Positions 1-64,000 of a stretch of DNA of 64,000 bases are shown here, in pieces. A program made the position numbers and the translations under genes. The notes below the pieces were generated by a model that saw nothing but the letters and a program-made list of their open reading frames with translations, was not told the DNA's origin and made no database searches. This DNA is from Solirubrobacterales bacterium (GTDB lineage Bacteria; Actinomycetota; Thermoleophilia; Solirubrobacterales; Solirubrobacteraceae): positions 4,362-68,361 of the forward strand of contig DAHUYL010000110.1 of NCBI GenBank assembly GCA_027315255.1, written 5' to 3'. Positions within the stretch are counted from its first letter, which is position 1. Each line of letters begins with the position of its first letter.

Positions 1-2419
1 GGTCGTAGAGCGGCTCGGCCGCGACCTCGCCCGCCACCCAGCGGCCGAAGATGTCGACCTCCACGGCGGCGCCGACGTCGACCGACGCCGGCAGGTAGGC
101 GTACGCGATCGAGCGCCCGACCGTGTACCCGTAGCCGCCGCTGGTGACCCGCCCGGCAACGTCGCCAGAGCCGCCGACCCGCACCGGCTCGTTGCCGAGC
201 GCAACCGAGCGGGGATCCTCGAGCACCAGGCAGCGCAGCCGCCTGGCGGGGATGCGGCCACCCAAGGCCGTATCCCCGACGAATCCTCCCTGCTTGCCGT
301 CGGCGACGCAGAACTCGAGCCCGGCCTCGTACGGCGTCTCGTCCGGGGTGATGTCGGCGCCCCAGACGCGGTAGCCCTTCTCGAGCCGCAGCGAGTCGAT
401 CGCGCGGTAGCCACCCGCAACGAGGCCGTGCGGCCTGCCCGACACCCACAGCGCCCGCCACAGCGACAGCCCGTACTCGGTCGGGCAGTACAGCTCCCAG
501 CCGAGCTCGCCGACGTACGTGACCCGCAGCGCCAGCACCGGGACGTCGGCGAGCGCAAGTTCGCGCGCGCGCATGTAGCCGAAGTCGAGCGGGTCGGGCG
601 TGAGCGGCGCGAGCACGTCGAACGCGCGCGGGCCCCACAGCCCGAAGCACGCCCAGCGCGAGGTCGCGTCGGTCAGCGTCACGGACCCGTCGGCCGGCAC
701 CTGGCGCGCGATCCAGGCGCGGTCGTGCTGGCCGAAGGCGGTGCCGGTGACGATCAGGAAGCGGTCCTCGGCGAGTCGCGTGACCGTGAAGTCGCACTCG
801 ATCCCGCCGCGGCTGTTCAGCATCTGCGTGTAGGCGATCTGGCCGACGCCGCGCGCGACGCGGTTGTCGCACAGCCGCTCGAGCAGCGCGGCGGCGCCGG
901 GACCCGACACCTCGAGCTTGGCGAACGAGGACTCGTCGAACAAGCCGGCCGCCTCGCGCGTGGCCCGGTGCTCGGCGCCGATCGCCGGCGAGAAGTGCAT
1001 CCCGGCCCAGCCGCGCGGGCGCAGCTCCGGGTCGCCGGCGGGCGCGTTCGATTCGTACCAGTTGACCCGCTCCCAGCCCGACTTCTCGCCGAACACCGCC
1101 TGATGCTCGGCGTGCCAGGCGTACGCGCTCGAGACCCGCAGCGGCCGCCCCGCCTGGCGTTCGTGCCCGGGGTAGCGGATGTCGTAGTAGGTCTCGTAGA
1201 CCTCCTTGCAGCGCTTCAGCGTGTACGACGGGGACCGATACTGCGGCCCGAAGCGGCGGATGTCCATCTCCCAGACGTCGCTCGGCGGCTCCCCGGCGAG
1301 GATCCACGCGGCCATCAGCTTGCCGAGCCCGCCGGCGCCCGCGAGCCCGTGGGCGCAGAACCCCGCGGCGACGTAGAAGCCGCGGAGCTCGGTCTCGCCG
1401 AGGCAGAACTCGTTGTCGGGCGTGAACGCCTCGGGGCCGTTGATCAGCCGCGTGACCTTGACGTCCTCCATCAGCGGCACGCGCTTGCGCGAGTTCTCGG
1501 CGATCTCCTCGAAGCGAGGCCAATCCTCCTCGAGCAGGCGGCCGTTGAAGTCCGTCGGGATCCGGTCGACGTCGTGGCCGTCGAGCGACCACGGCGCGCT
1601 GTGGCGCTCGTAGCCACCCATCACGAGGCCGGCGCCCTCCTCGCGGAAGTAGATCAGCAGGTCGGGGTCGCGCAGCGTCGGCAGGTGAGATATCGGCCCG
1701 CCCGCCCCGCGATCCTCGCGGAACGGCTGGGTGACGAGGTACTCGTGCGCGAACGGCACGATCGGGACGCGCACGCCCGCGAGGCGCCCGAGCTCGGCGG
1801 CGAACATGCCCCCGGCGTTGACGACGACCTCCGCCTCGATCGGGCCGTGCTCGGTCTGCACCCCGGTGACGCGTCCGCCGCTGACGTCGATCCCGATCAC
1901 GCGCGTGTGCGTGAACGTGCGGCAGCCGCCGGCGCGGGCGCCGTCGACAAGTGCGTAGGTCAACAGCGACGGGTCGAGGTAGCCGTCGGTCGGCAGGTAG
2001 GAGGCGCAGCGGACGCCGTCGGTGACCATCAGCGGGAACAGCTCCCGGGCCTCCTCGGGCGAGATCAGCTCGAGCGCCAGCCCGAACGTCCGCGCCCACG
2101 CGACCTGGCGCAGCACCTCCTGCTCGCGCTCGGGCGTGCATGCGAGCCGGATCCCGCCGCACTGGACCCAGCCGCAGTCGAGCGTGCGGTAGAGCTCGAC
2201 CGAGTCCATCATCAGCGTCGTCAGCGCAACGCTCGAGCGCAGCTGGCCGACGAGCCCGGCCGAGTGGAAGGTCGAGCCGCTCGTCAGCTCGTCGCGGTCG
2301 AGCAGCACGACATCGCGCTCGCCGGCCTGCGCGAGGTGGTAGGCGATCGAGGCGCCGCCGACACCCCCGCCGATGATCACGATCCTGGCCCGGCCCGGTA
2401 GCTCACGCGGTCGCGGCAT
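1..2419 (-). CDS. GcvT-family FAD-dependent oxidoreductase (dimethylglycine/sarcosine dehydrogenase-like), 3' end runs off the window
   Basis: Not in the ORF track because it has no stop in the window. Manual translation from ATG 2419: MPRPRELPGRARIVIIGGGVGGASIAYHLA (GxGxxG), STFHSAGLVGQLRSS, and a GcvT-type C-terminus ...VEVDIFGRWVAGEVAAEPLYD at the edge. About 806 codons. Confidence 0.9.
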   Translation of the reverse strand, partial: MPRPRELPGRARIVIIGGGVGGASIAYHLAQAGERDVVLLDRDELTSGSTFHSAGLVGQLRSSVALTTLMMDSVELYRTLDCGWVQCGGIRLACTPEREQEVLRQVAWARTFGLALELISPEEARELFPLMVTDGVRCASYLPTDGYLDPSLLTYALVDGARAGGCRTFTHTRVIGIDVSGGRVTGVQTEHGPIEAEVVVNAGGMFAAELGRLAGVRVPIVPFAHEYLVTQPFREDRGAGGPISHLPTLRDPDLLIYFREEGAGLVMGGYERHSAPWSLDGHDVDRIPTDFNGRLLEEDWPRFEEIAENSRKRVPLMEDVKVTRLINGPEAFTPDNEFCLGETELRGFYVAAGFCAHGLAGAGGLGKLMAAWILAGEPPSDVWEMDIRRFGPQYRSPSYTLKRCKEVYETYYDIRYPGHERQAGRPLRVSSAYAWHAEHQAVFGEKSGWERVNWYESNAPAGDPELRPRGWAGMHFSPAIGAEHRATREAAGLFDESSFAKLEVSGPGAAALLERLCDNRVARGVGQIAYTQMLNSRGGIECDFTVTRLAEDRFLIVTGTAFGQHDRAWIARQVPADGSVTLTDATSRWACFGLWGPRAFDVLAPLTPDPLDFGYMRARELALADVPVLALRVTYVGELGWELYCPTEYGLSLWRALWVSGRPHGLVAGGYRAIDSLRLEKGYRVWGADITPDETPYEAGLEFCVADGKQGGFVGDTALGGRIPARRLRCLVLEDPRSVALGNEPVRVGGSGDVAGRVTSGGYGYTVGRSIAYAYLPASVDVGAAVEVDIFGRWVAGEVAAEPLYD

Positions 2420-3302
2420 GCTCGAGGTACTCCTTCAGTCGCGGGTTTGCGGCGGCCCGCTCGAGCCGCTCGAAGTGCTCTGTGGCGTAGCCTCCGAAGT
2501 CAACGTCGAGTTCGGAGATGGCCTGCTGCACGACGCCCCAGGCGGCCTCCCGAGCGTCGGAGACGAGCTTCATCAATGTGAGAGCGGCGCGCCGGCCTTG
2601 TGTGGCCGGCGCTCCGTAGTAGGCCGCGAGCAGCCGCGCGTCGGCGTCCTCGTCGAACTCGTTGTTGACCGCGAGGTTGGCGAGGTCGAACAGCCGGTGA
2701 CCGATCCCGGCGTACTCCCAGTCGACGAGCAGCGCCTCGCCGCTCGCGTCGATCAACAGGTTCCCGTTCAGCAGGTCGTTGTGACATGGGACGGGGTCGT
2801 CGAGCGGCAGCCTCCGCGCGACCCGCTGGACCAGGACGCGGGCCCGTTCGAAGGCGGGCGGCGGGGTCCGGTCGCGCCGCGCGAGCAGCTCGGCGTAGCG
2901 GTCGAGCAAGTCCGGCACCCAGAACCGCGCGGGCAGCGCCAGCGCGCTGTCGTGGAAGGCACGCAGCGCGCGGGCGAACGGCGCCGGGTCGCGCTTCAGC
3001 GCGAGCGGATCGACCCGCGTGGCGGTCAGCGCGAACGCGGTGACCGAGCAGTCCGCGTCGGCGTGGAGCAGCTCCGGCCCGATGCCGAGGCGCGACGCCG
3101 CCTGCGCCGCCAGCCGCTCCGCCTCCCGGTCGATCCCTAGCAGCGCGGTGTCCTTGCCGGGGAGACGCACGACGCAGTCGCGCTCACCGAACGTGACGCG
3201 GTAGTTGCGGTTCGTGATGCCGCCGTCGAGCGGCTGCGGCGTGCCGCGGCGAGGGCCGAGCAGCGGCTCCAGGCGGGCGAGGATCGCGGTCAGCTCGAGC
3301 AC
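2403..3302 (-). CDS. Choline/ethanolamine kinase-like phosphotransferase (APH superfamily)
   Basis: GGITNRNY, Brenner motif CHNDLLNGNLL, LVDWEYAG. Overlaps the GcvT start by 17 bp. Confidence 0.85.
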   Translation of the reverse strand: MLELTAILARLEPLLGPRRGTPQPLDGGITNRNYRVTFGERDCVVRLPGKDTALLGIDREAERLAAQAASRLGIGPELLHADADCSVTAFALTATRVDPLALKRDPAPFARALRAFHDSALALPARFWVPDLLDRYAELLARRDRTPPPAFERARVLVQRVARRLPLDDPVPCHNDLLNGNLLIDASGEALLVDWEYAGIGHRLFDLANLAVNNEFDEDADARLLAAYYGAPATQGRRAALTLMKLVSDAREAAWGVVQQAISELDVDFGGYATEHFERLERAAANPRLKEYLEHAATA

Positions 3303-3402
3303 TCGAGTCGGAAAACCTAGCGCGTAAGGGCCGGCTCCTATACCTTCTCGTTCGGCCGATGCCGTCCGAGCCGGACGTGAGAATCAGGAGAAGGAGGGGC
3401 TG

Positions 3403-4743
3403 ATGGAGCTGAGTGAGCTCGAGTCGAGGGTTGCCGCCGGTGAGATCGACACCGTGCTGCTCGCGATCACCGACATGCAGGGCCGCCTCCAGGGCAAGCG
3501 GCTGACCGCGACGCACTTCCTGGACGAGGTCGCCCACCACGGCGCCGAGGGCTGCAACTACCTGCTGGCGGTCGACGTCGAGATGAACACGGTGTCGGGC
3601 TACGAGATGTCCTCGTGGGAGCTCGGCTACGGCGACTTCGCGATGCGGCCGGACCTGGCGACGCTGCGACTCGTGCCGTGGCAGCCGGCGACGGCGATGT
3701 GCCTGGCCGACCTGGAGTGGGCCGACGGGCGCGAGGTGGTCGCCTCGCCGCGCCAGATCCTGCGCCGCCAGCTCGCACGGCTGGCCGAGCGCGGCTGGAG
3801 CGCCAATGCCTCGACCGAGCTCGAGTTCCTCGTGTTCCGCGACTCCTACGAGGAGGCGTGGGCGAATGCCTACCGCGACCTGGTTCCGGCCAACCTCTAC
3901 AACGTCGACTACTCGCTGCTCGGGACCGCCCGGGTGGAGCCGCTGATCCGGCGGATCCGCAACGCGATGGCAGAGGCCGGGCTGCAGGTCGAGAACTCCA
4001 AGGGCGAGTGCAATTACGGCCAGCACGAGATCAACTTCCGCTACTCGGATGCGCTGCGCTGCGCCGACGAGCACTCGATCTACAAGAACGCCGCCAAGGA
4101 GATCGCCGCCCAGGAGGGCATGTCGATCAGCTTCATGGCGAAGTACAACGAGCGTGAGGGCAGCTCCTGCCACATCCACTTCTCGCTGGCGGAGAATGGG
4201 ACCCCACCCACCGCGGGCCTGTTCGCGCGCGACCGCGCGATGTTCGAGTCGTTCCGCGCCGGGCAGCTCGCGTGCCTGCGGGAGCTGACCCTGTTCCTCG
4301 CGCCCAACGTCAACTCCTACAAGCGCTACGCGCTCGGGTCGTTCGCGCCGACCACGGTCGCGTGGGGACGCGACAACCGCACGTGCTCGCTGCGCGTCGT
4401 CGGCGAGGGGCCGGGGCTGCGATTCGAGAACAGGGCCGGAGGATCCGACCTGAACCCGTACCTGGCGCTCAGCGCGCTGATCGCGGCGGGGCTGCACGGC
4501 GTCGAGCGCGAGCTCGCGCTCGAGCCCGAGTACGTCGGCAATGCGTATCTGGCAGCCGACAAGCCACGGCTGCCGACGACGCTGCGCGACGCGCGCGCGC
4601 TGTTCGCGGGCTCGGAGGTCGCGCGGGCGGCGTTCGGCGAGGCCGTCGTCGCCCACTACGTGAACGCCGCCGACGTCGAGCTTCAGGCGTTCGATGCGGC
4701 CGTCACCGACTGGGAGCGCTTCAGAGGGTTCGAGCGACTATGA
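3403..4743 (+). CDS. Glutamine synthetase-like gamma-glutamyl-amine ligase (GlnA4 type)
   Basis: DMQGRLQGKR, KGECNYGQHEINF, GSSCHIHFSL, NSYKR, FENRAGGSDLNPYLA. Neighbourhood matches the actinobacterial glnA4 cluster. Confidence 0.88.
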   Translation: MELSELESRVAAGEIDTVLLAITDMQGRLQGKRLTATHFLDEVAHHGAEGCNYLLAVDVEMNTVSGYEMSSWELGYGDFAMRPDLATLRLVPWQPATAMCLADLEWADGREVVASPRQILRRQLARLAERGWSANASTELEFLVFRDSYEEAWANAYRDLVPANLYNVDYSLLGTARVEPLIRRIRNAMAEAGLQVENSKGECNYGQHEINFRYSDALRCADEHSIYKNAAKEIAAQEGMSISFMAKYNEREGSSCHIHFSLAENGTPPTAGLFARDRAMFESFRAGQLACLRELTLFLAPNVNSYKRYALGSFAPTTVAWGRDNRTCSLRVVGEGPGLRFENRAGGSDLNPYLALSALIAAGLHGVERELALEPEYVGNAYLAADKPRLPTTLRDARALFAGSEVARAAFGEAVVAHYVNAADVELQAFDAAVTDWERFRGFERL

Positions 4744-5516
4744 GCGGCGCCGCGACACTCGGGGAGAGCTCCGAGCAGGTCACGATCGCGACCTCGCTCG
4801 AGCAGGCGGCTTCGCTCGACACGGTGTTCGCGCCGGTCCGCTCGCTGACCGCGTTCGAGGAGACGGTCGACCGGCTCGGCACCGCGATCAGGCTGGGGCT
4901 GCTTCCGCCGGGGACGAAGCTGCCGGCCGAGCGCGAGCTGTGCCACAAGCTCGGGATCGCGCGCTCGACGCTGCGCCAGGCGCTCGTGGCGCTGGCCCAG
5001 AGCGGCCACGTGCACGCGGTGCGCGGCCGTCGCGGCGGGACGTTCGTGGCCGACCCGCTGCCGCCGGCCCGGCCGCCGGAACCGGCCGTCGTGCGCGCCT
5101 GGCGCTCGACCTGCGACCGGCGGATGGCTGTCGAGGTAGGTGTCGCGGTGCTCGCGGCCGACCGTGCGGGCGGCGTCGCGCTCGACGCGCTCGAGGAGGT
5201 GGCGAGCGCGCTCGAGGGAATGCTCGACGACTTCGGCGCGTACCGCCAGGCGGACGTGCGCTTCCACGTCGGGCTCGCCGAGACGACCGGCAACCCCGCG
5301 CTCGTCACCGCGATGACCGAGGTGCAGGGGGCGATGACCGGGCTGATCGCGCTGATCGCGCACCCGCCCGAGGTGCTCGCCTCCGCCAACGCCCAGCACC
5401 GGCGGCTGCTGACGGCGCTGCGCAAGCACGACGAGGCCGGCGCCGCGCGCGCGATGGTCGACCACCTGCGGGGGACCGAGCACGTGCTCGCGGGGTTGAT
5501 GCCGGGGTCGGCTTGA
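4740..5516 (+). CDS. GntR/FadR-family transcriptional regulator
   Basis: ATG 4740 overlaps the GS stop (ATGA). HTH LPAERELCHKLGIARSTLRQAL; FCD domain DVRFHVGLAETTGN...QHRRL. Confidence 0.9.
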   Translation: MSGAATLGESSEQVTIATSLEQAASLDTVFAPVRSLTAFEETVDRLGTAIRLGLLPPGTKLPAERELCHKLGIARSTLRQALVALAQSGHVHAVRGRRGGTFVADPLPPARPPEPAVVRAWRSTCDRRMAVEVGVAVLAADRAGGVALDALEEVASALEGMLDDFGAYRQADVRFHVGLAETTGNPALVTAMTEVQGAMTGLIALIAHPPEVLASANAQHRRLLTALRKHDEAGAARAMVDHLRGTEHVLAGLMPGSA

Positions 5517-5598
5517 CTTTGTGACGATCAGCCGGAAGTATTCCGCCGCTAAGGACGGACCACAACACCTTTAGGGACACCCTTCGAGGAGGGCCGGC

Positions 5599-7212
5599 AT
5601 GAGCGTAGGCAGCACAACCGCAGCTGCAACCGGGACACTTTCGAAAGACGAGCAGCGGCTTGCTGAGCTGGGGTACAAGCAGGAGCTCCGGCGAGGCTGG
5701 AGCAGCTTCTCCAACTTCGCGATCTCGTTCTCGATCATCTCGGTCCTGGCCGGGTGCTTCACGACCTACGGGCAGGCGCTCAACAACGGCGGCCCGATCG
5801 CGATCTCGATCGCGTGGCCGGTGATCAGCTGCCTGATCCTCTGCGTCGCCTTCTCGATGTCCGAGCTCGCGTCGGCGATGCCGACGTCCGGCGGCATCTA
5901 CTACTGGGCGTCGAAGCTCGGTGGGCCAGGCTGGGGATGGTTCACCGGCTGGTTCAACCTGATCGGCCTGGTCGCCGTCGTGGCCTCGGTCGTCTACGTC
6001 AGCGCCGTGTTCCTGACGCTCCTGCTCGGCTTCATGAACGTCGACTTCATCTTCAACTTCGCCTCGAGCAACGGCCACTACCTGGCCCACGTCGAGTTCG
6101 CGATGTTCGCGGTGATCCTGATCGTGCACGGGCTGATCAACGTCTTCTCGAGCCACCTCGTGTCGCTGTTCACGAACGTCTCGGTCTGGTGGCACGTGCT
6201 CGGCGTCGCCGTGATCGTCGCGATCCTGATCTTCGGCCCCGCGCACCACGCGAGCTTCTCGACGGTGTTCGGCCACACGATCAACAATTCGGGCTTCGGC
6301 CACGGGATGTTCTGGTGGTACGTGCTGCCGCTCGGCTTCCTTTTGACGATGTACACGATCACCGGCTACGACGCCTCGGCTCACATCTCCGAGGAGACGC
6401 ACGGCGCCGACGAGTCGGCGCCCAAGGGGGTCTGGCGCTCGGTCTTCTACTCGGCCGTGATCGGCTGGATCGTGCTGCTCGCGATCACGTTCGCGTTCCA
6501 GAAGAGCAAGGAGCACGCGATCCTCACAACCGCGACCGGCTATCCCGCGATCGCGATCTTCCAGAGCGCGCTCAGCTCGACGGCGCTGAAGGTGGTCATC
6601 CTGATCTCGACCGTAGGGCAGCTGTTCTGCGGGATGGCGTGCGTGACCAGCGGCTCGCGGATGACGTTCGCGTTCTCGCGCGACGGCGCGATCCCCGGTC
6701 ACAACCTGTGGCGGCGGCTGGGCAAGAACCGCACGCCGACCTGGTCGGTGGTGTTCGTGGTCGTGTTCGCGTTCATCATCACGATCCCGGCGTACTTCCC
6801 GAACTCCGCAAACGTCCCGGTGGCGTTCCTGGCGGTCACCTCGATCTCGGTGATCGGCCTCTACATCGCGTACGTGATCCCGACGTACCTGCGCTGGCGG
6901 ATGGGCGACAGGTTCGTGACGGGACCATGGACGCTCGGCGCCAAGTACAAGTGGGTCAACATGATCGCGGTCGTGTGGGTGCTGGTGTGCGTCGTGATCT
7001 TCTCGCTCCCGTTCTCGCCGGGCGGCGTCCCGTGGAACAGCGCGTTCAGCCTCAACGCCGTCAACTACGCGCTCCCGGTCACGCTCGCCGTGATCGTCGG
7101 GGTGAGCGTCTGGTACGCGGTGTCGGCGAAGAACTGGTTCAAGGGGCCGATCCGGACGATCGAAGAACCCGACGCGGCGCCGATTCCGCACGGCATCGGC
7201 GCGGCACCATGA
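5599..7212 (+). CDS. APC-superfamily amino acid/amine permease
   Basis: About 12 hydrophobic segments; NFAISFSIIS, ELASAMPTSGGIYYW, TGYDASAHISEET, FAFSRDGAIPG. Confidence 0.92.
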   Translation: MSVGSTTAAATGTLSKDEQRLAELGYKQELRRGWSSFSNFAISFSIISVLAGCFTTYGQALNNGGPIAISIAWPVISCLILCVAFSMSELASAMPTSGGIYYWASKLGGPGWGWFTGWFNLIGLVAVVASVVYVSAVFLTLLLGFMNVDFIFNFASSNGHYLAHVEFAMFAVILIVHGLINVFSSHLVSLFTNVSVWWHVLGVAVIVAILIFGPAHHASFSTVFGHTINNSGFGHGMFWWYVLPLGFLLTMYTITGYDASAHISEETHGADESAPKGVWRSVFYSAVIGWIVLLAITFAFQKSKEHAILTTATGYPAIAIFQSALSSTALKVVILISTVGQLFCGMACVTSGSRMTFAFSRDGAIPGHNLWRRLGKNRTPTWSVVFVVVFAFIITIPAYFPNSANVPVAFLAVTSISVIGLYIAYVIPTYLRWRMGDRFVTGPWTLGAKYKWVNMIAVVWVLVCVVIFSLPFSPGGVPWNSAFSLNAVNYALPVTLAVIVGVSVWYAVSAKNWFKGPIRTIEEPDAAPIPHGIGAAP

Positions 7213-7219
7213 TCCGCGA

Positions 7220-8590
7220 ATGAGCGGAACGCTGACGGTCGTCGAGCCCGCCACCGAAGGCGTGCTCGAGGAGATCCCGCGGGCCGGCGTCGAGGAGGTC
7301 GACGCCGCCGTCGCGGCTGCGCGGGCGGCGTTCCCGGGGTGGCGGGCCCTCGCCCCGGGCGAGCGGGCGGCGCGACTGCGCTCGCTCGTGGCCGCGATGG
7401 AGGCCGAGCACGAGTCGCTGTCGGTTCTGGAGGCACGCAATGCCGGCAAGCCGATCGCCTCGGCGCGCGGCGAGGTCGGGATGGCGATCGAGACGATCCG
7501 CTACTACGCGGCCGCGCCGGAGCGGCTGCTGGGAGACACGATCCCGGTCGCCGGCGGTCAGGCGTTCACGTTCCGCGAGCCGCTCGGCGTCGTCGGGCTG
7601 ATCACGCCGTGGAACTTCCCGCTGGCGATCGCCTGCTGGAAGCTCGGGCCGGCGCTCGCGGCCGGTAACACGGTCGTGCTCAAGCCGGCGGAGCTGACGC
7701 CGCTGACGGCGCTCCGGTTCGGCGCGCTGGCCGACGCCGTGCTCGGTCCGGGCATCGTCAACGTCGTGGCCGGGCCCGGGCGCACGTGCGGCGCCCGGCT
7801 CGTCGAGCACCCGGACGTGGCCAAGATCGCGTTCACGGGCTCGACCGAGGTCGGCCGCTCGATCGCGGCGGGCGCGGCGCAGACGATCAAGCGGGTGACG
7901 CTCGAGCTGGGGGGCAAGTCGCCGAACGTGATCTTCGCCGACGCCGATCTGGAGCTGGCGGCGGCGAGCGTCCCCGGCTCGGTGTTCGACAACGCCGGGC
8001 AGGACTGCTGCGCGCGGTCGCGGATCTTCGTGCAGGAGCCGGCCGTCGAACGCTTCATGGAACTGCTCGAGCGGGCCGTCAAGTCGTTGCGGGTCGGCGA
8101 TCCGCTCGACGAGCGCACCGAGATGGGGCCGCTGATCTCGGCCGCTCAGCGCGAGACCGTCGCCTCGTTCGTCCCGGACGGTGCGCCCGTCGCGTTCCGC
8201 GGCTCGGCGCCCGACGGCCCCGGCTACTGGTTCCCGCCGACGGTCCTGTACCCGATCGCCCCGGATGCGCGGGCGGTGCGCGAGGAGATCTTCGGGCCGG
8301 TCGCGTGCGTGATCCCGTTCGCCGACGAGGCCGACGCGATCGCGATGGCCAACGACACGATCTACGGGCTGTCGGGGTCGATCTGGACGGGCGACGGGGC
8401 ACGGGCGCTGCGGGTCGCCCGCGCGATCGACACGGGCGTGCTATCGATCAACTCCAACAGCTCGGTGCGGGTCACGACGCCGTTCGGGGGCTTCAAGCAG
8501 TCCGGCTACGGGCGCGAGCTCGGCCCGCACGCGCTCGATGCCTACACCGAGGTCAAGTCCGTCTACTACGCAACTGGAGCCCGAGATTGA
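7220..8590 (+). CDS. NAD-dependent aldehyde dehydrogenase
   Basis: ITPWNFP, KPAELTP, FTGSTEVG, LELGGKSP, NAGQDCCA, EEIFGPV, PFGGFKQSG. Confidence 0.95.
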   Translation: MSGTLTVVEPATEGVLEEIPRAGVEEVDAAVAAARAAFPGWRALAPGERAARLRSLVAAMEAEHESLSVLEARNAGKPIASARGEVGMAIETIRYYAAAPERLLGDTIPVAGGQAFTFREPLGVVGLITPWNFPLAIACWKLGPALAAGNTVVLKPAELTPLTALRFGALADAVLGPGIVNVVAGPGRTCGARLVEHPDVAKIAFTGSTEVGRSIAAGAAQTIKRVTLELGGKSPNVIFADADLELAAASVPGSVFDNAGQDCCARSRIFVQEPAVERFMELLERAVKSLRVGDPLDERTEMGPLISAAQRETVASFVPDGAPVAFRGSAPDGPGYWFPPTVLYPIAPDARAVREEIFGPVACVIPFADEADAIAMANDTIYGLSGSIWTGDGARALRVARAIDTGVLSINSNSSVRVTTPFGGFKQSGYGRELGPHALDAYTEVKSVYYATGARD

Positions 8591-9330
8591 GTCGCTTGTC
8601 CGAGAAGGTGTGCGTGATCACCGGCGCGGCCGGTGGGATCGGTCGCGCGACGGCGGAGCGCTTCGCCGCCGAGGGCGCCCGCGTGGTCGGCGTCGACCTG
8701 CGCCAGCACGAGGTCGGCGCGCTCGCGTTGAGCGCCGACCTGACCGACGAGGCAGCGGTCGCCGAGCTGTACGGGCGGATCCGCTCCGAGCTCGGCCGGA
8801 TCGACGTGCTGTTCAACAACGCCGGGATCTCGCCGACGGACGACGCCTCGGTGCTCGACACCTCACTCGAGGCGTGGGAGCGGGTGCAGGCCGCGAACCT
8901 GCGCAGCGTGTTCCTGTGCTGCAAGCACGGGATCCCGCACCTGCTCGAGGGCGCAGGAGGGTCGGTGATCAACACCGCCTCGTTCGTGGCGGTGCTCGGC
9001 GCCGCCACGTCGCAGATCTCCTACACGGCGTCGAAGGGCGGCGTGCTGGCGCTGAGCCGCGAGCTGGGAGTCGAGTTCGCGCGCCGCGGCGTGCGGGTGA
9101 ACGCGCTGTGCCCGGGGCCGGTCGACACGCCGCTGCTGCGCGAGCTGTACGCCAAGGACCCGGAGCAGGCAGCCCGCCGGCTCGTGCACGTGCCGATGGG
9201 CCGCTTCGGCCGTGCCGAGGAGATCGCCGCGGCGGCGCTGTTCCTGGCCAGCGACGACTCGTCGTTCATGACCGCCCAGGCGCTGCTCGTCGACGGCGGG
9301 ATCGCGGGCGCTTACACGACGCCGCTCTGA
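8587..9330 (+). CDS. Short-chain dehydrogenase/reductase
   Basis: TTG 8587 overlaps the ALDH stop (TTGA). TGAAGGIG, FNNAG, YTASKGG, NALCPGPVDT. Confidence 0.92.
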   Translation: MSRLSEKVCVITGAAGGIGRATAERFAAEGARVVGVDLRQHEVGALALSADLTDEAAVAELYGRIRSELGRIDVLFNNAGISPTDDASVLDTSLEAWERVQAANLRSVFLCCKHGIPHLLEGAGGSVINTASFVAVLGAATSQISYTASKGGVLALSRELGVEFARRGVRVNALCPGPVDTPLLRELYAKDPEQAARRLVHVPMGRFGRAEEIAAAALFLASDDSSFMTAQALLVDGGIAGAYTTPL

Positions 9331-9341
9331 TGTTTGTAGCG

Positions 9342-9359
9342 CGTAGTATTTGTGTTACG
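9342..9359. promoter_or_regulatory. AT-rich imperfect palindrome, candidate MarR operator
   Basis: CGTAGTATTTGTGTTACG (CGTA...TACG arms) 40 bp upstream of the MarR ORF. Confidence 0.35.
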
Positions 9360-9398
9360 AACGATTGGCGGTGCGCACTGCCTGAATAGACTGGGGCG

Positions 9399-9869
9399 GT
9401 GATTCCCGGAGTTCCGCCGCCCGGCGACAGCGACCGGGACATGCCGGGGATGCACCCGGTGCTCGCAGGCCACACCGGCTTTCTCCTGAGTCGCGTCGGC
9501 GGCAAGGCGCGCAGGCGGTTCGCGGCCAGGCTGGCGGACGTCGGCCTCAACTTCAGGATGTGGGGCGCGCTCAGCGTGCTCGACGCCGAGGGGCCGATCA
9601 CGCAGCAGGCGCTCGGGCGCTGCGTCGGGATCGACCCGAGCTCGATGGTGGCGACGATCGACGCGCTCGAGGCGGCCGGCCTGGTCGAGCGCCGCCCGCA
9701 CCCGTCCGATCGCCGGGCACACGCGCTGGCGATCACCCCCGCCGGCCGTGCCACGCTCGCCGACGGGCGCCGGCTCGCCGCCGACGCGCAGGAGGAGCTG
9801 CTGTCGCTGCTGAGCGCCGAGGAGCGCGGGCAGCTGCACCAGACGTTGCTGAAGCTGGCTACCGCCTGA
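9399..9869 (+). CDS. MarR-family regulator (start may be ATG 9441)
   Basis: GPITQQALGRCVGIDPSSMVATIDALEAAGLVERRPHPSDRRA...ITPAG winged helix. Confidence 0.9.
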   Translation: MIPGVPPPGDSDRDMPGMHPVLAGHTGFLLSRVGGKARRRFAARLADVGLNFRMWGALSVLDAEGPITQQALGRCVGIDPSSMVATIDALEAAGLVERRPHPSDRRAHALAITPAGRATLADGRRLAADAQEELLSLLSAEERGQLHQTLLKLATA

Positions 9870-11438
9870 TCACGCAGGGGCGGGCGTGCGTCGCCGGCGG
9901 CGCAGCTCGCGCGCGGCCGTGTAGCGCTCGCGCGCGTGCTGGGTCGCGAGCGCACTCCCGACTCCGAGCAGGGTCCAGGTGACGGGATCCTCGAGGAAGT
10001 CGGCATACAGCATCGTGTGCATCACGAGCGCGAGGAAGGCCGCGGCGATCGCGGCCCGGGCCGGCAGCGCGCCGCTCGAGTCGAACACCGTCCGCAGGGC
10101 CGTGAGGACGAGCGCCAGGTAGACGATCAGCCCGAGCAGCCCCTGCTCGGCGGCGACCGTGATCGGGATCGTATGAGAGTCCGACAGCGAGCTCGAGATC
10201 GCCGGGTTCTGATGCTTGTACTCGACCGAGAAGCCGCCCGAGCCGTAGCCGTACAGCCACTCGTCGCCGAACATGCGCAGGCCGCCGGTGATCAGGTTGG
10301 CGCGACCGCTGGAGGCATTGTTGAGCCCCTGGTTGAGGCCGAACGTCTTCGGCGAGATCGCGACCGCGGCGCCCCCGAGCACGAGCACGGCGGCGGCCGC
10401 GATCAGCACCGGGCGCATCCGCCAGCGCAGCGCCGCCAGCGTCGCCATCCCGACGAGCAGCGCTCCCAGGCTCGACCGCGACAGCGTCAGCACGAGCCCT
10501 CCCCACAGCACCGCCAGGACGGCAGTAGCGGCCAGCTGCCGCCGACGGCTCGGCTCGTACAGCAGCACCGCGACCAGCAGGATCATCACGAGCGCCAGGT
10601 AGCGTCCGAAGATGTCGGGGTCGAAGAAGACCGAGTTGACGGTGAAGTACGGGTGATTCGAGTTGGTCGCGATCAGCTTCGGGTTGAGCAGGATCGACTT
10701 CGTCGCCTCCTCGACGAAGCCGAGGCACGCGAACACGACCGCGAGCGCCGCCGTCGCCACCAGGCAGCGGGTGAGCAGCTCGCGATCCCAGCTCAGCTCG
10801 CGCAACTGCCGCTGCAACAGCGCGAACGGCACGTAGAAGAACACGGTGTTGCGCAGTGCCGACTGGAAGTCGACGGAGTAGCTCGCCTGGAGCGCGTACA
10901 GCACCAGGAACGCGGCGAGCAGCTGCTCGAAGCGGTGAATCCCGGCGCCGCCGGCCACCGGGCCGGCGGCGCCGTCGTCGAAACCGAGCCCGCGGCGAGG
11001 CGCGGGAGCGGCGCGGCGGCCGGACAGGACCGGCACCAGCCACGCGAGCGCCGCCGCCGCGATCACCACGTACAACGGAACCAGCAGGTTGTAGGTGTGG
11101 CCGCCGACGGAGATCGGGATCCTGAACGGGAGCGCCACGACCGTCAGCGGCCCGAGCAGCCGCGGACGTCGTGCGATCGCGACCGCGAGCGCCGCGACCA
11201 GCACGACCCCGAGTGCGGCGGCCACGGCTGCGACGGGCGGATGACGGTGGATCACGTCGAGCTGGGGGGAGCGCCAGATGTCGGCCAGCAGCAGCACCGG
11301 CGCGAGCACGAGCGCTGCGAGCATCGCCCAGGCTCGGGAGGAGTCCTCGCGGGCGAGCAGGACCGCGGCCGCCAGCGCCGCGACGGCGATCACGCCGAGC
11401 CGCGGAAGCGGGCCAGTCAGCACGGCGAACGCGATCAC
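9870..11438 (-). CDS. O-antigen ligase/Wzy_C-like membrane protein
   Basis: Polytopic; VFFDPDIFGRYL, LTLSRSSL, SSGR...GYGSGGF...DSHTIPITVAAEQGLLG (Wzy_C-like periplasmic loop with conserved His). Confidence 0.8.
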   Translation of the reverse strand: MIAFAVLTGPLPRLGVIAVAALAAAVLLAREDSSRAWAMLAALVLAPVLLLADIWRSPQLDVIHRHPPVAAVAAALGVVLVAALAVAIARRPRLLGPLTVVALPFRIPISVGGHTYNLLVPLYVVIAAAALAWLVPVLSGRRAAPAPRRGLGFDDGAAGPVAGGAGIHRFEQLLAAFLVLYALQASYSVDFQSALRNTVFFYVPFALLQRQLRELSWDRELLTRCLVATAALAVVFACLGFVEEATKSILLNPKLIATNSNHPYFTVNSVFFDPDIFGRYLALVMILLVAVLLYEPSRRRQLAATAVLAVLWGGLVLTLSRSSLGALLVGMATLAALRWRMRPVLIAAAAVLVLGGAAVAISPKTFGLNQGLNNASSGRANLITGGLRMFGDEWLYGYGSGGFSVEYKHQNPAISSSLSDSHTIPITVAAEQGLLGLIVYLALVLTALRTVFDSSGALPARAAIAAAFLALVMHTMLYADFLEDPVTWTLLGVGSALATQHARERYTAARELRRRRRTPAPA

Positions 11439-11476
11439 GCGCGCAGAGGCTAGTGATTCCTCTACGCTGCGCCGCG

Positions 11477-11890
11477 ATGCGACTCGCCAAGATCCTGATC
11501 GCCTGCGGGCTGACCGCCGTCGCGTGCGGCGCCTGCGGGATCACCGCCAAGCCACTGGCGGGGACCGCGAGAATCGACCTCGCACCCGGCAACCACGCCA
11601 AGTTCAACGACCCGCGCGTCAAGCACGTCCGCTGCCTGCGGCAGCACCACTTCCCGATCCGCCAGTACTACGCGGGCAGCGGGGCGCTGCCGGCGATCCA
11701 GGTCGGTAAGCCGGGGGTCGGCCCGAACGTCGTGTTCGAGCCGACGCCGGGCATGGCCCAGGGTGCGCAGATCAACGACACCGCCCCGGGTGCGGAGGTG
11801 ATCGGCGCCGCGCTGCTGTACCCCAACGCCGAGCCGGCGGGGAAGCTCAAGACGATCGAGACGTGCGTGGCGCTCGGCGTGACCGGCTGA
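11477..11890 (+). CDS. Hypothetical lipoprotein
   Basis: MRLAKILIACGLTAVACGACG signal with a lipobox-like Cys; further Cys residues in the mature part. Confidence 0.6.
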   Translation: MRLAKILIACGLTAVACGACGITAKPLAGTARIDLAPGNHAKFNDPRVKHVRCLRQHHFPIRQYYAGSGALPAIQVGKPGVGPNVVFEPTPGMAQGAQINDTAPGAEVIGAALLYPNAEPAGKLKTIETCVALGVTG

Positions 11891-12011
11891 TCGCCCACGC
11901 CACCCCGCCGCCCGAGCGGCCAATCCCTCTAGAATGACCCGGCTTCCGCGCTGTCAGGCAGCGCGGCTGTGCACGCGCCCGCACCGCCGGCATCCGAACT
12001 GCACCTGAGGT

Positions 12012-13778
12012 GTGGCGGTCAGGAGAACCCACGTGTCCGTACCCACCGCAGAGCCGACAGCGCCCAGCCGCGGCGCCGAGCAGCACCGGCCGCCAGGCCA
12101 TTTCGCCCGGGGCGTGTTCGAGGGTGGTCGCGTCTACGCGTGGATCATCGGCGTCGCAATCCTGATCGCGGCGCTGTCGCTGTCGATTCCCTCGACCCCG
12201 AGCTACGACCCGTGGTCGTGGCTGGTGTGGGGGCGCGAGATCCTTCACGGCGGCCTGCACACGCCCGGGGGACCGACGTGGAAGCCGCTGCCGGTCATCT
12301 TCACGACCGTGCTCGCGCTGTTCGGCTCGGCGCAGCCGAACCTGTGGCTCGTCGTGGCTCGCGCCGGAGCCGTCGTCGCGACCCTGATGACGTTCAAGCT
12401 GGCGGCACGGCTGACGTGGTGGTTGCGGGCCGAGCTCGCCGAGCTGGACGAACGGGTCGACCGGCGGGCGGTCGTCGCGCGGTTGATCGACTTCGCCCCG
12501 GCGGCGATCGCCGGCGTGATCGGATTCGTGGGGCTGGCGCTGTCGGGCAACCTGCTGTCCAACAGCGCGCTCGGTTATTCGGAGGGGTTCGCGACCGCCG
12601 CGCTGCTGATCGGGGTCGAGCGCCACCTCGACGGTCACCCGCGCCAGGCGTTCGCGATCGCCTTCCTGGCGGCTCTGGACCGGCCCGAGATCTGGCTGTT
12701 CTGGGGTTCGTACGGGCTGTGGCTGATGTGGCGCGACCCGGGCTCGCGCCGGCTCGTGATCGGGCTCGCGCTGCTGACCCTGTTCCTCTGGTTCGTGCCG
12801 CAGAAGTGGGGTGGCGGGTCGTGGTTCAGCGGCGTCGCGCGCGCCCAGCACCCCCGCAAGAACAGCCCGGCGTTCGCCGCCTGCCCGTTCTGCACCGAGC
12901 TCGCCAAGCATGCCTGGACGCTCGTGCTGCACCGCGTCGCGGTGGCGGCGATCGTCGTGATCGCGGCCGCCGGCTGGGTGCTCGCCCGGGCCTGCCGGGG
13001 TACCCCGCTGCGAGCGCTGCCGAGCTGGCGGCCGGCCGGTCGCCGCCAGCGCGCGCTGCTCGCGCTCGCCACCTGCGGGCTGTTCGGCTACGGCTGGTGG
13101 ATCCTGATCGCGCTCGAGACGCAGGCCGGCTTCTCCGGCAACGACCGCTACCTGGTGATCGGCTCCGGCTTCATCGACATCTGCGGCGCGGCGGGATTCG
13201 GCTGGGGGGCGATCGAGCTGGCGCGCTGGGCCCGAAGGCTGGTGCCGCGGCTGCGCGAGCGGCTGGGGCCGCGTCCCGCGCTGCTCGGCGCCAGCGCACT
13301 GGCGGCGGTCGTGTACGCATTCGGCCCCAACTGGGTCGCCCCGAACCTGATCGACATCACCAAGACCCACCACTCGCTCGTCTTCCAGGCGACGCTGCGC
13401 AAGGACCTGGTCGCGCTGATCGACAAGGCCGGCGGCGTCAAGGCGCTCGAGCACTGCGGCGCCGGCCGCGTGATGGTCGAGGGCTTCCAGGTCCCGATGG
13501 TCGCCTGGTACTTCAACACGCGGACGATCGACATACTCGACCAGCCGAACGTCAACGCGCAGAACGTGGCGCTCCCGGTCGGCGGTCCCTGGCCGAACGT
13601 GATCTTCCAGGATCGCGACACCGGGAACCGCCACCAGCCACTGCTGCCACTGGTGGCGACGATCAAAGCGTGGCAGGCGCAGGGCGCGCATTACCTGTTC
13701 CGCATCACGAAGGAGATGTACTTCTTCGAGGACTGCCGCCCGCAGCCCAACGACCCGCCGCAGGCGTATCAGAGCTGA
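12012..13778 (+). CDS. Polytopic membrane protein, GT-C-fold glycosyltransferase-like
   Basis: PSYDPWSWLVWGRE in the first external loop (acidic residue where GT-C enzymes carry one), about 10 TM segments, LDRPE motif, soluble C-terminal domain. Confidence 0.55.
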   Translation: MAVRRTHVSVPTAEPTAPSRGAEQHRPPGHFARGVFEGGRVYAWIIGVAILIAALSLSIPSTPSYDPWSWLVWGREILHGGLHTPGGPTWKPLPVIFTTVLALFGSAQPNLWLVVARAGAVVATLMTFKLAARLTWWLRAELAELDERVDRRAVVARLIDFAPAAIAGVIGFVGLALSGNLLSNSALGYSEGFATAALLIGVERHLDGHPRQAFAIAFLAALDRPEIWLFWGSYGLWLMWRDPGSRRLVIGLALLTLFLWFVPQKWGGGSWFSGVARAQHPRKNSPAFAACPFCTELAKHAWTLVLHRVAVAAIVVIAAAGWVLARACRGTPLRALPSWRPAGRRQRALLALATCGLFGYGWWILIALETQAGFSGNDRYLVIGSGFIDICGAAGFGWGAIELARWARRLVPRLRERLGPRPALLGASALAAVVYAFGPNWVAPNLIDITKTHHSLVFQATLRKDLVALIDKAGGVKALEHCGAGRVMVEGFQVPMVAWYFNTRTIDILDQPNVNAQNVALPVGGPWPNVIFQDRDTGNRHQPLLPLVATIKAWQAQGAHYLFRITKEMYFFEDCRPQPNDPPQAYQS

Positions 13779-15403
13779 TGGCGATCACCGCGCCAAAGCG
13801 ACCCGAGTACGCGTTCGACGGGCTCGACCTGCCGCTCCCCGCGTGGGCCTCGCGGCGCCCGGCGTGGGTCGCCCACGTACCCGAGTGGGCATGGGTCGGA
13901 GCCTTCATGGTCGTCCTCTGCGGCTTCTCGCTGTACATCCGAACGCGCGCGCTCAGCGGCCAGTACTGGATGGACGAGGCGATCACGGTCGGGATCGCCT
14001 CGCACCCGCTGACGGCGATTCCCGGCGTGCTGCGGATGGACGGGTCCCCGCCCCTCTTCTACATGCTCCTCCACGTCTGGATGTCGTGGTTCGGCAACGG
14101 CGAGATGGCAACCCATTCGCTGACGGTGCTGATCGGGATGCTGACCGTGCCGGTCGGCCTGTGGGCCGGCTGGAGCCTGTTCGGCAGGCGCGCCGGGCTG
14201 ATGGCCGCCGTCCTGTTCGCGACGAACTCGTTCATCACGATCTACGGGCAGGAGACGCGGATGTACGTGCTGATGGCGCTGCTCGGGCTGCTCGCCACCG
14301 CCGGCTTCCTGCACGCGTTCGTCTACCGACGACGTCGCTACGTGGTGCTGTTCTCGGTGTCCCAGGCGCTGATGCTGTACACGCACGCGTGGTCGCTGTT
14401 CTTCGGCGCCGCGTCGCTGCTTGCGCTCGCCGTCCTCTACCGGACGGGCAGCGAGCAGACGCGCGAGCACCTGATCCGCGACGGCCTCCTCGCCTACGTC
14501 GGGGCAGGGGCGCTGTTCCTGCCGTGGCTGCCCACGTTCCTGTTCCAGACGACCCACACCGCCGCACCGTGGGATACGGCGCCCAACTTCGGTGCGCCGA
14601 TCCAGCTGTCGCGCAACGTGCTGGGCGGCGACCGCATCACGGTCGCGCTGGTCACCGGCACGGTCATCGGACTGTCCGGGCTGGTCACCGGCCGCGGCCG
14701 CGGAACGCGCGATGCGCGGGCGATGTGGGCGATGGTGATCGTCGTGACGGTGACCCTGGCGCTGGCGTGGATCGCGTCGCGGATCACGCCGGCGTGGGTG
14801 CCGCGCTACTTCGCGCCGATCGTCCCGGGGATCCTGCTGCTCGGCGCGATGGGGCTCGCGCGCGCCGGGTTGATCGGCCTCGTCTGCGTGGTGATATCGG
14901 TCGCGTTCCTGCTCGCTCCCGACGTGTACGCGCCGATGCTCAAGAGCAACATGCAGGACGTCGGCGGCGAGATGGCGCCGCACCTGCACCGCGGCGACCT
15001 CGTGATCGTCGGTCAGCCCGAGCAGACGCCGCTCGCCTACTACTACCTGCCGGCCGGGCTGCGGTTCACGAACACCTCCGAGAGCAGGGTGCTGAAGGAC
15101 CCGACGTTCATGAACTGGATCAACGCGCTGACGCGGCTGCGCCACACCAACCCGCAGACGGCGATCCCGAAGCTGCTCGCGACCGTGCAGCCGGGGCAGC
15201 AGGTGCTCTACATCCGGCCGATGACGCTCGGCGCGGCGAACTGGGGGGCGCCGTGGACCTTGCTGGTGAGACGGCGCGCGGCGCAATGGGGTGCCATCCT
15301 TGGCTCCGACAAGCAACTCGTCCCAGAGGCGTGGGCGCCACACAACTTCGTGGGGGCCTGCTGCGTCGCCGACCTCGCCATCCTCTACAAGAAGGTGTCC
15401 TGA
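13778..15403 (+). CDS. GT-C glycosyltransferase (PMT/GT39-like)
   Basis: ATG overlaps the upstream stop (TGATG). YWMDEAIT, DGSPPLFYMLLHVW, QETRMY, YTHAW. Confidence 0.8.
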   Translation: MAITAPKRPEYAFDGLDLPLPAWASRRPAWVAHVPEWAWVGAFMVVLCGFSLYIRTRALSGQYWMDEAITVGIASHPLTAIPGVLRMDGSPPLFYMLLHVWMSWFGNGEMATHSLTVLIGMLTVPVGLWAGWSLFGRRAGLMAAVLFATNSFITIYGQETRMYVLMALLGLLATAGFLHAFVYRRRRYVVLFSVSQALMLYTHAWSLFFGAASLLALAVLYRTGSEQTREHLIRDGLLAYVGAGALFLPWLPTFLFQTTHTAAPWDTAPNFGAPIQLSRNVLGGDRITVALVTGTVIGLSGLVTGRGRGTRDARAMWAMVIVVTVTLALAWIASRITPAWVPRYFAPIVPGILLLGAMGLARAGLIGLVCVVISVAFLLAPDVYAPMLKSNMQDVGGEMAPHLHRGDLVIVGQPEQTPLAYYYLPAGLRFTNTSESRVLKDPTFMNWINALTRLRHTNPQTAIPKLLATVQPGQQVLYIRPMTLGAANWGAPWTLLVRRRAAQWGAILGSDKQLVPEAWAPHNFVGACCVADLAILYKKVS

Positions 15404-15429
15404 CCTTGCCCGAGCCCAGTCTGACAGCC

Positions 15430-16923
15430 ATGCCCGCACGCGGCGCCGAGATCACGCCCGAGCGGCCGGTGGTCGTGCTGGGCGGTGGGCCGGCGGGCCT
15501 GACCGCCGGCTACCTGCTGGCCAAGCAGGGCAAGCCGGTGATCGTGCTCGAAGCGACCGACCAGGTCGGTGGGATCGCCCGCACCGAGGTCCGCGACGGC
15601 TACCGCTTCGACCTCGGCGGTCATCGCTTCTTCACCAAGGTCAAGGAGGTCGACGACCTCTGGCACGAGATCATGGAGGAGGAGTTCCTCAAGCGCCCGC
15701 GGAAGAGCCGGATCTACTGGAACGACAAGTTCCTCGAGTACCCGCTCCAGGGGATGGACGTGATCAGGAAGCTCGGCCCCGTCGAACTGGCGCGCTGCCT
15801 GCTGTCGTACACCTGGGCCGCGCTCAAGCCCAAGCGCAGGGAGGAGTCGTTCGAGGACTGGGTCTCGAACCGGTTCGGCCGGCGCCTGTACAACCACTTC
15901 TTCAAGACCTACACGGAGAAGCTGTGGGGCGTCCCGGCCACCGAGATCCGGGCCGAGTGGGCCGCCCAGCGGATCAAGGGCCTGTCGTTCTTCGCGGCCG
16001 CCAAGGCCGCGTTCCTCGGCAACGAGGGCAACAAGATCAAGTCGTTGATCTCCGAGTTCAACTACCCGCGTTACGGCCCCGGGCAGATGTGGGAGCAGAT
16101 GACCGCCGACATCCGCGCGCAGGGGGGCGAGGTCCGGCTGAGCGCGCCGGTCACGCGGCTGGTGATCGAAGGCGGGCGCGTGGTCGAGGTCGTGGCTGGT
16201 GGCGAGCGGCTGACGCCGTCGCACGTGATCTCCTCGCTGCCGCTGCGCACGACCGTCGGGATCGCCGCGCCGGAGGCGCCCGGGGCGGTCCGCGACGCGG
16301 CCCGCGGGCTTCGCTACCGCGAGTTCCTGACGGTGCTGCTGGTGATCGAGGGCGCCGACATGTTCGACGACAACTGTATCTACATCCACCAGCCCGGCGT
16401 GCGCGTCCTGCGGATCCAGAACTTCAGGTCCTGGAGCCCGTGGATGGTGCCGAAGGGCTCGGACGACGCGTCGATCGGGATGGAGTACTTCTGCTTCGAG
16501 GGCGACGATCTGTGGACGATGTCCGACGACGACCTCGTCGCGATGGCCAGCCGCGAGATCGAGAAGCTCCATCTGGCCCGCGCCGACAACGTCAGGTTCG
16601 GCTTCGTCGCCCGCGTCCACAAGGCCTATCCGATCTACGACGCCGAGTACAAGCAGCGGGTCGCGACGATCCGCGGCTGGCTCGAGACGATCGCCAACCT
16701 CCAGCAGGTCGGACGCAACGGGCTGCACCGCTACAACAACTCCGACCATTCGATGCTGACCGCGATGCGCGCGGTCGACAACATCCTGCTCGGCACCGAG
16801 CACGACATCTGGGCCGTCAACGCCGAGAGCGTCTACCACGAGGAGCACCAGGAGAACGAGGAGCCCTACCGTCAGGCGCCCTCGACCCCGGCGATGGAGC
16901 AGCCGCTCGCCCAGGAGAAGTAG
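15430..16923 (+). CDS. FAD-dependent oxidoreductase (HemY/UDP-galactopyranose-mutase-like family)
   Basis: GGGPAGLTAG, VGGIART, FDLGGHRFFTK, GRNGLHRYNNSDHSMLTA. Confidence 0.8.
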   Translation: MPARGAEITPERPVVVLGGGPAGLTAGYLLAKQGKPVIVLEATDQVGGIARTEVRDGYRFDLGGHRFFTKVKEVDDLWHEIMEEEFLKRPRKSRIYWNDKFLEYPLQGMDVIRKLGPVELARCLLSYTWAALKPKRREESFEDWVSNRFGRRLYNHFFKTYTEKLWGVPATEIRAEWAAQRIKGLSFFAAAKAAFLGNEGNKIKSLISEFNYPRYGPGQMWEQMTADIRAQGGEVRLSAPVTRLVIEGGRVVEVVAGGERLTPSHVISSLPLRTTVGIAAPEAPGAVRDAARGLRYREFLTVLLVIEGADMFDDNCIYIHQPGVRVLRIQNFRSWSPWMVPKGSDDASIGMEYFCFEGDDLWTMSDDDLVAMASREIEKLHLARADNVRFGFVARVHKAYPIYDAEYKQRVATIRGWLETIANLQQVGRNGLHRYNNSDHSMLTAMRAVDNILLGTEHDIWAVNAESVYHEEHQENEEPYRQAPSTPAMEQPLAQEK

Positions 16924-17360
16924 TGCGCGCGCGCCGCCAGCTTGCAGCCCTCCTGGTCGCCACCGCGGCGCCGCTCGGCTGGCTGCCGGCAGCAGCGCTC
17001 GCCGCCGGGAGCACGAGCGTCGCGCTCCCCGGCGGAACCTCCCCGTTCTCGCCCGGCGTGCCGTACACGCCTCCGGCGACGACCACGGCGACGAGCCCGA
17101 GCGTCGTCAACGTCACGACGACGAGCAGCGCCTCGGGCGGCATCAGCGGGACCGACGCGATCCTGATCGCGATCGGCGCGGTCGTCGTGCTGTCGGCGAT
17201 CGCGTACTTCATCTGGGCCGATTCCAAGCGTCACGCACGGGTTCGGACGGCGACCGCCGGTGTGGGCGGCGACAGGCGCAGCGGGTCGAAGACGCCGCCG
17301 AGGTCGCGCAAGCTGTCGCCGGCGGAGCGGCGGCGGCGCAAGCGCGGGCGGGCGCGGTAG
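16923..17360 (+). CDS. Small secreted/membrane protein
   Basis: GTG overlaps the previous stop. Signal-like N-terminus, S/T/P-rich linker, TM helix AILIAIGAVVVLSAIAYFIW, basic tail. Confidence 0.6.
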   Translation: MRARRQLAALLVATAAPLGWLPAAALAAGSTSVALPGGTSPFSPGVPYTPPATTTATSPSVVNVTTTSSASGGISGTDAILIAIGAVVVLSAIAYFIWADSKRHARVRTATAGVGGDRRSGSKTPPRSRKLSPAERRRRKRGRAR

Positions 17361-17499
17361 ACGCGGTCAGCGTGGGGCCTGGCTCGGGGACCTCCTCCCC
17401 ACGCAACGCTCTCGGGGGGTCGGGGCTGGTGCGGCTGCTGGGTGGTTGGGCGTTTGCGCCTGGGGCTGGGCGAAGGTCTAGGTCAACGAGCTCGGTGAT

Positions 17500-18630
17500 T
17501 TGCCGATAAATGGTGGTATGGGTGCGCGCCTGCGTCGCCGCGAGTTCGATCGGGAGGGCGGGCAGGCGCTCGTGATCACGATCTTCTGCCTGTTCGCGAT
17601 CTTCGCCTGTGCGGCGCTGGCGATCGACATGAGCCGGATCTGGGTCGCGCGGCACCAGGCTCAGGTTGCGGCCGACGCGGGCGCGCTCGCCGCCGCGCAG
17701 GCGATGGAGACGACGACCGTCGGGAGCACGATCACGACCGCCGGATCGACGCTTGCAGGCGCCAACGACGGCGGCGGGACCTCCACGATCTCCCAGCTGA
17801 CGAACAGCGGCGGTAACGAGGCCGAGGCGCAGGTCAACAACCGGGTCAACCTGCTGTTCGGCAACGTCCTGGGCGTCGGCAGCGACGGCGTCGGGGCCAG
17901 TGCGGTCGCGCAGGTTCAGTCGAACACGACGCAGGTCGTCGACGGGAACATCAGCCCGGCCGGCTGCGGCAACGGCACCGACGACTTCTGTGAGTACTAC
18001 GCGACGTCGTCCTGCAACGGGAACTCGCAGTACTCGTGGGCGTTCTCCGGTCCGACGATCGGGACCGGGCCCTGGTCGATCTACACCGGATACAACGACA
18101 GCACCAACACCTTCGAGTGCAGCTCCGTCAACCTGCAGGACTGCAACGGCGCCGTCGGCGGCGGCTGCATCGACCAGAACGGAAACCCGATCACCAACGA
18201 GGTCGTGGACCTCAACGGCGACTCGGTCGGCGGGATGTACCAGACGGTCGCTACCACGGCCGGCGCGCAGTACGAGCTGTCGTTCCTGCTGACCGGAAAC
18301 CCCGCGGGTGAGAGCTGCGTCTACGACACGTTCACCGGCTACGTCCAGATCAACGAGAACGACGTCAACGGCCCGCTGCTGGCGGCGCAGGACTTCTCCC
18401 ACACGAATCAGTGCGCGTCCGACACCGAGACGGCGACCTTCCAGGTCGTGACGGTGCCGTTCGTCGCCAAGTCCTCGTCGACGACGCTGATCTTCCAGAG
18501 CACGACCTGCACGGGCCAGAACGGCTACACCGGCGACACCTGCCCGACGAGCCCGCGGAACTACTGGTACTACGGGCCAGAGGTGACGAACGTCGAGCTG
18601 ACGTACCCGTCGATCGCGCTCGTGCAGTGA
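17500..18630 (+). CDS. TadE/TadG-like pilus tip protein with a Cys-rich and DUF642/carbohydrate-binding-like C-terminal domain
   Basis: EGGQALVITIFCLFAIF...AIDMSRIWVARHQAQVAADAGALAAA (Tad N-terminus). C-terminus VDLNG...MYQTVATTAGAQYELSF...FVAKSSSTTLIFQS...YGPEVTNVEL. Confidence 0.75.
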   Translation: MPINGGMGARLRRREFDREGGQALVITIFCLFAIFACAALAIDMSRIWVARHQAQVAADAGALAAAQAMETTTVGSTITTAGSTLAGANDGGGTSTISQLTNSGGNEAEAQVNNRVNLLFGNVLGVGSDGVGASAVAQVQSNTTQVVDGNISPAGCGNGTDDFCEYYATSSCNGNSQYSWAFSGPTIGTGPWSIYTGYNDSTNTFECSSVNLQDCNGAVGGGCIDQNGNPITNEVVDLNGDSVGGMYQTVATTAGAQYELSFLLTGNPAGESCVYDTFTGYVQINENDVNGPLLAAQDFSHTNQCASDTETATFQVVTVPFVAKSSSTTLIFQSTTCTGQNGYTGDTCPTSPRNYWYYGPEVTNVELTYPSIALVQ

Positions 18631-18652
18631 CGTCACGCGCCCCAGCCGGGCA

Positions 18653-19405
18653 CTAGCCGGTCGGGACGACCGCGCCCTGGCCGGTGACGCTCGTGGCGAG
18701 GTGGGCCGGATGTCCGCTGAACAGGATCGTGCCGGTGCCCGAGACGGAGGCATCGAGGCTGCGCGTGGCGAGCAGCGTGATCGTGCCGTCGCCGCGCAGC
18801 GCGGCCGCGACGTCGCCGGCGCTCAACTGTCCGAGCAGCACGGTGCCCGAGCCGTCGAGCGCCACAGCGAGCCGCGCGGTCGTCCCGCTGGCGCTGATCG
18901 TGCCGCTGCCGGGCAGCTCGATCGCGAGCGTTCGCGCGTCGATCCCCGTGACGGCGAGGTTGCCCGAGCCGTGCAGCACGATCCGGTCGATCGCGGGGAC
19001 GGTCACCTCGACGAACATCGGCGTCCGCGCGCTGAGGTTCCCGGGCGCCGTGCCGATCTCGAGGATCTTCGAGCGGACCGTCGTCGTGACGCGCCCGAGC
19101 AGGTTGGTGTCGGCGTGGACGACGACGGACTGGCGCGGGCCGACGCGCACGGTGACGTTGTTCGCCCCGGCGAGCTCCACGCCGGTGAACGGCGCGACGG
19201 TTCGCGTCTGCGTGGCGGCCTGCCCCGAGCCGGTGCCGGCCGGCGGCCCGGAGTCGCTGAGGTCGCCGGCTGCCGCCAGCACGATCACGATCGTGGCGAG
19301 CAGACCGACGGCGACGACCGCCGGCGCACGCAGGCGATGCAGCGGTGTCCTGCGGTGGTGCAGCGGTCTCCTGCGGTGGTGCAGCGGTGCCGGATTGACG
19401 CTCAA
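18653..19405 (-). CDS. GIN/DUF2807 (autotransporter-adhesin-head-like) protein
   Basis: TM/signal helix, then QTRTVAPFTGVEL and repeated L-x-GSG-x-I units. Confidence 0.75.
   Translation of the reverse strand: MSVNPAPLHHRRRPLHHRRTPLHRLRAPAVVAVGLLATIVIVLAAAGDLSDSGPPAGTGSGQAATQTRTVAPFTGVELAGANNVTVRVGPRQSVVVHADTNLLGRVTTTVRSKILEIGTAPGNLSARTPMFVEVTVPAIDRIVLHGSGNLAVTGIDARTLAIELPGSGTISASGTTARLAVALDGSGTVLLGQLSAGDVAAALRGDGTITLLATRSLDASVSGTGTILFSGHPAHLATSVTGQGAVVPTG
19338..19389. repeat. 21-bp tandem repeat, about 2.5 copies
   Basis: TGCAGCGGT(G/C)TCCTGCGGTGG x2 plus TGCAGCGGTG; encodes PLHHRRR/T on the minus strand. Confidence 0.85.
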
Positions 19406-19483
19406 GGACCGTCCTCCGCGACAACCGTCTCACGTCCTGGCGGACGCCACATCGGTGACGGACCGACGTCGGCCGGTTCGGAA

Positions 19484-20818
19484 CTACGCGCCGGCGGCCG
19501 GGGGCAATCGACCGGCCGCCGCGGTGGCGTCCCGCAGACGCCGGGCGAGCGGGTCCGTGAGCGCCCCGGGCTCGAGCTGCCAGCGCCAGTTGCCACCGCG
19601 ACGGACGGGGTTGTTCATCCGGGCGTCGCTTCCCAGACCGAGGACGTCCTGGGCCTGGAGCATGCAGACACGGGCGGGCGACGTGAGCGCCAGGCGGATC
19701 AACGCCCACCACGGCTCGGGCTCGGCAACCTGAGCCGCGCGCAGCTGCGCGTCGACCTCGGCGCGGATCCGCGGCGGCGCCGATTCGTAGAAGCCCCGGG
19801 CGGTGTCGTGGTCGTGCGTGCCGGTGTAGACGAACCGGTGCTCGGTGTGGTTCGGCGGCCGGTGCGGGCTGCGGGGGGCACGCCGGTCGAAGCCGAACTG
19901 GAGCACGAGCATCCCCGGCAGCCCGAACTGGTCGCGCAGCGCCACGACCGGCGGGGTGATCACACCCAGGTCCTCGGCGACCAGCGGCAGCCGGCGCGCG
20001 GTCACGGCCGCGAGCGCAGGTTCCGACGGCGGAGCTGGGGAACCCCCAGGGCCGGCGCCCACACCGGGCGCCGGCCCCGCACCGAGTGCGTCGAACAGCG
20101 CCCGCCCCGGCCCGCGCTTCCAGGCGCCCCGGCGCGCGTCCCGGTCGCCGACCGGCACCGCCCAGTAGGAGACGAACCCGCGGAAGTGATCGAGCCTGGC
20201 GGCGTCGAACAGCTGGAGCGTGCGGCGCACGCGCCCGGTCCACCAGCGGAAGCCGTCGCGGCGCATCGCGGTCCAGTCGTACAGCGGGTTGCCCCACAGC
20301 TGCCCGCGATCCGAGAACGCATCGGGCGGGACTCCCGCGACGGCGCCGCGCTGGAACAGCTCCGGGTGGGCGCGGTGATCCGCGCTGCCGGGAGCGACGT
20401 AGATCGCGACGTCGCCGAGCAGCCGCACGCCGCGGGCGTGCGCGTAGTCGCGCAGCGCGGTCCATTCGCGGTCGAAGCGGACCTGGTCGGCGAGTGCGCC
20501 ACGCCCGGCGAACCGGGTCCAGTCCTCGATCCAGGCCGACTCGCGCTCGCGAAAGGCGTGCGCCTCAGCGGTGCCGACCGGCGCCCGCGGCGACTCCAGG
20601 AACCCGGGCCAGGCGGCGAACGCCGACCCCGACCGGTAGGGCGAGCGCGCGCGATCGGGCGGTCCCAGCGGCAGCAGCTGCCACCACGACTGGCCCGCCG
20701 CCGCCAGCCAGTCGACGAACCGGTAGGCCTCACGCCCGAGCCGGCCACCGGGCAGCGAGCTGAGATGCAGCTGCACCCCGCTCGCCCGCGGCCAGTCCCC
20801 CGATCGCTGGATGTTCAC
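19484..20818 (-). CDS. malQ: 4-alpha-glucanotransferase (GH77)
   Basis: SGVQLHLSSLPG, WWQLLPLGP, LLGDVAIYV, RLDHFRGF, AEDLG, YTGTHDHDT, MNNP. GTG 20818 is the likely start. Confidence 0.92.
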   Translation of the reverse strand: MNIQRSGDWPRASGVQLHLSSLPGGRLGREAYRFVDWLAAAGQSWWQLLPLGPPDRARSPYRSGSAFAAWPGFLESPRAPVGTAEAHAFRERESAWIEDWTRFAGRGALADQVRFDREWTALRDYAHARGVRLLGDVAIYVAPGSADHRAHPELFQRGAVAGVPPDAFSDRGQLWGNPLYDWTAMRRDGFRWWTGRVRRTLQLFDAARLDHFRGFVSYWAVPVGDRDARRGAWKRGPGRALFDALGAGPAPGVGAGPGGSPAPPSEPALAAVTARRLPLVAEDLGVITPPVVALRDQFGLPGMLVLQFGFDRRAPRSPHRPPNHTEHRFVYTGTHDHDTARGFYESAPPRIRAEVDAQLRAAQVAEPEPWWALIRLALTSPARVCMLQAQDVLGLGSDARMNNPVRRGGNWRWQLEPGALTDPLARRLRDATAAAGRLPPAAGA

Positions 20819-20866
20819 ATGCTGGTGTTTACCCAACGCTGCCAGCCGGTTAGCTTTCAACTGAGG

Positions 20867-22903
20867 ATGTCCACGCCCGTTTCCTATCGAACTGCGGCCG
20901 CTGCGCGTGCGCGGCGGCCCCGCGGCGCCGACGATCCGCCGCAGCGGATCGTGATCCAGTACCCGGCGCCCGTCGTCGACGGCGGCGCCTACCCGGTCAA
21001 GCGCGTCGTCGGCGACACCGTCGCGGTCTCGGTCGACGTCTTCCGCGACGGTCACGACCTGCTGCGCGCCGTCGTCAAGTACCGGCCCCCCGAGTCACGA
21101 CGCTGGCGCGAAACCGAGCTGCGCCGGATCGACGAGCACCTCGGCGGGGTGCGCTGGGCCGCGAGCTTCGCCGTCGACCGCCCCGGCCGCTGGCTGTACG
21201 CGTTCGAGGCGTGGAGCGATCGCTTCGGCACGTGGCGCGACGAGCTGCAGCGCAAGGTCGCAGCCCGCCAGCACGACCTCGCCGGCGAGCTGTCGGAGGG
21301 GGTGCTGCTGCTGCGCGAGGCGGTCGACCGAGCCCGTACGAAGCGCGACATCGACCTGCTCGAGCAGGCGCTCGAGAAGCTCGAGGACGTGGACGCGAAC
21401 GAGGCCGAGCGGCACCGCGCGGCGCTGTCGGAGGACGTCTACGAGGCGATCAGGCGCGAGCAGTCGCGCGACGACGCCGCCACACTCGAGCCGCTCGCGC
21501 TCGAGGTCGACAGGGTCCGGGCGCGGTTCTCGACCTGGTACGAGCTGTTCCCCCGCTCCTGGGGCGGACTGAAGGGCGTCGAGGCGCAGCTGCCGCGGCT
21601 GGCGGAGCTCGGCTTCGACGTCGTCTACCTGCCGCCGATCCATCCGATCGGCCACACCAACCGCAAGGGCGCCGACAACGCCCCGACCGCCGCGCCCGGC
21701 GACCCCGGATCCCCGTACGCGATCGGCGACGAGCACGGCGGCCACGAGGCGATCCACCCGGAGCTGGGCACGATCGACGATCTGCGCTCGCTGACGAAGG
21801 CCGCGAGCGAGCTCGGAATCGACATCGCACTCGACCTCGCGATCAACTGCTCGGCCGACCACCCGTGGCTGAAGGAGCACCCGGAGTGGTTCAACCACCG
21901 CCCCGACGGCACGATCAAGTACGCGGAGAACCCGCCGAAGCGCTACATCGACATCTACAACGTGAACTTCGACTCGCCGGCGTGGCGCGAGCTGTGGGAC
22001 GCGCTGCGCGCGATCGTGCTGCACTGGGTCGACTGCGGCGTCAAGGCGTTCCGGGTCGACAACCCGCACACCAAGCCGACCCCCTTCTGGGCGTGGCTGA
22101 TCGAGCAGGTCCACGCCGTCGACCGCGACGTGATCTTCCTGGCGGAGGCGTTCACCCGGCGGGCGGTGATGCGCCACCTGGCGAAGGTCGGCTTCACCCA
22201 GTCCTACACGTACTTCACCTGGAAGAACGCGCGCTGGGAGCTCGTCGAATACGTCTCCGAGCTGGCCTACTCCGGCGAGCAGGAGTACTTCCGGCCGAAC
22301 TTCTTCACCAACACGCCCGACATCCTGCACGCCTACCTCCAGCACGGCGGCCGGCCGGCGTTCGAGGCCCGGCTCGTGCTCGCTGGGACGCTCAGCCCCT
22401 CGTACGGGATCTACTCCGGCTTCGAGAGCATCGAGAACGTGCCGGCGCACGAGGGCTCCGAGGAGTACCTGCACTCCGAGAAGTACGAGCTGAAGGCTCG
22501 TGCGCTCGACGGCGAGCTGTTGCCGATGGTCGCAGCGCTCAACCGGGCTCGGCGCCAGAACCCGGCGCTGCAGGAGCTGTCGAACGTCACGTTCCTTCAG
22601 ACCGAGAACGAGGCACTGATCGCATACGCGAAGCAGACCGCGGGTAACACGCTGCTGACCATCGTCAACCTCGACCCCCACCACGTCCAGGAGGGCCTCA
22701 CGATCGTGCCCGCCCAGCTCGGGCTCGCGCCCGTGTTCACCGTCCGCGATCTCCTCGGCGACGAGCTGTTCGAGTGGCGGATCGGGCGTAACTACGTGCG
22801 GCTCGAGCCGGGGATGCGCCAGGCCCACCTGCTGCGCGTGATGCGCCCGGACGAGCTGGTCGACCCCACCGGACCAGACCCGGATGTCGTATCAGTCGAC
22901 TGA
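20867..22903 (+). CDS. glgE: Alpha-1,4-glucan:maltose-1-phosphate maltosyltransferase
   Basis: [60 protein letters not shown] 20867. Confidence 0.95.
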
Positions 22904-24674
22904 GGAGTTCGCCGCGATCCAGTTTCGCGGCGCCGGGCTGCCGCTACCCGGATCGCACGCCGCGCGGGCGGGCGGTGAGGAGGGTGCGCCCGGGGCGGCG
23001 CAGACACGCCAGTGGTTCCAGGCCGAGCCGCTCTGGTTCAAGCGCGCGATCTTCTACGAGATCCACATCCGCGGCTTCTTCGACGCCAACGGCGACGGCT
23101 CCGGGGACTTCCGCGGCCTGACCGAGAAGCTCGACTACCTGCAGTGGCTCGGGATCGACTGCATCTGGCTGCTGCCGTTCTACGACTCGCCCCTGCGTGA
23201 CGGCGGCTACGACATCTCCGACTACTACCGGGTCCACCCCGACTACGGCACCGTCGAGGACGTGCACAACCTGATCGACGCGGCGCACGCACGGCGGATC
23301 CGCGTGATCGCCGACCTGGTCATGAACCACACCTCGACCGACCACCCGTGGTTCCAGGAGTCGCGCTCGAGTCCGGAGAACCCGAGGCGCGACTGGTATG
23401 TGTGGTCGGACACGACCGAGCGCTATCAGGAGGCGAGGATCATCTTCCTCGACACGGAGTCGTCGAACTGGACCTTCGACCCCGTCGCGGGCCAGTACTA
23501 CTGGCACCGGTTCTTCTCCCATCAGGCCGACCTCAACTACGACAACCCCGAGGTCCAGGAGGCGATGCTGGACGTGCTGCGCTTCTGGCTCGACCTCGGG
23601 CTCGACGGCTTCCGGCTCGACGCCGTCCCGTACCTGTTCGAGCGCGACGGAACGAACTGCGAGAACCTGCCCGAGACGCACGCATACCTGCAGCGGATCC
23701 GCCGCGAGGTCGAGGAGAACTACCCCGATCGGGTGCTGCTGGCGGAAGCCAACCAGTGGCCCGCCGACGTCGTCGAGTACTTCGGGCCGGATGGGAACGA
23801 GTGCCAGATGGCGTTCCACTTCCCGGTGATGTCGCGGATGTTCATGGCGATCCGGCGCGAGCAGGCCACCCCGATCTACGAGATCCTCGAGCGCACGCCG
23901 GCGATCCCTGAAACCTGCCAGTGGGGATTGTTCCTGCGCAACCACGACGAGCTGACACTCGAGATGGTGACCGACGACGAGCGCGACTACATGTACGCCG
24001 AGTACGCCAAGGACCCCCGGATGAAGCTCAACCTCGGGATCCGCCGGCGGCTCGCGCCGCTGCTCGACAACGGCCGCGACGAGATCGAGCTGATGACCGC
24101 GATCCTGTTCAGCCTGCCGGGCTCCCCCGTCCTGTACTACGGTGACGAGATCGCGATGGGCGACAACGTGTTCCTCGGGGACCGAGACGGCGTCCGCACG
24201 CCGATGCAGTGGACGGGGGACCGCAACGGCGGCTTCAGCCGCGCGGACTTCGCGGCGCTGTACGCACCGCCGTTGATGGACCCGGTGTACGGCTTCCAGG
24301 CGGTCAACGTGGAGGCCGAGCTGCGCACGCCGAACTCGCTGCTGCGCTGGCTGCACCGGTTCATCGCGCTGCGCAAGGAGCACCCGGTCTTCGGGTTCGG
24401 CAGCTACGAGCCGGTGCCGACGTCGAACCCGCGGATCTTCGCGCTGCTGCGGCAGTTCGAGGGGGACCTCGTGCTGTGCGTCCACAATCTCGCGCGGTCC
24501 GCCCAGCCGGTCGAGCTCGACCTGGCACGATTCGCCGGCCGCTACCCTGTCGAATTGTTCGGCAACTCGCGATTCCCGCCGATCGGCGAGCTCCCGTACC
24601 TGTTGACGCTCGCCCGCCGCGGATACTTCTGGTTCGCACTGGTCGAGGAAGGGAACGCTGAACACGATGCCTGA
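22884..24674 (+). CDS. treS: Trehalose synthase / maltose alpha-D-glucosyltransferase
   Basis: [49 protein letters not shown]. Confidence 0.95.
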
Positions 24675-26007
24675 CCCCGTGCTGGACCCGAAGCTGCTCG
24701 ACCTCGAGGCGCTGCGTGGGTGGATCTGCGAGCAGCGCTGGTACGCGTCGAAGACCCGCACGATCACCGGGGTCGAGCTGATCGAAGAGGTGGAGCTGAG
24801 CGACGAGCTGGTGCTGGCGCTGGCGCAGGTGCGGTTCCCGACGGGGGCGCACGAGCTGTACCAGCTGCCGATGGCGATCGCCGGCGGGGCTGTCGAGTTC
24901 GACGCGCTGACGGTGCCCGCGCGTGCACTCGAGCTGCTCGCGCGGATCCAATCCGGTGAGGACCTCGAGACGGCCGGGGGCCGCTTCAGCTTCCGCCTGG
25001 CGGAAGGGGCCGAGCCGGTCGCCGCGGACGCGTCGGTGCGCGAGCTGGGAGTCGAGCAGTCGAACTCGTCGCTCGTGTTCGGCGAGCAGGTCGTGCTGAA
25101 GGTGTTCCGCAGGGTCCAGGCGGGGATCAACCCCGAGCTGGAGCTGCTGCGCTTCCTGACGATGCACGGCTTCCCGAACATCGCGCCGCTGCACGGCTTC
25201 TACGAGTACGAGGGCGCGGCGCTCGCCGGCACGCTCGGAGTCGCCCAGGAGTTCCTCCCCGACGCGACCGACGGCTGGGCGCTGGCGGTGGCCGAGATCC
25301 CGTCGCAGCCGGACGTGTTCCTCGAGCGCGTGGCCGCGCTGGGCGTCGCGACCGCGCAGATGCACACCTTGCTCGCGTCCGACTCGGCCGACCCCGCGTT
25401 CTCGCCGCAGGAGCCGAGCACGGAGTCGACGGCGCTGTTGACCGCGACGATCGACGAGGACATCGAGCGGATCTTCCTGCGGCTGCCCGACGACCCGCGG
25501 CTCGAGCCGATCGCGGGCCGCGGCGCGGACGTGCGCGAGCGGCTTGCGGCGCGCTCCCAGATCGGGATCGGCGGCCGCGAGATCCGGATCCACGGCGATT
25601 ACCACCTGGGCCAGACGATGGCGACGCCGCGCGGCTGGGTGATCCTCGACTTCGAGGGCGAGCCGGCACGGTCGCTCCCCGAGCGCCGCCAGAAGCGCTC
25701 GCCGCTGCGCGACGTCGCGAGCATGCTGCGCTCGTTCGCGTATGCGGTCTCGGCGGTCGTCCTGCAGCGCGGGCAGGCCGCCCCGGCCGGGTTCGAGCAG
25801 CAGGCGCGCAACTGCTTCCTCGAGCGCTACTTCGCCGAGGTCGACAACACGCTGCTGCCCGCCGGCGAGTCGGCGATCGCCAGCATGCTCGCGATCTTCG
25901 AGCTCGAGAAGGCGATCTACGAGCTGCGCTACGAGCTCGACAACCGGCCGGACTGGGTGTCGATCCCGGTCGCCGGGATCGAGCGGATCCTGGAGTCGGC
26001 CGGATGA
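24667..26007 (+). CDS. mak: Maltokinase (Mak/Pep2)
   Basis: EQSNSS, LKVFRR...[36 protein letters not shown]. Confidence 0.92.
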
Positions 26008-28265
26008 GCGTCGCCACGCATGCGCTCGAGGCGATCGTGCGGCGCGAGCACGCCGACCCGCACTCGGTGCTCGGCGCACATCCGGTGCAGTCCGACCCGC
26101 CGGGCGTGCTGATCCGCGTCCACCGCCCGGCCGCACAGGCGGTGACGATCCTGCTGTCGGCGCCGCTGTCGGCCGGGGTGCCGACAGCGGACGGCCCGAC
26201 CGGGCCCGAGACCGAGGTCGCGATGGAGCAGATCCACCCCGGCGGCGTGTTCGAGGCGACGGTCGAGGGGGCCTCGCTGCCGCTGGAATACCGGCTGCGG
26301 ATCGATTACGGGAGGAGCGGCACGTTCGAGCTGCTCGACCCGTACGCGTTCACGCCGACGCTCGGCGAGCTCGACCTGCACCTGATCGGCGAGGGCCGAC
26401 ACGAGCGGCTGTACGAGCTGCTCGGCTCGCACGTGCGCGAGCACCGCCTCGGCGAGCTGCCGCCGGTGACAGGGACGGCGTTCGCGGTGTGGGCGCCGTC
26501 GGCCAGGTCCGTGTCGGTCGTCGGCGACTTCAACAGCTGGGACGGGCGCCTGCATCCGATGCGCTCGCTCGGCTCGAGCGGGATCTGGGAGCTGTTCCTG
26601 CCCGAGGTGGTGCAGGGCGCCTGCTACAAGTACGAGATCCTCACCCAGGCCGGCGAGATCCGGCTGAAGGCCGACCCGTACGCGCAGGAGACCGAGGTGC
26701 CGCCGCGGACCGCCTCGAAGGTGACCCGCTCGCAGCACCGATGGAGCGCGGTGGAGGGGGCCTGGGGCGAGCACCGGCGCGAGCAGCTGCCGCACGATCA
26801 GCCGATCTCGATCTACGAGGTCCACCTCGGCTCGTGGCGGCTGAACACGCTCGAGGGCAACCGGCCGCTGACGTACCCCGAGCTGGCGGACGAGCTGTCG
26901 GCGTACGTCAAGGACCTGGGGTTCACGCACGTGGAGCTGTTGCCGGTGATGGCGCATCCGTTCAGCGGCTCGTGGGGCTATCAGGTGACGGGCTACTACG
27001 CCCCCACCCCCCGCTACGGCAGCCCCGACGAGCTGCGGGCGTTCGTGCAGCGGCTGCACGAGCAGGGACTCGGGGTGATCCTCGACTGGGTGCCCGCGCA
27101 CTTCCCGCGGGACGACTTCGCGCTCGCGCGGTTCGACGGCACCGCGCTGTACGAGCACGCCGACCCGCGTCGCGGCGCCCATCCCGACTGGGGCACGCTG
27201 GTGTTCAACTTCGGACGCCACGAGGTCCGCAACTTCCTGATCGCGAACGCGCTGTTCTGGCTGCGCGAGTACCACGTCGACGGGATCCGGGTCGACGCGG
27301 TCGCGTCGATGCTGTACCTCGACTACTCGCGCGGCGAGGGCGCGTGGATCCCCAACCAGTTCGGCGGCCGCGAGGACCTCGAGGCGATCGGCTTCCTGCA
27401 GGAGCTGAACGAGGTGACCCACGGCCGCGAGCCCGGGATCATCTCCGCGGCGGAGGAGTCGACGGCGTGGCCGGGCGTGTCGCGCCCGACCTATCTCGGC
27501 GGGCTCGGATTCGGCTTCAAGTGGAACATGGGCTGGATGCACGACACGCTCGAGTACTTCAAGAACGACCCGATCTACCGCCGCTACCACCATCACGAGC
27601 TGACGTTCAGCCTGCTGTATGCGTTCAGCGAGAACTTCATCCTGCCGCTGTCCCACGACGAGGTCGTGCACGGCAAGGGTTCGCTGTACCAGAAGATGGC
27701 GGGCGATCACTGGCAGCGGCTCGCGAACCTGCGGGCGCTGTACGGGTACATGTGGTCGCACCCGGGCAAGAAGCTGCTGTTCATGGGCCAGGAGTTCGCC
27801 CAGAAGGACGAATGGAGTCACGAGGGCTCGCTGCACTGGCACCTGCTCGAGTCGCCCGAGCATGCGGGCATCCAGTCGCTCGTCCGCGACCTCAACCGCG
27901 CGTACCGGGCCGAGCCGGCGCTGTGGGCGCTCGACTCGGACGCAGCCGGGTTCTTCTGGATCGAGCCCAACGACGCCGACTCGAACGTGCTCGCGTACGC
28001 CCGCCGCACGCGCGACGGCGACCGCCTGCTCGTCTGCGTGCTGAACCTCGCGCCGGTGCCGCGCGAGCGCTACCGTCTCGGATTGCCGCGATCCGGACGC
28101 TGGCACGAGGCGCTCAACACCGACTCGCGCTTCTACGGCGGCGGCAACGTCGGGAACTGGGGCGGCGTGCTCGCCGAGCCGGCTCCATGGCACAACCAGC
28201 CGTATTCGGCGCTCGTGACGCTGCCGCCGCTGGCGGCCGTGTGGCTGGTCCCAGAGGGATCCTGA
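26004..28265 (+). CDS. glgB: 1,4-alpha-glucan branching enzyme
   Basis: YEVHLGSW, SWGYQ, DWVPAHFP, RVDAVASMLY, AEEST, LSHDEVVHGKGSL. Confidence 0.96.
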   Translation: MSVATHALEAIVRREHADPHSVLGAHPVQSDPPGVLIRVHRPAAQAVTILLSAPLSAGVPTADGPTGPETEVAMEQIHPGGVFEATVEGASLPLEYRLRIDYGRSGTFELLDPYAFTPTLGELDLHLIGEGRHERLYELLGSHVREHRLGELPPVTGTAFAVWAPSARSVSVVGDFNSWDGRLHPMRSLGSSGIWELFLPEVVQGACYKYEILTQAGEIRLKADPYAQETEVPPRTASKVTRSQHRWSAVEGAWGEHRREQLPHDQPISIYEVHLGSWRLNTLEGNRPLTYPELADELSAYVKDLGFTHVELLPVMAHPFSGSWGYQVTGYYAPTPRYGSPDELRAFVQRLHEQGLGVILDWVPAHFPRDDFALARFDGTALYEHADPRRGAHPDWGTLVFNFGRHEVRNFLIANALFWLREYHVDGIRVDAVASMLYLDYSRGEGAWIPNQFGGREDLEAIGFLQELNEVTHGREPGIISAAEESTAWPGVSRPTYLGGLGFGFKWNMGWMHDTLEYFKNDPIYRRYHHHELTFSLLYAFSENFILPLSHDEVVHGKGSLYQKMAGDHWQRLANLRALYGYMWSHPGKKLLFMGQEFAQKDEWSHEGSLHWHLLESPEHAGIQSLVRDLNRAYRAEPALWALDSDAAGFFWIEPNDADSNVLAYARRTRDGDRLLVCVLNLAPVPRERYRLGLPRSGRWHEALNTDSRFYGGGNVGNWGGVLAEPAPWHNQPYSALVTLPPLAAVWLVPEGS

Positions 28266-28328
28266 TCCGGGGCCGGCGTGCGGCGGCATCGCGCGCGCCC
28301 AACTCGCCAACCTTGGCAGCGAAAAGGA

Positions 28329-28358
28329 CTCTAACCAGCCGAGAACCGGGTTCTTACC
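28329..28358 (+). promoter_or_regulatory. Three 11-bp-spaced direct half-sites (YYTWRCC-like), candidate OmpR-family box upstream of the response regulator
   Basis: CTCTAACC / CGAGAACC / TTCTTACC at 28329, 28340, 28351. Confidence 0.4.
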
Positions 28359-28389
28359 CCGGGCGGCGACACTCGCCGTGCCGAGAATC

Positions 28390-29151
28390 ATGAGCTCTGC
28401 CATCCCAATCGATCGCAGCGAGCCCGATCCGGGTCCGCTCGTGCTGCTCGTCGAGGACGAGCGCTCGATCGCCGAGCCGTTCGCCAGCGCGCTGCGGCGA
28501 GCGGGCTTCCGCGCCGAGCTCGCGGCGACGGGCGAGGACGCGATCGCGCTCACCCGTGACCGGCAGCCCGACGTCGTGCTGCTCGATCTCGGGCTTCCCG
28601 ACCTCGACGGCCGGGTCGTCTGCCGGCGGATCCGCGCCGAGTCGGAGGTCCCGATCATCATGCTCACCGCCAGCGGCGCGCTCGCCGACCGGGTCCTGGG
28701 ACTCGAGCTCGGCGCCGACGACTACGTCGTCAAGCCGTTCGCGGTGCAGGAGGTGATCGCCCGGATCACGGCGGTCCTGCGCCGCGGGCGCCTCGGCGGC
28801 GACTACCCTCGCCAGCTGGTCGTCCAGGACCTGCGGATCGACACCGGCGCGCGGCGCGCGTGGCGCGGGGAGAGCGAGCTCGACCTCACCCGCAAGGAGT
28901 TCGACCTGCTCGTCCGGCTGGCGCGGGAGGCAGGCTCGGTGGTGACCCGCGAGACGCTGATGTCAGAGGTCTGGGACGAGAACTGGTTCGGCTCGACGAA
29001 GACGCTCGACGTGCACATCGGGTGGCTGCGGCGCAAGCTCGACGACCCGGCCGAGCAGCCGGTCTACATCCGCACCGTCCGGGGCGTCGGGTTCGTGCTG
29101 CAGCCGCAACAGCCCGGGGACTCCGGCCCCCGGCAATCACCCGCCCGGTGA
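28390..29151 (+). CDS. OmpR-family response regulator
   Basis: LVEDE, LLDLGLPDLDG, IIMLTA, DDYVVKPF, LTRKEFDLL, LDVHIGWLRRKL, IRTVRGVGF. Confidence 0.95.
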   Translation: MSSAIPIDRSEPDPGPLVLLVEDERSIAEPFASALRRAGFRAELAATGEDAIALTRDRQPDVVLLDLGLPDLDGRVVCRRIRAESEVPIIMLTASGALADRVLGLELGADDYVVKPFAVQEVIARITAVLRRGRLGGDYPRQLVVQDLRIDTGARRAWRGESELDLTRKEFDLLVRLAREAGSVVTRETLMSEVWDENWFGSTKTLDVHIGWLRRKLDDPAEQPVYIRTVRGVGFVLQPQQPGDSGPRQSPAR

Positions 29152-30563
29152 TGAGCCTGAGGGCCCGCCTGCTGGCGGCCATGGCGTACATGCTGGTGCT
29201 GGCGATCGTCGCGTTCGGCGTGCCACTGGCGGTCAGCCTGCGAACCAGGGTCAACGAGGAGGTCCTGACCCAGGCGCGCTCGCAGGCCGACCTGATCGCC
29301 GCGACCGCCGGCGACCTGCTCTCAGCGGCGAGCCGGCCCGAGCTGCGCTCACTCGTGAAGACCGCTTCGGCGTCGCTGCGCGGGCGCGTGCTGATCGTCG
29401 ACGCGCGCGGGATCGTGCTGGTCGACAGCGCCGTGCCCGGCGAGGTCGGCACCAACTACCGGAGCCGGCCGGAGCTGGGGCAGGCGCTCGCGGGTCGCGC
29501 AGACCAGGTGCAGCGCGACTCGCACACGCTCGGCCAGGCGATCCTCGCCACCGCCGTCCCGATCATCCACAACGGCGCCGTCGCCGGCGCCGTCAGGGTC
29601 ACGCAGAGCGTCGGCGCGGTGAGCTCGGCGGTCAGCCGGGTCGAGCTCGCGCTGGGGGCGGTCGGTCTGACCGTGCTCGCGATCGGGCTCGTGTTCGGGA
29701 GCGTGCTCGCTGCCCAGATCGGCCGGCCGCTGCGCCGCCTCGAGGCGGTCGCCCACCGGGTGGCGCAGGGCGACCTGAGCGCGCGCGCGACGATCGAGGG
29801 CAGCTCCGAGCAGCGCTCGCTGTCGCGCTCGTTCAACGAGATGACGAGCCGCATGGCGCTGCTGCTGGGCGCGCAGCGCAGGTTCGTCGCCGACGCCTCG
29901 CACCAGCTCCGAACGCCGCTGACCGGGCTGCGACTGCGGCTCGAGGCGGCCCGTGAGCTCGCCCACGACGCAGCCGTCGAAGCCGAGCTCGATGAGGGGC
30001 TGAGCGAGGTCGATCGGCTGTCGGCGACGGTCGCGGAGCTCCTGGCGCTGAGCCAGGCGGGCGAGCGGCAGCTGGCGGGGACGTCGATCGACCTGGGCGA
30101 GCTCGTCGCCGCTGCGCGTACGCGCTGGCGGGCGGAGGCGGGACAGCGCGGAATCGGCCTCGAGTGCGATTCGAGGCCCCGCGCCGGCACGGTGTTCGCC
30201 GCGCGTGCGGACGCCGACCGCGCGCTCGACGCGCTGATCGAGAACGCGCTGCGCTACTCGCCGCGAGGCAGCTCCGTGTCGCTTGCGGCGCTCGACGGTC
30301 GGCTCGTCGTCAGCGACCGGGGCGCCGGGATCGAGGCGGACGAGCGAGAGGCCGTGTTCGAGCGCTTCCATCGTGGCAGCGCAGGCCGGTCCGGGGCTTC
30401 CGGTCACGGCCTGGGGCTGCCGATCGCGCGCGAGCTCGCCCGCGCCTGGGGTGGCGAGGTCCAGCTCGAGCCACGGCCGGGCGGGGGCACCGTCGCGACG
30501 CTGACGCTGCCGCCGGCCACGCCCGCCGGCGAGCCGAGAGCGGCGGACTTTGCCCGTGCTTAG
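29151..30563 (+). CDS. Sensor histidine kinase (2 TM, HAMP, HisKA, HATPase)
   Basis: ADASHQLRTPL, LIENALRY, DRGAGI, GHGLGL. ATG overlaps the RR stop. Confidence 0.93.
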   Translation: MSLRARLLAAMAYMLVLAIVAFGVPLAVSLRTRVNEEVLTQARSQADLIAATAGDLLSAASRPELRSLVKTASASLRGRVLIVDARGIVLVDSAVPGEVGTNYRSRPELGQALAGRADQVQRDSHTLGQAILATAVPIIHNGAVAGAVRVTQSVGAVSSAVSRVELALGAVGLTVLAIGLVFGSVLAAQIGRPLRRLEAVAHRVAQGDLSARATIEGSSEQRSLSRSFNEMTSRMALLLGAQRRFVADASHQLRTPLTGLRLRLEAARELAHDAAVEAELDEGLSEVDRLSATVAELLALSQAGERQLAGTSIDLGELVAAARTRWRAEAGQRGIGLECDSRPRAGTVFAARADADRALDALIENALRYSPRGSSVSLAALDGRLVVSDRGAGIEADEREAVFERFHRGSAGRSGASGHGLGLPIARELARAWGGEVQLEPRPGGGTVATLTLPPATPAGEPRAADFARA

Positions 30564-30576
30564 CCGAGCCCTGGCT
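30547..30576 (+). promoter_or_regulatory. 11-bp-spaced half-sites, candidate OmpR-family box
   Basis: ACTTTGCC / GCTTAGCC / CCCTGGCT at 30547, 30558, 30569, upstream of ATG 30591. Confidence 0.35.
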
Positions 30577-30590
30577 ACCGTGCAACCGCG

Positions 30591-31175
30591 ATGAGGTATC
30601 GCGGAGCGCTGTGGGCCCTCGCCGCCCTGCTCGGGATCGTCGTCACCGCCGGGCTGACCTGGTCCGTGGGCCGCCTCGCCGGCGAGCACATCGGGCTTCC
30701 CTCCCAGCCGGCGGCGGCGATCCAGGCGCTCGCACCGCCACCATCGAGCAGCACTGCCGATCCCGGCCATGCCGACCCGGCGGGAAGCGCCGACCATCGC
30801 GAATCCGCTGGGACGGCCGTCGCGGTCCGCCGGCGCACGCGCCCGGCGCCGCCACCGACGAGGACCGTCACCGTGACGGTCTACCGTCCCTCGCAGCCGG
30901 CGGTCACCCAGCCGGCGCCCGCGGCTGCGGCCCCGGCCGCGCCCGTCTCCACCCAGACCGTCTCGACCCGGGCCGTCCCGACCCCAACCGTGTCGACGAG
31001 CTCCACGTCGCCGCCCAGCCTGGCCGCCACGACGACCCCCACGGCGCAGGACACCTCGGCGACGCCGCCGGCTCGGACCGCGACCAGCGGTGCGGCGCAC
31101 CACGGCTCCGGTTCGGGTGACGGCGGCGACGGCTCTCAGAATGGCGGCTCGCGCAACCACGGCCCCGACGACTGA
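30591..31175 (+). CDS. Secreted/anchored low-complexity Thr/Pro/Ala-rich protein
   Basis: Hydrophobic N-terminus; G/S/D-rich tail ending HGPDD. Confidence 0.55.
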   Translation: MRYRGALWALAALLGIVVTAGLTWSVGRLAGEHIGLPSQPAAAIQALAPPPSSSTADPGHADPAGSADHRESAGTAVAVRRRTRPAPPPTRTVTVTVYRPSQPAVTQPAPAAAAPAAPVSTQTVSTRAVPTPTVSTSSTSPPSLAATTTPTAQDTSATPPARTATSGAAHHGSGSGDGGDGSQNGGSRNHGPDD

Positions 31176-31223
31176 GCTGAGCGCCCGCGCGGCGAGGGGC
31201 CCCGCCACCGGGCCCGCCGGAGC

Positions 31224-31544
31224 TCAATCGCCGCTGCCGCGGTCGTTGCGCTCGCCGCTGCCGCGGTCGTCGCGCTCGCCACTGCCGCTCGTGCGCGTGC
31301 GCGGGTGCTTGCCGCTCGAAGTCGAGGGCGGGCAGTGACCTTTCAAGAACGCCGGGCACGTGCTCGAACGAGTGGTCACCGCCTTTGTCGTGCGCGCGAC
31401 GCGCGCAACCGCGTGGGGCTTCGAGCGTGCGCCTGTCGCCGGCGTGGTCGTTGCCGCTAGCGCATCGGGAAGTGGTGAGGTGACTGCGGCCGTCGCCAGC
31501 GCCACCGCCAGCGTTCCGACCATCCTTGAGCGGACTGAGGGCAT
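31224..31544 (-). CDS. Small secreted protein with GSGERDDR repeats
   Basis: ATG 31544, MPSVRSRMVGTLAVALATAAVTSPLPDALA signal-like; CPAFLKGHCP; repeat tail. Confidence 0.5.
   Translation of the reverse strand: MPSVRSRMVGTLAVALATAAVTSPLPDALAATTTPATGARSKPHAVARVARTTKAVTTRSSTCPAFLKGHCPPSTSSGKHPRTRTSGSGERDDRGSGERNDRGSGD
31228..31290. repeat. 24-bp tandem repeat, about 2.6 copies
   Basis: TCGCCGCTGCCGCGGTCGT(T/C)GCGC units starting at 31228, 31252, 31276. Confidence 0.85.
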
Positions 31545-31613
31545 GTCAATGGGCCTCCGTTGTCTGTGAGCGGCAAGCGTGACCCTGCCTGTCCCAGCCG
31601 GACCCCATCCGCA

Positions 31614-31642
31614 GGCAAGGCCTTGGCAAAATCTCGGCGACA
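31614..31642 (-). promoter_or_regulatory. 11-bp-spaced half-sites, candidate OmpR-family box
   Basis: Plus-strand GGCAAGG / GGCAAAA / GGCGACA at 31614, 31625, 31636, which is CCTTGCC / TTTTGCC / TGTCGCC on the minus strand. Confidence 0.35.
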
Positions 31643-31726
31643 CAGCCTCTGGGTCCCGGCGCGAAATGACCGTTTCTTTACTCGTGCGAGTCGGGCTGTT
31701 TACGCACGTCCGGAAATACTCGTCGC

Positions 31727-33115
31727 GTGGCAACCGAAGCTCATGCGATCGCAGCCCGCCGGCAAGTTCCGACACAGGGCATCGGAGCACGCGCCTTCGC
31801 GCTGCTGTTGGGCGGTGGCGTGGCGGTCAACGGGGTCGTGCTGGTGTGGTTGTGGTTGCGTGGCGGCGGCATCAGCGCAGTGGCGAGCACCGGCGCTCTG
31901 TGGACCAGCATCGGGCGCCTCACCGGCCTGCTCGGCGCGTATCTCGCACTCGTTCAGGTGCTGCTGCTGGCTCGCCTCCCGCCGCTCGAACGGCGGGTCG
32001 GGTTCGATCGCCTCACCGTCTGGCACCGGGTCAACGGCAAGCTGTGCCTCTACCTGGTGCTGGCGCACACGGTGCTGATCACGCTGGGGTACGCCGCGAT
32101 GGATCAGGTCGGCTTCGGGCGCGAGTTCGCACGGCTGCTGTCGAGCTATCCGGGGATGATCGCCGCGACGGTCGCCACCGGGATGATGGTCGGGCTCGTC
32201 TTCAGCTCGATCGCGATCGTCCGCCGCCGGCTCCCCTACGAGGCGTGGTACGCCGTCCACTTCACCGCATACGCGGCGATCGCACTCGGCTACCTGCACC
32301 AGATCCCGACCGGGAATGACTTCAGCGCGGCGCCGAGCCAGGCGACGTGGTGGATCGCGCTGTACGTCGCCACCGCCGCTCTGCTGATCGCCTATCGCGT
32401 CGTCCGGCCGATCGTCCGCGCGGGACGTCACCGGCTGCGCGTCAGCGAGGTTGTGCGCGAGTCGCCCGACACGGTGTCGATCCTGATCCGCGGGCGCAAC
32501 CTGGCGGCACTTCACGCCCACCCCGGCCAGTTCATGCTGTGGCGCTTCCTGACGCCCGGGCGGTGGTGGCAATCGCACCCGTTCTCGCTGTCGGCGGCGC
32601 CGTCCGGCGACATGCTGCGCATCACCGTCAAGGCTGCCGGCCACTACACCGCCGAGCTCGCCGACATCAGGCCGGGAGCAAGCGTGCTGGCCGAGGGCCC
32701 GTTCGGCAGGTTCGTGGCCGACCGGCGCACACGCCGGCGCGTCACGCTGATCGCCGGCGGCATCGGCGTGACCCCGCTGCGGGCGATCCTCGAGAACCTC
32801 CACGGGGAGCCGGGCGAGATCACCTTCATCCATCGCGTGGTGCACGAGCACGACTGCGTGCTGCGCGACGAGCTCGAGCACCTCGGGCGGCGTCTGGGCG
32901 CGTCCGTCCACCACCTGATCGGCGATCACCGCGACCCGATCGCCGCGCGTTACCTGACGAGGGAGCACCTGCTCGAGCTGGTGCCGGCGCTGGCCGACAA
33001 CGACGTGTTCCTGTGCGGGCCGCCGGTGATGATGGACATCACGCGGCGCAACCTCGTCGCCGCCGGCGTGCCAGCCGCCCAGATTCACTTCGAGCGCTTC
33101 GCGCTCGCGGCATGA
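31727..33115 (+). CDS. Ferric-reductase-like heme b membrane domain fused to an FAD/NAD(P)H-binding (FNR) domain
   Basis: His ligands WHR, AHT, VHF, LHQ; HPFSLS, GGIGVTP, FLCGP, HFERF. Confidence 0.9.
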   Translation: MATEAHAIAARRQVPTQGIGARAFALLLGGGVAVNGVVLVWLWLRGGGISAVASTGALWTSIGRLTGLLGAYLALVQVLLLARLPPLERRVGFDRLTVWHRVNGKLCLYLVLAHTVLITLGYAAMDQVGFGREFARLLSSYPGMIAATVATGMMVGLVFSSIAIVRRRLPYEAWYAVHFTAYAAIALGYLHQIPTGNDFSAAPSQATWWIALYVATAALLIAYRVVRPIVRAGRHRLRVSEVVRESPDTVSILIRGRNLAALHAHPGQFMLWRFLTPGRWWQSHPFSLSAAPSGDMLRITVKAAGHYTAELADIRPGASVLAEGPFGRFVADRRTRRRVTLIAGGIGVTPLRAILENLHGEPGEITFIHRVVHEHDCVLRDELEHLGRRLGASVHHLIGDHRDPIAARYLTREHLLELVPALADNDVFLCGPPVMMDITRRNLVAAGVPAAQIHFERFALAA

Positions 33116-33153
33116 AACGTAACCCCACAACACACACACGAGAAGGAGCACGA

Positions 33154-33510
33154 GTGCACAAGTTCCTCCCGACAGCCATGGCGAGCCTGGGGCTCGCCGC
33201 CTCACTCGCCGCACCCACCGACGCGCTGGCCGCCTCCGGCAGCTACACCGGTGCCGGGTCGACGATGAAATGGGGCACGGTCACCGTCACGATCACCGTC
33301 AGCGGCAAGCACATCACGAACATCTCATCGGTGTATCCCGCCGAACGGCCTCGATCGGCGTTCATCAACAAGGCGGCGGTCACGATCCTGCGCCAGCAGG
33401 CACTGCAATCGCAGAGCTTCAAGCTCCACAACCTGTCGGGCGCGACGATGACGACGGTCGCGTTCGAGAAGTCGCTGGCGTCCGCGATGCACAAGGCGCA
33501 TCTCGCCTAG
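33154..33510 (+). CDS. Secreted FMN-binding (flavinylated) protein
   Basis: GTG 33154 after SD AGAAGGAG; Sec signal ending ALA; WGTVTVTITV; flavinylation motif LSGATMT (SGAT at 33436-33447). Confidence 0.88.
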   Translation: MHKFLPTAMASLGLAASLAAPTDALAASGSYTGAGSTMKWGTVTVTITVSGKHITNISSVYPAERPRSAFINKAAVTILRQQALQSQSFKLHNLSGATMTTVAFEKSLASAMHKAHLA

Positions 33511-33558
33511 CCGATGCACGTGCCGTCATCACCGACCACCGCGACTCGGGGAGAGTTC

Positions 33559-34383
33559 ATGGCTCTCCCCGAGCGCAGCACGCACCGCCTGGAGTTCGTG
33601 ATGGGAATGCCGATCATCGTCGACATCTGCGACGCGGCGTTCGACGACTCGGTGCTCGACGACGTGTTCGAGTGGTTCCGCTGGGTCGACAGCACGTTCT
33701 CGACCTACCGCAGTGACAGCGCGATCAGCCGCCTGAACCGAGGCGAGCTTCCCCTCGAGGCGGCGCACCCCTGGATCCGAAGGGTGCTCGGGCGCTGCGA
33801 GGAGCTGCGCCGCGAGACCGACGGCTACTTCGACATCCGCGCGCCGTACGCGACGCCGGGCGGTGCGCCGGAGGCCGGCCGAGGCGGACCCGATTCGATC
33901 GACCCGTCGGGCTACGTGAAGGGCTGGGCCGTCGCCGAGGCGGCCCGCATGGTCCGGCGTGCCGGCGCGCGCAACTACGCCGTCAACGCCGGCGGTGACA
34001 TCCAGCTCGCCGGCGATCCTGACGGATCCGGACGCTGGCGCGTGGGGATCCAGAATCCGCTCGAACCGGACGGCGTCGCGATGACGCTCGCGCTGACCGA
34101 CCAGGCGATCGCGACGTCCGCGGCATACGCGCGCGGCCGGCACATCGTCGACCCGCACGGGGCGCGCACCGACGGCGCCGGGTTGCTCTCGGTGACGATC
34201 GTCGGACCGGGGCTGGCGAGCGCCGACGCGTACGCGACGGCGGTGTTCGCGATGGGAGCGCAGCGCGGCGCCGAGTGGTGCGCCCAGCTGGCCGGCGGGT
34301 ACGACGCCGTGCTGATCCGCGAGGACGAGACCGTGCTCAGCACCCCCGGGATCGACGCGCTGATCGCCCAGCCGTATGGGTGA
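33559..34383 (+). CDS. apbE: FAD:protein FMN transferase ApbE, copy 1 (start 33514 or 33559)
   Basis: VMGM, FSTYRSDS, DPSGYVKGWAV, NAGGDI, IATSA, HIVDP, ADAYATA. Confidence 0.9.
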   Translation: MALPERSTHRLEFVMGMPIIVDICDAAFDDSVLDDVFEWFRWVDSTFSTYRSDSAISRLNRGELPLEAAHPWIRRVLGRCEELRRETDGYFDIRAPYATPGGAPEAGRGGPDSIDPSGYVKGWAVAEAARMVRRAGARNYAVNAGGDIQLAGDPDGSGRWRVGIQNPLEPDGVAMTLALTDQAIATSAAYARGRHIVDPHGARTDGAGLLSVTIVGPGLASADAYATAVFAMGAQRGAEWCAQLAGGYDAVLIREDETVLSTPGIDALIAQPYG

Positions 34384-34395
34384 CGGCCGCCGGAA

Positions 34396-34510
34396 CGACC
34401 ACAAACCCGCACACCCCCTCCCGGAGGCAGGGGTCGCCGGTTTCGGGTCGTGACGGCGCCCGAATGTGGCAACCCCCTTCCCGGGGTGGGGGTGTGCGGA
34501 GTTGTGGTCG
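34396..34510. repeat. About 115-bp imperfect palindrome (REP/MITE-like), copy A
   Basis: Left arm CGACCACAAACCCGCACACCCCC versus reverse-complemented right arm CGACCACAACTCCGCACACCCCC (21/23). Pairing continues inward to TTCGGG...CCCGAA, centred at 34453. Confidence 0.8.
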
Positions 34511-34539
34511 CGATCGGACAGGAGCGACCCCTGGCCCGA

Positions 34540-34746
34540 TCAGGGGAAGACCTGATCGCCCGAGCGGCGATCGACGATCCTGATCGCGGCGCTCGGGCAG
34601 GACTCGGCGGCCTCGATCAGCAGCTCGTCCGAGGCGGTGCCGATGACGCGGGCGACGTCGTCGAGCGCGAACACGTCGGGTGCGACGTCCACGCAGTCTC
34701 CGTGGGCGGCACAGGCGTCGACGTCGACTTCGGCAAGGTAGTTCAT
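34540..34746 (-). CDS. Single-cluster ferredoxin, CxxHxxC...CP type
   Basis: CAAHGDCVDVAPDVF...AAESCPSAAI. Confidence 0.9.
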   Translation of the reverse strand: MNYLAEVDVDACAAHGDCVDVAPDVFALDDVARVIGTASDELLIEAAESCPSAAIRIVDRRSGDQVFP

Positions 34747-35909
34747 GGTGTTCCTCTCTCGATCAGTTGACGGGCGGCGGGAAGGTTGCGGGGGCGATCG
34801 ACGAGCAGCACCGCGACGGCGCGCTCGGCGCGGCTGAACGTCGCGGCGAAGTTGCGGCTGCCGAGCTCGCCGTCGATCGCGATGGAGTCCGTGGCGCTGC
34901 TACGACCGACGTACTGGATCCGCAGTCCGTACTGGTCGGTCCAGAAGCTCGGCGCGGGCGCCGGCACCGGCTCGAGCCCGAGCATCGTCCGCGCTGCGCG
35001 CGCAGCCTGGCGCGCAGCCGCCTCCCAGTGCGAGCCGGGAAGGTGCCTGCGGAGCGACGGATCGAAGGTCGCGGCGGCGTCGCCCGCGGCGAACACCCGC
35101 GGGAGCCGGCTGCGGCCGTCGGCATCGACGGGGACCCCGGCCGTCGTCTCGATCCCGCTGCCGGCGAGCCAGCCGACATCGGCGTCGGTGCCGACGCCGA
35201 CCACGACGTGATCCGCGGCCACGACGTGGCCATCGGACAGGTGCAGGGCACGTACGGCGCCGCGGCCAGCCTCCAGCCGCTCGATCGTCCGACCGCTCAG
35301 CACGGTCACGCCTTCGTCCTCGTGGAGCCGCGCGAACCAGCTCCCGAGGATCGGACCGAGGACGCCGTGAAGCGGCGACGGGGCAGCCTCGACGATCGTC
35401 ACCTCGAGTCCGAGCGCGCGAGCGGTCGAGGCGATCTCGAGCCCGACGAAGCCCGCACCCACGAGCGCGAGCCGCTCGCCGCGGCGGCCCAGCACGTCGC
35501 GCAGGACGAGCGCGTCGTCGAGCGTGCGCAGCACCGAGACGTTGTCGTAGCCGGTCAGGGTCGGCAGCGGCCGCGGGCGGCCGCCGGTGGCGATCAGCAG
35601 CTGCTCGTACGCCAGGCTGCTGCCGTCGGACAGCTCGACCTTGCGCTCCGCCGCGCGAAGGCCCGTCGCGGCGACGCCGAGCAGCAGCTCGACGCTGTTG
35701 CGCGCGTACCAGTCGGGCGCCCGGAACGCCAGCGAGCCGACCTCGTGCCTGCCGGCGAGCAGCCCCTTCGAGAGCGGCGGACGATCGTAGGGTCGACGTG
35801 GCTCGGAGCAGACGACCCGCACCGGTCCGTCGTAGCCTTCGCGCCGCAGCGTCTCGGCACAGCGCTGGCCGGCGAGCCCGCCGCCGACGATCACGATCCC
35901 GTCGTCCAT
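34743..35909 (-). CDS. FAD-dependent ferredoxin reductase (P450/Rieske-oxygenase type)
   Basis: GGGLAG, PYDRPPLSK, IATGG, GAGFVGLE, FAAGD, HW..A..QA, PSFWTDQY. 4-bp overlap with the ferredoxin. Confidence 0.92.
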   Translation of the reverse strand: MDDGIVIVGGGLAGQRCAETLRREGYDGPVRVVCSEPRRPYDRPPLSKGLLAGRHEVGSLAFRAPDWYARNSVELLLGVAATGLRAAERKVELSDGSSLAYEQLLIATGGRPRPLPTLTGYDNVSVLRTLDDALVLRDVLGRRGERLALVGAGFVGLEIASTARALGLEVTIVEAAPSPLHGVLGPILGSWFARLHEDEGVTVLSGRTIERLEAGRGAVRALHLSDGHVVAADHVVVGVGTDADVGWLAGSGIETTAGVPVDADGRSRLPRVFAAGDAAATFDPSLRRHLPGSHWEAAARQAARAARTMLGLEPVPAPAPSFWTDQYGLRIQYVGRSSATDSIAIDGELGSRNFAATFSRAERAVAVLLVDRPRNLPAARQLIERGTP

Positions 35910-35930
35910 GGATCGCAGCTTCGCCGGCCC

Positions 35931-35988
35931 GAGTAAGAGGGTGGTGGGATCGCGGTAAGGAAACTGCGAACCTTGCCAACGCTTTCCG
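35931..35988. promoter_or_regulatory. Back-to-back candidate regulator boxes in the divergent reductase/apbE2 promoter
   Basis: Minus strand TCCTTACCGCG-ATCCCACCACC-CTCTTACTCGG (35961 to 35929); plus strand CCTTGCC 35971 and CTTTCCG 35982. Confidence 0.4.
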
Positions 35989-36038
35989 CGCGCTTGCCCA
36001 CGGGTTGGCGCCGGATCGGGAAGATTCGAGGCCGATTC

Positions 36039-37022
36039 ATGGCGGACGAGCTCGACTACACGTTCCAGGCGATGGGCAGCGAGATCCGGATGCTGATCGG
36101 CGACCGGCTACTGCGGACGGCGCCGCCGGCGCTGGAGGCGGCCGACCGGGAGAAGGCATACGTGCTCGACTTCGGCCGGCGCCTGTCGAGGTTCATCCCA
36201 GACAGCGAGCTGTCGGCGCTCAACGGCGATCCCGGTCGGGTCGTTCCGGCGAGCGGCCTGCTGCGAGCCGCCGTCGCAGCCGGACTCTGGGCGGCGCAGC
36301 GCAGCGGCGGACTGATCGACCCGACGGTGCTGACGGCGCTGGTGCGCAGCGGCTACGACCACTCGCTCGACGGCGTGGCGCCGGCCTCGTTGACGGACGC
36401 GCTGAAGCACGCGCCGCCGCGGACGGCGGCCCGGCCCGACCCGGCTCGCCGCTGGCAGCAGGTGTCGATCGACGACGCGGCCGGCGTGGTCGAGCGGCCG
36501 CCGGGCATCGCGATCGACACGGGTGGAACGGGCAAGGGACTGTGCGCAGACGCGGTCGCGGTGCACCTGGCCGGCTACTCGCGGTTCGTCGTCGATTGCG
36601 GCGGCGACATCGCCGTCGGCGGCATCGGAGCCCAGCTGCGGCCGTACGTGATCGAGGTCGAGCATCCGCTGACGCAGGCGTCGATCGGTCAGATCGCGGT
36701 GAGTCGCGGCGGCATCGCCACCTCGGGCCTGAACGTTCGGATCTGGCGCAGGCCGGACGGGAGCTTCGCCCACCACCTGCTCGACCCGAGCACGGGCGAG
36801 CCGGCCTGGAGTGGACTGATCGGGGCGACCGCCGTGGCCGAGACGGCGCTCGCCGCCGAGACCCTGTCGAAGACGGCGCTGCTGCTCGGCGCAAGCGGGG
36901 CCCGCGAGGTGCTGGCCGAGCACGGCGGGGTGGTCGTGCACGACTCGGGTGAGGTCGAGGTGATCGGGCCTGTCTCGTTCGAGCCCAGCTCAGCCGCTGA
37001 CTCCTCGCCAGTCGCCGGATGA
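36039..37022 (+). CDS. apbE: FAD:protein FMN transferase ApbE, copy 2
   Basis: FQAMGS, LSRFIPDSELS, IDPT, DTGGTGKG, DCGGDI, IATSG, HHLLDP. ATG 36039 preferred. Confidence 0.88.
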   Translation: MADELDYTFQAMGSEIRMLIGDRLLRTAPPALEAADREKAYVLDFGRRLSRFIPDSELSALNGDPGRVVPASGLLRAAVAAGLWAAQRSGGLIDPTVLTALVRSGYDHSLDGVAPASLTDALKHAPPRTAARPDPARRWQQVSIDDAAGVVERPPGIAIDTGGTGKGLCADAVAVHLAGYSRFVVDCGGDIAVGGIGAQLRPYVIEVEHPLTQASIGQIAVSRGGIATSGLNVRIWRRPDGSFAHHLLDPSTGEPAWSGLIGATAVAETALAAETLSKTALLLGASGAREVLAEHGGVVVHDSGEVEVIGPVSFEPSSAADSSPVAG

Positions 37023-37055
37023 CCAGCGCGCCCGGGTAAACGGGCTCTGGCGCGG

Positions 37056-37073
37056 TCCTTACCGCGCTCTTGA
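37056..37073 (+). promoter_or_regulatory. Candidate regulator box
   Basis: TCCTTACCGCG (exact reverse complement of 35951-35961), followed 11 bp later by CTCTTGA. Confidence 0.45.
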
Positions 37074-37146
37074 CGGCGCCGAGCAAGCTGGCTTCAGCTA
37101 CCGAGTGCCGCCCCGGCGGCACGAGTGAAACCGAAGGAGAACCGGC

Positions 37147-37470
37147 ATGGAACCCAAACCGGACGCACGCACGCCGCAGCCACGGCGCCGACGCCCGTCC
37201 CTCTACCGCACCGTGCTGAGCGTCGCGATCGCCGCGATCGTCGCCGCGTCGATCCCGTTCGCAGCGCTGTACGGACAGGCGCTGCAACCGAGACCGGCCG
37301 CCGCGATCACGGCCGTCAGCGGCTCGGGCGGTACACAGACCCGAATCGTGACCACGGCCTCGGGCCGGGTCGTGACGCAAACGGTCCCGGCCACGGGCGC
37401 GGGCTCCGCGTCTGCCGGCACCGCGACCCCGATCGTGACGCGCACGTCCGTCGCCACTCCAGACAACTAG
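37147..37470 (+). CDS. Small membrane-anchored Thr/Ser-rich protein
   Basis: SD AAGGAG; basic N-terminus, one TM helix, then IVTTASG...IVTRTS. Confidence 0.75.
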   Translation: MEPKPDARTPQPRRRRPSLYRTVLSVAIAAIVAASIPFAALYGQALQPRPAAAITAVSGSGGTQTRIVTTASGRVVTQTVPATGAGSASAGTATPIVTRTSVATPDN

Positions 37471-37474
37471 CGCA

Positions 37475-38026
37475 ATGGCCTCCCATCAGCTGTTCTGGAT
37501 CGCGAGCCGCTCGTTCGGCACGATCGCGATGATCCTGCTGGGCGTGTCGGTCGCGGTCGGCCTGGCGATGTCGGGCCGGATGGCCGGGCGGCCTGCGACA
37601 CGCGCGAAGCTGCGCCGCTTCCACGAGGCGGCGACGCTCGTCACGCTCGGCCTGATCGCGGCGCACGCCGGGCTGCTGCTGCTCGACAGCTATCTCCGCC
37701 CCGGGCTCGCCGGGATCACGATCCCGTTCGTGCTCGGCTACCGGTCGCTGTTCACCGGCATCGGGATCATCGCCGGCTGGCTGGCCGTGGTGATCGGCGC
37801 GAGCTTCTACGTGCGCAAGCGGATCGGGACGCGCACGTGGCGCAAGCTGCACCGGTTTGCGATCGTGACCTACGCGCTGGCGCTGCTGCACGTGCTCGGG
37901 GCCGGCACGGACGCGAGCAGCCCGTGGATGCTCGCGACGCTGACGGGGCTGACCGCGCCGATCGTGTTCGCAGGCAGCTACCGGCTGCTGGGCGCGCAGG
38001 CCGGGCGGGCGCCCTTTCCCGCCTGA
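37475..38026 (+). CDS. MsrQ/ferric-reductase-like di-heme membrane cytochrome b without an NAD domain
   Basis: Four His in two pairs (FHE..AH; LHR..LH), WIASRSFG, WRKLH. Confidence 0.85.
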   Translation: MASHQLFWIASRSFGTIAMILLGVSVAVGLAMSGRMAGRPATRAKLRRFHEAATLVTLGLIAAHAGLLLLDSYLRPGLAGITIPFVLGYRSLFTGIGIIAGWLAVVIGASFYVRKRIGTRTWRKLHRFAIVTYALALLHVLGAGTDASSPWMLATLTGLTAPIVFAGSYRLLGAQAGRAPFPA

Positions 38027-38056
38027 GCGGGAGCCCCGCGGCGGCCGGTGCCGAGC

Positions 38057-38109
38057 GGCCGGCGGATCCGCCGGCCCGGGGCGGGGGAGCCACAAGCCCC
38101 CCGCCCCGG
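38057..38109. terminator. Tandem GC hairpins downstream of the cytochrome gene
   Basis: 20-bp palindrome GGCCGGCGGATCCGCCGGCC (38057-38076) and stem CCGGGGCGGGGG/CCCCCGCCCCGG. Confidence 0.5.
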
Positions 38110-38146
38110 CAAGCCCCGCGCGGAGGCGTCCGGTTATCGTTGCCTG

Positions 38147-40276
38147 ATGGAGGTGTGGCCCGGCAGACCGTTCCCGCTGGGCGCGACATGGGACGGGGGC
38201 GGCACCAACTTCTCGGTGTTCTCCGAGCACGCCGAGGGCGTCGAGCTGTGCCTGTTCGACGAGGACGGCTCGGAGACCCGCGTGCCGCTGAACAGCCGCC
38301 GGGCCTTCAACTGGCACGGCTACGTGCCCGACATCGGGCCCGGGCAGCGCTACGGCTTTCGCGTCCACGGCCGCTACGCGCCGCAGGAGGGGCACCGCCT
38401 CAACCCGGCCAAGCTGCTGATCGACCCCTACGCGAAGGCGATCGAAGGACCCGTGAACTGGGGCGAGGACACGAACGTGCTGCCGTACGTGCCGACGGGG
38501 GCCGACGACGCCGACCTCGAGCCCGACGACGAGGACGACGCCGCCGCGATCCCCAAGTCGGTCGTGATCGACGACGCATTCTTCTGGGAGGGCGACCGTC
38601 CGCCGGGCGTCCCGTTCGCCGACACGGTCATCTACGAGACCCACGTCCGCGGCTTCACGATGACCCACCCGGACGTGCGCGAGGACCTGCGCGGCACCTA
38701 CGCGGGGCTCGCCTCCGAGCCGGCGATCGCCTACCTGTCGGAGCTCGGGGTGACGGCCGTCGAGCTGCTGCCGATCCACCACATCTGCGACGAGCCGTTC
38801 CTGCACCCGCTCGGGCTCACGAACCACTGGGGATACAGCACGATCGGGTACCTCGCACCCCACTCCGAGTACGCCGCCACCGGCCGCCTCGGCGAGCAGG
38901 TGCGGGAGTTCAAGGGCATGGTCAAGGCGCTGCACCGTGCGGGCATCGAGGTGATCCTCGACGTCGTCTACAACCACACGGCCGAGGGCAACCACCTCGG
39001 GCCGATGCTGTCGTTCAAGGGGATCGACAACGCCTCCTACTACCGCTTGAACCCCGACGACCCGCGGTACTACATGGACTTCACCGGAACCGGCAACTCG
39101 CTCAACCCGATCCACCCGAGTGTGCTGCGACTGATCATGGACTCGCTGCGTTACTGGGTGAGCGCGTGCCACGTCGACGGGTTCCGGTTCGACCTCGCGT
39201 CGGCGCTGGCGCGCGAGTTCTTCGACGTCGACCGCCGGTCGGCGTTCTTCGACGTGATCCACCAGGACCCCCTGCTGTCACAGGTGAAGCTGATCGCCGA
39301 GCCCTGGGACGTCGGTCCCGGCGGGTATCAGGTCGGTAACTTCCCGATCCTGTGGTCGGAGTGGAACGGGATCTACCGTGACACGATGCGTGACTTCTGG
39401 CGCGGCAAGGCGAACTGTGGCGAGTTCGCGCGCCGGTTGTCGGGGTCGTCCGACCTGTACAAGTCCGATGGGCGCGAGCCGTTCGCGTCGATCAACTTCG
39501 TAACCTGCCACGACGGCTTCACGCTGCGCGACCTCGTCACCTACGACGAGAAGCACAACGACGCCAACCTCGAGGGCGGACGCGACGGCTCGGGCGACAA
39601 CCGCTCGTGGAACTGCGGCGTCGAGGGCGAGACCGACGATCCCGAGATCCGCGCGCTGCGCGGGCGCCAGCAGCGCAACTTCATGGCGACGCTGCTGCTG
39701 TCGCAGGGGACCCCGATGCTGCTCGGGGGTGACGAGTTCGGGCGCACGCAGCAGGGCAACAACAACGCCTGGTGTCAGGACAACGAGATCTCCTGGTACG
39801 ACTGGAAGCTCGAGCTCGAGGCGCAGGAGCTGCGGGCATTCACGATGCGGCTGATCGCCCTGCGCCGCGCGCATCCGGTGTTCCGCCGCGAGAGCTTCCT
39901 CGAGGGCCTGGCGGCCGGCGACTCGACGCTCCCCGATGCGTGGTGGTTCCGGCCCGACGGGCTGCGGATGACCCGCCGCGACTGGGAAGGCGGTCCGCCC
40001 GCCGTCGGCCTGTTCCTGAACGGCGCAGCGATCCCCAGCCCCGGGCCGCGCGGCGAGACGGTGATCGACGACAGCTTCCTGCTGCTGTTCAACGCGTGTG
40101 ACGAGGAGGTCACCTTCACACTGCCACGGCAACGGATGGGCGCGCTCTGGACACTCGAGCTGGCGACCGCCGACCCGGCGGCGCAACCCGGGAGCGCGAC
40201 GTTCGCCGCGCACACGCAAGTCGAGCTCGCCGATCACGCGCTGCTCGTGCTGCGCCGGGTGCAGGTCGAGCCGTAA
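38147..40276 (+). CDS. glgX: Glycogen debranching enzyme
   Basis: [54 protein letters not shown]. Confidence 0.95.
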
Positions 40277-40309
40277 GCTCCGTTGCTCGAATCGACAAGG
40301 AGGCAAGAC

Positions 40310-41362
40310 ATGGACTACCGCCAACTGGGCCGCAGCGGGCTGCGCGTCTCGAGCCTGACGCTCGGGACGATGACGTTCGGCGGCCGCGGTCAGTTCCGCA
40401 ACGTCGGGGAGATCGATCTGGCGGGCGCCCGGCGTCAGATCGACATGGCGATCGACGCCGGCGTGAATCTGATCGACACGGCCGACATCTACTCCGACGG
40501 CGCCTCCGAGGAGCTCGTCGGCGAGGCGCTCGCCGGCCGCCGCGACCAGGTGCTGGTGGCGACCAAGGCGCGGTTCGAGATGGGTCCGGGACCGAACGAC
40601 GGCGGCCTGTCCCGCCACCACCTGATCCGCGCCTGCGAGGCGAGCCTGCGGCGGCTGAAGACCGATCACATCGACCTCTACCAGGTGCACGAATGGGACG
40701 GCCAGACGCCGCTGGAGGAGACGCTCGGCGCGCTCGACGACCTCGTCCGCGCGGGCAAGATCCGCTACGCGGGCTGCTCCAACTTCGGTGGCTGGCAGGT
40801 GATGAAGGCGCTCGGGATCGCACGGCTGCGCGGGCTGGTCGAGTTCGTCAGCCAGCAGGTGTACATGTCGCTGCAGGAGCGCTCGGCCGAGTTCGAGATC
40901 GTCCCGTCAGCGCTCGACCAGGGGCTCGGCCTGCTGATCTGGAGCCCGCTCGCGGGCGGCTGGCTGTCTGGCAAGTACCGACGCGGCCGGGATTTGCCCG
41001 ACGGCGCTCGCCACGCGAGCGAGTGGTCCGAGCCGCCGATCTACGACGAGGACAAGCTGTACGACACGATCGAGGTGCTGGTCGAGATCGCTGATGGGCA
41101 CGGCGTATCGCCTGCGCAGGTCGCGCTGGCGTGGCTGCTCGGACGCCCGGCGGTGAGCACCGTCATCGTCGGAGCCCGCACGGAGGAGCAGCTCGCCGAC
41201 AACCTCGCCGCAGCGTCGCTGGAGCTGAGCGAGGAGGAGCGCGCGCGGCTGGAGCAGGTCAGCCGACCGCCGCTCCCGTACCCGTTCTGGCACCAGTGGG
41301 CGAGCGCCTCCGAGCGGCTCAGCCCGGCCCAGTTCGCGCTGCTCGAGCCGTACGCGCGATGA
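40310..41362 (+). CDS. Aldo/keto reductase
   Basis: SD AAGGAGG; LGTMTFG, DTADIYS, ATK, DLYQVH, WSPLAGG. Confidence 0.93.
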   Translation: MDYRQLGRSGLRVSSLTLGTMTFGGRGQFRNVGEIDLAGARRQIDMAIDAGVNLIDTADIYSDGASEELVGEALAGRRDQVLVATKARFEMGPGPNDGGLSRHHLIRACEASLRRLKTDHIDLYQVHEWDGQTPLEETLGALDDLVRAGKIRYAGCSNFGGWQVMKALGIARLRGLVEFVSQQVYMSLQERSAEFEIVPSALDQGLGLLIWSPLAGGWLSGKYRRGRDLPDGARHASEWSEPPIYDEDKLYDTIEVLVEIADGHGVSPAQVALAWLLGRPAVSTVIVGARTEEQLADNLAAASLELSEEERARLEQVSRPPLPYPFWHQWASASERLSPAQFALLEPYAR

Positions 41363-41452
41363 GGTAGCGCCCGCACCCGCGCGGCGAATTCCGGGACCGC
41401 CCGCTCGACGTCGGCCCATGCGGTGATCGCGGAGCGATCCGAGGGCGGCGGC

Positions 41453-43354
41453 TCAGCCGAGGAGCAACGGAAGCTCCGCCGCCGGGAGCGGACGCGCGAG
41501 CAGGAACCCCTGGACGCGGTGACATCCGAGCTCGCGCAGCGCCTCGAGTTGCGCCTCGGTCTCGACCCCCTTGGCGGTGACCACGCCTCCGAGCCCCTCG
41601 GCGATCGTGACCACGCCGGCGACGATCGCGCGACTGGCACCGGCGGCCGAGATGTCGGAGACGAAACCGCGATCGAGCTTGAGCCCCCGGAGCGCGCACC
41701 GCCCGAGCAGGCCGAGCGACGAGTGTCCGGAGCCGAAGTCGTCGATCACGAGGCCGATGCCCGCGCGCTCCAGTTCGGCTAGCTGGAGCGCGGTGACACT
41801 GTCGGGATCGATCAGGCGGTCCTCTGCGATCTCGAGCGTCAGCGACGAGGCGGCGACGCGCGCATGCGCCAGCGTCTGGCGCACCGACGTGGCGAACCCC
41901 GGGCGGCCCAGCTGGCGCGCCGACACGTTCACCGACAGCTCGAGCTGGCGGCCGGTCAGGTCGATCAGGCGGCGGATCTCCTCGCAGCTCTCGCGCAGCA
42001 CCCAGGCACCGAGCGGAACGATCGCGCCCGTCTCCTCGGCCAGCGGGATGAACTCCGCCGGGGCGAGATCGCCCAGCTCGGGGTGGTGCCAGCGCACCAG
42101 CGCCTCGACGCCTACGATCGCAGCGCCGCCGGGCGTCCCCTCGGCGAGCTCGAAGACGGGCTGGAATGCAAGCGTCGTCTGACCGCGCAGCTCCGCGTCG
42201 TGCAGCCCGCGCCCGATCAGCAACCGGCGACTCGCGCGCGCCGGGGTGGCGCCTTCGTAGAAGCGACAGTCGTTGCGACCCGCACGCTTGGCGGCGTACA
42301 TCGCGCAGTCGGCCTGGCGGATCGCTTCGGCGACGTCGACCGCCTCGTCCTCGATCAACGTCACCCCGACGCTGGCGGTGACGCCCGCGCCACCGATGCT
42401 CTGCAGCGGCCTGGAGACGGTGTCGAGCACCCGGTCGGCGACGTCCTCGGCCAGGGAGCGTCCGGTCAGGTCCTCGAGGATGATCACGAACTCATCGCCG
42501 CCGAACCGTCCGACGAAGTCGCGGCCCCGCAGGGACGCGCGCAGCCGATCGCCGACCTCGCGGATCATCTCGTCGGCGCGATCGTGCCCCAGCGAGTCGT
42601 TCAGGACCTTGAGACCGTCGAGATCGACGAACAGGACCGCGGCGGCTGCGCCCGGCGCGACGCGGCGCAACGCCGCTTCGAGCTGGTCGAAGATCGCCCG
42701 CCGGTTGGGCAGCCCCGTGAGCGCGTCGTGACGGGCGTCGTGGATCAGCTTCTGCATCGCGTTACGCCGCTCGATCGCGATCCCGGCCAGGCGCGCTCCG
42801 TCGCGCAGCAGCTCGAGGTGCTCGGGCTCGGGCCACCGCGGCGCCGCGCCGTACAGCGCGAACGTGCCGAGCACGGCGCCGTCGGTGCCGACGATCGGCA
42901 TCGACCAGCAGTGGCGGATCCCGCACCTGGCCGCGAGCTCGCGGACCGGCTGCCACCTGGGATCGCTCGCCATGTCCTCGCTGACGACGAGCTCGCCCGA
43001 CCACGCGGCGGAGCCGCAGCTGCCGACGTTCGGACCGATCACGACGCCGTCGATCGCGGCGAGCCACTCAGGCGGTAGCGACGGGCCGGCTCCGGGATGA
43101 AGCGTGCTCGAGTCACGGTCGAGCAGCACCACGCAGGGCATCACCGATGGCTCGCAGCGCTCGATTCCGAGCGTCAGTTCGTTCAGGACCTCGCCGAGCG
43201 GTGCGCCCTCACCGATCAGTTCGTGCAGCCGCGCGTGGCAGGCGACGAGCAGCCGCGCCCGCCGGCCGTCGACGAGCCCCTCCGGCGCGTCGGTGGACGG
43301 CGCTGGATCTGAGACACCGGGCAGCGTCGCGCCGGACGATGAACCACGCTCCAT
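41453..43354 (-). CDS. GAF-GGDEF-EAL c-di-GMP protein
   Basis: GSCGSAA (GAF), DALTGLPNRR, RGRD...RFGGDEF, EALVRW, DDFGSG, AKGVET. Confidence 0.92.
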   Translation of the reverse strand: MERGSSSGATLPGVSDPAPSTDAPEGLVDGRRARLLVACHARLHELIGEGAPLGEVLNELTLGIERCEPSVMPCVVLLDRDSSTLHPGAGPSLPPEWLAAIDGVVIGPNVGSCGSAAWSGELVVSEDMASDPRWQPVRELAARCGIRHCWSMPIVGTDGAVLGTFALYGAAPRWPEPEHLELLRDGARLAGIAIERRNAMQKLIHDARHDALTGLPNRRAIFDQLEAALRRVAPGAAAAVLFVDLDGLKVLNDSLGHDRADEMIREVGDRLRASLRGRDFVGRFGGDEFVIILEDLTGRSLAEDVADRVLDTVSRPLQSIGGAGVTASVGVTLIEDEAVDVAEAIRQADCAMYAAKRAGRNDCRFYEGATPARASRRLLIGRGLHDAELRGQTTLAFQPVFELAEGTPGGAAIVGVEALVRWHHPELGDLAPAEFIPLAEETGAIVPLGAWVLRESCEEIRRLIDLTGRQLELSVNVSARQLGRPGFATSVRQTLAHARVAASSLTLEIAEDRLIDPDSVTALQLAELERAGIGLVIDDFGSGHSSLGLLGRCALRGLKLDRGFVSDISAAGASRAIVAGVVTIAEGLGGVVTAKGVETEAQLEALRELGCHRVQGFLLARPLPAAELPLLLG

Positions 43355-43418
43355 GAATTAGAGATCGACCGCGCGGCTGCCTGCTTGATCGGTGGAAACC
43401 CGCCGTACACTTCGCGCG

Positions 43419-44516
43419 ATGCGACCGGTCCCCGGGCGACGAGGGTCCGGCACCCGGGCCGGACCCTCGGGAATCAGCGCGCTCGGGGCGGTCGTGCTGG
43501 CGCTGGTCGGGCTGCTCTTGACGCAGGCGCCGGCGGCGCGCGCGGGCGGTCGCGGCGACGCGCGCGTGATCGGGACGTTCACGATGCTCGCGGTCGTCAC
43601 CGAGGCGGTGAACGTGAACGGCGAGAGCCCCGGCCAGATCCTCACACGCGCGTGGGCGATCCGGCCGCGCCGCTGCCGGAGAGACTCGTGCCAGTCGCTG
43701 GTGCTCGTGCGCCAGCGCAGTGACGGCTTCCACAGCGCGCTGACGCTGTCGCGGACCGGGCCTGGAAGCTACGCCGGAACCGGCGTCTTCTACGTGGCGC
43801 TCCGGTGCCGGCGCCGCGTCTACCCGCTGGGCAGCCGGGCGCCCTACCGGATCACGCTGGTGGTCGAGAGATCGACGCTGATCGGCGGGATCAGGTTCGC
43901 GACGACGGTCGGGGCCACCTATGTCAACGCGGCACGCTCCGACACCACCCCGTGTCCGCTGGAGTCGAGTCACGACGCGGCGATCTACGCCGGCAACGTG
44001 TCGGGCGGCTTGCCGGGCGCACCGCGAGCGTCGTTCACCGCAACCGTGCACGGCGCGAGCGGCGCGGTCAGCTTCAGGGACACCTCGCGGCCGGGCCGGG
44101 GCAACGGCCGGATCGTCCGTCGCGCATGGTCGTTCGGCGATCCCGCTTCGCGTCACCGGAACACCTCGACGCTGCGCAAGCCGGTGCGCGTCTACAGCCG
44201 ACCTGGCCGCTACCGGGTCCACCTGCGCGTGGTCGATGCCGATGGGCTGAGCGCGACGACCGCCGCGACCGTGACGATCCCGGTATCGACCACGACGGTG
44301 CCGACCACGACGGTGCCGACGACGACGGTGCCGACCACGACGGTGCCGACCACGACCACGCCGACCACGACCACCCCGACGACGACTACGCCGACGCCGG
44401 CGCTGAGCGCTCGATCGTGGCGAGCACCCGATCGAGCGCATGCACGAGCGGGTCGATCCCGCCGGCGGCCGGCTGGACGACCGCATACAGGCAGCTGGTC
44501 CGGCCGTCGGCCGTGA
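43419..44516 (+). CDS. Secreted protein with a PKD domain and Thr-rich stalk
   Basis: Signal ending ARA; WSFGDP...VYSRPGRYRVHLRVVD (PKD); TTTVP repeats. Start could be 43392 or 43419. Confidence 0.7.
   Translation: MRPVPGRRGSGTRAGPSGISALGAVVLALVGLLLTQAPAARAGGRGDARVIGTFTMLAVVTEAVNVNGESPGQILTRAWAIRPRRCRRDSCQSLVLVRQRSDGFHSALTLSRTGPGSYAGTGVFYVALRCRRRVYPLGSRAPYRITLVVERSTLIGGIRFATTVGATYVNAARSDTTPCPLESSHDAAIYAGNVSGGLPGAPRASFTATVHGASGAVSFRDTSRPGRGNGRIVRRAWSFGDPASRHRNTSTLRKPVRVYSRPGRYRVHLRVVDADGLSATTAATVTIPVSTTTVPTTTVPTTTVPTTTVPTTTTPTTTTPTTTTPTPALSARSWRAPDRAHARAGRSRRRPAGRPHTGSWSGRRP
44288..44397. repeat. 15-bp tandem repeat (TTTVP x4, TTTTP x3)
   Basis: ACCACGACGGTGCCG-type units. Confidence 0.85.
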
Positions 44517-44841
44517 AGAACCGCTGCCACCCGAGCTGGCGCGGCCGGGTCACCTGAAGCTGGCTGGGCGAGAACTCGTGCGGCCGCGGGGCGGGCTGGC
44601 CCAGCGGCCCGAACAGGCCGACGCCGGGCCGGATCCGGTCCGGATCGCTGAACTCGAGCAGCGCCGCGAACGCGTCGCCCGGGCGCATGCGTCCGGTGGC
44701 AGCCCCGCCGTAGTCCCCGTCCGAGGGGAGCAGCGGGAACGTCGCGACGTGCAGCACCGGGCCGGCCTGGTGACGCCGCGTGATCCGGCCCTCCCACCCC
44801 GGCGGCAGCTCGACTGCGAGCCCGTGACCGGTGAGCCTCAC
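44386..44841 (-). CDS. Hypothetical protein, last gene of the mau-like operon
   Basis: GTG 44841 overlaps the mauF-like stop (GTGA). LAVELPPGWEGRI...LHVATFPL...DYGG...LQV...QRFFTADGR..CLYAV. Confidence 0.7.
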   Translation of the reverse strand: MRLTGHGLAVELPPGWEGRITRRHQAGPVLHVATFPLLPSDGDYGGAATGRMRPGDAFAALLEFSDPDRIRPGVGLFGPLGQPAPRPHEFSPSQLQVTRPRQLGWQRFFTADGRTSCLYAVVQPAAGGIDPLVHALDRVLATIERSAPASA

Positions 44842-45506
44842 GCCAGCACGGACACGACGGCCGCCAGCGCCACCAGCTCCGCTGCGACGACCGCGCGCCG
44901 CGCGCGCGGCTCGAGCCTCAGCAGCCGCCGGTGCACCGCGCGCAGCGACTCGGGATCCCGCGCGAATCGCGTCGGCAGCAGCGTGAGCGCCTTGCTCGCG
45001 CCGAACACGGCACCGACGGCCGCGCCGGTGAGCGCGCTGGCGCTCAGCAGCTCGACGGCGAAGGTCGCGTAGATCGCCGCGCAAGCGACCAGCGTGATGA
45101 ACCCGAGGCCCAGCTGGGCGCCGAATCCGAACCCGTAGACCCAACCCCGGTAGCGGGTCATCCAGTCCTCGTTCACCTGGCGCCGGGTCAGCGGCATCCG
45201 CCGGCGCAGCGGGGTTCCGTCGATGACCAGCGCCACGACCAGCACCGCAGCCACCATCGGCGTGCGCCAGCCGCTGCCGGGCAGCAGCGCGCCGACCGTG
45301 CCAAGCAACGTGCCGCCGGCCGCGCCGGCACCGATCGCCCCGACTGCGACTGCGGTCACGGTCACCCGCCAGGAAGATCCGCGCGCGCGTTCGGCGACCG
45401 GAGTGAGGCTCGCGAGCATCGACTGGCCGCATGGAGACCAGGCGGCACGAACCGCGCCGTGGACGGCGATCAGGCCCCCGATCAGGAAGAACACGAGCTG
45501 GCTCAC
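44838..45506 (-). CDS. MauF-like / DsbD-CcdA-like membrane thiol-redox protein
   Basis: AAWSPCGQSML (MauF-type WSPCG), RQVNE, GFGFGAQLGLGF, second Cys in LVAC. Confidence 0.7.
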   Translation of the reverse strand: MSQLVFFLIGGLIAVHGAVRAAWSPCGQSMLASLTPVAERARGSSWRVTVTAVAVGAIGAGAAGGTLLGTVGALLPGSGWRTPMVAAVLVVALVIDGTPLRRRMPLTRRQVNEDWMTRYRGWVYGFGFGAQLGLGFITLVACAAIYATFAVELLSASALTGAAVGAVFGASKALTLLPTRFARDPESLRAVHRRLLRLEPRARRAVVAAELVALAAVVSVLA

Positions 45507-46192
45507 GGACGCTCCTCCGGCTGCCGGGACGGATACAGGCTCGGGTGCCCGGCGGCGATCCCGGAGACCGCCAGCGCCCGGTCGGCGCGCGCGGCGCGCT
45601 CGGCGGTCGTCCGCGCCCCGTGCAGTGCGCTGTCATCGCGCGCGTCGCGCAGGAGCGCGGTGATCTGCTCCCAGCTGCCGGCGCTGCCTCGCCCGATCAC
45701 GCCCTCCCCACCGCCGACCAGCACGAAATGCGGTGTCGCTGGGACGGCCATCTCCTCCCAGGCCTCGGTCGACATGACGAGCTCGACGCCGCGCGGGGCG
45801 AGCTCGAGCAGCCGCGCCAGCCGTTCTCGCTCGGGACCCTTGGTGACGACCACGAGCCGGGCGTCCAGGCGGAGCTCGGCCGGCTCGTGCAGGCCGGACC
45901 ACAGCGGCTCGCAGGCCGTGCAACCGCTGCTGAGGAACGCGAGCAGGGTCGTGGGCGAAGCCGCGCCGAGCGCGATCTTGACGGCATCCCCGTCGAGCGT
46001 CTGGCCGACGATGTCGCGGACCGGGCCGCCCGCCGGAGCCGACGCAGCCGCTCCCGCCACGGTGCCGCGCCCCTCGAGCGCGCCGAGTCGCCGCAGGATC
46101 TCGGCGTGACTTCGCAGGAGCGCGACGATGAACAGCGCCGCAACCACCAGCACTGCGCCCTCGACCAGGATCGCGATCGTCGACGCGGTCAT
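45503..46192 (-). CDS. MauD/TlpA-like membrane-anchored thioredoxin-fold protein
   Basis: N-terminal TM helix ending LLRSHAEILRRL; FLSSGCTAC (CxxC); TPHFVLV. Confidence 0.8.
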   Translation of the reverse strand: MTASTIAILVEGAVLVVAALFIVALLRSHAEILRRLGALEGRGTVAGAAASAPAGGPVRDIVGQTLDGDAVKIALGAASPTTLLAFLSSGCTACEPLWSGLHEPAELRLDARLVVVTKGPERERLARLLELAPRGVELVMSTEAWEEMAVPATPHFVLVGGGEGVIGRGSAGSWEQITALLRDARDDSALHGARTTAERAARADRALAVSGIAAGHPSLYPSRQPEERP

Positions 46193-46195
46193 CCG

Positions 46196-47260
46196 CTACA
46201 CCCCACCGGCACCGGCAAGCTCGAGTGCATCGGGAATCAGACAGGCCGCGTCCTGGGCGCAGACCGCGTTCTCGACTGCCAGCGACGCGCTGCATCCGAG
46301 TGCCGGAACCGTGCTCGGGTTCTCGCACAGCACCATCCGGCAGACGACCGCCGTGACCCCGGCGACGTGGGCGTTGCACTGGCCGTAGCGGAAGACGTTG
46401 CACGCCACCCGCCGCTCGGAACAGGTCCCGCCCGCACACTGGCATCCGCCCGGGAACTCGGCACCCGGGAGCGCGTTGCAGTCGACGTAGTAGCGCAGCC
46501 CGTGCCCGGCGCACAGCTGGCTGCCGGCGTAGTCGGTGCACATCCACCAGCCGCCGGCGAACGTGCCCTCGGGGCAGCTGTTGAGGCCGCCGGTGATCTG
46601 GCAGCAGAACGCCGTCCAGCCGTCGGTGCAGAGCCCGTCAGTGCAGTCGGACGGCATGATCGCGGCGAGCGCCGTACCCGGGTAGAGCAGGTAGCGCAGC
46701 GGCGCCACCGCCAGCGCCGAGCCGACGAGCGCGATCCGCTGGAGGGCGGTGCGGCGCGTGAACCCGCGCTCGAGCGCGAGCGCCGAGCCGCGCGCGAGCG
46801 ACACCGCGATCCGGTCGGCGGCTCCGGCCTCGAGGCTGAAGAGGACGCGCCAGAGCGACGCGCCGATGACGGCGGCGAGCACCGTGAGCGAAGCTCGGCC
46901 GGGAGCGGCGCCGCCGAGCTTGACGATGCTCGGAGCGCCCGTCAGCCCCACGACGAGCGAGCAGATCGCAGACGCCGCTGTGAGCGTCGTCGCGCGCAGC
47001 GCCGACGCTCCCCGGGGCGAGTCGGCGCCGAAGCACTCACACCCGTCGAGTCCCGCCCGCCAGCGGCGGACGTGCGCCGCGGCGAAAGTCGCGTACACGA
47101 TCGCGAGCAGGATCCCGGCGGCCGCCCCCGGGATGACGATGGCGATGCCGGCCAGCGCCAGCTCACCGATCGCCAGCGGACTGACCGACTCCCTCAGCTT
47201 GACTGCGGCGGCGCTCGCGAGCACGAGCGCGAGCGACAGCACGACGGCCGTTCCGATCAT
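46196..47260 (-). CDS. MauE-like membrane domain fused to a Tat signal and an 18-Cys MauA (amine dehydrogenase light chain)-like domain
   Basis: GCECFG (MauE-type CxCFG), FTRRTAL at aa 167-173, CCQITGGLNSCPEGTFAGGWWMC...RYYVDCN. Confidence 0.7.
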   Translation of the reverse strand: MIGTAVVLSLALVLASAAAVKLRESVSPLAIGELALAGIAIVIPGAAAGILLAIVYATFAAAHVRRWRAGLDGCECFGADSPRGASALRATTLTAASAICSLVVGLTGAPSIVKLGGAAPGRASLTVLAAVIGASLWRVLFSLEAGAADRIAVSLARGSALALERGFTRRTALQRIALVGSALAVAPLRYLLYPGTALAAIMPSDCTDGLCTDGWTAFCCQITGGLNSCPEGTFAGGWWMCTDYAGSQLCAGHGLRYYVDCNALPGAEFPGGCQCAGGTCSERRVACNVFRYGQCNAHVAGVTAVVCRMVLCENPSTVPALGCSASLAVENAVCAQDAACLIPDALELAGAGGV

Positions 47261-47389
47261 CCTCGCGTGTTCCCCGGAGCTGCGCCCACTGGTTCAGATG
47301 GACCCCTCGATCCCACCCTGGAACATACCGGGTCGCGCCGACGACGACCTGCCGGCCGCGACTCCGGACCGCCGGCCGTCACGAACGAC

Positions 47390-47420
47390 GGAGGGCCCGG
47401 CACTGAAGGCCGGGCCCTCC
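47390..47420 (-). terminator. Hairpin terminator after groEL
   Basis: Perfect 12-bp stem GGAGGGCCCGGC / GCCGGGCCCTCC, 7-nt loop. Confidence 0.75.
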
Positions 47421-47462
47421 GAGACACTCGCCTGTTGGCGTTGAAGCGTAGCCCTCGCGGGC

Positions 47463-49094
47463 CTACATCATCCCCGACATGTCGGGCATGCCACCGCCAC
47501 CGCCACCGCCCGACTCCCTCTCCGGCACCTCGGCGACGATCGCCTCGGTCGTGAGGATGTTCTTGGCGATCGACGCGGCGTTCTGCAGCGCCGAACGCGT
47601 CACCATCGCGGGGTCGATGATGCCCTCGGCGATCAGGTTCACGATCTCGCCGTTGGCGGCGTTCAGGCCGTGGTCCTTCTTCGCCTTGCGGACGTCGTTG
47701 ACGACGACCGAGCCCTCGAGCCCGGCGTTCTCGGCGATCTGACGCATCGGCTCCTCGAGCGCGCGGAACACGATCCGCGCACCGGTCTTCTCGTCGGCGT
47801 CCTCGATCGCGTCGATGTCGAGCGCCTTCTGGGCGACCAGCAGCGCGACACCGCCGCCCGGCACGATGCCCTCCTCGAGGGCCGCGCGGGTGGCCTGCAG
47901 CGCGTCCTCGACGCGGTGCTTCTTCTCCTTCATCTCGGTCTCGGTCGCAGCGCCGACCTTGACGACCGCGACGCCGCCCGACAGCTTCGCGAGGCGCTCC
48001 TGGAGCTTCTCACGGTCGAAGTCGGAGTCGGTGTTCTCGATCTCGTTCTTGATCTGGTTGATGCGGCCCTTGATCGCGCTCCCGTCACCGTTGCCGTCGA
48101 CGATCGTCGTCGTGTCCTTGGCGACGACCACGCGGCGGGCGCGGCCGAGCTGGCTCGTCTGGGTGTTCTCCAGCTTGAGGCCCATCTCCTCGGTGATCAC
48201 CTCGCCGCCGGTGAGGATCGCGATGTCCTCGAGCATCCGCTTGCGGCGATCGCCGAAGCCCGGCGCCTTGACCGCAACCCCCGTGAACGTGCCACGGAGC
48301 TTGTTGACCACGAGCGTCGCGAGCGACTCGCCCTCGACGTCCTCGGCGATGATCAGCAGCGGCTTGCCCGACTGGATCACCTGCTCGAGCACCGGCAGCA
48401 CGTCCCGGACCGAGCCGATCTTCTGGTTGGCGATCAGGATGTAGGGGTCCTCCAGGACTGCCTCCATCCGATCCTGGTCGGTGACCATGTAGGGCGAGAT
48501 GTAGCCCTTGTCGAACTGCATGCCCTCGGGGAACTCGAGGTCCATGCCGAACGTCTGGCCCTCCTCGACGTTGACGACGCCGTCCTTGCCGACCTTGTCG
48601 ATCGCGTCGGCGATCACGTCGCCGATCTCCTCGTCGCCGGCCGAGATCGTCGCCACCCGGGCGATCTGCTCCTTGCCCGAGATCTCCTTGGACTGCGACG
48701 CGATGTTGGCGACGACCTGCTCCACGGCCTTCTCGATGCCGCGCTTGAGCGCCAGCGGGTTGGCGCCGGCCGCCACGTTCTTCAGGCCCTGACGGACGAT
48801 CGCCTGCGCGAGCACGGTCGCCGTGGTGGTGCCGTCGCCGGCGACGTCGTTGGTCGCGGTCGCGACCTCGCGGACGAGCTGCGCGCCCTGATTCTGGAAG
48901 ACGTCCTCGACCTCGATCTCACGGGCGATCGTGACGCCGTCGTTGGTGATCGTCGGCGCGCCGAACTTCTTGTCGAGGACGACGTAGCGGCCCTTCGGGC
49001 CGAGCGTCACCTTGACCGCGTTCGCTACCGCGTCGACGCCCAGCTCGAGCGCCTTGCGGGCCTCCGCGTCGTACTTCAGTTCCTTGTGTGCCAT
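47463..49094 (-). CDS. groEL: Chaperonin GroEL
   Basis: [48 protein letters not shown]-type tail. Confidence 0.98.
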
Positions 49095-49124
49095 GTGTGT
49101 TTCCTGGTTCTCCTGGGAGTTGAG

Positions 49125-49418
49125 CTACGACTGGACCTTGGCCAGCACGTCGGACTCGCGGAGGACGAGCAGCTCTTCGCCGTCGACCTTGATCTCCGTC
49201 CCGCCGTACTTGCTGTAGAGGACCTCGTCGCCTTCGGCCACGTCGAGCGGGGTGCGCTTGCCGGTGTCCTCGTTGACCTTGCCGTCGCCGACGGCGAGGA
49301 CCTTGCCCTTCTGGGGCTTCTCCTTCGCGGTATCGGGGAGGACGATGCCGCTGGCCGTCGTCTCCTCCTCCTCGATCGCCCGCACGATCAGTCGATCGCC
49401 AAGGGGCTTGAGCTTCAT
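49125..49418 (-). CDS. groES: Co-chaperonin GroES
   Basis: [34 protein letters not shown]. Confidence 0.98.
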
Positions 49419-49454
49419 CGATGAAACCTCCGGGATGTTTTGATGTTCCGTCCC

Positions 49455-49481
49455 CTGGCACTCTTCAGCCGAGAGTGCCAA
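49455..49481. promoter_or_regulatory. CIRCE (HrcA operator) 1
   Basis: CTGGCACTC-N9-GAGTGCCAA. Confidence 0.92.
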
Positions 49482-49525
49482 CGGCGCAATGATAGCCGGA
49501 TCCGGCGGTCCACCGCAAGCTGATC

Positions 49526-49552
49526 CTGGCACTCTCATTTACCGAGTGCCAG
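49526..49552. promoter_or_regulatory. CIRCE (HrcA operator) 2
   Basis: CTGGCACTC-N9-GAGTGCCAG. Confidence 0.92.
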
Positions 49553-49683
49553 GCGGCTCCGCGCGCGGCTGCCAAGCCGATCCCAGGGGGCGAATCCGCG
49601 CAGGCGAGTTGCTGGACCTGCTGCCGGCGACGGACTGACCTCGAACGCGTGACGGCGACGGCGCCCGCGCGTAGTACGAGCGG

Positions 49684-50610
49684 ATGCCCGTGTGCAGCTG
49701 CAAGCCGGTGACCGCGCTGGTCCGGCCGGTGCTGGCGACGCTCCGCGCTGCCGTGGTCACGGCAGCGGCGGTCACGGCAGCCGTGGTCGCCGGGACCGCC
49801 GTGGCCGCACCCACCACGCGGACTGTGCTCCGCTGTTCGGCGAGCGACTCCGGCGCCGGCGCCGGCGCCGGCCCACCCCTCCGCACCCTTCGCGTCGGCG
49901 CTGGTGGCGTGCTGGTGCCGGCCGGGGCGACGACGCTGCTGGTGTGCCGCTACACAGGCATGGTCGAACCGCCGCCGGATCCCACGCCGGCCCCCGCGTT
50001 CGCGCTCGAGGCCCAGCGGCTAATCGTCGACGGCGCGACCGTCAGGAGCCTGGCGGCGCAGCTCGACGCGATCAAGCCGGCGCCATCGGGCGTCATGTTC
50101 TCGTGCCCGGCCGGCTTCGGGCGCGACCTGATCGCCGAGTTCGGCTACCCATCCGGCGCGACCGACTCGGTCACGATCGACACGGGCGGTTGCAACGAGC
50201 TGAGCAACGGCGCGGTGTCACGACTCGGCCGCGACGCCCACGTGATCGCGAGCCTCGAGGCGCTCGTGCCCGAGCCGCGGCCCGCGCGCGTGGTGGCGGA
50301 GCTGAAGCTTTGCGGCGGCCCCGCCCCGGGACGCTGCCGGGTGTCGGCGCTGCGCAGCTGCGGTCCGGCCGCCGGCAGCTGCGTATCGGCCGACGAGGTC
50401 GAGATCACGACTGCCCGCGGTGGCCGTGCCGCGGCGACGGTGCGCCTCCATCGCGGACGGGCCGCGCCGGTCGAGCTCCTGCCGGGAAGCTACGGGTTCG
50501 CGCTGCTCGAGGACGGCGCCCACGCCCGCCGGCGCGTGCTGCAGACACGCCACGCAACCGTCGCGCCCGGGCGGCTGACGACGGTGACGTTCGTGATCCC
50601 GGTCCCCTGA
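49684..50610 (+). CDS. Hypothetical secreted protein with Cys pairs
   Basis: Hydrophobic signal-like segment; LVCRY, SCPAGFG, GGCNELSNG, LCGGP...C; start uncertain. Confidence 0.55.
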   Translation: MPVCSCKPVTALVRPVLATLRAAVVTAAAVTAAVVAGTAVAAPTTRTVLRCSASDSGAGAGAGPPLRTLRVGAGGVLVPAGATTLLVCRYTGMVEPPPDPTPAPAFALEAQRLIVDGATVRSLAAQLDAIKPAPSGVMFSCPAGFGRDLIAEFGYPSGATDSVTIDTGGCNELSNGAVSRLGRDAHVIASLEALVPEPRPARVVAELKLCGGPAPGRCRVSALRSCGPAAGSCVSADEVEITTARGGRAAATVRLHRGRAAPVELLPGSYGFALLEDGAHARRRVLQTRHATVAPGRLTTVTFVIPVP

Positions 50611-50683
50611 GCGCGCTTCGCCGAGCGGATCGGGCGCACGCTGGCGAGGTTGAGGCCCCACCGGGGCCCTAACCTCGCCAGCC

Positions 50684-51082
50684 TCAGTTCTGGGCGCCGG
50701 CGAGCCCGTGCAGGCGGTCGCGGAGCTCGGGCGGGTTCTCGATGATCTGCGAGAAGCGCACGACCGTGACGATGTCGTCCATCGCGACCTTCCGCCCGTA
50801 GATCTGCTCGAGGAAGTGGACCATCTCGTCGACGCGCCGGAACTCGGGGTTGTCGTGCTCGATGTCGCGGGGCGAGAGATCCTGCACGCGCTTGACCTCG
50901 ACCTGGTCGATCACGGCCTGGAAGATCTTCTCCCGCGGCGAGTGCTGGTAGCCGATCGTCACGAGCACGCAGTCGTTCTTCCGGTACTTGTGGGACTTGT
51001 CGCCGAGACGGATCGTCGCCGTCTTGCGGCCGCGCCGGAGCTGGTCGGCAAACACCGAGGAATAGAAGTTCAGGACACGCAC
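50684..51082 (-). CDS. ASCH-domain protein (YqfB-like)
   Basis: FADQLRRGRKTATIRLGDKSHKYRKND resembles the E. coli YqfB GRKTITIRD region. Confidence 0.8.
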   Translation of the reverse strand: MRVLNFYSSVFADQLRRGRKTATIRLGDKSHKYRKNDCVLVTIGYQHSPREKIFQAVIDQVEVKRVQDLSPRDIEHDNPEFRRVDEMVHFLEQIYGRKVAMDDIVTVVRFSQIIENPPELRDRLHGLAGAQN

Positions 51083-51091
51083 CGGCTCAGC

Positions 51092-51526
51092 CTACACATC
51101 CCGAGCCAAACGCGACAACGCACGTTCGACGATCTCGCGCTCGGCCGGGTAGGTGAGCGCGTGGAGCGCCTCTTCCAGCGGCATCCAGCGGGCCTCCTCG
51201 ATCTCGTGGTCGTGGTTCGCTGGGTTCCCGGCGCCGTATTCGAACAGGAAGAACTCGACTCGCTTGTCGATCCGGCGGCCCCGACGCTCATATGTGTAGT
51301 CGATCGCCCCGAGCGGCGCGACCAGCTCGCCGGTCACCCCCGCCTCCTCGCGCACCTCGCGAACGGCGGCCTCGAGCGCCGTCTCGCCGCCGTCGAGGTG
51401 ACCCTTCGGCAGGCCGAGCACCCGTTCGCCGGCGGCCGACCGCTTGACCGGCACGACCACGACGAGCCGGCCGTCGCGGACGACGACGCCCCCGGCTGAG
51501 AGCTCCTGTGGCGCGGCGGCGCTAAT
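51092..51526 (-). CDS. NUDIX hydrolase (start uncertain; first canonical start is GTG 51460)
   Basis: ELSAGGVV strand, Nudix box PKGHLDGGETALEAAVREVREEAG, WMPLEEA. Confidence 0.85.
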   Translation of the reverse strand: MSAAAPQELSAGGVVVRDGRLVVVVPVKRSAAGERVLGLPKGHLDGGETALEAAVREVREEAGVTGELVAPLGAIDYTYERRGRRIDKRVEFFLFEYGAGNPANHDHEIEEARWMPLEEALHALTYPAEREIVERALSRLARDV

Positions 51527-52232
51527 AGACGTAGCGCTCCAGCGCCGCAGGGTCGTGCACGACGAGCCGCCCGCGCCCCTGCGTGATGATCCCGGCGCGC
51601 TCGAGCACCGCCAGAAAGCGGCTCGCGGACTCGCGCGAGGTGCCGGCCAGCTGCGCGACGTGCGCCTGCGTCGAAGCGATCACGACCCCGCCCGCCGGGC
51701 TCGCGCCGAGCTCGCCCTCGGTCAGGTCGACGAGCACGCCCGCGACCCGGCTCTGCACCGTCTGGAACGATTGCCGCGCCAGGCGCTCGGTCGTCTCGCG
51801 CAGCCGGGAGGCGAGCGCGCCGAGCATCGCCGCGGCGATCGCAGGGCGCTCGCGCAACAGCCGGCGCACGTCATGCCCGACGATCGCGGTCGCCTCGGTC
51901 GGATCGACCGCCTCGATCGTCGCCGAGCGGCGCTCACCGTCGAGTACCGCGAGCTCCCCGAAGATGTCACCCGGCCCGAAGGTCGCGAGCGTGATCGCGC
52001 GGCCGTGGGGATGCTCGCGGACGGCTCGCGCGCGACCGGTGCGGACGATGAACAAGGTGTCGCTCTCGTCCCCTTCCCGGAACACGACCTCGCGCGCCTC
52101 GTAGCTCCGCGGGACGGCGACATCCGCGATGTGGACGATGTCGTCCTCGGTCAGCTGCTCGAACAGCGGCACCTGGCGCAGCAGCGCGAGCGTGTCTTCG
52201 ACGGTCGCGGGCACTCGATGTTCATAGCACAT
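51522..52232 (-). CDS. Crp/Fnr-family regulator
   Basis: VFREGD, FGELAVLDGERRSAT, HTH TQAHVAQLAGTSRESASR. Confidence 0.92.
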   Translation of the reverse strand: MCYEHRVPATVEDTLALLRQVPLFEQLTEDDIVHIADVAVPRSYEAREVVFREGDESDTLFIVRTGRARAVREHPHGRAITLATFGPGDIFGELAVLDGERRSATIEAVDPTEATAIVGHDVRRLLRERPAIAAAMLGALASRLRETTERLARQSFQTVQSRVAGVLVDLTEGELGASPAGGVVIASTQAHVAQLAGTSRESASRFLAVLERAGIITQGRGRLVVHDPAALERYVY

Positions 52233-52263
52233 GGGCTCCCGCTGCTCGGCGGGGTTACACGGA

Positions 52264-53580
52264 TCAGGCCGCGTCGAGCGCGTGCTCGCGCCGCCGGCGG
52301 CGGATCGCGTAGGCGAACCATCCGATCAGTGCGAGGAGCAGCGCGACCGGTGCCAGCGCGGCGAGTCCGATCAGCACGCCTCCGGCCGCGACCGTCAGCA
52401 CCCGCAGCGCGTCGTGGGCGGCCCGGCCGAGCGTGAAGCCACCGGAGCCGGTGCTCGAGCCGGTCGCCGGCGGCGCCTCGTAGACGGGGCCGCCGTTGAT
52501 CTGCACCGACAGCGAGCTGAAGCCGATCTGGTGCTCGAGGCCGTGGAGCGTCGCCTCGTCGCTCGAGATCGACGCCTCGGCATCGTGGATCCGCGCGTAC
52601 AGGCTCTGGATCTCCGCCTCGGTGTAGGCGGTGGCAAGCTGCTTGAGCAGCGCCGTACGCAGGGCCCTCGCATCCTGGAGCGCGCGCACGTCCGCGTTGT
52701 AGCGGTTGTTGACGTCCTGGGTGGCGTCGGTGCGCGAGGCGACGGTCGCGTAGCGGAGGTTCGACAGCAGCGTCATCGCCTGCTGGAGGTTGCCGCTCGG
52801 GATGCTGAGCGCGAACGTCGCGTAGCCGCCGTTGGCGCTCGCGGAGGTGACCGAGGACGACTGGACGATCCCGTTCACCTGGCCGACGACGGTGAACACC
52901 TCCTCGGCGACCGTCGCCACGCGGTCGTTCGCCGCCGCGAGCTGGAGCTGCGCCGACTGGATCACCTTGCGCCCGTTGGGGACGGGGGCTGGTGCGGTGG
53001 GCGCGGCGACGCCGAGGTCGAGCGCCGGTGGGGCCGACCCTGACGACGCCCCGGCCCCGGCCCCAGCTCCAGCCTCAGCCCCAGGCCCGGCCGCGGGCCC
53101 GGCGGCGGAGCGGGCGCCCGAGCTACCGGCCGCCGACGTGGGGCCTGCCGTGACACCCGTTGCGGGCGCGTGCGCGGCCGGCGTGCTGGCAAGGCTCCTG
53201 GCGGTCGTGCCGTTCGCCGCGAGCGGGCGGTTGATCGTGGTACCGGCCGGACCGGCGGGCCCGCTCGACAGCACGGCGACGGCAGCCACTGCCGCCGCGG
53301 CGGCGGCGAGGCTGCCGCCCATCGCCGAGCCGAACACGATGCGCCGGCGCCGCGCGGGCCGCGGGCGACGCGCAGCGGGGGCGAGGGCGCTCGCGAGACG
53401 GGCGTCGAGCCGGCGGGCCACCTCGTCGGGGACCGGCGGGCGGTCGGCGGCGAGCATGATCGTCAGCTCCGCCAGCTCGCTGTGGACCGGATCGACGATC
53501 CGGCCGGCCAGCGTGGCGTCGATCGCCTCGAGCTCGGCGAGCACCTCGGGATCGAGCGGGAGCTCGTCAGAATGGCGCAT
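52264..53580 (-). CDS. DUF4349-domain membrane protein, putative anti-sigma factor
   Basis: Cytoplasmic N-terminus, TM helix, Ala/Pro linker, RKVIQSAQL...DATQDV...IGFSSLSVQI, C-terminal TM helix. Overlaps the sigma stop. Confidence 0.75.
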   Translation of the reverse strand: MRHSDELPLDPEVLAELEAIDATLAGRIVDPVHSELAELTIMLAADRPPVPDEVARRLDARLASALAPAARRPRPARRRRIVFGSAMGGSLAAAAAAVAAVAVLSSGPAGPAGTTINRPLAANGTTARSLASTPAAHAPATGVTAGPTSAAGSSGARSAAGPAAGPGAEAGAGAGAGASSGSAPPALDLGVAAPTAPAPVPNGRKVIQSAQLQLAAANDRVATVAEEVFTVVGQVNGIVQSSSVTSASANGGYATFALSIPSGNLQQAMTLLSNLRYATVASRTDATQDVNNRYNADVRALQDARALRTALLKQLATAYTEAEIQSLYARIHDAEASISSDEATLHGLEHQIGFSSLSVQINGGPVYEAPPATGSSTGSGGFTLGRAAHDALRVLTVAAGGVLIGLAALAPVALLLALIGWFAYAIRRRRREHALDAA

Positions 53581-54100
53581 TGACTGCCTTCCTCAGCTTC
53601 TGGACGGTGCGGTGCAGGATCGTGCCCGCGTTCGACTCGCTGACGCCGAGCGCCTTCGCGAGCTCGGCATTGCTCAACCCCGCATGGAACTTGAGTGCGA
53701 GCAGCTCGCGGTCGCGGGCGGACAGCGTCTGCAGGGCGGCGCGGACCGCCGTGCGCCGCAGGATGATGTCGTCCTCCTCGACCGGCTCTTCGACCGCGGC
53801 CGCTTCGGGCTCGACGACCAGCGCGGCCACGCGACGGCGGCGGCGCAGCTCGTCGAGAGCGGCGTTGCGGGCGATCCCGAACAGCCAGGCGCGCTCCTCG
53901 CCGCGGTGGCGGTCGAACGTCCGGCGGCGGCGGAACGCCCGCTCGAACGCGAGCGCGGTCACGTCCTCGGCGGCCGCTGCGTCGCGCAGCAGCGTCATCA
54001 CGTACGCGTAGACATCGTCGCGGCTCGCGCGATACAGCGCTTCGAAGCGTCCCCAAGCGGTTCCCTGGTCGCCTGCCGCCACTGGCGCGATCGGTGCCAT
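53567..54100 (-). CDS. ECF RNA polymerase sigma factor
   Basis: AEDVTALAF, WLFGIARNAALD, LSARDRELLAL...LSNAELAKALGVSE. Confidence 0.9.
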   Translation of the reverse strand: MAPIAPVAAGDQGTAWGRFEALYRASRDDVYAYVMTLLRDAAAAEDVTALAFERAFRRRRTFDRHRGEERAWLFGIARNAALDELRRRRRVAALVVEPEAAAVEEPVEEDDIILRRTAVRAALQTLSARDRELLALKFHAGLSNAELAKALGVSESNAGTILHRTVQKLRKAVNAPF

Positions 54101-54154
54101 GCCCTCACTACGCTGCCTACGGCGATCCATCACAACCCGGTTATCGTCCCGCGT

Positions 54155-54688
54155 ATGAAGGCGCTCGTCACGGCCGCGATTGCGGCTGCCGCGACTGTGG
54201 CGACGCCGGTCGCGATCGAAGCGCAGGCCGCCGCGTCCCCCGGCAATCCGACGCCGGCTCAGATCCGGCGTGCGGTCGCGTCCGCGGAGCGCTCGCCGAA
54301 CCTGTGGGCGACGGTCAACATCTGCGGCACCAGCCGCGAGCGCGGGCTGATCGGGATCCGCGGCCAGATGCCGGCGCTCGGGTTCGCAGCGCAGCTGGCG
54401 CTGGCGATCCGCTTCTCGTACTACTCGGCGAGCACGCACCGGTTCGAGCCGGTACCGCACCTGAGCAAGCAGGTCCCGCTCGGGGCGACGACCAGCGGGA
54501 CGATCCAGGGCGGCGCCGCGTTCGGCTTCAGTCCGCCCGTGCGGCTCGAGGCGACGGTCGCGTTCACGTGGTCGCGCGCCGGCAGGGTGCTCGGAACCGT
54601 CACGCGGCAGACGACGGGCGGACACCACGACGTGAAGGACTCGTCGCCGCCCGGGTACAGCGCCGCAACCTGCGCGCTGCGCCTCTGA
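54155..54688 (+). CDS. Hypothetical secreted protein
   Basis: MKALVTAAIAAAATVATPVAIEAQA signal; LWATVNICG; terminal Cys (SAATC). Confidence 0.7.
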   Translation: MKALVTAAIAAAATVATPVAIEAQAAASPGNPTPAQIRRAVASAERSPNLWATVNICGTSRERGLIGIRGQMPALGFAAQLALAIRFSYYSASTHRFEPVPHLSKQVPLGATTSGTIQGGAAFGFSPPVRLEATVAFTWSRAGRVLGTVTRQTTGGHHDVKDSSPPGYSAATCALRL

Positions 54689-54769
54689 CCGCCGGCCGCG
54701 CCGCGACTGTGTGCGGAATCCGTACGGGTTTCGGCAGGGCCGGGGCGGATCGGCGATCCTGACGGCGCG

Positions 54770-55825
54770 ATGGCGCCAGCGAGGACCACAGCGTCACACA
54801 CCCCGCTCCCGCGAGCTCTCGGTGTGCCGAAACGGCGGATATATCGCCCCTTCGGCACAGTCCGGGTCAGAATCGTGGGGGGTCGTGAACTTGTGGTCGT
54901 TGCGGACGGCCCCGATGCGCGGATCGCAGCCGTACTGGGCGCGCAGAACCAGCGCATCAGCCGCGCCCAGCTGGAGGCGGTGGGGTCGACCGCGGCGATG
55001 ATCAAGACGCGAGTCGCCCGGGGTCAGCTGTGCCGCATATTCCGCGGCGTGTACGGAGCCGGCCCCCCGCGCGCGGTCGAGCTCGGCGACGAGACGGCGG
55101 CGCTGCTGGCCGCCGGCGAGCACGGTGCGCTCGGACTCGAGTCGGCGGCCTTCCTGTGGGAGATCCGGCCGGCGGCGCCCGCGCACGTCGACGTCGTCGT
55201 GCCCGTACCGGTGCAACCGAGGAGCAGGCCGGGGGTCCGCGTCCACCGCAGCGCGTCGATCACCCGCGCCGATGTGGTGCTGCACCGCGGCCTGCCGGTC
55301 ACGAGCCCGGCCTGGACGCTGCGCGACCTCGCCGACAGCCTCGACGGCCGGCCGCTCGAACGCGCCCTCGACGAGGCGCTGCACCGCAACCTCGTCAACC
55401 CGACGAAGATCCGGGAGGTCGTCGCCCGCACTCCTGGCCGCCGCGGCGGGAACGCGCTGCTGGAGCTGCTCGAGCCGGGCCGGGGCCACGGGATCACCCG
55501 CAGTCAGGCCGAGGAGCGGATGCTCGGCATCCTGCGCGACGCCGGGGTTGCCGACGCCGAGCGCAACGCGAGGATCGGGCGCTACGAGGTCGACTTCCTG
55601 TGGCGCAAGGCCCGCGTGGTGGTCGAGGTGGACAGCTACACCTGGCACTCGGGTCCGGCGGCGTTCAAACGGGACCGCGAGAAGGACATGTACCTCCGCG
55701 AGCACGGGCTCGAGGTGATCCGGGTCACGTGGGAGATGATGGATCGGCCGCTCCTGCTCGTTGCCCGGATCGTGGAGGCGATCGCGCTCAGGCAAGCGCG
55801 GCGAACAGGCGCGGGTCGTTGGTGA
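54770..55825 (+). CDS. AbiEi-like N-terminal domain plus DUF559/Vsr-like endonuclease (likely start GTG 54893)
   Basis: QNQRISRAQL...RIFRGVY; TSPAWTLRDLA; YEVDFLW...VEVDSYTWH...DREKD..L...G.EVIRVTW. Confidence 0.8.
   Translation: MAPARTTASHTPLPRALGVPKRRIYRPFGTVRVRIVGGRELVVVADGPDARIAAVLGAQNQRISRAQLEAVGSTAAMIKTRVARGQLCRIFRGVYGAGPPRAVELGDETAALLAAGEHGALGLESAAFLWEIRPAAPAHVDVVVPVPVQPRSRPGVRVHRSASITRADVVLHRGLPVTSPAWTLRDLADSLDGRPLERALDEALHRNLVNPTKIREVVARTPGRRGGNALLELLEPGRGHGITRSQAEERMLGILRDAGVADAERNARIGRYEVDFLWRKARVVVEVDSYTWHSGPAAFKRDREKDMYLREHGLEVIRVTWEMMDRPLLLVARIVEAIALRQARRTGAGRW
54784..54898. repeat. About 115-bp imperfect palindrome, copy B
   Basis: Termini GACCACA...TGTGGTC; inner perfect stem TGTGCCGAA/TTCGGCACA; centre GATATATC (54838-54845). 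Confidence 0.75.
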
Positions 55826-56561
55826 TCACGCCGGTGACGCCGAGCGCGTGCAGGGACCGCATCAGCGGCAGCTCGTCGACGGTCCAGACGTACAGCTCGC
55901 CGCCGGCGCCCGCGACCGCGCGCACGAGCCGCGGCGTTACGAGCCGCCAGTGCGCCATCACCGCGTCGCAGTGGCCACGGCGGATCGCCGCCGCCGCCCG
56001 CACCGGCAGCACCGCACGAGCGCCGGCGAGCAGGGTCGCCGCGAATGACCACAGCACGCGATGGCGGAACGGGTCGCGGCGCAGCTTCGGCACCGACCAG
56101 CCGAGCCGCACCGCCGGCTCGGTGCGGCGGATCAGCGCGAGGCTGGAGCGGTACTGGCTCGAGATCAGCGCGCGCGACAGCAGCCCCCGCTCGCGCAGCG
56201 CCGCGAGCACGCCGAGCTCGTAGCCCGGTAACTTGAGATCGACGTCGAGTTCGATATCGGCGAACGCCTTGCCGGCGAGATGGTCGAGGCCGGCGGCCAG
56301 CGTCTGCGCCGGCCGCGCGCGGGCGTCGTGCCAGTCGTGCGCGAGCAGCAGCTCGGACTCGCGGAAGCGGCCGGCGCGACCCGCCGACTCCGCCGCGCGA
56401 ACGGACATGTCCACATCGGGCGGCGCGGGGACGACGTCGAACTCGATCATGTCGACTCCGGTCGCGACTGCCGCGTCGAAGCTCTCGAGCGTGTTGCCCG
56501 GGACGATCTGGTCGGCGCCCTTGTGGCCGACCCGCCGGATCACCGCTGGCATCGCGGGCAC
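55788..56561 (-). CDS. Glycerophosphodiester phosphodiesterase family protein
   Basis: GHKG, GNTLESF, MIEFDV, HD, DVDLK, VWTVD, GVITNDP. Confidence 0.88.
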
Positions 56562-57304
56562 CAGTAGGTGATGCGGTTCTCATCGCCCAGCCCGTGCGCG
56601 AGCACGGCCGCGCCGCACCGAGGGCAGGCCCGGCCGGCCTTCGCGTAGACGTTCAGCCGGACCGATCGCGGGCCCTTGGTGCCGGAGCGCAGCATCCGCG
56701 GACGCACGGCCTCGACCGCGCGCGTCGCCTCGGCGTTCGACACGTCACCGAGGCGGCGGAACGGGTCGACGCCGGCCTCCCAGCAGGCTTCCGATTTCCA
56801 GATGTTGCCGATCCCGGCCAGATTGCGCTGGTCGGCGAGCGCCTCGCCGAAGCTCCGCGTCTGATCGTCGGCGCGCAGCCGTGCCAGGAACCGGTCGGCG
56901 TCGAGCTCGTCGGCGAGGATGTCGGGCCCGAGCTCCGCGAGCCGCTGGTCGAAGCGCCGCCGGCCGTCGGTCAGGAGCTCGAGCCGCGGGCCGCGCAGCT
57001 CGGCGACCCAGCGCTCGCCGCGGTGCAGCAAGAGCCATGCCCCCGGCCAGCTGCGCCGCTCGCCGGCGACGCTCCACGAGCCGACCATCCCGAGGTGGGA
57101 GTGGAGCACGAGCCCGCCCTCGAAGCCGATGAACAGGTGCTTGCCGTGCGTGTCGATCCTGCGCACGGCGCGGCCGCGCAGCCGCTCGGGCCAGCGATCG
57201 TGGCGGTGTCGCAGCTGCGGCGTGACGATCTCGTCCGGCACGTGCCCCTCGAGCACCGGGCGCATCCGCGTCGCGGCCCACATGATCGTGTCGCCCTCAG
57301 GCAC
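56540..57304 (-). CDS. nei: Fpg/Nei-family DNA glycosylase
   Basis: MPEGDT, HGKHL, H2[17 protein letters not shown], zinc finger CPRCG...WCPRCQ. Confidence 0.92.
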
Positions 57305-60300
57305 TGAGGGTCAGCCGCCGCGGCCCTTCCTGGAAGCCGAGCTCGACGAGCATCGCCCCGAGCTCGGATCCGAGCGCCGGCCGGCCGTCGACCGTCTCGA
57401 GCGCGACCCGGCGGATCCGCCCGGCACGGACGCCCTGCACCAGCGCCGCGAGCGCCGGGCGCAGGCGCGGGTCCCCGGGCGCGACCAGCGTCTGCACTGC
57501 GCGCCCGCCGCGCTCGAGGTAGACGATCGGCTCGCCACCGACCGACACCACTTGGGCACCGGCTTGGCGTGCCGGTGCCCGGCCGGTCGCGACCCGGTCG
57601 GCCTCCCCCTGATCGACCGGCCAGCGCAGCGCCGCGCCGTACGGCTGCGCCGGGTCGATCGCCGAGAGCACGACCGGCGGCTCCTCGCCGGTGCGCTGCT
57701 CGCGCAGCCGCTCGACCGCCCCGGGCAGTGCGAACTGGGCGCCGCCGAGCCCCTCTACGAAGTAGCCGCGGCGCGCGATCCCGAGCGTCTCGAGCTGAGT
57801 CAGCTCGGGATAGATCGCGCTGAAGCCGCCGGGGATGCCCTCGGCCAGCACCTGCTCGCGGGTCAGCACGCCGTAGCGCTCGAGCAGCAGCTCGGCCTGC
57901 GCGCGGCGTCGGGCGGCGGGATCGACGGAGGCGCCGGCGAGCAGCTGGGCGGTCAGCGACCAGCGTCCCTGAACCTGCGGGTGCGCCCCCGGGCGGGCGG
58001 CACCGAATCTCGCCGCGAACCGTCCAGGCCGCCGGCCGGCACCGGAGCGCAGCGCCGCCGGGCGAGCGAGCGACAGGTGCGGCGCGCGCAGCGGCGCGAA
58101 CGCGTCGTTGGTCACCTCTCCCGCCCACACGAGGTCCCACAGCGCCTCCTGGAGCTCCTCGGTCGAGACCTGGCCCAGCTCGACGAGCAGGTCCGTGAAG
58201 AAGCACGCGCCGCGCTCGAGGCGCGCGCGGATGTGGGCGTGCGCCTCGGTGTCCGAGACGGCTGCGCCCTTGCCGGCCGGCGGGCCCAGCAGGGTCAGGT
58301 CCTCGCGGAAGTAGAGCGCGACGCGCCCGGAGTTGCGGCCGAGCGCGCCCGCGCCGAGCCAGACGGCCTCCCCGGCGGCGCACAGCTGGTCGAGCCACGC
58401 GGGCGAGTACGCGCCGATCCGCCGCGGCAGCACCTCGCGCTCCCACACCTCGGCGGGCAACGCCAGCCCCTGGAGCGGGACGAGCACGTCGCGCAGGCGG
58501 TCGACGCCCGCGCCTGCCGGCTGGTGGCGGTCGACTCCCTGCCAGCCGGGCAGGAAGCGCGCGAGTGCGCGCTGGTCGACCGGCTCGACCTCCTTGCGCA
58601 GCGCCGCCAGCGACGCCCGCCGCAGCCGCCGTAGCACCTCCGGGTGGCACCACTCGCGCTCGGAGCCCCCGGGGCGCAGCTCGCCGCGGACGAGTTCGCC
58701 GTCGCGCTCGAGCACGGCCAGCGCGGCGGAGCAGTCCACCCCGTAGCGCGCCCGCAGCTCGTGGGTCGTGAACGGCCCATGGGTCGCGGCGTAGCGGCGC
58801 ACGACCTGCGAGAGCGCGCCGGGCACGTCCTCGAGGAACGCCTCCGGCAGCCCACCGGGCGGCGACGCGCCGAGCGCGTCGCGGTACAGGCCGGCGTCGG
58901 CGGCACAGATCCAGCGCTGCTCGCCGCCGAGCCGCACCCGCACCGCGCGGCGCTCGCCGGCGAGCGCCTCGAGCAGGGCGCTCGCATCGACGCCGTCGAG
59001 CGTGCGCGCCGCGACCTCGGCCCCGGTCAGGTCGCCGAGCGCTCGCAGCATGTCGTGCACGCCGTCGCGGGTCGCGACGCGGCGGTGCTCGGAGAGCCAT
59101 TGGAGGTCGGCCTCGACGCTCGCGAGCGCAGTCGGGTCGATCAGATCGCGCAGCTCCTCCTGGCCGAGCAGCTCGCGCAGCAGGTCGCGGTCGAGCGACA
59201 GCGCCGCCGCCCGGCGCTCGGCGTTCGGGGTGTCGCCCTCGTACATGTAGGTGGCGACGTAGTCGAACAGCAGCGAGGAGGCGAATGGAGAGGCGGTCGG
59301 CGTCTCGACCTCGACCAGCGAGATCTCGCGGCGGTGCAGGCGGGTCAGCAGCTCGGTCAGCCCGGGCAGGTCGAGCACGTCGCGCAGGCACTCGCGGAAC
59401 GTCTCGAGCACGATCGGGAAGTCGCCGTATTTGCGCGCCACCTCGAGCAGCGACTGCGACCTCAGCCGCTGCTGCCAGAGCGGCGTGCGCTTGCCCGGGC
59501 GCGCGCGCGGGATCAACAGCGCCCGCGCGGCGTTCTCGCGGAAGCGGGCGCCGAACAGCGCCGACGCCGACAGCTCGGCGACGACCAGCTCCTCGAGCTC
59601 GTCGGGCTCGATCAGCACGATCTCCGCGCCCGGGGGCGCCTCGGCGTCAGGCAGGTGGACGATGATCCCGTCGTCTGAGGTGATCGCGTCGGACTCGAGC
59701 CCCAGCTGCTCGCGGATCCGGGCCGACAGCGCGAGCCCCCAGGCGGCGTGGACACGGCCGCCGAACGGCGACAGCACGCACAAGCGCCAGTCGCCGATCT
59801 CGTCGCGGAAGCGCTCGATCACGATCGCGCGGTCGGACGGGATCACGCGCGTCGCGTCGCGCTGCTCGGCGAGGAACTCGACGAGGTTGCGGGCCGCCCG
59901 CTCGTCGAGGTCGTACTCGGCCGCAAGGACCTCCGGCGGCTGGTCGACCGCCCAGCGCGCGAACGCGCCGATCGCCTCGCCCAGCTCGCGCGGGCGCCCG
60001 ACGCCGTCGCCCTTCCAGAACGGGACCGCGCCGGGGAGGCCGGGCGCGGGCGTGACGATCACGCGGTCGCGGCCGATCTCCTCGATCCGCCAGGTCGAGG
60101 CGCCGAGCAGGAACGTCTGGCCGGGCCGGGCCTCGTACACCATCTCCTCGTCGAGCTCGCCGACGCGCCGGCCGTCGGGCAGGGTCACGGCGTAGAGGCC
60201 TCGGTCGGGGATCGTGCCGGCGTTGGTGACCGCCAGCTGGCGGGCGCCGGGCCGGGCGCGGAGCGTACCGGCGATCCGGTCCCACACGATCCGCGGGCGG

Positions 60301-61730
60301 AGCTCGGCGAACTCGGAGGAGGGATAGCGGCCGTCGAGCATGTCGAGCACGTTCTCGAACACGGGGCGGGTCAGCTCCGCGTACGTGTAGGTGCGGGCGA
60401 CCAGCTCGAACAGGTCGTCGACGGCGACCGGCTCCTCGTCGGGGGCGGCGGCGGCGATCGCGACGATCTGCTGGGCGAGCACGTCGAGCGGGTTGCGGGG
60501 GACGACCGTGGTCTCGATCGCGCCATCGCGCATCCGGCGGGCGACGACCGCGCACTCGAGCAGGTCGGCGCGGAACTTCGGGAAGATCCGCCCGCGGCTG
60601 ACATCGCCGACGTTGTGGCCCGCGCGGCCGATCCGCTGCAGCCCGCGGGCGACCGACTTCGGCGACTCGACCTGGATCACCAGGTCGACCGCGCCCATGT
60701 CGATCCCCAGCTCGAGCGAGGAGGTCGCGACCAGGCACGGCAGCTCGCCGGCCTTGAGCAGCTCCTCGATCACGGTCCGCTCCTCGCGCGCGAGCGAGCC
60801 GTGGTGGGCGCGGGCGATGGCGGCGTCGGCCAGCTCGTTCAGCCGCAGCGCGAGGCGCTCGGCGCTGCGGCGGTTGTTGACGAAGATGATCGTCGAGCGG
60901 TGCTCACGGACGAGCGCGAGCAACTCGGGATAGATCGCCGGCCAGATCGAACGGCGGGTGGCCTCGGTGCCGCCCGCAAGCGGGTCGAAGTCGGGCGATT
61001 CGGTCGCGTCTGGCTCGACCATCGACTCGACCGGGACGTGGATCTTCAGGTCGAGCGGCTTGCGCACGCCGGCATCGACGATCCGGCAGTCGCGTTTGCC
61101 TCCGACGAGGAAGCGACCGACCTCCTCGAGCGGGTTCTGCGTCGCCGACAGCCCGATCCGCTGGGGCTCTTGGGCGGCGGCGGCGCTGAGTCGCTCGAGC
61201 GTCAGCGCCAGGTGCGCGCCGCGCTTGGTCGAGGCGACCGCGTGGACCTCGTCGACGATGCACCAGCGCGTGGCCTCGAACAGGCGCTGCGCCTGGCCGG
61301 TCAGCATCAGGTACAGCGACTCGGGGGTTGTGATCAGGATGTCGGGCGGCTCGCGCAGCATCGCCGCGCGCTCGCGCTGGGGGGTGTCGCCCGTCCGGAC
61401 CGCGACCGTCAGCGGCGCGCCGATCCCGCGCAGCGGCACGCGCAGGTTGCGGTCGATGTCGTAGGACAGCGCCTTCAGGGGGGAGACGTAGACGAGGCTG
61501 ACGCCGGACCGGACCGGCGGAGCTCCGGCGAGCCGGTCCGAGGACAACGCGTCGATCGCCCACAGGAACGCTGCCAGCGTCTTGCCAGACCCGGTCGGGG
61601 CGCTCAGCAGCACGTGCTCGCCCGAGGCGATCGCAGGCCAAGCCAGCGACTGCGCCGCCGTCGGCTGCGCGAACGCGCGTGTGAACCAGTCCCTGGTCGC
61701 CTCACTGAAGCCGTCGAGGGCGCTCGCCAT
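57297..61730 (-). CDS. lhr: Long Lhr DEAD/H helicase
   Basis: APTGSGKT, TGDT, TTPESL, DEVH, GLSAT, HHGSL, QRIGRAGH; extended C-terminus (LLERYGVL, RGYFVEGLGGAQFA). Confidence 0.95.
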   Translation of the reverse strand: MASALDGFSEATRDWFTRAFAQPTAAQSLAWPAIASGEHVLLSAPTGSGKTLAAFLWAIDALSSDRLAGAPPVRSGVSLVYVSPLKALSYDIDRNLRVPLRGIGAPLTVAVRTGDTPQRERAAMLREPPDILITTPESLYLMLTGQAQRLFEATRWCIVDEVHAVASTKRGAHLALTLERLSAAAAQEPQRIGLSATQNPLEEVGRFLVGGKRDCRIVDAGVRKPLDLKIHVPVESMVEPDATESPDFDPLAGGTEATRRSIWPAIYPELLALVREHRSTIIFVNNRRSAERLALRLNELADAAIARAHHGSLAREERTVIEELLKAGELPCLVATSSLELGIDMGAVDLVIQVESPKSVARGLQRIGRAGHNVGDVSRGRIFPKFRADLLECAVVARRMRDGAIETTVVPRNPLDVLAQQIVAIAAAAPDEEPVAVDDLFELVARTYTYAELTRPVFENVLDMLDGRYPSSEFAELRPRIVWDRIAGTLRARPGARQLAVTNAGTIPDRGLYAVTLPDGRRVGELDEEMVYEARPGQTFLLGASTWRIEEIGRDRVIVTPAPGLPGAVPFWKGDGVGRPRELGEAIGAFARWAVDQPPEVLAAEYDLDERAARNLVEFLAEQRDATRVIPSDRAIVIERFRDEIGDWRLCVLSPFGGRVHAAWGLALSARIREQLGLESDAITSDDGIIVHLPDAEAPPGAEIVLIEPDELEELVVAELSASALFGARFRENAARALLIPRARPGKRTPLWQQRLRSQSLLEVARKYGDFPIVLETFRECLRDVLDLPGLTELLTRLHRREISLVEVETPTASPFASSLLFDYVATYMYEGDTPNAERRAAALSLDRDLLRELLGQEELRDLIDPTALASVEADLQWLSEHRRVATRDGVHDMLRALGDLTGAEVAARTLDGVDASALLEALAGERRAVRVRLGGEQRWICAADAGLYRDALGASPPGGLPEAFLEDVPGALSQVVRRYAATHGPFTTHELRARYGVDCSAALAVLERDGELVRGELRPGGSEREWCHPEVLRRLRRASLAALRKEVEPVDQRALARFLPGWQGVDRHQPAGAGVDRLRDVLVPLQGLALPAEVWEREVLPRRIGAYSPAWLDQLCAAGEAVWLGAGALGRNSGRVALYFREDLTLLGPPAGKGAAVSDTEAHAHIRARLERGACFFTDLLVELGQVSTEELQEALWDLVWAGEVTNDAFAPLRAPHLSLARPAALRSGAGRRPGRFAARFGAARPGAHPQVQGRWSLTAQLLAGASVDPAARRRAQAELLLERYGVLTREQVLAEGIPGGFSAIYPELTQLETLGIARRGYFVEGLGGAQFALPGAVERLREQRTGEEPPVVLSAIDPAQPYGAALRWPVDQGEADRVATGRAPARQAGAQVVSVGGEPIVYLERGGRAVQTLVAPGDPRLRPALAALVQGVRAGRIRRVALETVDGRPALGSELGAMLVELGFQEGPRRLTLSA

Positions 61731-61754
61731 CGAGCACCGAGGCTAGCGCGGCGC

Positions 61755-62375
61755 CTACGCCGGTTCGGGAGTGATGAACGCCACGGCCGGGGTCAGTCCG
61801 GCCGACTCGTGCAGCGTCGCGATCCGCCGCCCGGGCTGGACGGCCGGGTGGATCTCGCCGAGGTGGTCCCGGAGCTCCTGCTTGAGCTCGTCGAGGTTGA
61901 TCACGACCACGGCCAACCCCCAGAAGCGGGCATGCGGCCCCTGCAGCTCGGGCGCGTGCACCAGCTCGATGCTGGCGGGGCCGACGCGGCGGAAGCCCTG
62001 GCGCCCACGGCCGCTGCGCTCGCGGGTCCGTTTCAGCGGCATCCCGGCGCGATCGAGGGCCGCAGCGGTGCGGTCGAAGTCGGGGGTGATCACGACCACG
62101 TGGTCGACGCCGGTGGCGCCGTTCGGGTGGGTCGCGTACGGCGGCGGGCGCAGGACCTTCGGGACCGGCGTCGGCAGCCCGTCGACGGACCCGAGCGCGT
62201 TCACGCGTCGCAGCGACCACGACGTGATCCCGTGGCCGGTCTGTCCGAGGCGGATTCGAACGCCGCCGATGTCGAGATTGCCGCCGTCGTCGACCTCGAA
62301 GCCGAGCGCCTGCCACCGCTCCGGCGGGTCGGCGATCGACAGCTCGGCCAGCTCGGGCTCCCGCGTCTCGGTCAT
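61755..62375 (-). CDS. VOC/glyoxalase-like protein
   Basis: HPNGATGVDHVVV, FRRVGPASIELV, FWGLAVVV. Start 62375 or 62387. Confidence 0.75.
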   Translation of the reverse strand: MTETREPELAELSIADPPERWQALGFEVDDGGNLDIGGVRIRLGQTGHGITSWSLRRVNALGSVDGLPTPVPKVLRPPPYATHPNGATGVDHVVVITPDFDRTAAALDRAGMPLKRTRERSGRGRQGFRRVGPASIELVHAPELQGPHARFWGLAVVVINLDELKQELRDHLGEIHPAVQPGRRIATLHESAGLTPAVAFITPEPA

Positions 62376-62510
62376 CGCCCGGATCATGCCGCAGCAGCGC
62401 GCCCGCACCGAAGGGCCCAGCGCAGTTCGCCCCCCGGGTGGGCGATCACGGCGGCCGATCGCCGATGCCGGCTGCGGGCTGGCGCGGATGGCGCAGCGGC
62501 CGCTTCCCGC

Positions 62511-62974
62511 GGGATCGGGGTCGGCGCCGGGCTCACCGCGTACACGCTCGGGCTGCGTCACGCGTTCGACGCCGATCACATCGCGGCGATCGACAACGCC
62601 ACGCGAAAGCTGATCAGCGACGGCAGGCGGCCGCTCGAGACGGGGTTCTTCTTCTCCCTCGGCCACTCGACGATCGTGGTCGCATTGGCGCTGCTGGTCG
62701 CGCTCGGACTGGGCGGGTTGTCGGGCGCGATCGCGAACGGTCACTCCTCGCTTCACGAGTTCGGGAGCTTGATCGGCCCGTTCATCTCCGGCTCGTTCCT
62801 GGTGCTGATCGGGCTGATCAATCTGGCCGGCCTGGTCGGGATCGTTCGCGCGTTCATGCGCCTGCGGTCGGTCTCGCGGTGACGGGCATGTTCCTGGTCG
62901 GATGGCTGCTCGCCGTGTCCACGTGGCGCGTTGCCGGCCGCTGCGCGCCGGCTGCGGGTGCCGCCCGCCACTGA
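62511..62974 (+). pseudogene. NiCoT (HoxN/NixA) nickel/cobalt permease remnant
   Basis: Signatures RHAFDADHIAAIDN (62556) and FFSLGHSTIV; stop at 62882; a last-TM-like VTGMFLVGWLLAVSTWRV continues in another frame. Confidence 0.8.
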
Positions 62975-63115
62975 CCCGGTCGCGCGGAAAACCCGCACGC
63001 GGCCCGCACCTCGTGCGCGGGTGCAGTGCCGGGTTGCACCGATGTCCGGGCGTGGCACGACGCCCGACGATCCCTTCTAAGAAAACGCTCATAGTGCGAA
63101 GAGGGGGTTGGTGCA

Positions 63116-64000
63116 ATGACCGAGGTGCCGAACGACGCAGACGCGCAGCCCGGACTCCCGGAGGTACGCGTCGACGAGCCGGTCCTCGCCCGATACCCGT
63201 GGCTGACCGACCGCAACGTCATCTTCTTCCTGCTCGGCTGGATGCTGCTGTTCGGGGCGATCAGCGTGCTCATCTCGAACCCGTTCCAGAGCGAGCCGAG
63301 CGCGCTCGCGACCCCGAACTTCTGGCACGTGATGTTCCTGCACGGGCTGCTGATCGGGATGGTCTCGCTGGGCGCGCTGACCACCTGCCACGTGTTCGAG
63401 ATCCAGTCGCGCCACGTGCGCGTGTGGATCGCGCTCGGCGCGCTGGCGGCGACCGTGCCGGCGGCCGTCGGCGGGATCTTCGACAAGGCGGTGCCCGGGT
63501 ACGAGGTGCCGATGTGGATCCAGATCGTCGGGTTCTTCGCGCTCGACGAGATCCTGATCACGCTGCTGATCGGGTTCGTGCTCGAGTTCCGCCGGCGGGC
63601 TCCGGCGTCGCGCTCGCTCCCCTTCCTGGGCGCAACGCTCGCGACCGCGTCGATGTTGATCGCCGCGGTGATGGGCCACCTCGCCGGCTGGATGCTCGAG
63701 TTCAAGTACTCGCTCGGGTTCCTGCACTCGTTCGGCAAGTCGATCGGCTATCCGAAGTCGGCCGACTGGGTGAGCGCGCTGGTCGGGTCGCACTCGCACG
63801 AGATGGCCGTCGCCTCGATGGCGCTGATCGCGGTGCTCGCGGCACGGCAGTTCAAGTACCTCGAGCTGTCCGGCGCGTGGCGGACGGTCGCGCGCGTCGG
63901 GCTCGCGATGATCCCGATCGGCGTCGTCGCGATGACGTACGTGTACATCCGGGCCGGGTTCAGCACGTGGGCGCCGCCCGCCTGGTTCACCTCCCACAAC
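63116..64000 (+). CDS. His-containing polytopic membrane protein, runs off the window
   Basis: Not in the ORF track (no stop). Manual translation from ATG 63116 gives several TM segments with MFLHG, MGHLAGW, GSHSHEM. Confidence 0.75.
   Translation, partial: MTEVPNDADAQPGLPEVRVDEPVLARYPWLTDRNVIFFLLGWMLLFGAISVLISNPFQSEPSALATPNFWHVMFLHGLLIGMVSLGALTTCHVFEIQSRHVRVWIALGALAATVPAAVGGIFDKAVPGYEVPMWIQIVGFFALDEILITLLIGFVLEFRRRAPASRSLPFLGATLATASMLIAAVMGHLAGWMLEFKYSLGFLHSFGKSIGYPKSADWVSALVGSHSHEMAVASMALIAVLAARQFKYLELSGAWRTVARVGLAMIPIGVVAMTYVYIRAGFSTWAPPAWFTSHN

Follow-up and report, generated by a model that had tools for sequence, protein, structure and literature searches.

To our knowledge, every MauA-type protein is the TTQ-bearing subunit of one of two amine dehydrogenases from Proteobacteria, and the only role we know for such proteins is to carry this Trp-derived quinone. 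The mau cluster is defined by the pairing of MauA with MauE and MauD. MauE and MauD are maturation factors of the cluster (van der Palen et al., 1997). MauE has been described as having a CXC active site plus conserved Lys and Glu residues, and it is reportedly a general disulfide-forming enzyme, widespread and in most cases not linked to MauA; because most MauE-containing species lack MauA, it has been proposed as a general substitute for DsbB, and fusions of both VKOR and MauE to redox partners are known (bioRxiv 10.64898/2026.03.05.709764).

A MauE Module Is Fused to a Cys-Rich Domain Predicted to Be Exported

The window analyzed here, a 64,000-nucleotide stretch of DNA from a soil actinobacterium, encodes a 354-residue protein that is a MauE membrane module fused to a presumably exported domain with 18 cysteines. 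Its features are as follows:

46196..47260 (−): whole fusion ORF, 354 aa, comprising MauE module, twin-arginine leader, and Cys-rich domain (ORF list)
46823..47260 (−): MauE-like membrane module, residues 1 through 146 (Pfam PF07291, AlphaFold, hydropathy)
47033..47041 (−): C74-E-C76, MauE CXC motif and proposed active site
46664..46813 (−): MauA-type twin-arginine leader serving as internal linker, residues 150 through 199 (alignment to MauA precursors)
46751..46756 (−): R169-R170 twin-arginine pair
46226..46663 (−): Cys-rich domain, residues 200 through 345, 18 Cys (AlphaFold model, 354 representative clusters)
46199..46225 (−): LELAGAGGV, conserved Gly-rich C-terminal tail

The preliminary description concerned the span 46196-46650, approximately residues 204 through 354, which is the C-terminal part of this ORF; it left out the fusion to MauE, the leader, and the operon, and did not say how large the family is.

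Hydropathy places the hydrophobic helices of the N-terminal module at about residues 1 through 24, 28 through 65, 88 through 109, and 123 through 145, and the AlphaFold pLDDT of the module is mostly >90, with values of 78 to 79 at residues 71 through 90. Pfam PF07291 scores the window protein at E = 2.6e-4 and 21.8 bits, short of its gathering score (27), and matches 81 of 91 homologs with a best E of 4e-15. K21 and E33 are invariant in the 91 homologs, as are C74 and C76; the module shares the Pfam signature, the CXC motif, and the conserved Lys and Glu with the MauE of mau clusters. This Lys/Glu conservation is as expected from the MauE preprint, the match being at the level of features rather than residue by residue.

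More than 633 full-length homologs of the fusion protein were found, the best 120 of which cover 59 to 100% of the query. An assembly or frameshift artifact is ruled out as the origin of the fused ORF by its recurrence, at 35 independent MAG loci and in >100 protein clusters. MauE is fused to the Cys-rich gene in these 35 loci and encoded directly upstream of it in 51 others, that is, it accompanies the Cys-rich gene in 86 of 86. The Cys-rich domain itself defines a large, uncharacterized actinobacterial family that has no name. Clustering at 50% identity divides it into at least 354 clusters, and contigs from one genome per species gave 584 confirmed genomic matches. Its members stand alone, or are fused to cell wall-binding or lectin domains, or are fused to MauE; the modules carried by relatives are LGFP, CWB2, DUF4214, B_lectin, and PLL β-propeller. 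A search of sequencing runs returned DNA metagenomes only (mine drainage and soil), with no expression data found.

The arrangement departs from that of the mau clusters in that MauE here either shares one polypeptide with its presumed client or overlaps the client’s start codon, and in that a CcdA-like protein and a protein of 151 residues (p151) accompany it. Whereas the MauE of the preprint is a generalist, that of the Cys-rich family looks dedicated. VKOR–thioredoxin and DsbB/DsbA likewise couple a quinone-linked membrane disulfide generator genetically or physically to a partner, but the partner fused here is a domain of nine predicted disulfides with its own leader, not a thioredoxin fold.

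The leader contains, in order, a helix preceding the arginines, R169-R170, a hydrophobic stretch, and A197-L-A199. The corresponding pattern (pre-RR helix, S/T-R-R-x-F/A-L, hydrophobic stretch, AxA) is well kept in the fused subfamily, with the arginine pair in 119 of 120 members and AxA in 119 to 120 of 120. Stand-alone relatives exceed the cut-off of the TIGR01409 Tat-signal model, whereas the internal leader of the window protein falls short of it. We prefer A197-L-A199 as the putative cleavage site because it lies C-terminal to the hydrophobic stretch and is conserved family-wide; A182-L-A184 was considered and dropped in its favor.

The Fusion Gene Heads a Conserved Operon

The fusion gene is the first of a tightly coupled operon, in which it is followed by MauD-like, CcdA/DsbD_2-like, and p151 genes, with a further gene converging on them:

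45503..46192 (−): MauD-like membrane-anchored thioredoxin-fold protein, 229 aa
45911-45922 (−): C91-T-A-C94 of the MauD-like protein
44838..45506 (−): CcdA/DsbD_2-like polytopic membrane protein, 222 aa, with Cys 26 and 142
44386..44841 (−): p151, conserved 151-aa protein, fifth constant member of the module
43392..44516 (+): secreted protein, convergently encoded, with a PKD domain and a tail of Thr/Pro repeats (PF18911, E = 4e-11)

The MauD-like gene starts 3 nt past the stop of the fusion ORF, and the CcdA-like ORF overlaps the MauD-like stop by 4 nt. Against TIGR02661 (MauD), the MauD-like protein gives E = 6.5e-5 and 22.5 bits, far below the cut-off of 188.6; its best PDB match is the thiol-disulfide isomerase 3ia1 (E = 0.024), with CTAC aligned to the CxxC. 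As in mau clusters, a CxxC thioredoxin-fold protein, weakly MauD-like, is co-encoded at the locus. The CcdA-like protein scores E = 1.2e-3 and 19.2 bits against PF13386, below the gathering score of 24.9, and its ortholog at locus L084 gives E = 1.3e-4 and 22.4 bits. For p151 we found no signal peptide and no match in Pfam, NCBIfam, or the PDB.

The Cys-rich, MauD-like, CcdA-like, and p151 genes are syntenic in most of 83 loci, the MauD-like gene being kept beside the Cys-rich gene in most of them; at the distant members L084, L085, and L086 the same four genes occur in a different order. The PKD-domain gene is a syntenic neighbor in Thermoleophilia and is not among the annotated genes of L084 through L086; its membership of the module is uncertain.

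Conservation and Predicted Structure of the Cys-Rich Domain

Three conserved sites of the Cys-rich domain are as follows:

46544..46549 (−): W238-W239, W239 being the candidate counterpart of the TTQ residue W57
46481..46483 (−): D260 in R-Y-Y-V-D-C-N, candidate counterpart of MADH D76
46373..46393 (−): F290-R-Y-G-Q-C-N296 motif (family conservation)

All 18 cysteines lie between C206 and C340, and the motifs are TDG (212 through 214), GGLNSCPEGTFAGGWWMC (224 through 241), RYYVDCN (256 through 262), GGCQC (271 through 275), and FRYGQC (290 through 295); the preliminary description had read these features, including the Trp pair and the Cys count, correctly. Trp occurs in the 354-residue protein only at positions 67, 137, 215, 238, and 239, and nothing in it aligns to MADH W108, which bears out the earlier statement that no Trp follows W239 and that a counterpart of W108 is missing.

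The Trp pair, Asp, and Tyr singled out at that stage are retained in 118 diverse representatives: W239 in all 118, W238 as 111 Trp plus 7 Tyr, D260 in 117, and Y292 in 116. Elsewhere in the FRYGQCN motif, F290 is found in 113, R291 in 105, G293 in 112, and Q294 in 100. W239, D260, Y292, R256, R283, and R308 form a set that is invariant or nearly so (115 to 118 of 118). D213, aligned at MADH D32, is Asp in 73 of 118. The only frequent Trp farther downstream in the family is at position 316 (72/118), and it is absent from the window protein. The number of conserved cysteines is even (16 plus the co-varying pair C241/C334), and co-loss pairs C241 with C334, C273 with C287, and C220 with C340. Invariance of W239 and D260 would equally be expected of a cofactor site.

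AlphaFold with 33 diverse sequences (model mdfa7dc1298e1) gave a Cys-rich core with pLDDT 88 to 96; in the full-length model, built on a shallow alignment, the same part has pLDDT 35 to 60 and is unusable. Strands are predicted at residues 233 through 241, 256 through 263, and 304 through 311. Foldseek of the confident core model against the PDB returned nothing significant (best E = 3.7) and no MADH or AADH chain, so the light-chain fold anticipated in the preliminary description was not recovered; against viral predicted structures, too, nothing was significant. The domain is left uncovered by Pfam (window protein and 91 homologs) and by NCBIfam (diverse members). Searches of all PDB sequences by phmmer and profile hmmsearch, using domain and family alignments, gave no MADH match, the only returns being a weak match to the Tat leader of NosZ and a 24-residue chance match. 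A confident model with no structural neighbor in the PDB makes the domain a good target for structure determination.

The Cys-Rich Domain Is Most Likely a Remote MauA Relative

The domain is most likely related to MauA, though remotely. Three observations point this way: hhalign of the family profile against precursors of true MauA proteins (97.5% probability, E = 5e-12, 105 columns), family HMM scores of 25 to 30 bits on >50 such precursors (reversed sequences, <0), and the invariable pairing with mauE and mauD-like genes. Another family-versus-family hhalign run with MauA gave 86% probability. The bulk of the hhalign signal sits in the leader, which is the best-aligned part, and the motif C..C.DG[YW]..CC..G.N.CP.GT adds to it. 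Taken alone, the Cys-rich core matches MauA by hhalign with E of about 0.004, a score reached by 2 of 200 column shuffles, and the core motif is independently significant (p about 0.005 to 0.01); by HMMER the core alone reaches a marginal 6.9 bits (reversed controls, −0.1 bits).

MauA (PF02975; PDB 2BBK chain L, 1MG2 chain B, 2AGY chain D) is the closest known system. Like MauA, the Cys-rich domain is small and is predicted to be exported and packed with disulfides; in each, the twin-arginine leader is unusually long and helical ahead of the arginines. Common to them are C..C.DG.(x)CC..GG...CPPGT and, in the same order, a Trp about 8 to 10 residues past CP.GT followed by (Y)-x-D-C; in either case the gene lies beside mauE and a mauD-like gene. 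They differ in that MauA has 12 cysteines rather than 18, in that at least one disulfide would be paired otherwise in the Cys-rich domain (C273-C287, from co-loss), and in that the latter has no W108 equivalent, PF02975 match, or detectable fold match. The C-terminal half of the Cys-rich domain (FRYGQCN, VVCR.V.C..P) has no MADH counterpart, and MauA belongs to methylotrophic Proteobacteria whereas the Cys-rich family belongs to Actinomycetota.

The by-eye MADH register proposed earlier is reproduced by hhalign against 1mg2_B alone, which sets residues 224 through 279 on MADH 41 through 92 (E = 0.11; MADH sequence verified), but the columns of W57 and D76 are of low confidence. The greedy best path puts W239 on W57 and D260-C261 on D76-C77, with low posterior confidence in those columns; the best HMMER path also puts W239 on W57, and the default hhalign path skips W239. 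Global mode produced a meaningless end-to-end alignment and was discarded. The accompanying claim of a MADH light-chain-like core stands as profile homology, but with a score that comes mainly from the leader; moreover, PF02975, carried by all true MauA proteins, has no match in the window protein (E ≤ 1) or its 91 homologs (E ≤ 10), and C273, which aligns to C86, pairs by co-loss with C287, unlike C86 in the MADH connectivity that we take as our reference.

The same observations bear on whether the domain is related to MauA at all. It could be a disulfide-rich secreted domain, possibly of new fold and a dedicated client of MauE and the thioredoxin, whose resemblance to MauA reflects generic Tat-signal features and a composition rich in Cys, Gly, and Pro; we regard this as rather unlikely. 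The lack of a Foldseek match to MADH L chains or any other structure and of a PF02975 match would fit such a domain, as would the marginal core-only HMMER scores. Generic Tat-signal similarity does contribute to the leader score, the unrelated NosZ leader reaching 13.6 bits against the family profile, but MauA leaders score about twice the bits of that generic match, and their match runs through the pre-RR helix of 15 to 20 residues. Nor would composition readily account for the independently significant core motif, or for an alignment in which several MADH cysteines recur in order and at nearly the same spacing, together with the Trp and the Asp-Cys. MauE is reported as a general enzyme mostly unlinked to MauA, and Streptomyces has mauE/mauD clusters with other small Cys-rich precursors, which favors coincidental company; set against this, the pairing that the domain shows, with MauE and a MauD-like gene, is the one that defines the mau cluster.

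The Domain Probably Lacks TTQ

The domain is probably a relative of MauA that has diverged and does not carry TTQ, because no MauG-like gene lies near its members and no MauB gene was seen in four annotated contexts. Specifically, no MauG-like ORF (two CxxCH motifs) was found in the window or at any of 86 family loci, and the four annotated contexts showed neither a MauB heavy chain nor a cupredoxin/amicyanin. Genes for flavoproteins or radical-SAM enzymes were likewise absent from those four contexts and from the conserved module, which holds no oxygenase or heme genes either.

A CTQ-like Cys-Trp link is disfavored, because the conserved cysteines are even in number. QhpC, the γ subunit of quinohemoprotein amine dehydrogenase, carries CTQ plus Cys-Asp/Glu thioether cross-links, and its maturation requires a radical-SAM enzyme, a flavoprotein, and a protease. 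It resembles the present system as a small, Cys-rich, cofactor-type subunit dependent on a dedicated maturation operon, but those three enzymes are all absent from the window module, the conserved Cys count here is even, with no obvious free Cys, and no sequence relation between QhpC and the Cys-rich domain was detected. The CTQ proteins LodA and GoxA differ in the same way, the window module offering neither a free Cys nor a radical-SAM or flavoprotein maturase. A new cofactor in the domain is possible but unsupported.

Such a cofactor would be required if the domain were a catalytic MauA relative that oxidizes an amine-like substrate at the cell envelope, a reading that we judge improbable. 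The cofactor would be built on W239, as a single-Trp quinone or a W239-Y292 or W238-W239 cross-link, and made without MauG, either autocatalytically or by p151 or another, unlinked enzyme. Its appeal lies in the retention of W239, D260, and Y292 (118, 117, and 116 of 118) across very diverse members and in the best alignment paths, which set W239 on W57 and D260-C261 on D76-C77; those columns are, however, of low confidence, no fold match was found, and D213, at the D32 position, is Asp in only 73 of 118. Strands 233 through 241 and 256 through 263, as predicted, could form a hairpin with W239 and D260 on one face, much as W57 and D76 share a face in MADH. The domain also precedes the wall-binding repeats in relatives, the usual position of a catalytic domain, and a Trp-derived quinone is the only cargo we know for MauA-type proteins. 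Against this, the conserved module has no oxygenase, heme, flavin, or radical-SAM gene, no gene for an electron acceptor lies nearby, and the even number of conserved cysteines leaves none free for a CTQ-type link. A fuller version, to which we give a still lower probability, is a third, actinobacterial branch of Trp-quinone type: an envelope oxidase with neither MauG nor heavy chain, its W239 cofactor partnered by Y292 or W238 or not cross-linked, and its MauE-fused form perhaps a polyprotein inserted by Sec and Tat and cut to release the domain.

A Proposed Two-Part Precursor

On balance we lean toward a two-part precursor, in which MauE is joined to a dedicated MauA-like envelope domain without TTQ. 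Of its elements, the domain architecture, the residue conservation, the operon, and the link to MauE throughout the family are observed, and the MauA homology, the topology, the cleavage, the accessory roles, the lack of a cofactor, and the envelope target are inferred. The N-terminal MauE would be a DsbB-like membrane enzyme that forms disulfides via its CXC, and the 18 cysteines of the Cys-rich domain would probably make nine disulfides. The domain would sit on the outer face of the membrane, probably to be freed by signal peptidase past A197-L-A199, and would be folded by its own machinery: MauE would supply oxidizing power, the membrane-anchored MauD-like thioredoxin (CTAC) would relay or reshuffle disulfides, and the CcdA-like protein would probably deliver reducing equivalents to the latter, with p151 as a cytoplasmic accessory, perhaps a leader-binding chaperone. 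The mature domain is predicted to be without TTQ because the W108 partner and MauG are absent and MauB and amicyanin are unseen in annotated contexts. The surface bearing W239, R256, D260, R283, Y292, and R308 may instead bind or act on a cell-envelope ligand, probably anionic, and relatives would deliver the same domain by way of LGFP, CWB2, lectin, or β-propeller modules.

That the domain is not a client at all but part of a redox relay, a disulfide carrier or electron buffer attached to MauE in the manner of thioredoxin domains fused to VKOR or of the second periplasmic loop of DsbB, is most improbable: its fusion to MauE in 35 loci and constant adjacency otherwise, the single CXC pair of MauE, and the known fusions of VKOR and MauE to redox partners would suit such a role, but the domain has its own cleavable-looking Tat leader, wall-binding or lectin domains place it far from the membrane in many members, the module already encodes a thioredoxin-fold protein of its own, and the invariant non-Cys residues (W, D, Y, and three to four Arg) suggest that it binds a ligand and is not just a thiol relay.

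This large actinobacterial family retains the leader of MauA, its partnership with MauE and MauD, and the Trp and Asp that are candidates for the quinone site, and it appears to have lost the cross-link partner, the heavy chain, and MauG. It would be either a natural example of what the scaffold does when TTQ is absent or a protein with a self-derived cofactor yet to be discovered. For oxidative protein folding, this bears on the proposal that MauE is a general DsbB substitute: in these Actinomycetota it would instead serve a single, hidden MauA-like client, to which it is joined by fusion or by overlapping start and stop codons, with thioredoxin, CcdA-like protein, and p151 alongside.

Membrane Topology

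Counting helices from the published orientation of MauE, the Cys-rich domain would be outside in two cases only: if the helix at 147 through 166 also spans the membrane, or if neither that helix nor the leader does so. Actinobacterial polytopic proteins of the type of the Rieske protein Sco2149 are reportedly inserted jointly by Sec and Tat. They share the layout of the fusion protein: several transmembrane helices at the N terminus, then a twin-arginine motif within the chain, a final helix of weak hydrophobicity, and a globular domain at the C terminus; their C-terminal domains, however, hold cofactors inserted in the cytoplasm, whereas the window domain is predicted to need extracytoplasmic disulfides. 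A Tat-type leader on a protein that requires nine disulfides is a paradox, and MauA presents the same one.

Architecture of the Fusion Protein

The Cys-rich sequence that a preliminary description had likened to the light chain of MADH (MauA) is the C-terminal part of a longer ORF; the residues named there were correct, but they covered one third of a three-part composite protein.

Features of the fusion ORF
46196–47260, minus strand: fusion ORF, 354 residues (ORF list)
Residues 1–146: MauE module (Pfam PF07291, CXC, AlphaFold)
Residues 150–199: signal-peptide-like leader in mid-protein (helix, R169-R170, weakly hydrophobic stretch, A197-L-A199)
Residues 200–345: Cys-rich domain, followed by the conserved tail LELAGAGGV
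Residues 212–214: TDG
Residues 224–241: GGLNSCPEGTFAGGWWMC
Residues 256–262: RYYVDCN
Residues 271–275: GGCQC
Residues 290–295: FRYGQC

The Pfam model PF07291 matches the fusion ORF below its gathering score (E = 2.6e-4) and matches 81 of 91 homologs (best E = 4e-15); C74-x-C76, K21, and E33 are invariant in all 91, and the AlphaFold model of this module has a pLDDT mostly >90. Residues 150 through 199 resemble an entire signal peptide lying inside the protein, and in the fused subfamily the RR pair is kept in 119 of 120 sequences and AxA in 119 to 120 of 120. The translation has 18 Cys residues within C206–C340 and Trp at positions 67, 137, 215, 238, and 239 only. The Gly-rich C-terminal tail (46199–46225, minus strand) ends in ..GAGG[VA] in the fused subfamily and in QLPGGGG[AV] in unfused Thermoleophilia paralogs (C termini of loci L001–L083); a third group ends in ..EF.W (L041, L056, L060, L074, L080, and L082).

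Family Size and Domain Combinations

Full-length homologs of the fusion number more than 633, from Solirubrobacteraceae MAGs and annotated only as hypothetical or MauE/DoxX family proteins. An exhaustive HMMER search with residues 196 through 354 (E ≤ 1e-3) returned 354 representative clusters at 50% identity, one of them from Iamia sp. A one-genome-per-species scan gave at least 599 pattern matches; 584 were confirmed among the matches listed, and the best 80 of these 584 are all from MAGs assigned to Thermoleophilia or, more coarsely, to Actinomycetota. Besides the MauE fusion, the domain occurs as a stand-alone protein of ∼195 to 215 residues, which starts with the same leader and passes the TIGR01409 Tat-signal cut-off, and in proteins of 400 to 740 residues where leader and domain precede LGFP repeats, CWB2, DUF4214, B-lectin, or a PLL-type β-propeller. 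Source databases hold no name for proteins of any of these architectures, the Cys-rich domain has no covering match in Pfam, NCBIfam, or PDB sequences, and we found no description of the family in the literature.

Two paralogous modules, one MauE-fused and one with a separate mauE, occur in some Solirubrobacterales genomes (same-MAG pairs L010 and L062; L009 and L071). The distant locus L084 encodes the Cys-rich domain in one chain with a PLL-type β-propeller (7001–8605), and PD40/Tricorn-type propeller genes flank the module in L085 (9424–10296 and 5251–6414). The MADH heavy chain is also a β-propeller.

Conserved Residues and Disulfides

Conservation was scored over 118 diverse representatives. 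The Trp pair and Asp singled out in the preliminary description held up: W239 is present in 118/118, W238 is Trp in 111 and Tyr in 7, and D260 is present in 117. R308 (118/118), R256 (117/118), Y292 (116/118), and R283 (115/118) are comparably retained, F218, N227, P230, and G237 are further conserved positions, and 16 Cys are essentially invariant. Patterns of Cys presence and absence across the sequences reveal three putative disulfides: C241–C334 (both present in 23 sequences, neither ever alone), C273–C287 (lost jointly in 9 of 11 cases), and C220–C340 (5 of 6). The conserved Cys count is even; therefore, no Cys is obviously free.

Relation to the MADH Light Chain

Every sequence feature in the preliminary description is present, and its alignment to the MADH light chain (comparison sequence identical to PDB 1MG2 chain B) can be reproduced by software. 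Profile comparison (hhalign) of the family with 56 genuine MauA precursors gave a probability of 86% for the close-homolog set and 97.5% for the diverse set (E = 5e-12, 105 columns). More than 50 MauA precursors score 25 to 30 bits with the family HMM, and reversed sequences score <0. The HMMER path runs through the pre-RR helix, SRRxFL, the hydrophobic stretch, and C..C.DG[YW]..CC..G.N.CP.GT up to the C.C motif. In mau clusters mauA is surrounded by mauE and mauD, and the same pairing of MauE with a MauD-like protein is found here.

Most of this score is carried by the leader, and the unrelated Tat leader of NosZ also reaches 13.6 bits against the family profile. The Cys-rich core alone gives E ∼0.004 in hhalign, a value reached by 2 of 200 column shuffles, and only 6.9 bits in HMMER. 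Neither the window protein nor its 91 homologs match PF02975. In a second AlphaFold model the core has high confidence (pLDDT 88 to 96; strands 233–241, 256–263, and 304–311), and Foldseek found no neighbor for this model in the PDB (best E = 3.7) or BFVD. C273 pairs by co-loss with C287, a partner different from that of its aligned Cys in MADH. The interpretation given in the preliminary description is partly supported. We consider it probable that the Cys-rich domain and MauA share an ancestor, the C-terminal half having strongly diverged. We regard the system as a novel and strongly divergent form of MauA/MauE/MauD.

The Candidate Quinone Site

Greedy hhalign places W239 on W57, D260-C261 on D76-C77, and C273/C275 on C86/C88, with nothing on W108, and HMMER also aligns W239 with the MauA Trp; confidence in these columns is low, and by default hhalign leaves GWWxC unaligned as an insertion. 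Judging from predicted secondary structure, W239 and D260 could share a hairpin face, the arrangement that W57 and D76 have in MADH. The W108 partner is absent, as first described, W239 being the last Trp of the ORF. TTQ is excluded because this second Trp is missing and neither the window nor any of 86 loci contains a MauG-like ORF (two CxxCH motifs). The CTQ-like Cys-Trp link proposed earlier is disfavored: the number of conserved Cys is even, and no flavoprotein or radical-SAM partner appears in the conserved module or the four annotated contexts. A new cofactor built on W239 is possible but unlikely; the module contains no gene that would make one.

A Conserved Module and Its Proposed Function

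Three genes follow the fusion ORF with almost no spacing. The first encodes a membrane-anchored, thioredoxin-fold MauD-like protein (229 residues, C91-T-A-C94; TIGR02661 MauD E = 6.5e-5, far under cut-off) whose best PDB match is a thiol-disulfide isomerase (E = 0.024, CxxC aligned). The others encode a polytopic CcdA-like protein (222 residues, weak DsbD_2/CcdA similarity) and p151 (44386–44841, minus strand; 151 residues, without signal peptide), which has no match in Pfam, NCBIfam, or the PDB. A MauE ORF is present in 86/86 loci (iterated HMM), fused in 35 and separate in 51, where its end meets or overlaps the beginning of the Cys-rich gene. In most of 83 loci (tblastn with window proteins) the Cys-rich gene is followed by the MauD-like, CcdA-like, and p151 genes in that order; the distant members L084, L085, and L086 carry all five components, MauE included, in different arrangements. 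Four annotated contexts contain no MADH heavy chain or cupredoxin among the annotated neighbors.

MauE has been argued to be a generalist, only ∼10% of MauE-containing species having MauA (bioRxiv 10.64898/2026.03.05.709764), whereas in the present family it is linked to a cryptic MauA-like protein. Streptomyces mauE/mauD clusters with Cys-rich precursors had been noticed before in a genome-mining paper, which treated them as candidate RiPP clusters. We propose that one chain combines MauE with a dedicated client, the Cys-rich domain, which would be exported or inserted through the retained Tat-type leader, probably released after A199, and oxidized by MauE. The MauD-like thioredoxin, kept reduced through the CcdA-like protein, would proofread its disulfides. 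p151 would be a cytoplasmic component, perhaps acting on the conserved leader, and could be a leader-binding chaperone. The mature domain would display its invariant aromatic/Arg/Asp site at the cell envelope, a location suggested because relatives carry wall-binding and lectin modules. The analysis establishes domain architecture, conservation, and synteny; membrane topology, cleavage, accessory roles, and target are proposals.

Homologs of p151 (∼145 to 170 residues; L084 5916–6431, L085 8986–9417, L086 7507–8004) are constant in the module even where gene order is altered, with the N-terminal motif HG[LI]..[DE][LV]P.GW[ED]GRI.RR. The sequence 45503–47260 occurs identically in contigs of one mine-drainage and one soil metagenome run; a sequencing-run search found no RNA run containing it. 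Very long antisense ORFs, typical of high-GC DNA, oppose real genes (e.g., 707 residues across the fusion gene, 45431–47554, plus strand); homologs support the minus-strand reading only. groES (Cpn10) and groEL (Cpn60) lie directly upstream (47463–49538, minus strand), a neighborhood not kept in relatives (L001 has a cupin gene there). A 633-residue ORF (41453–43354, minus strand) is probably a cyclic-di-GMP turnover protein because its translation carries GAF-like, GGDEF (RFGGDEFVI), and EAL (EALVRW) signatures. The operon faces a convergent gene (43392–44516, plus strand) for a secreted protein that has a PKD domain and a tail of (TTTVP)n Thr/Pro repeats; this gene is absent from the annotated gene lists of L084–L086 and syntenic in most Thermoleophilia loci.
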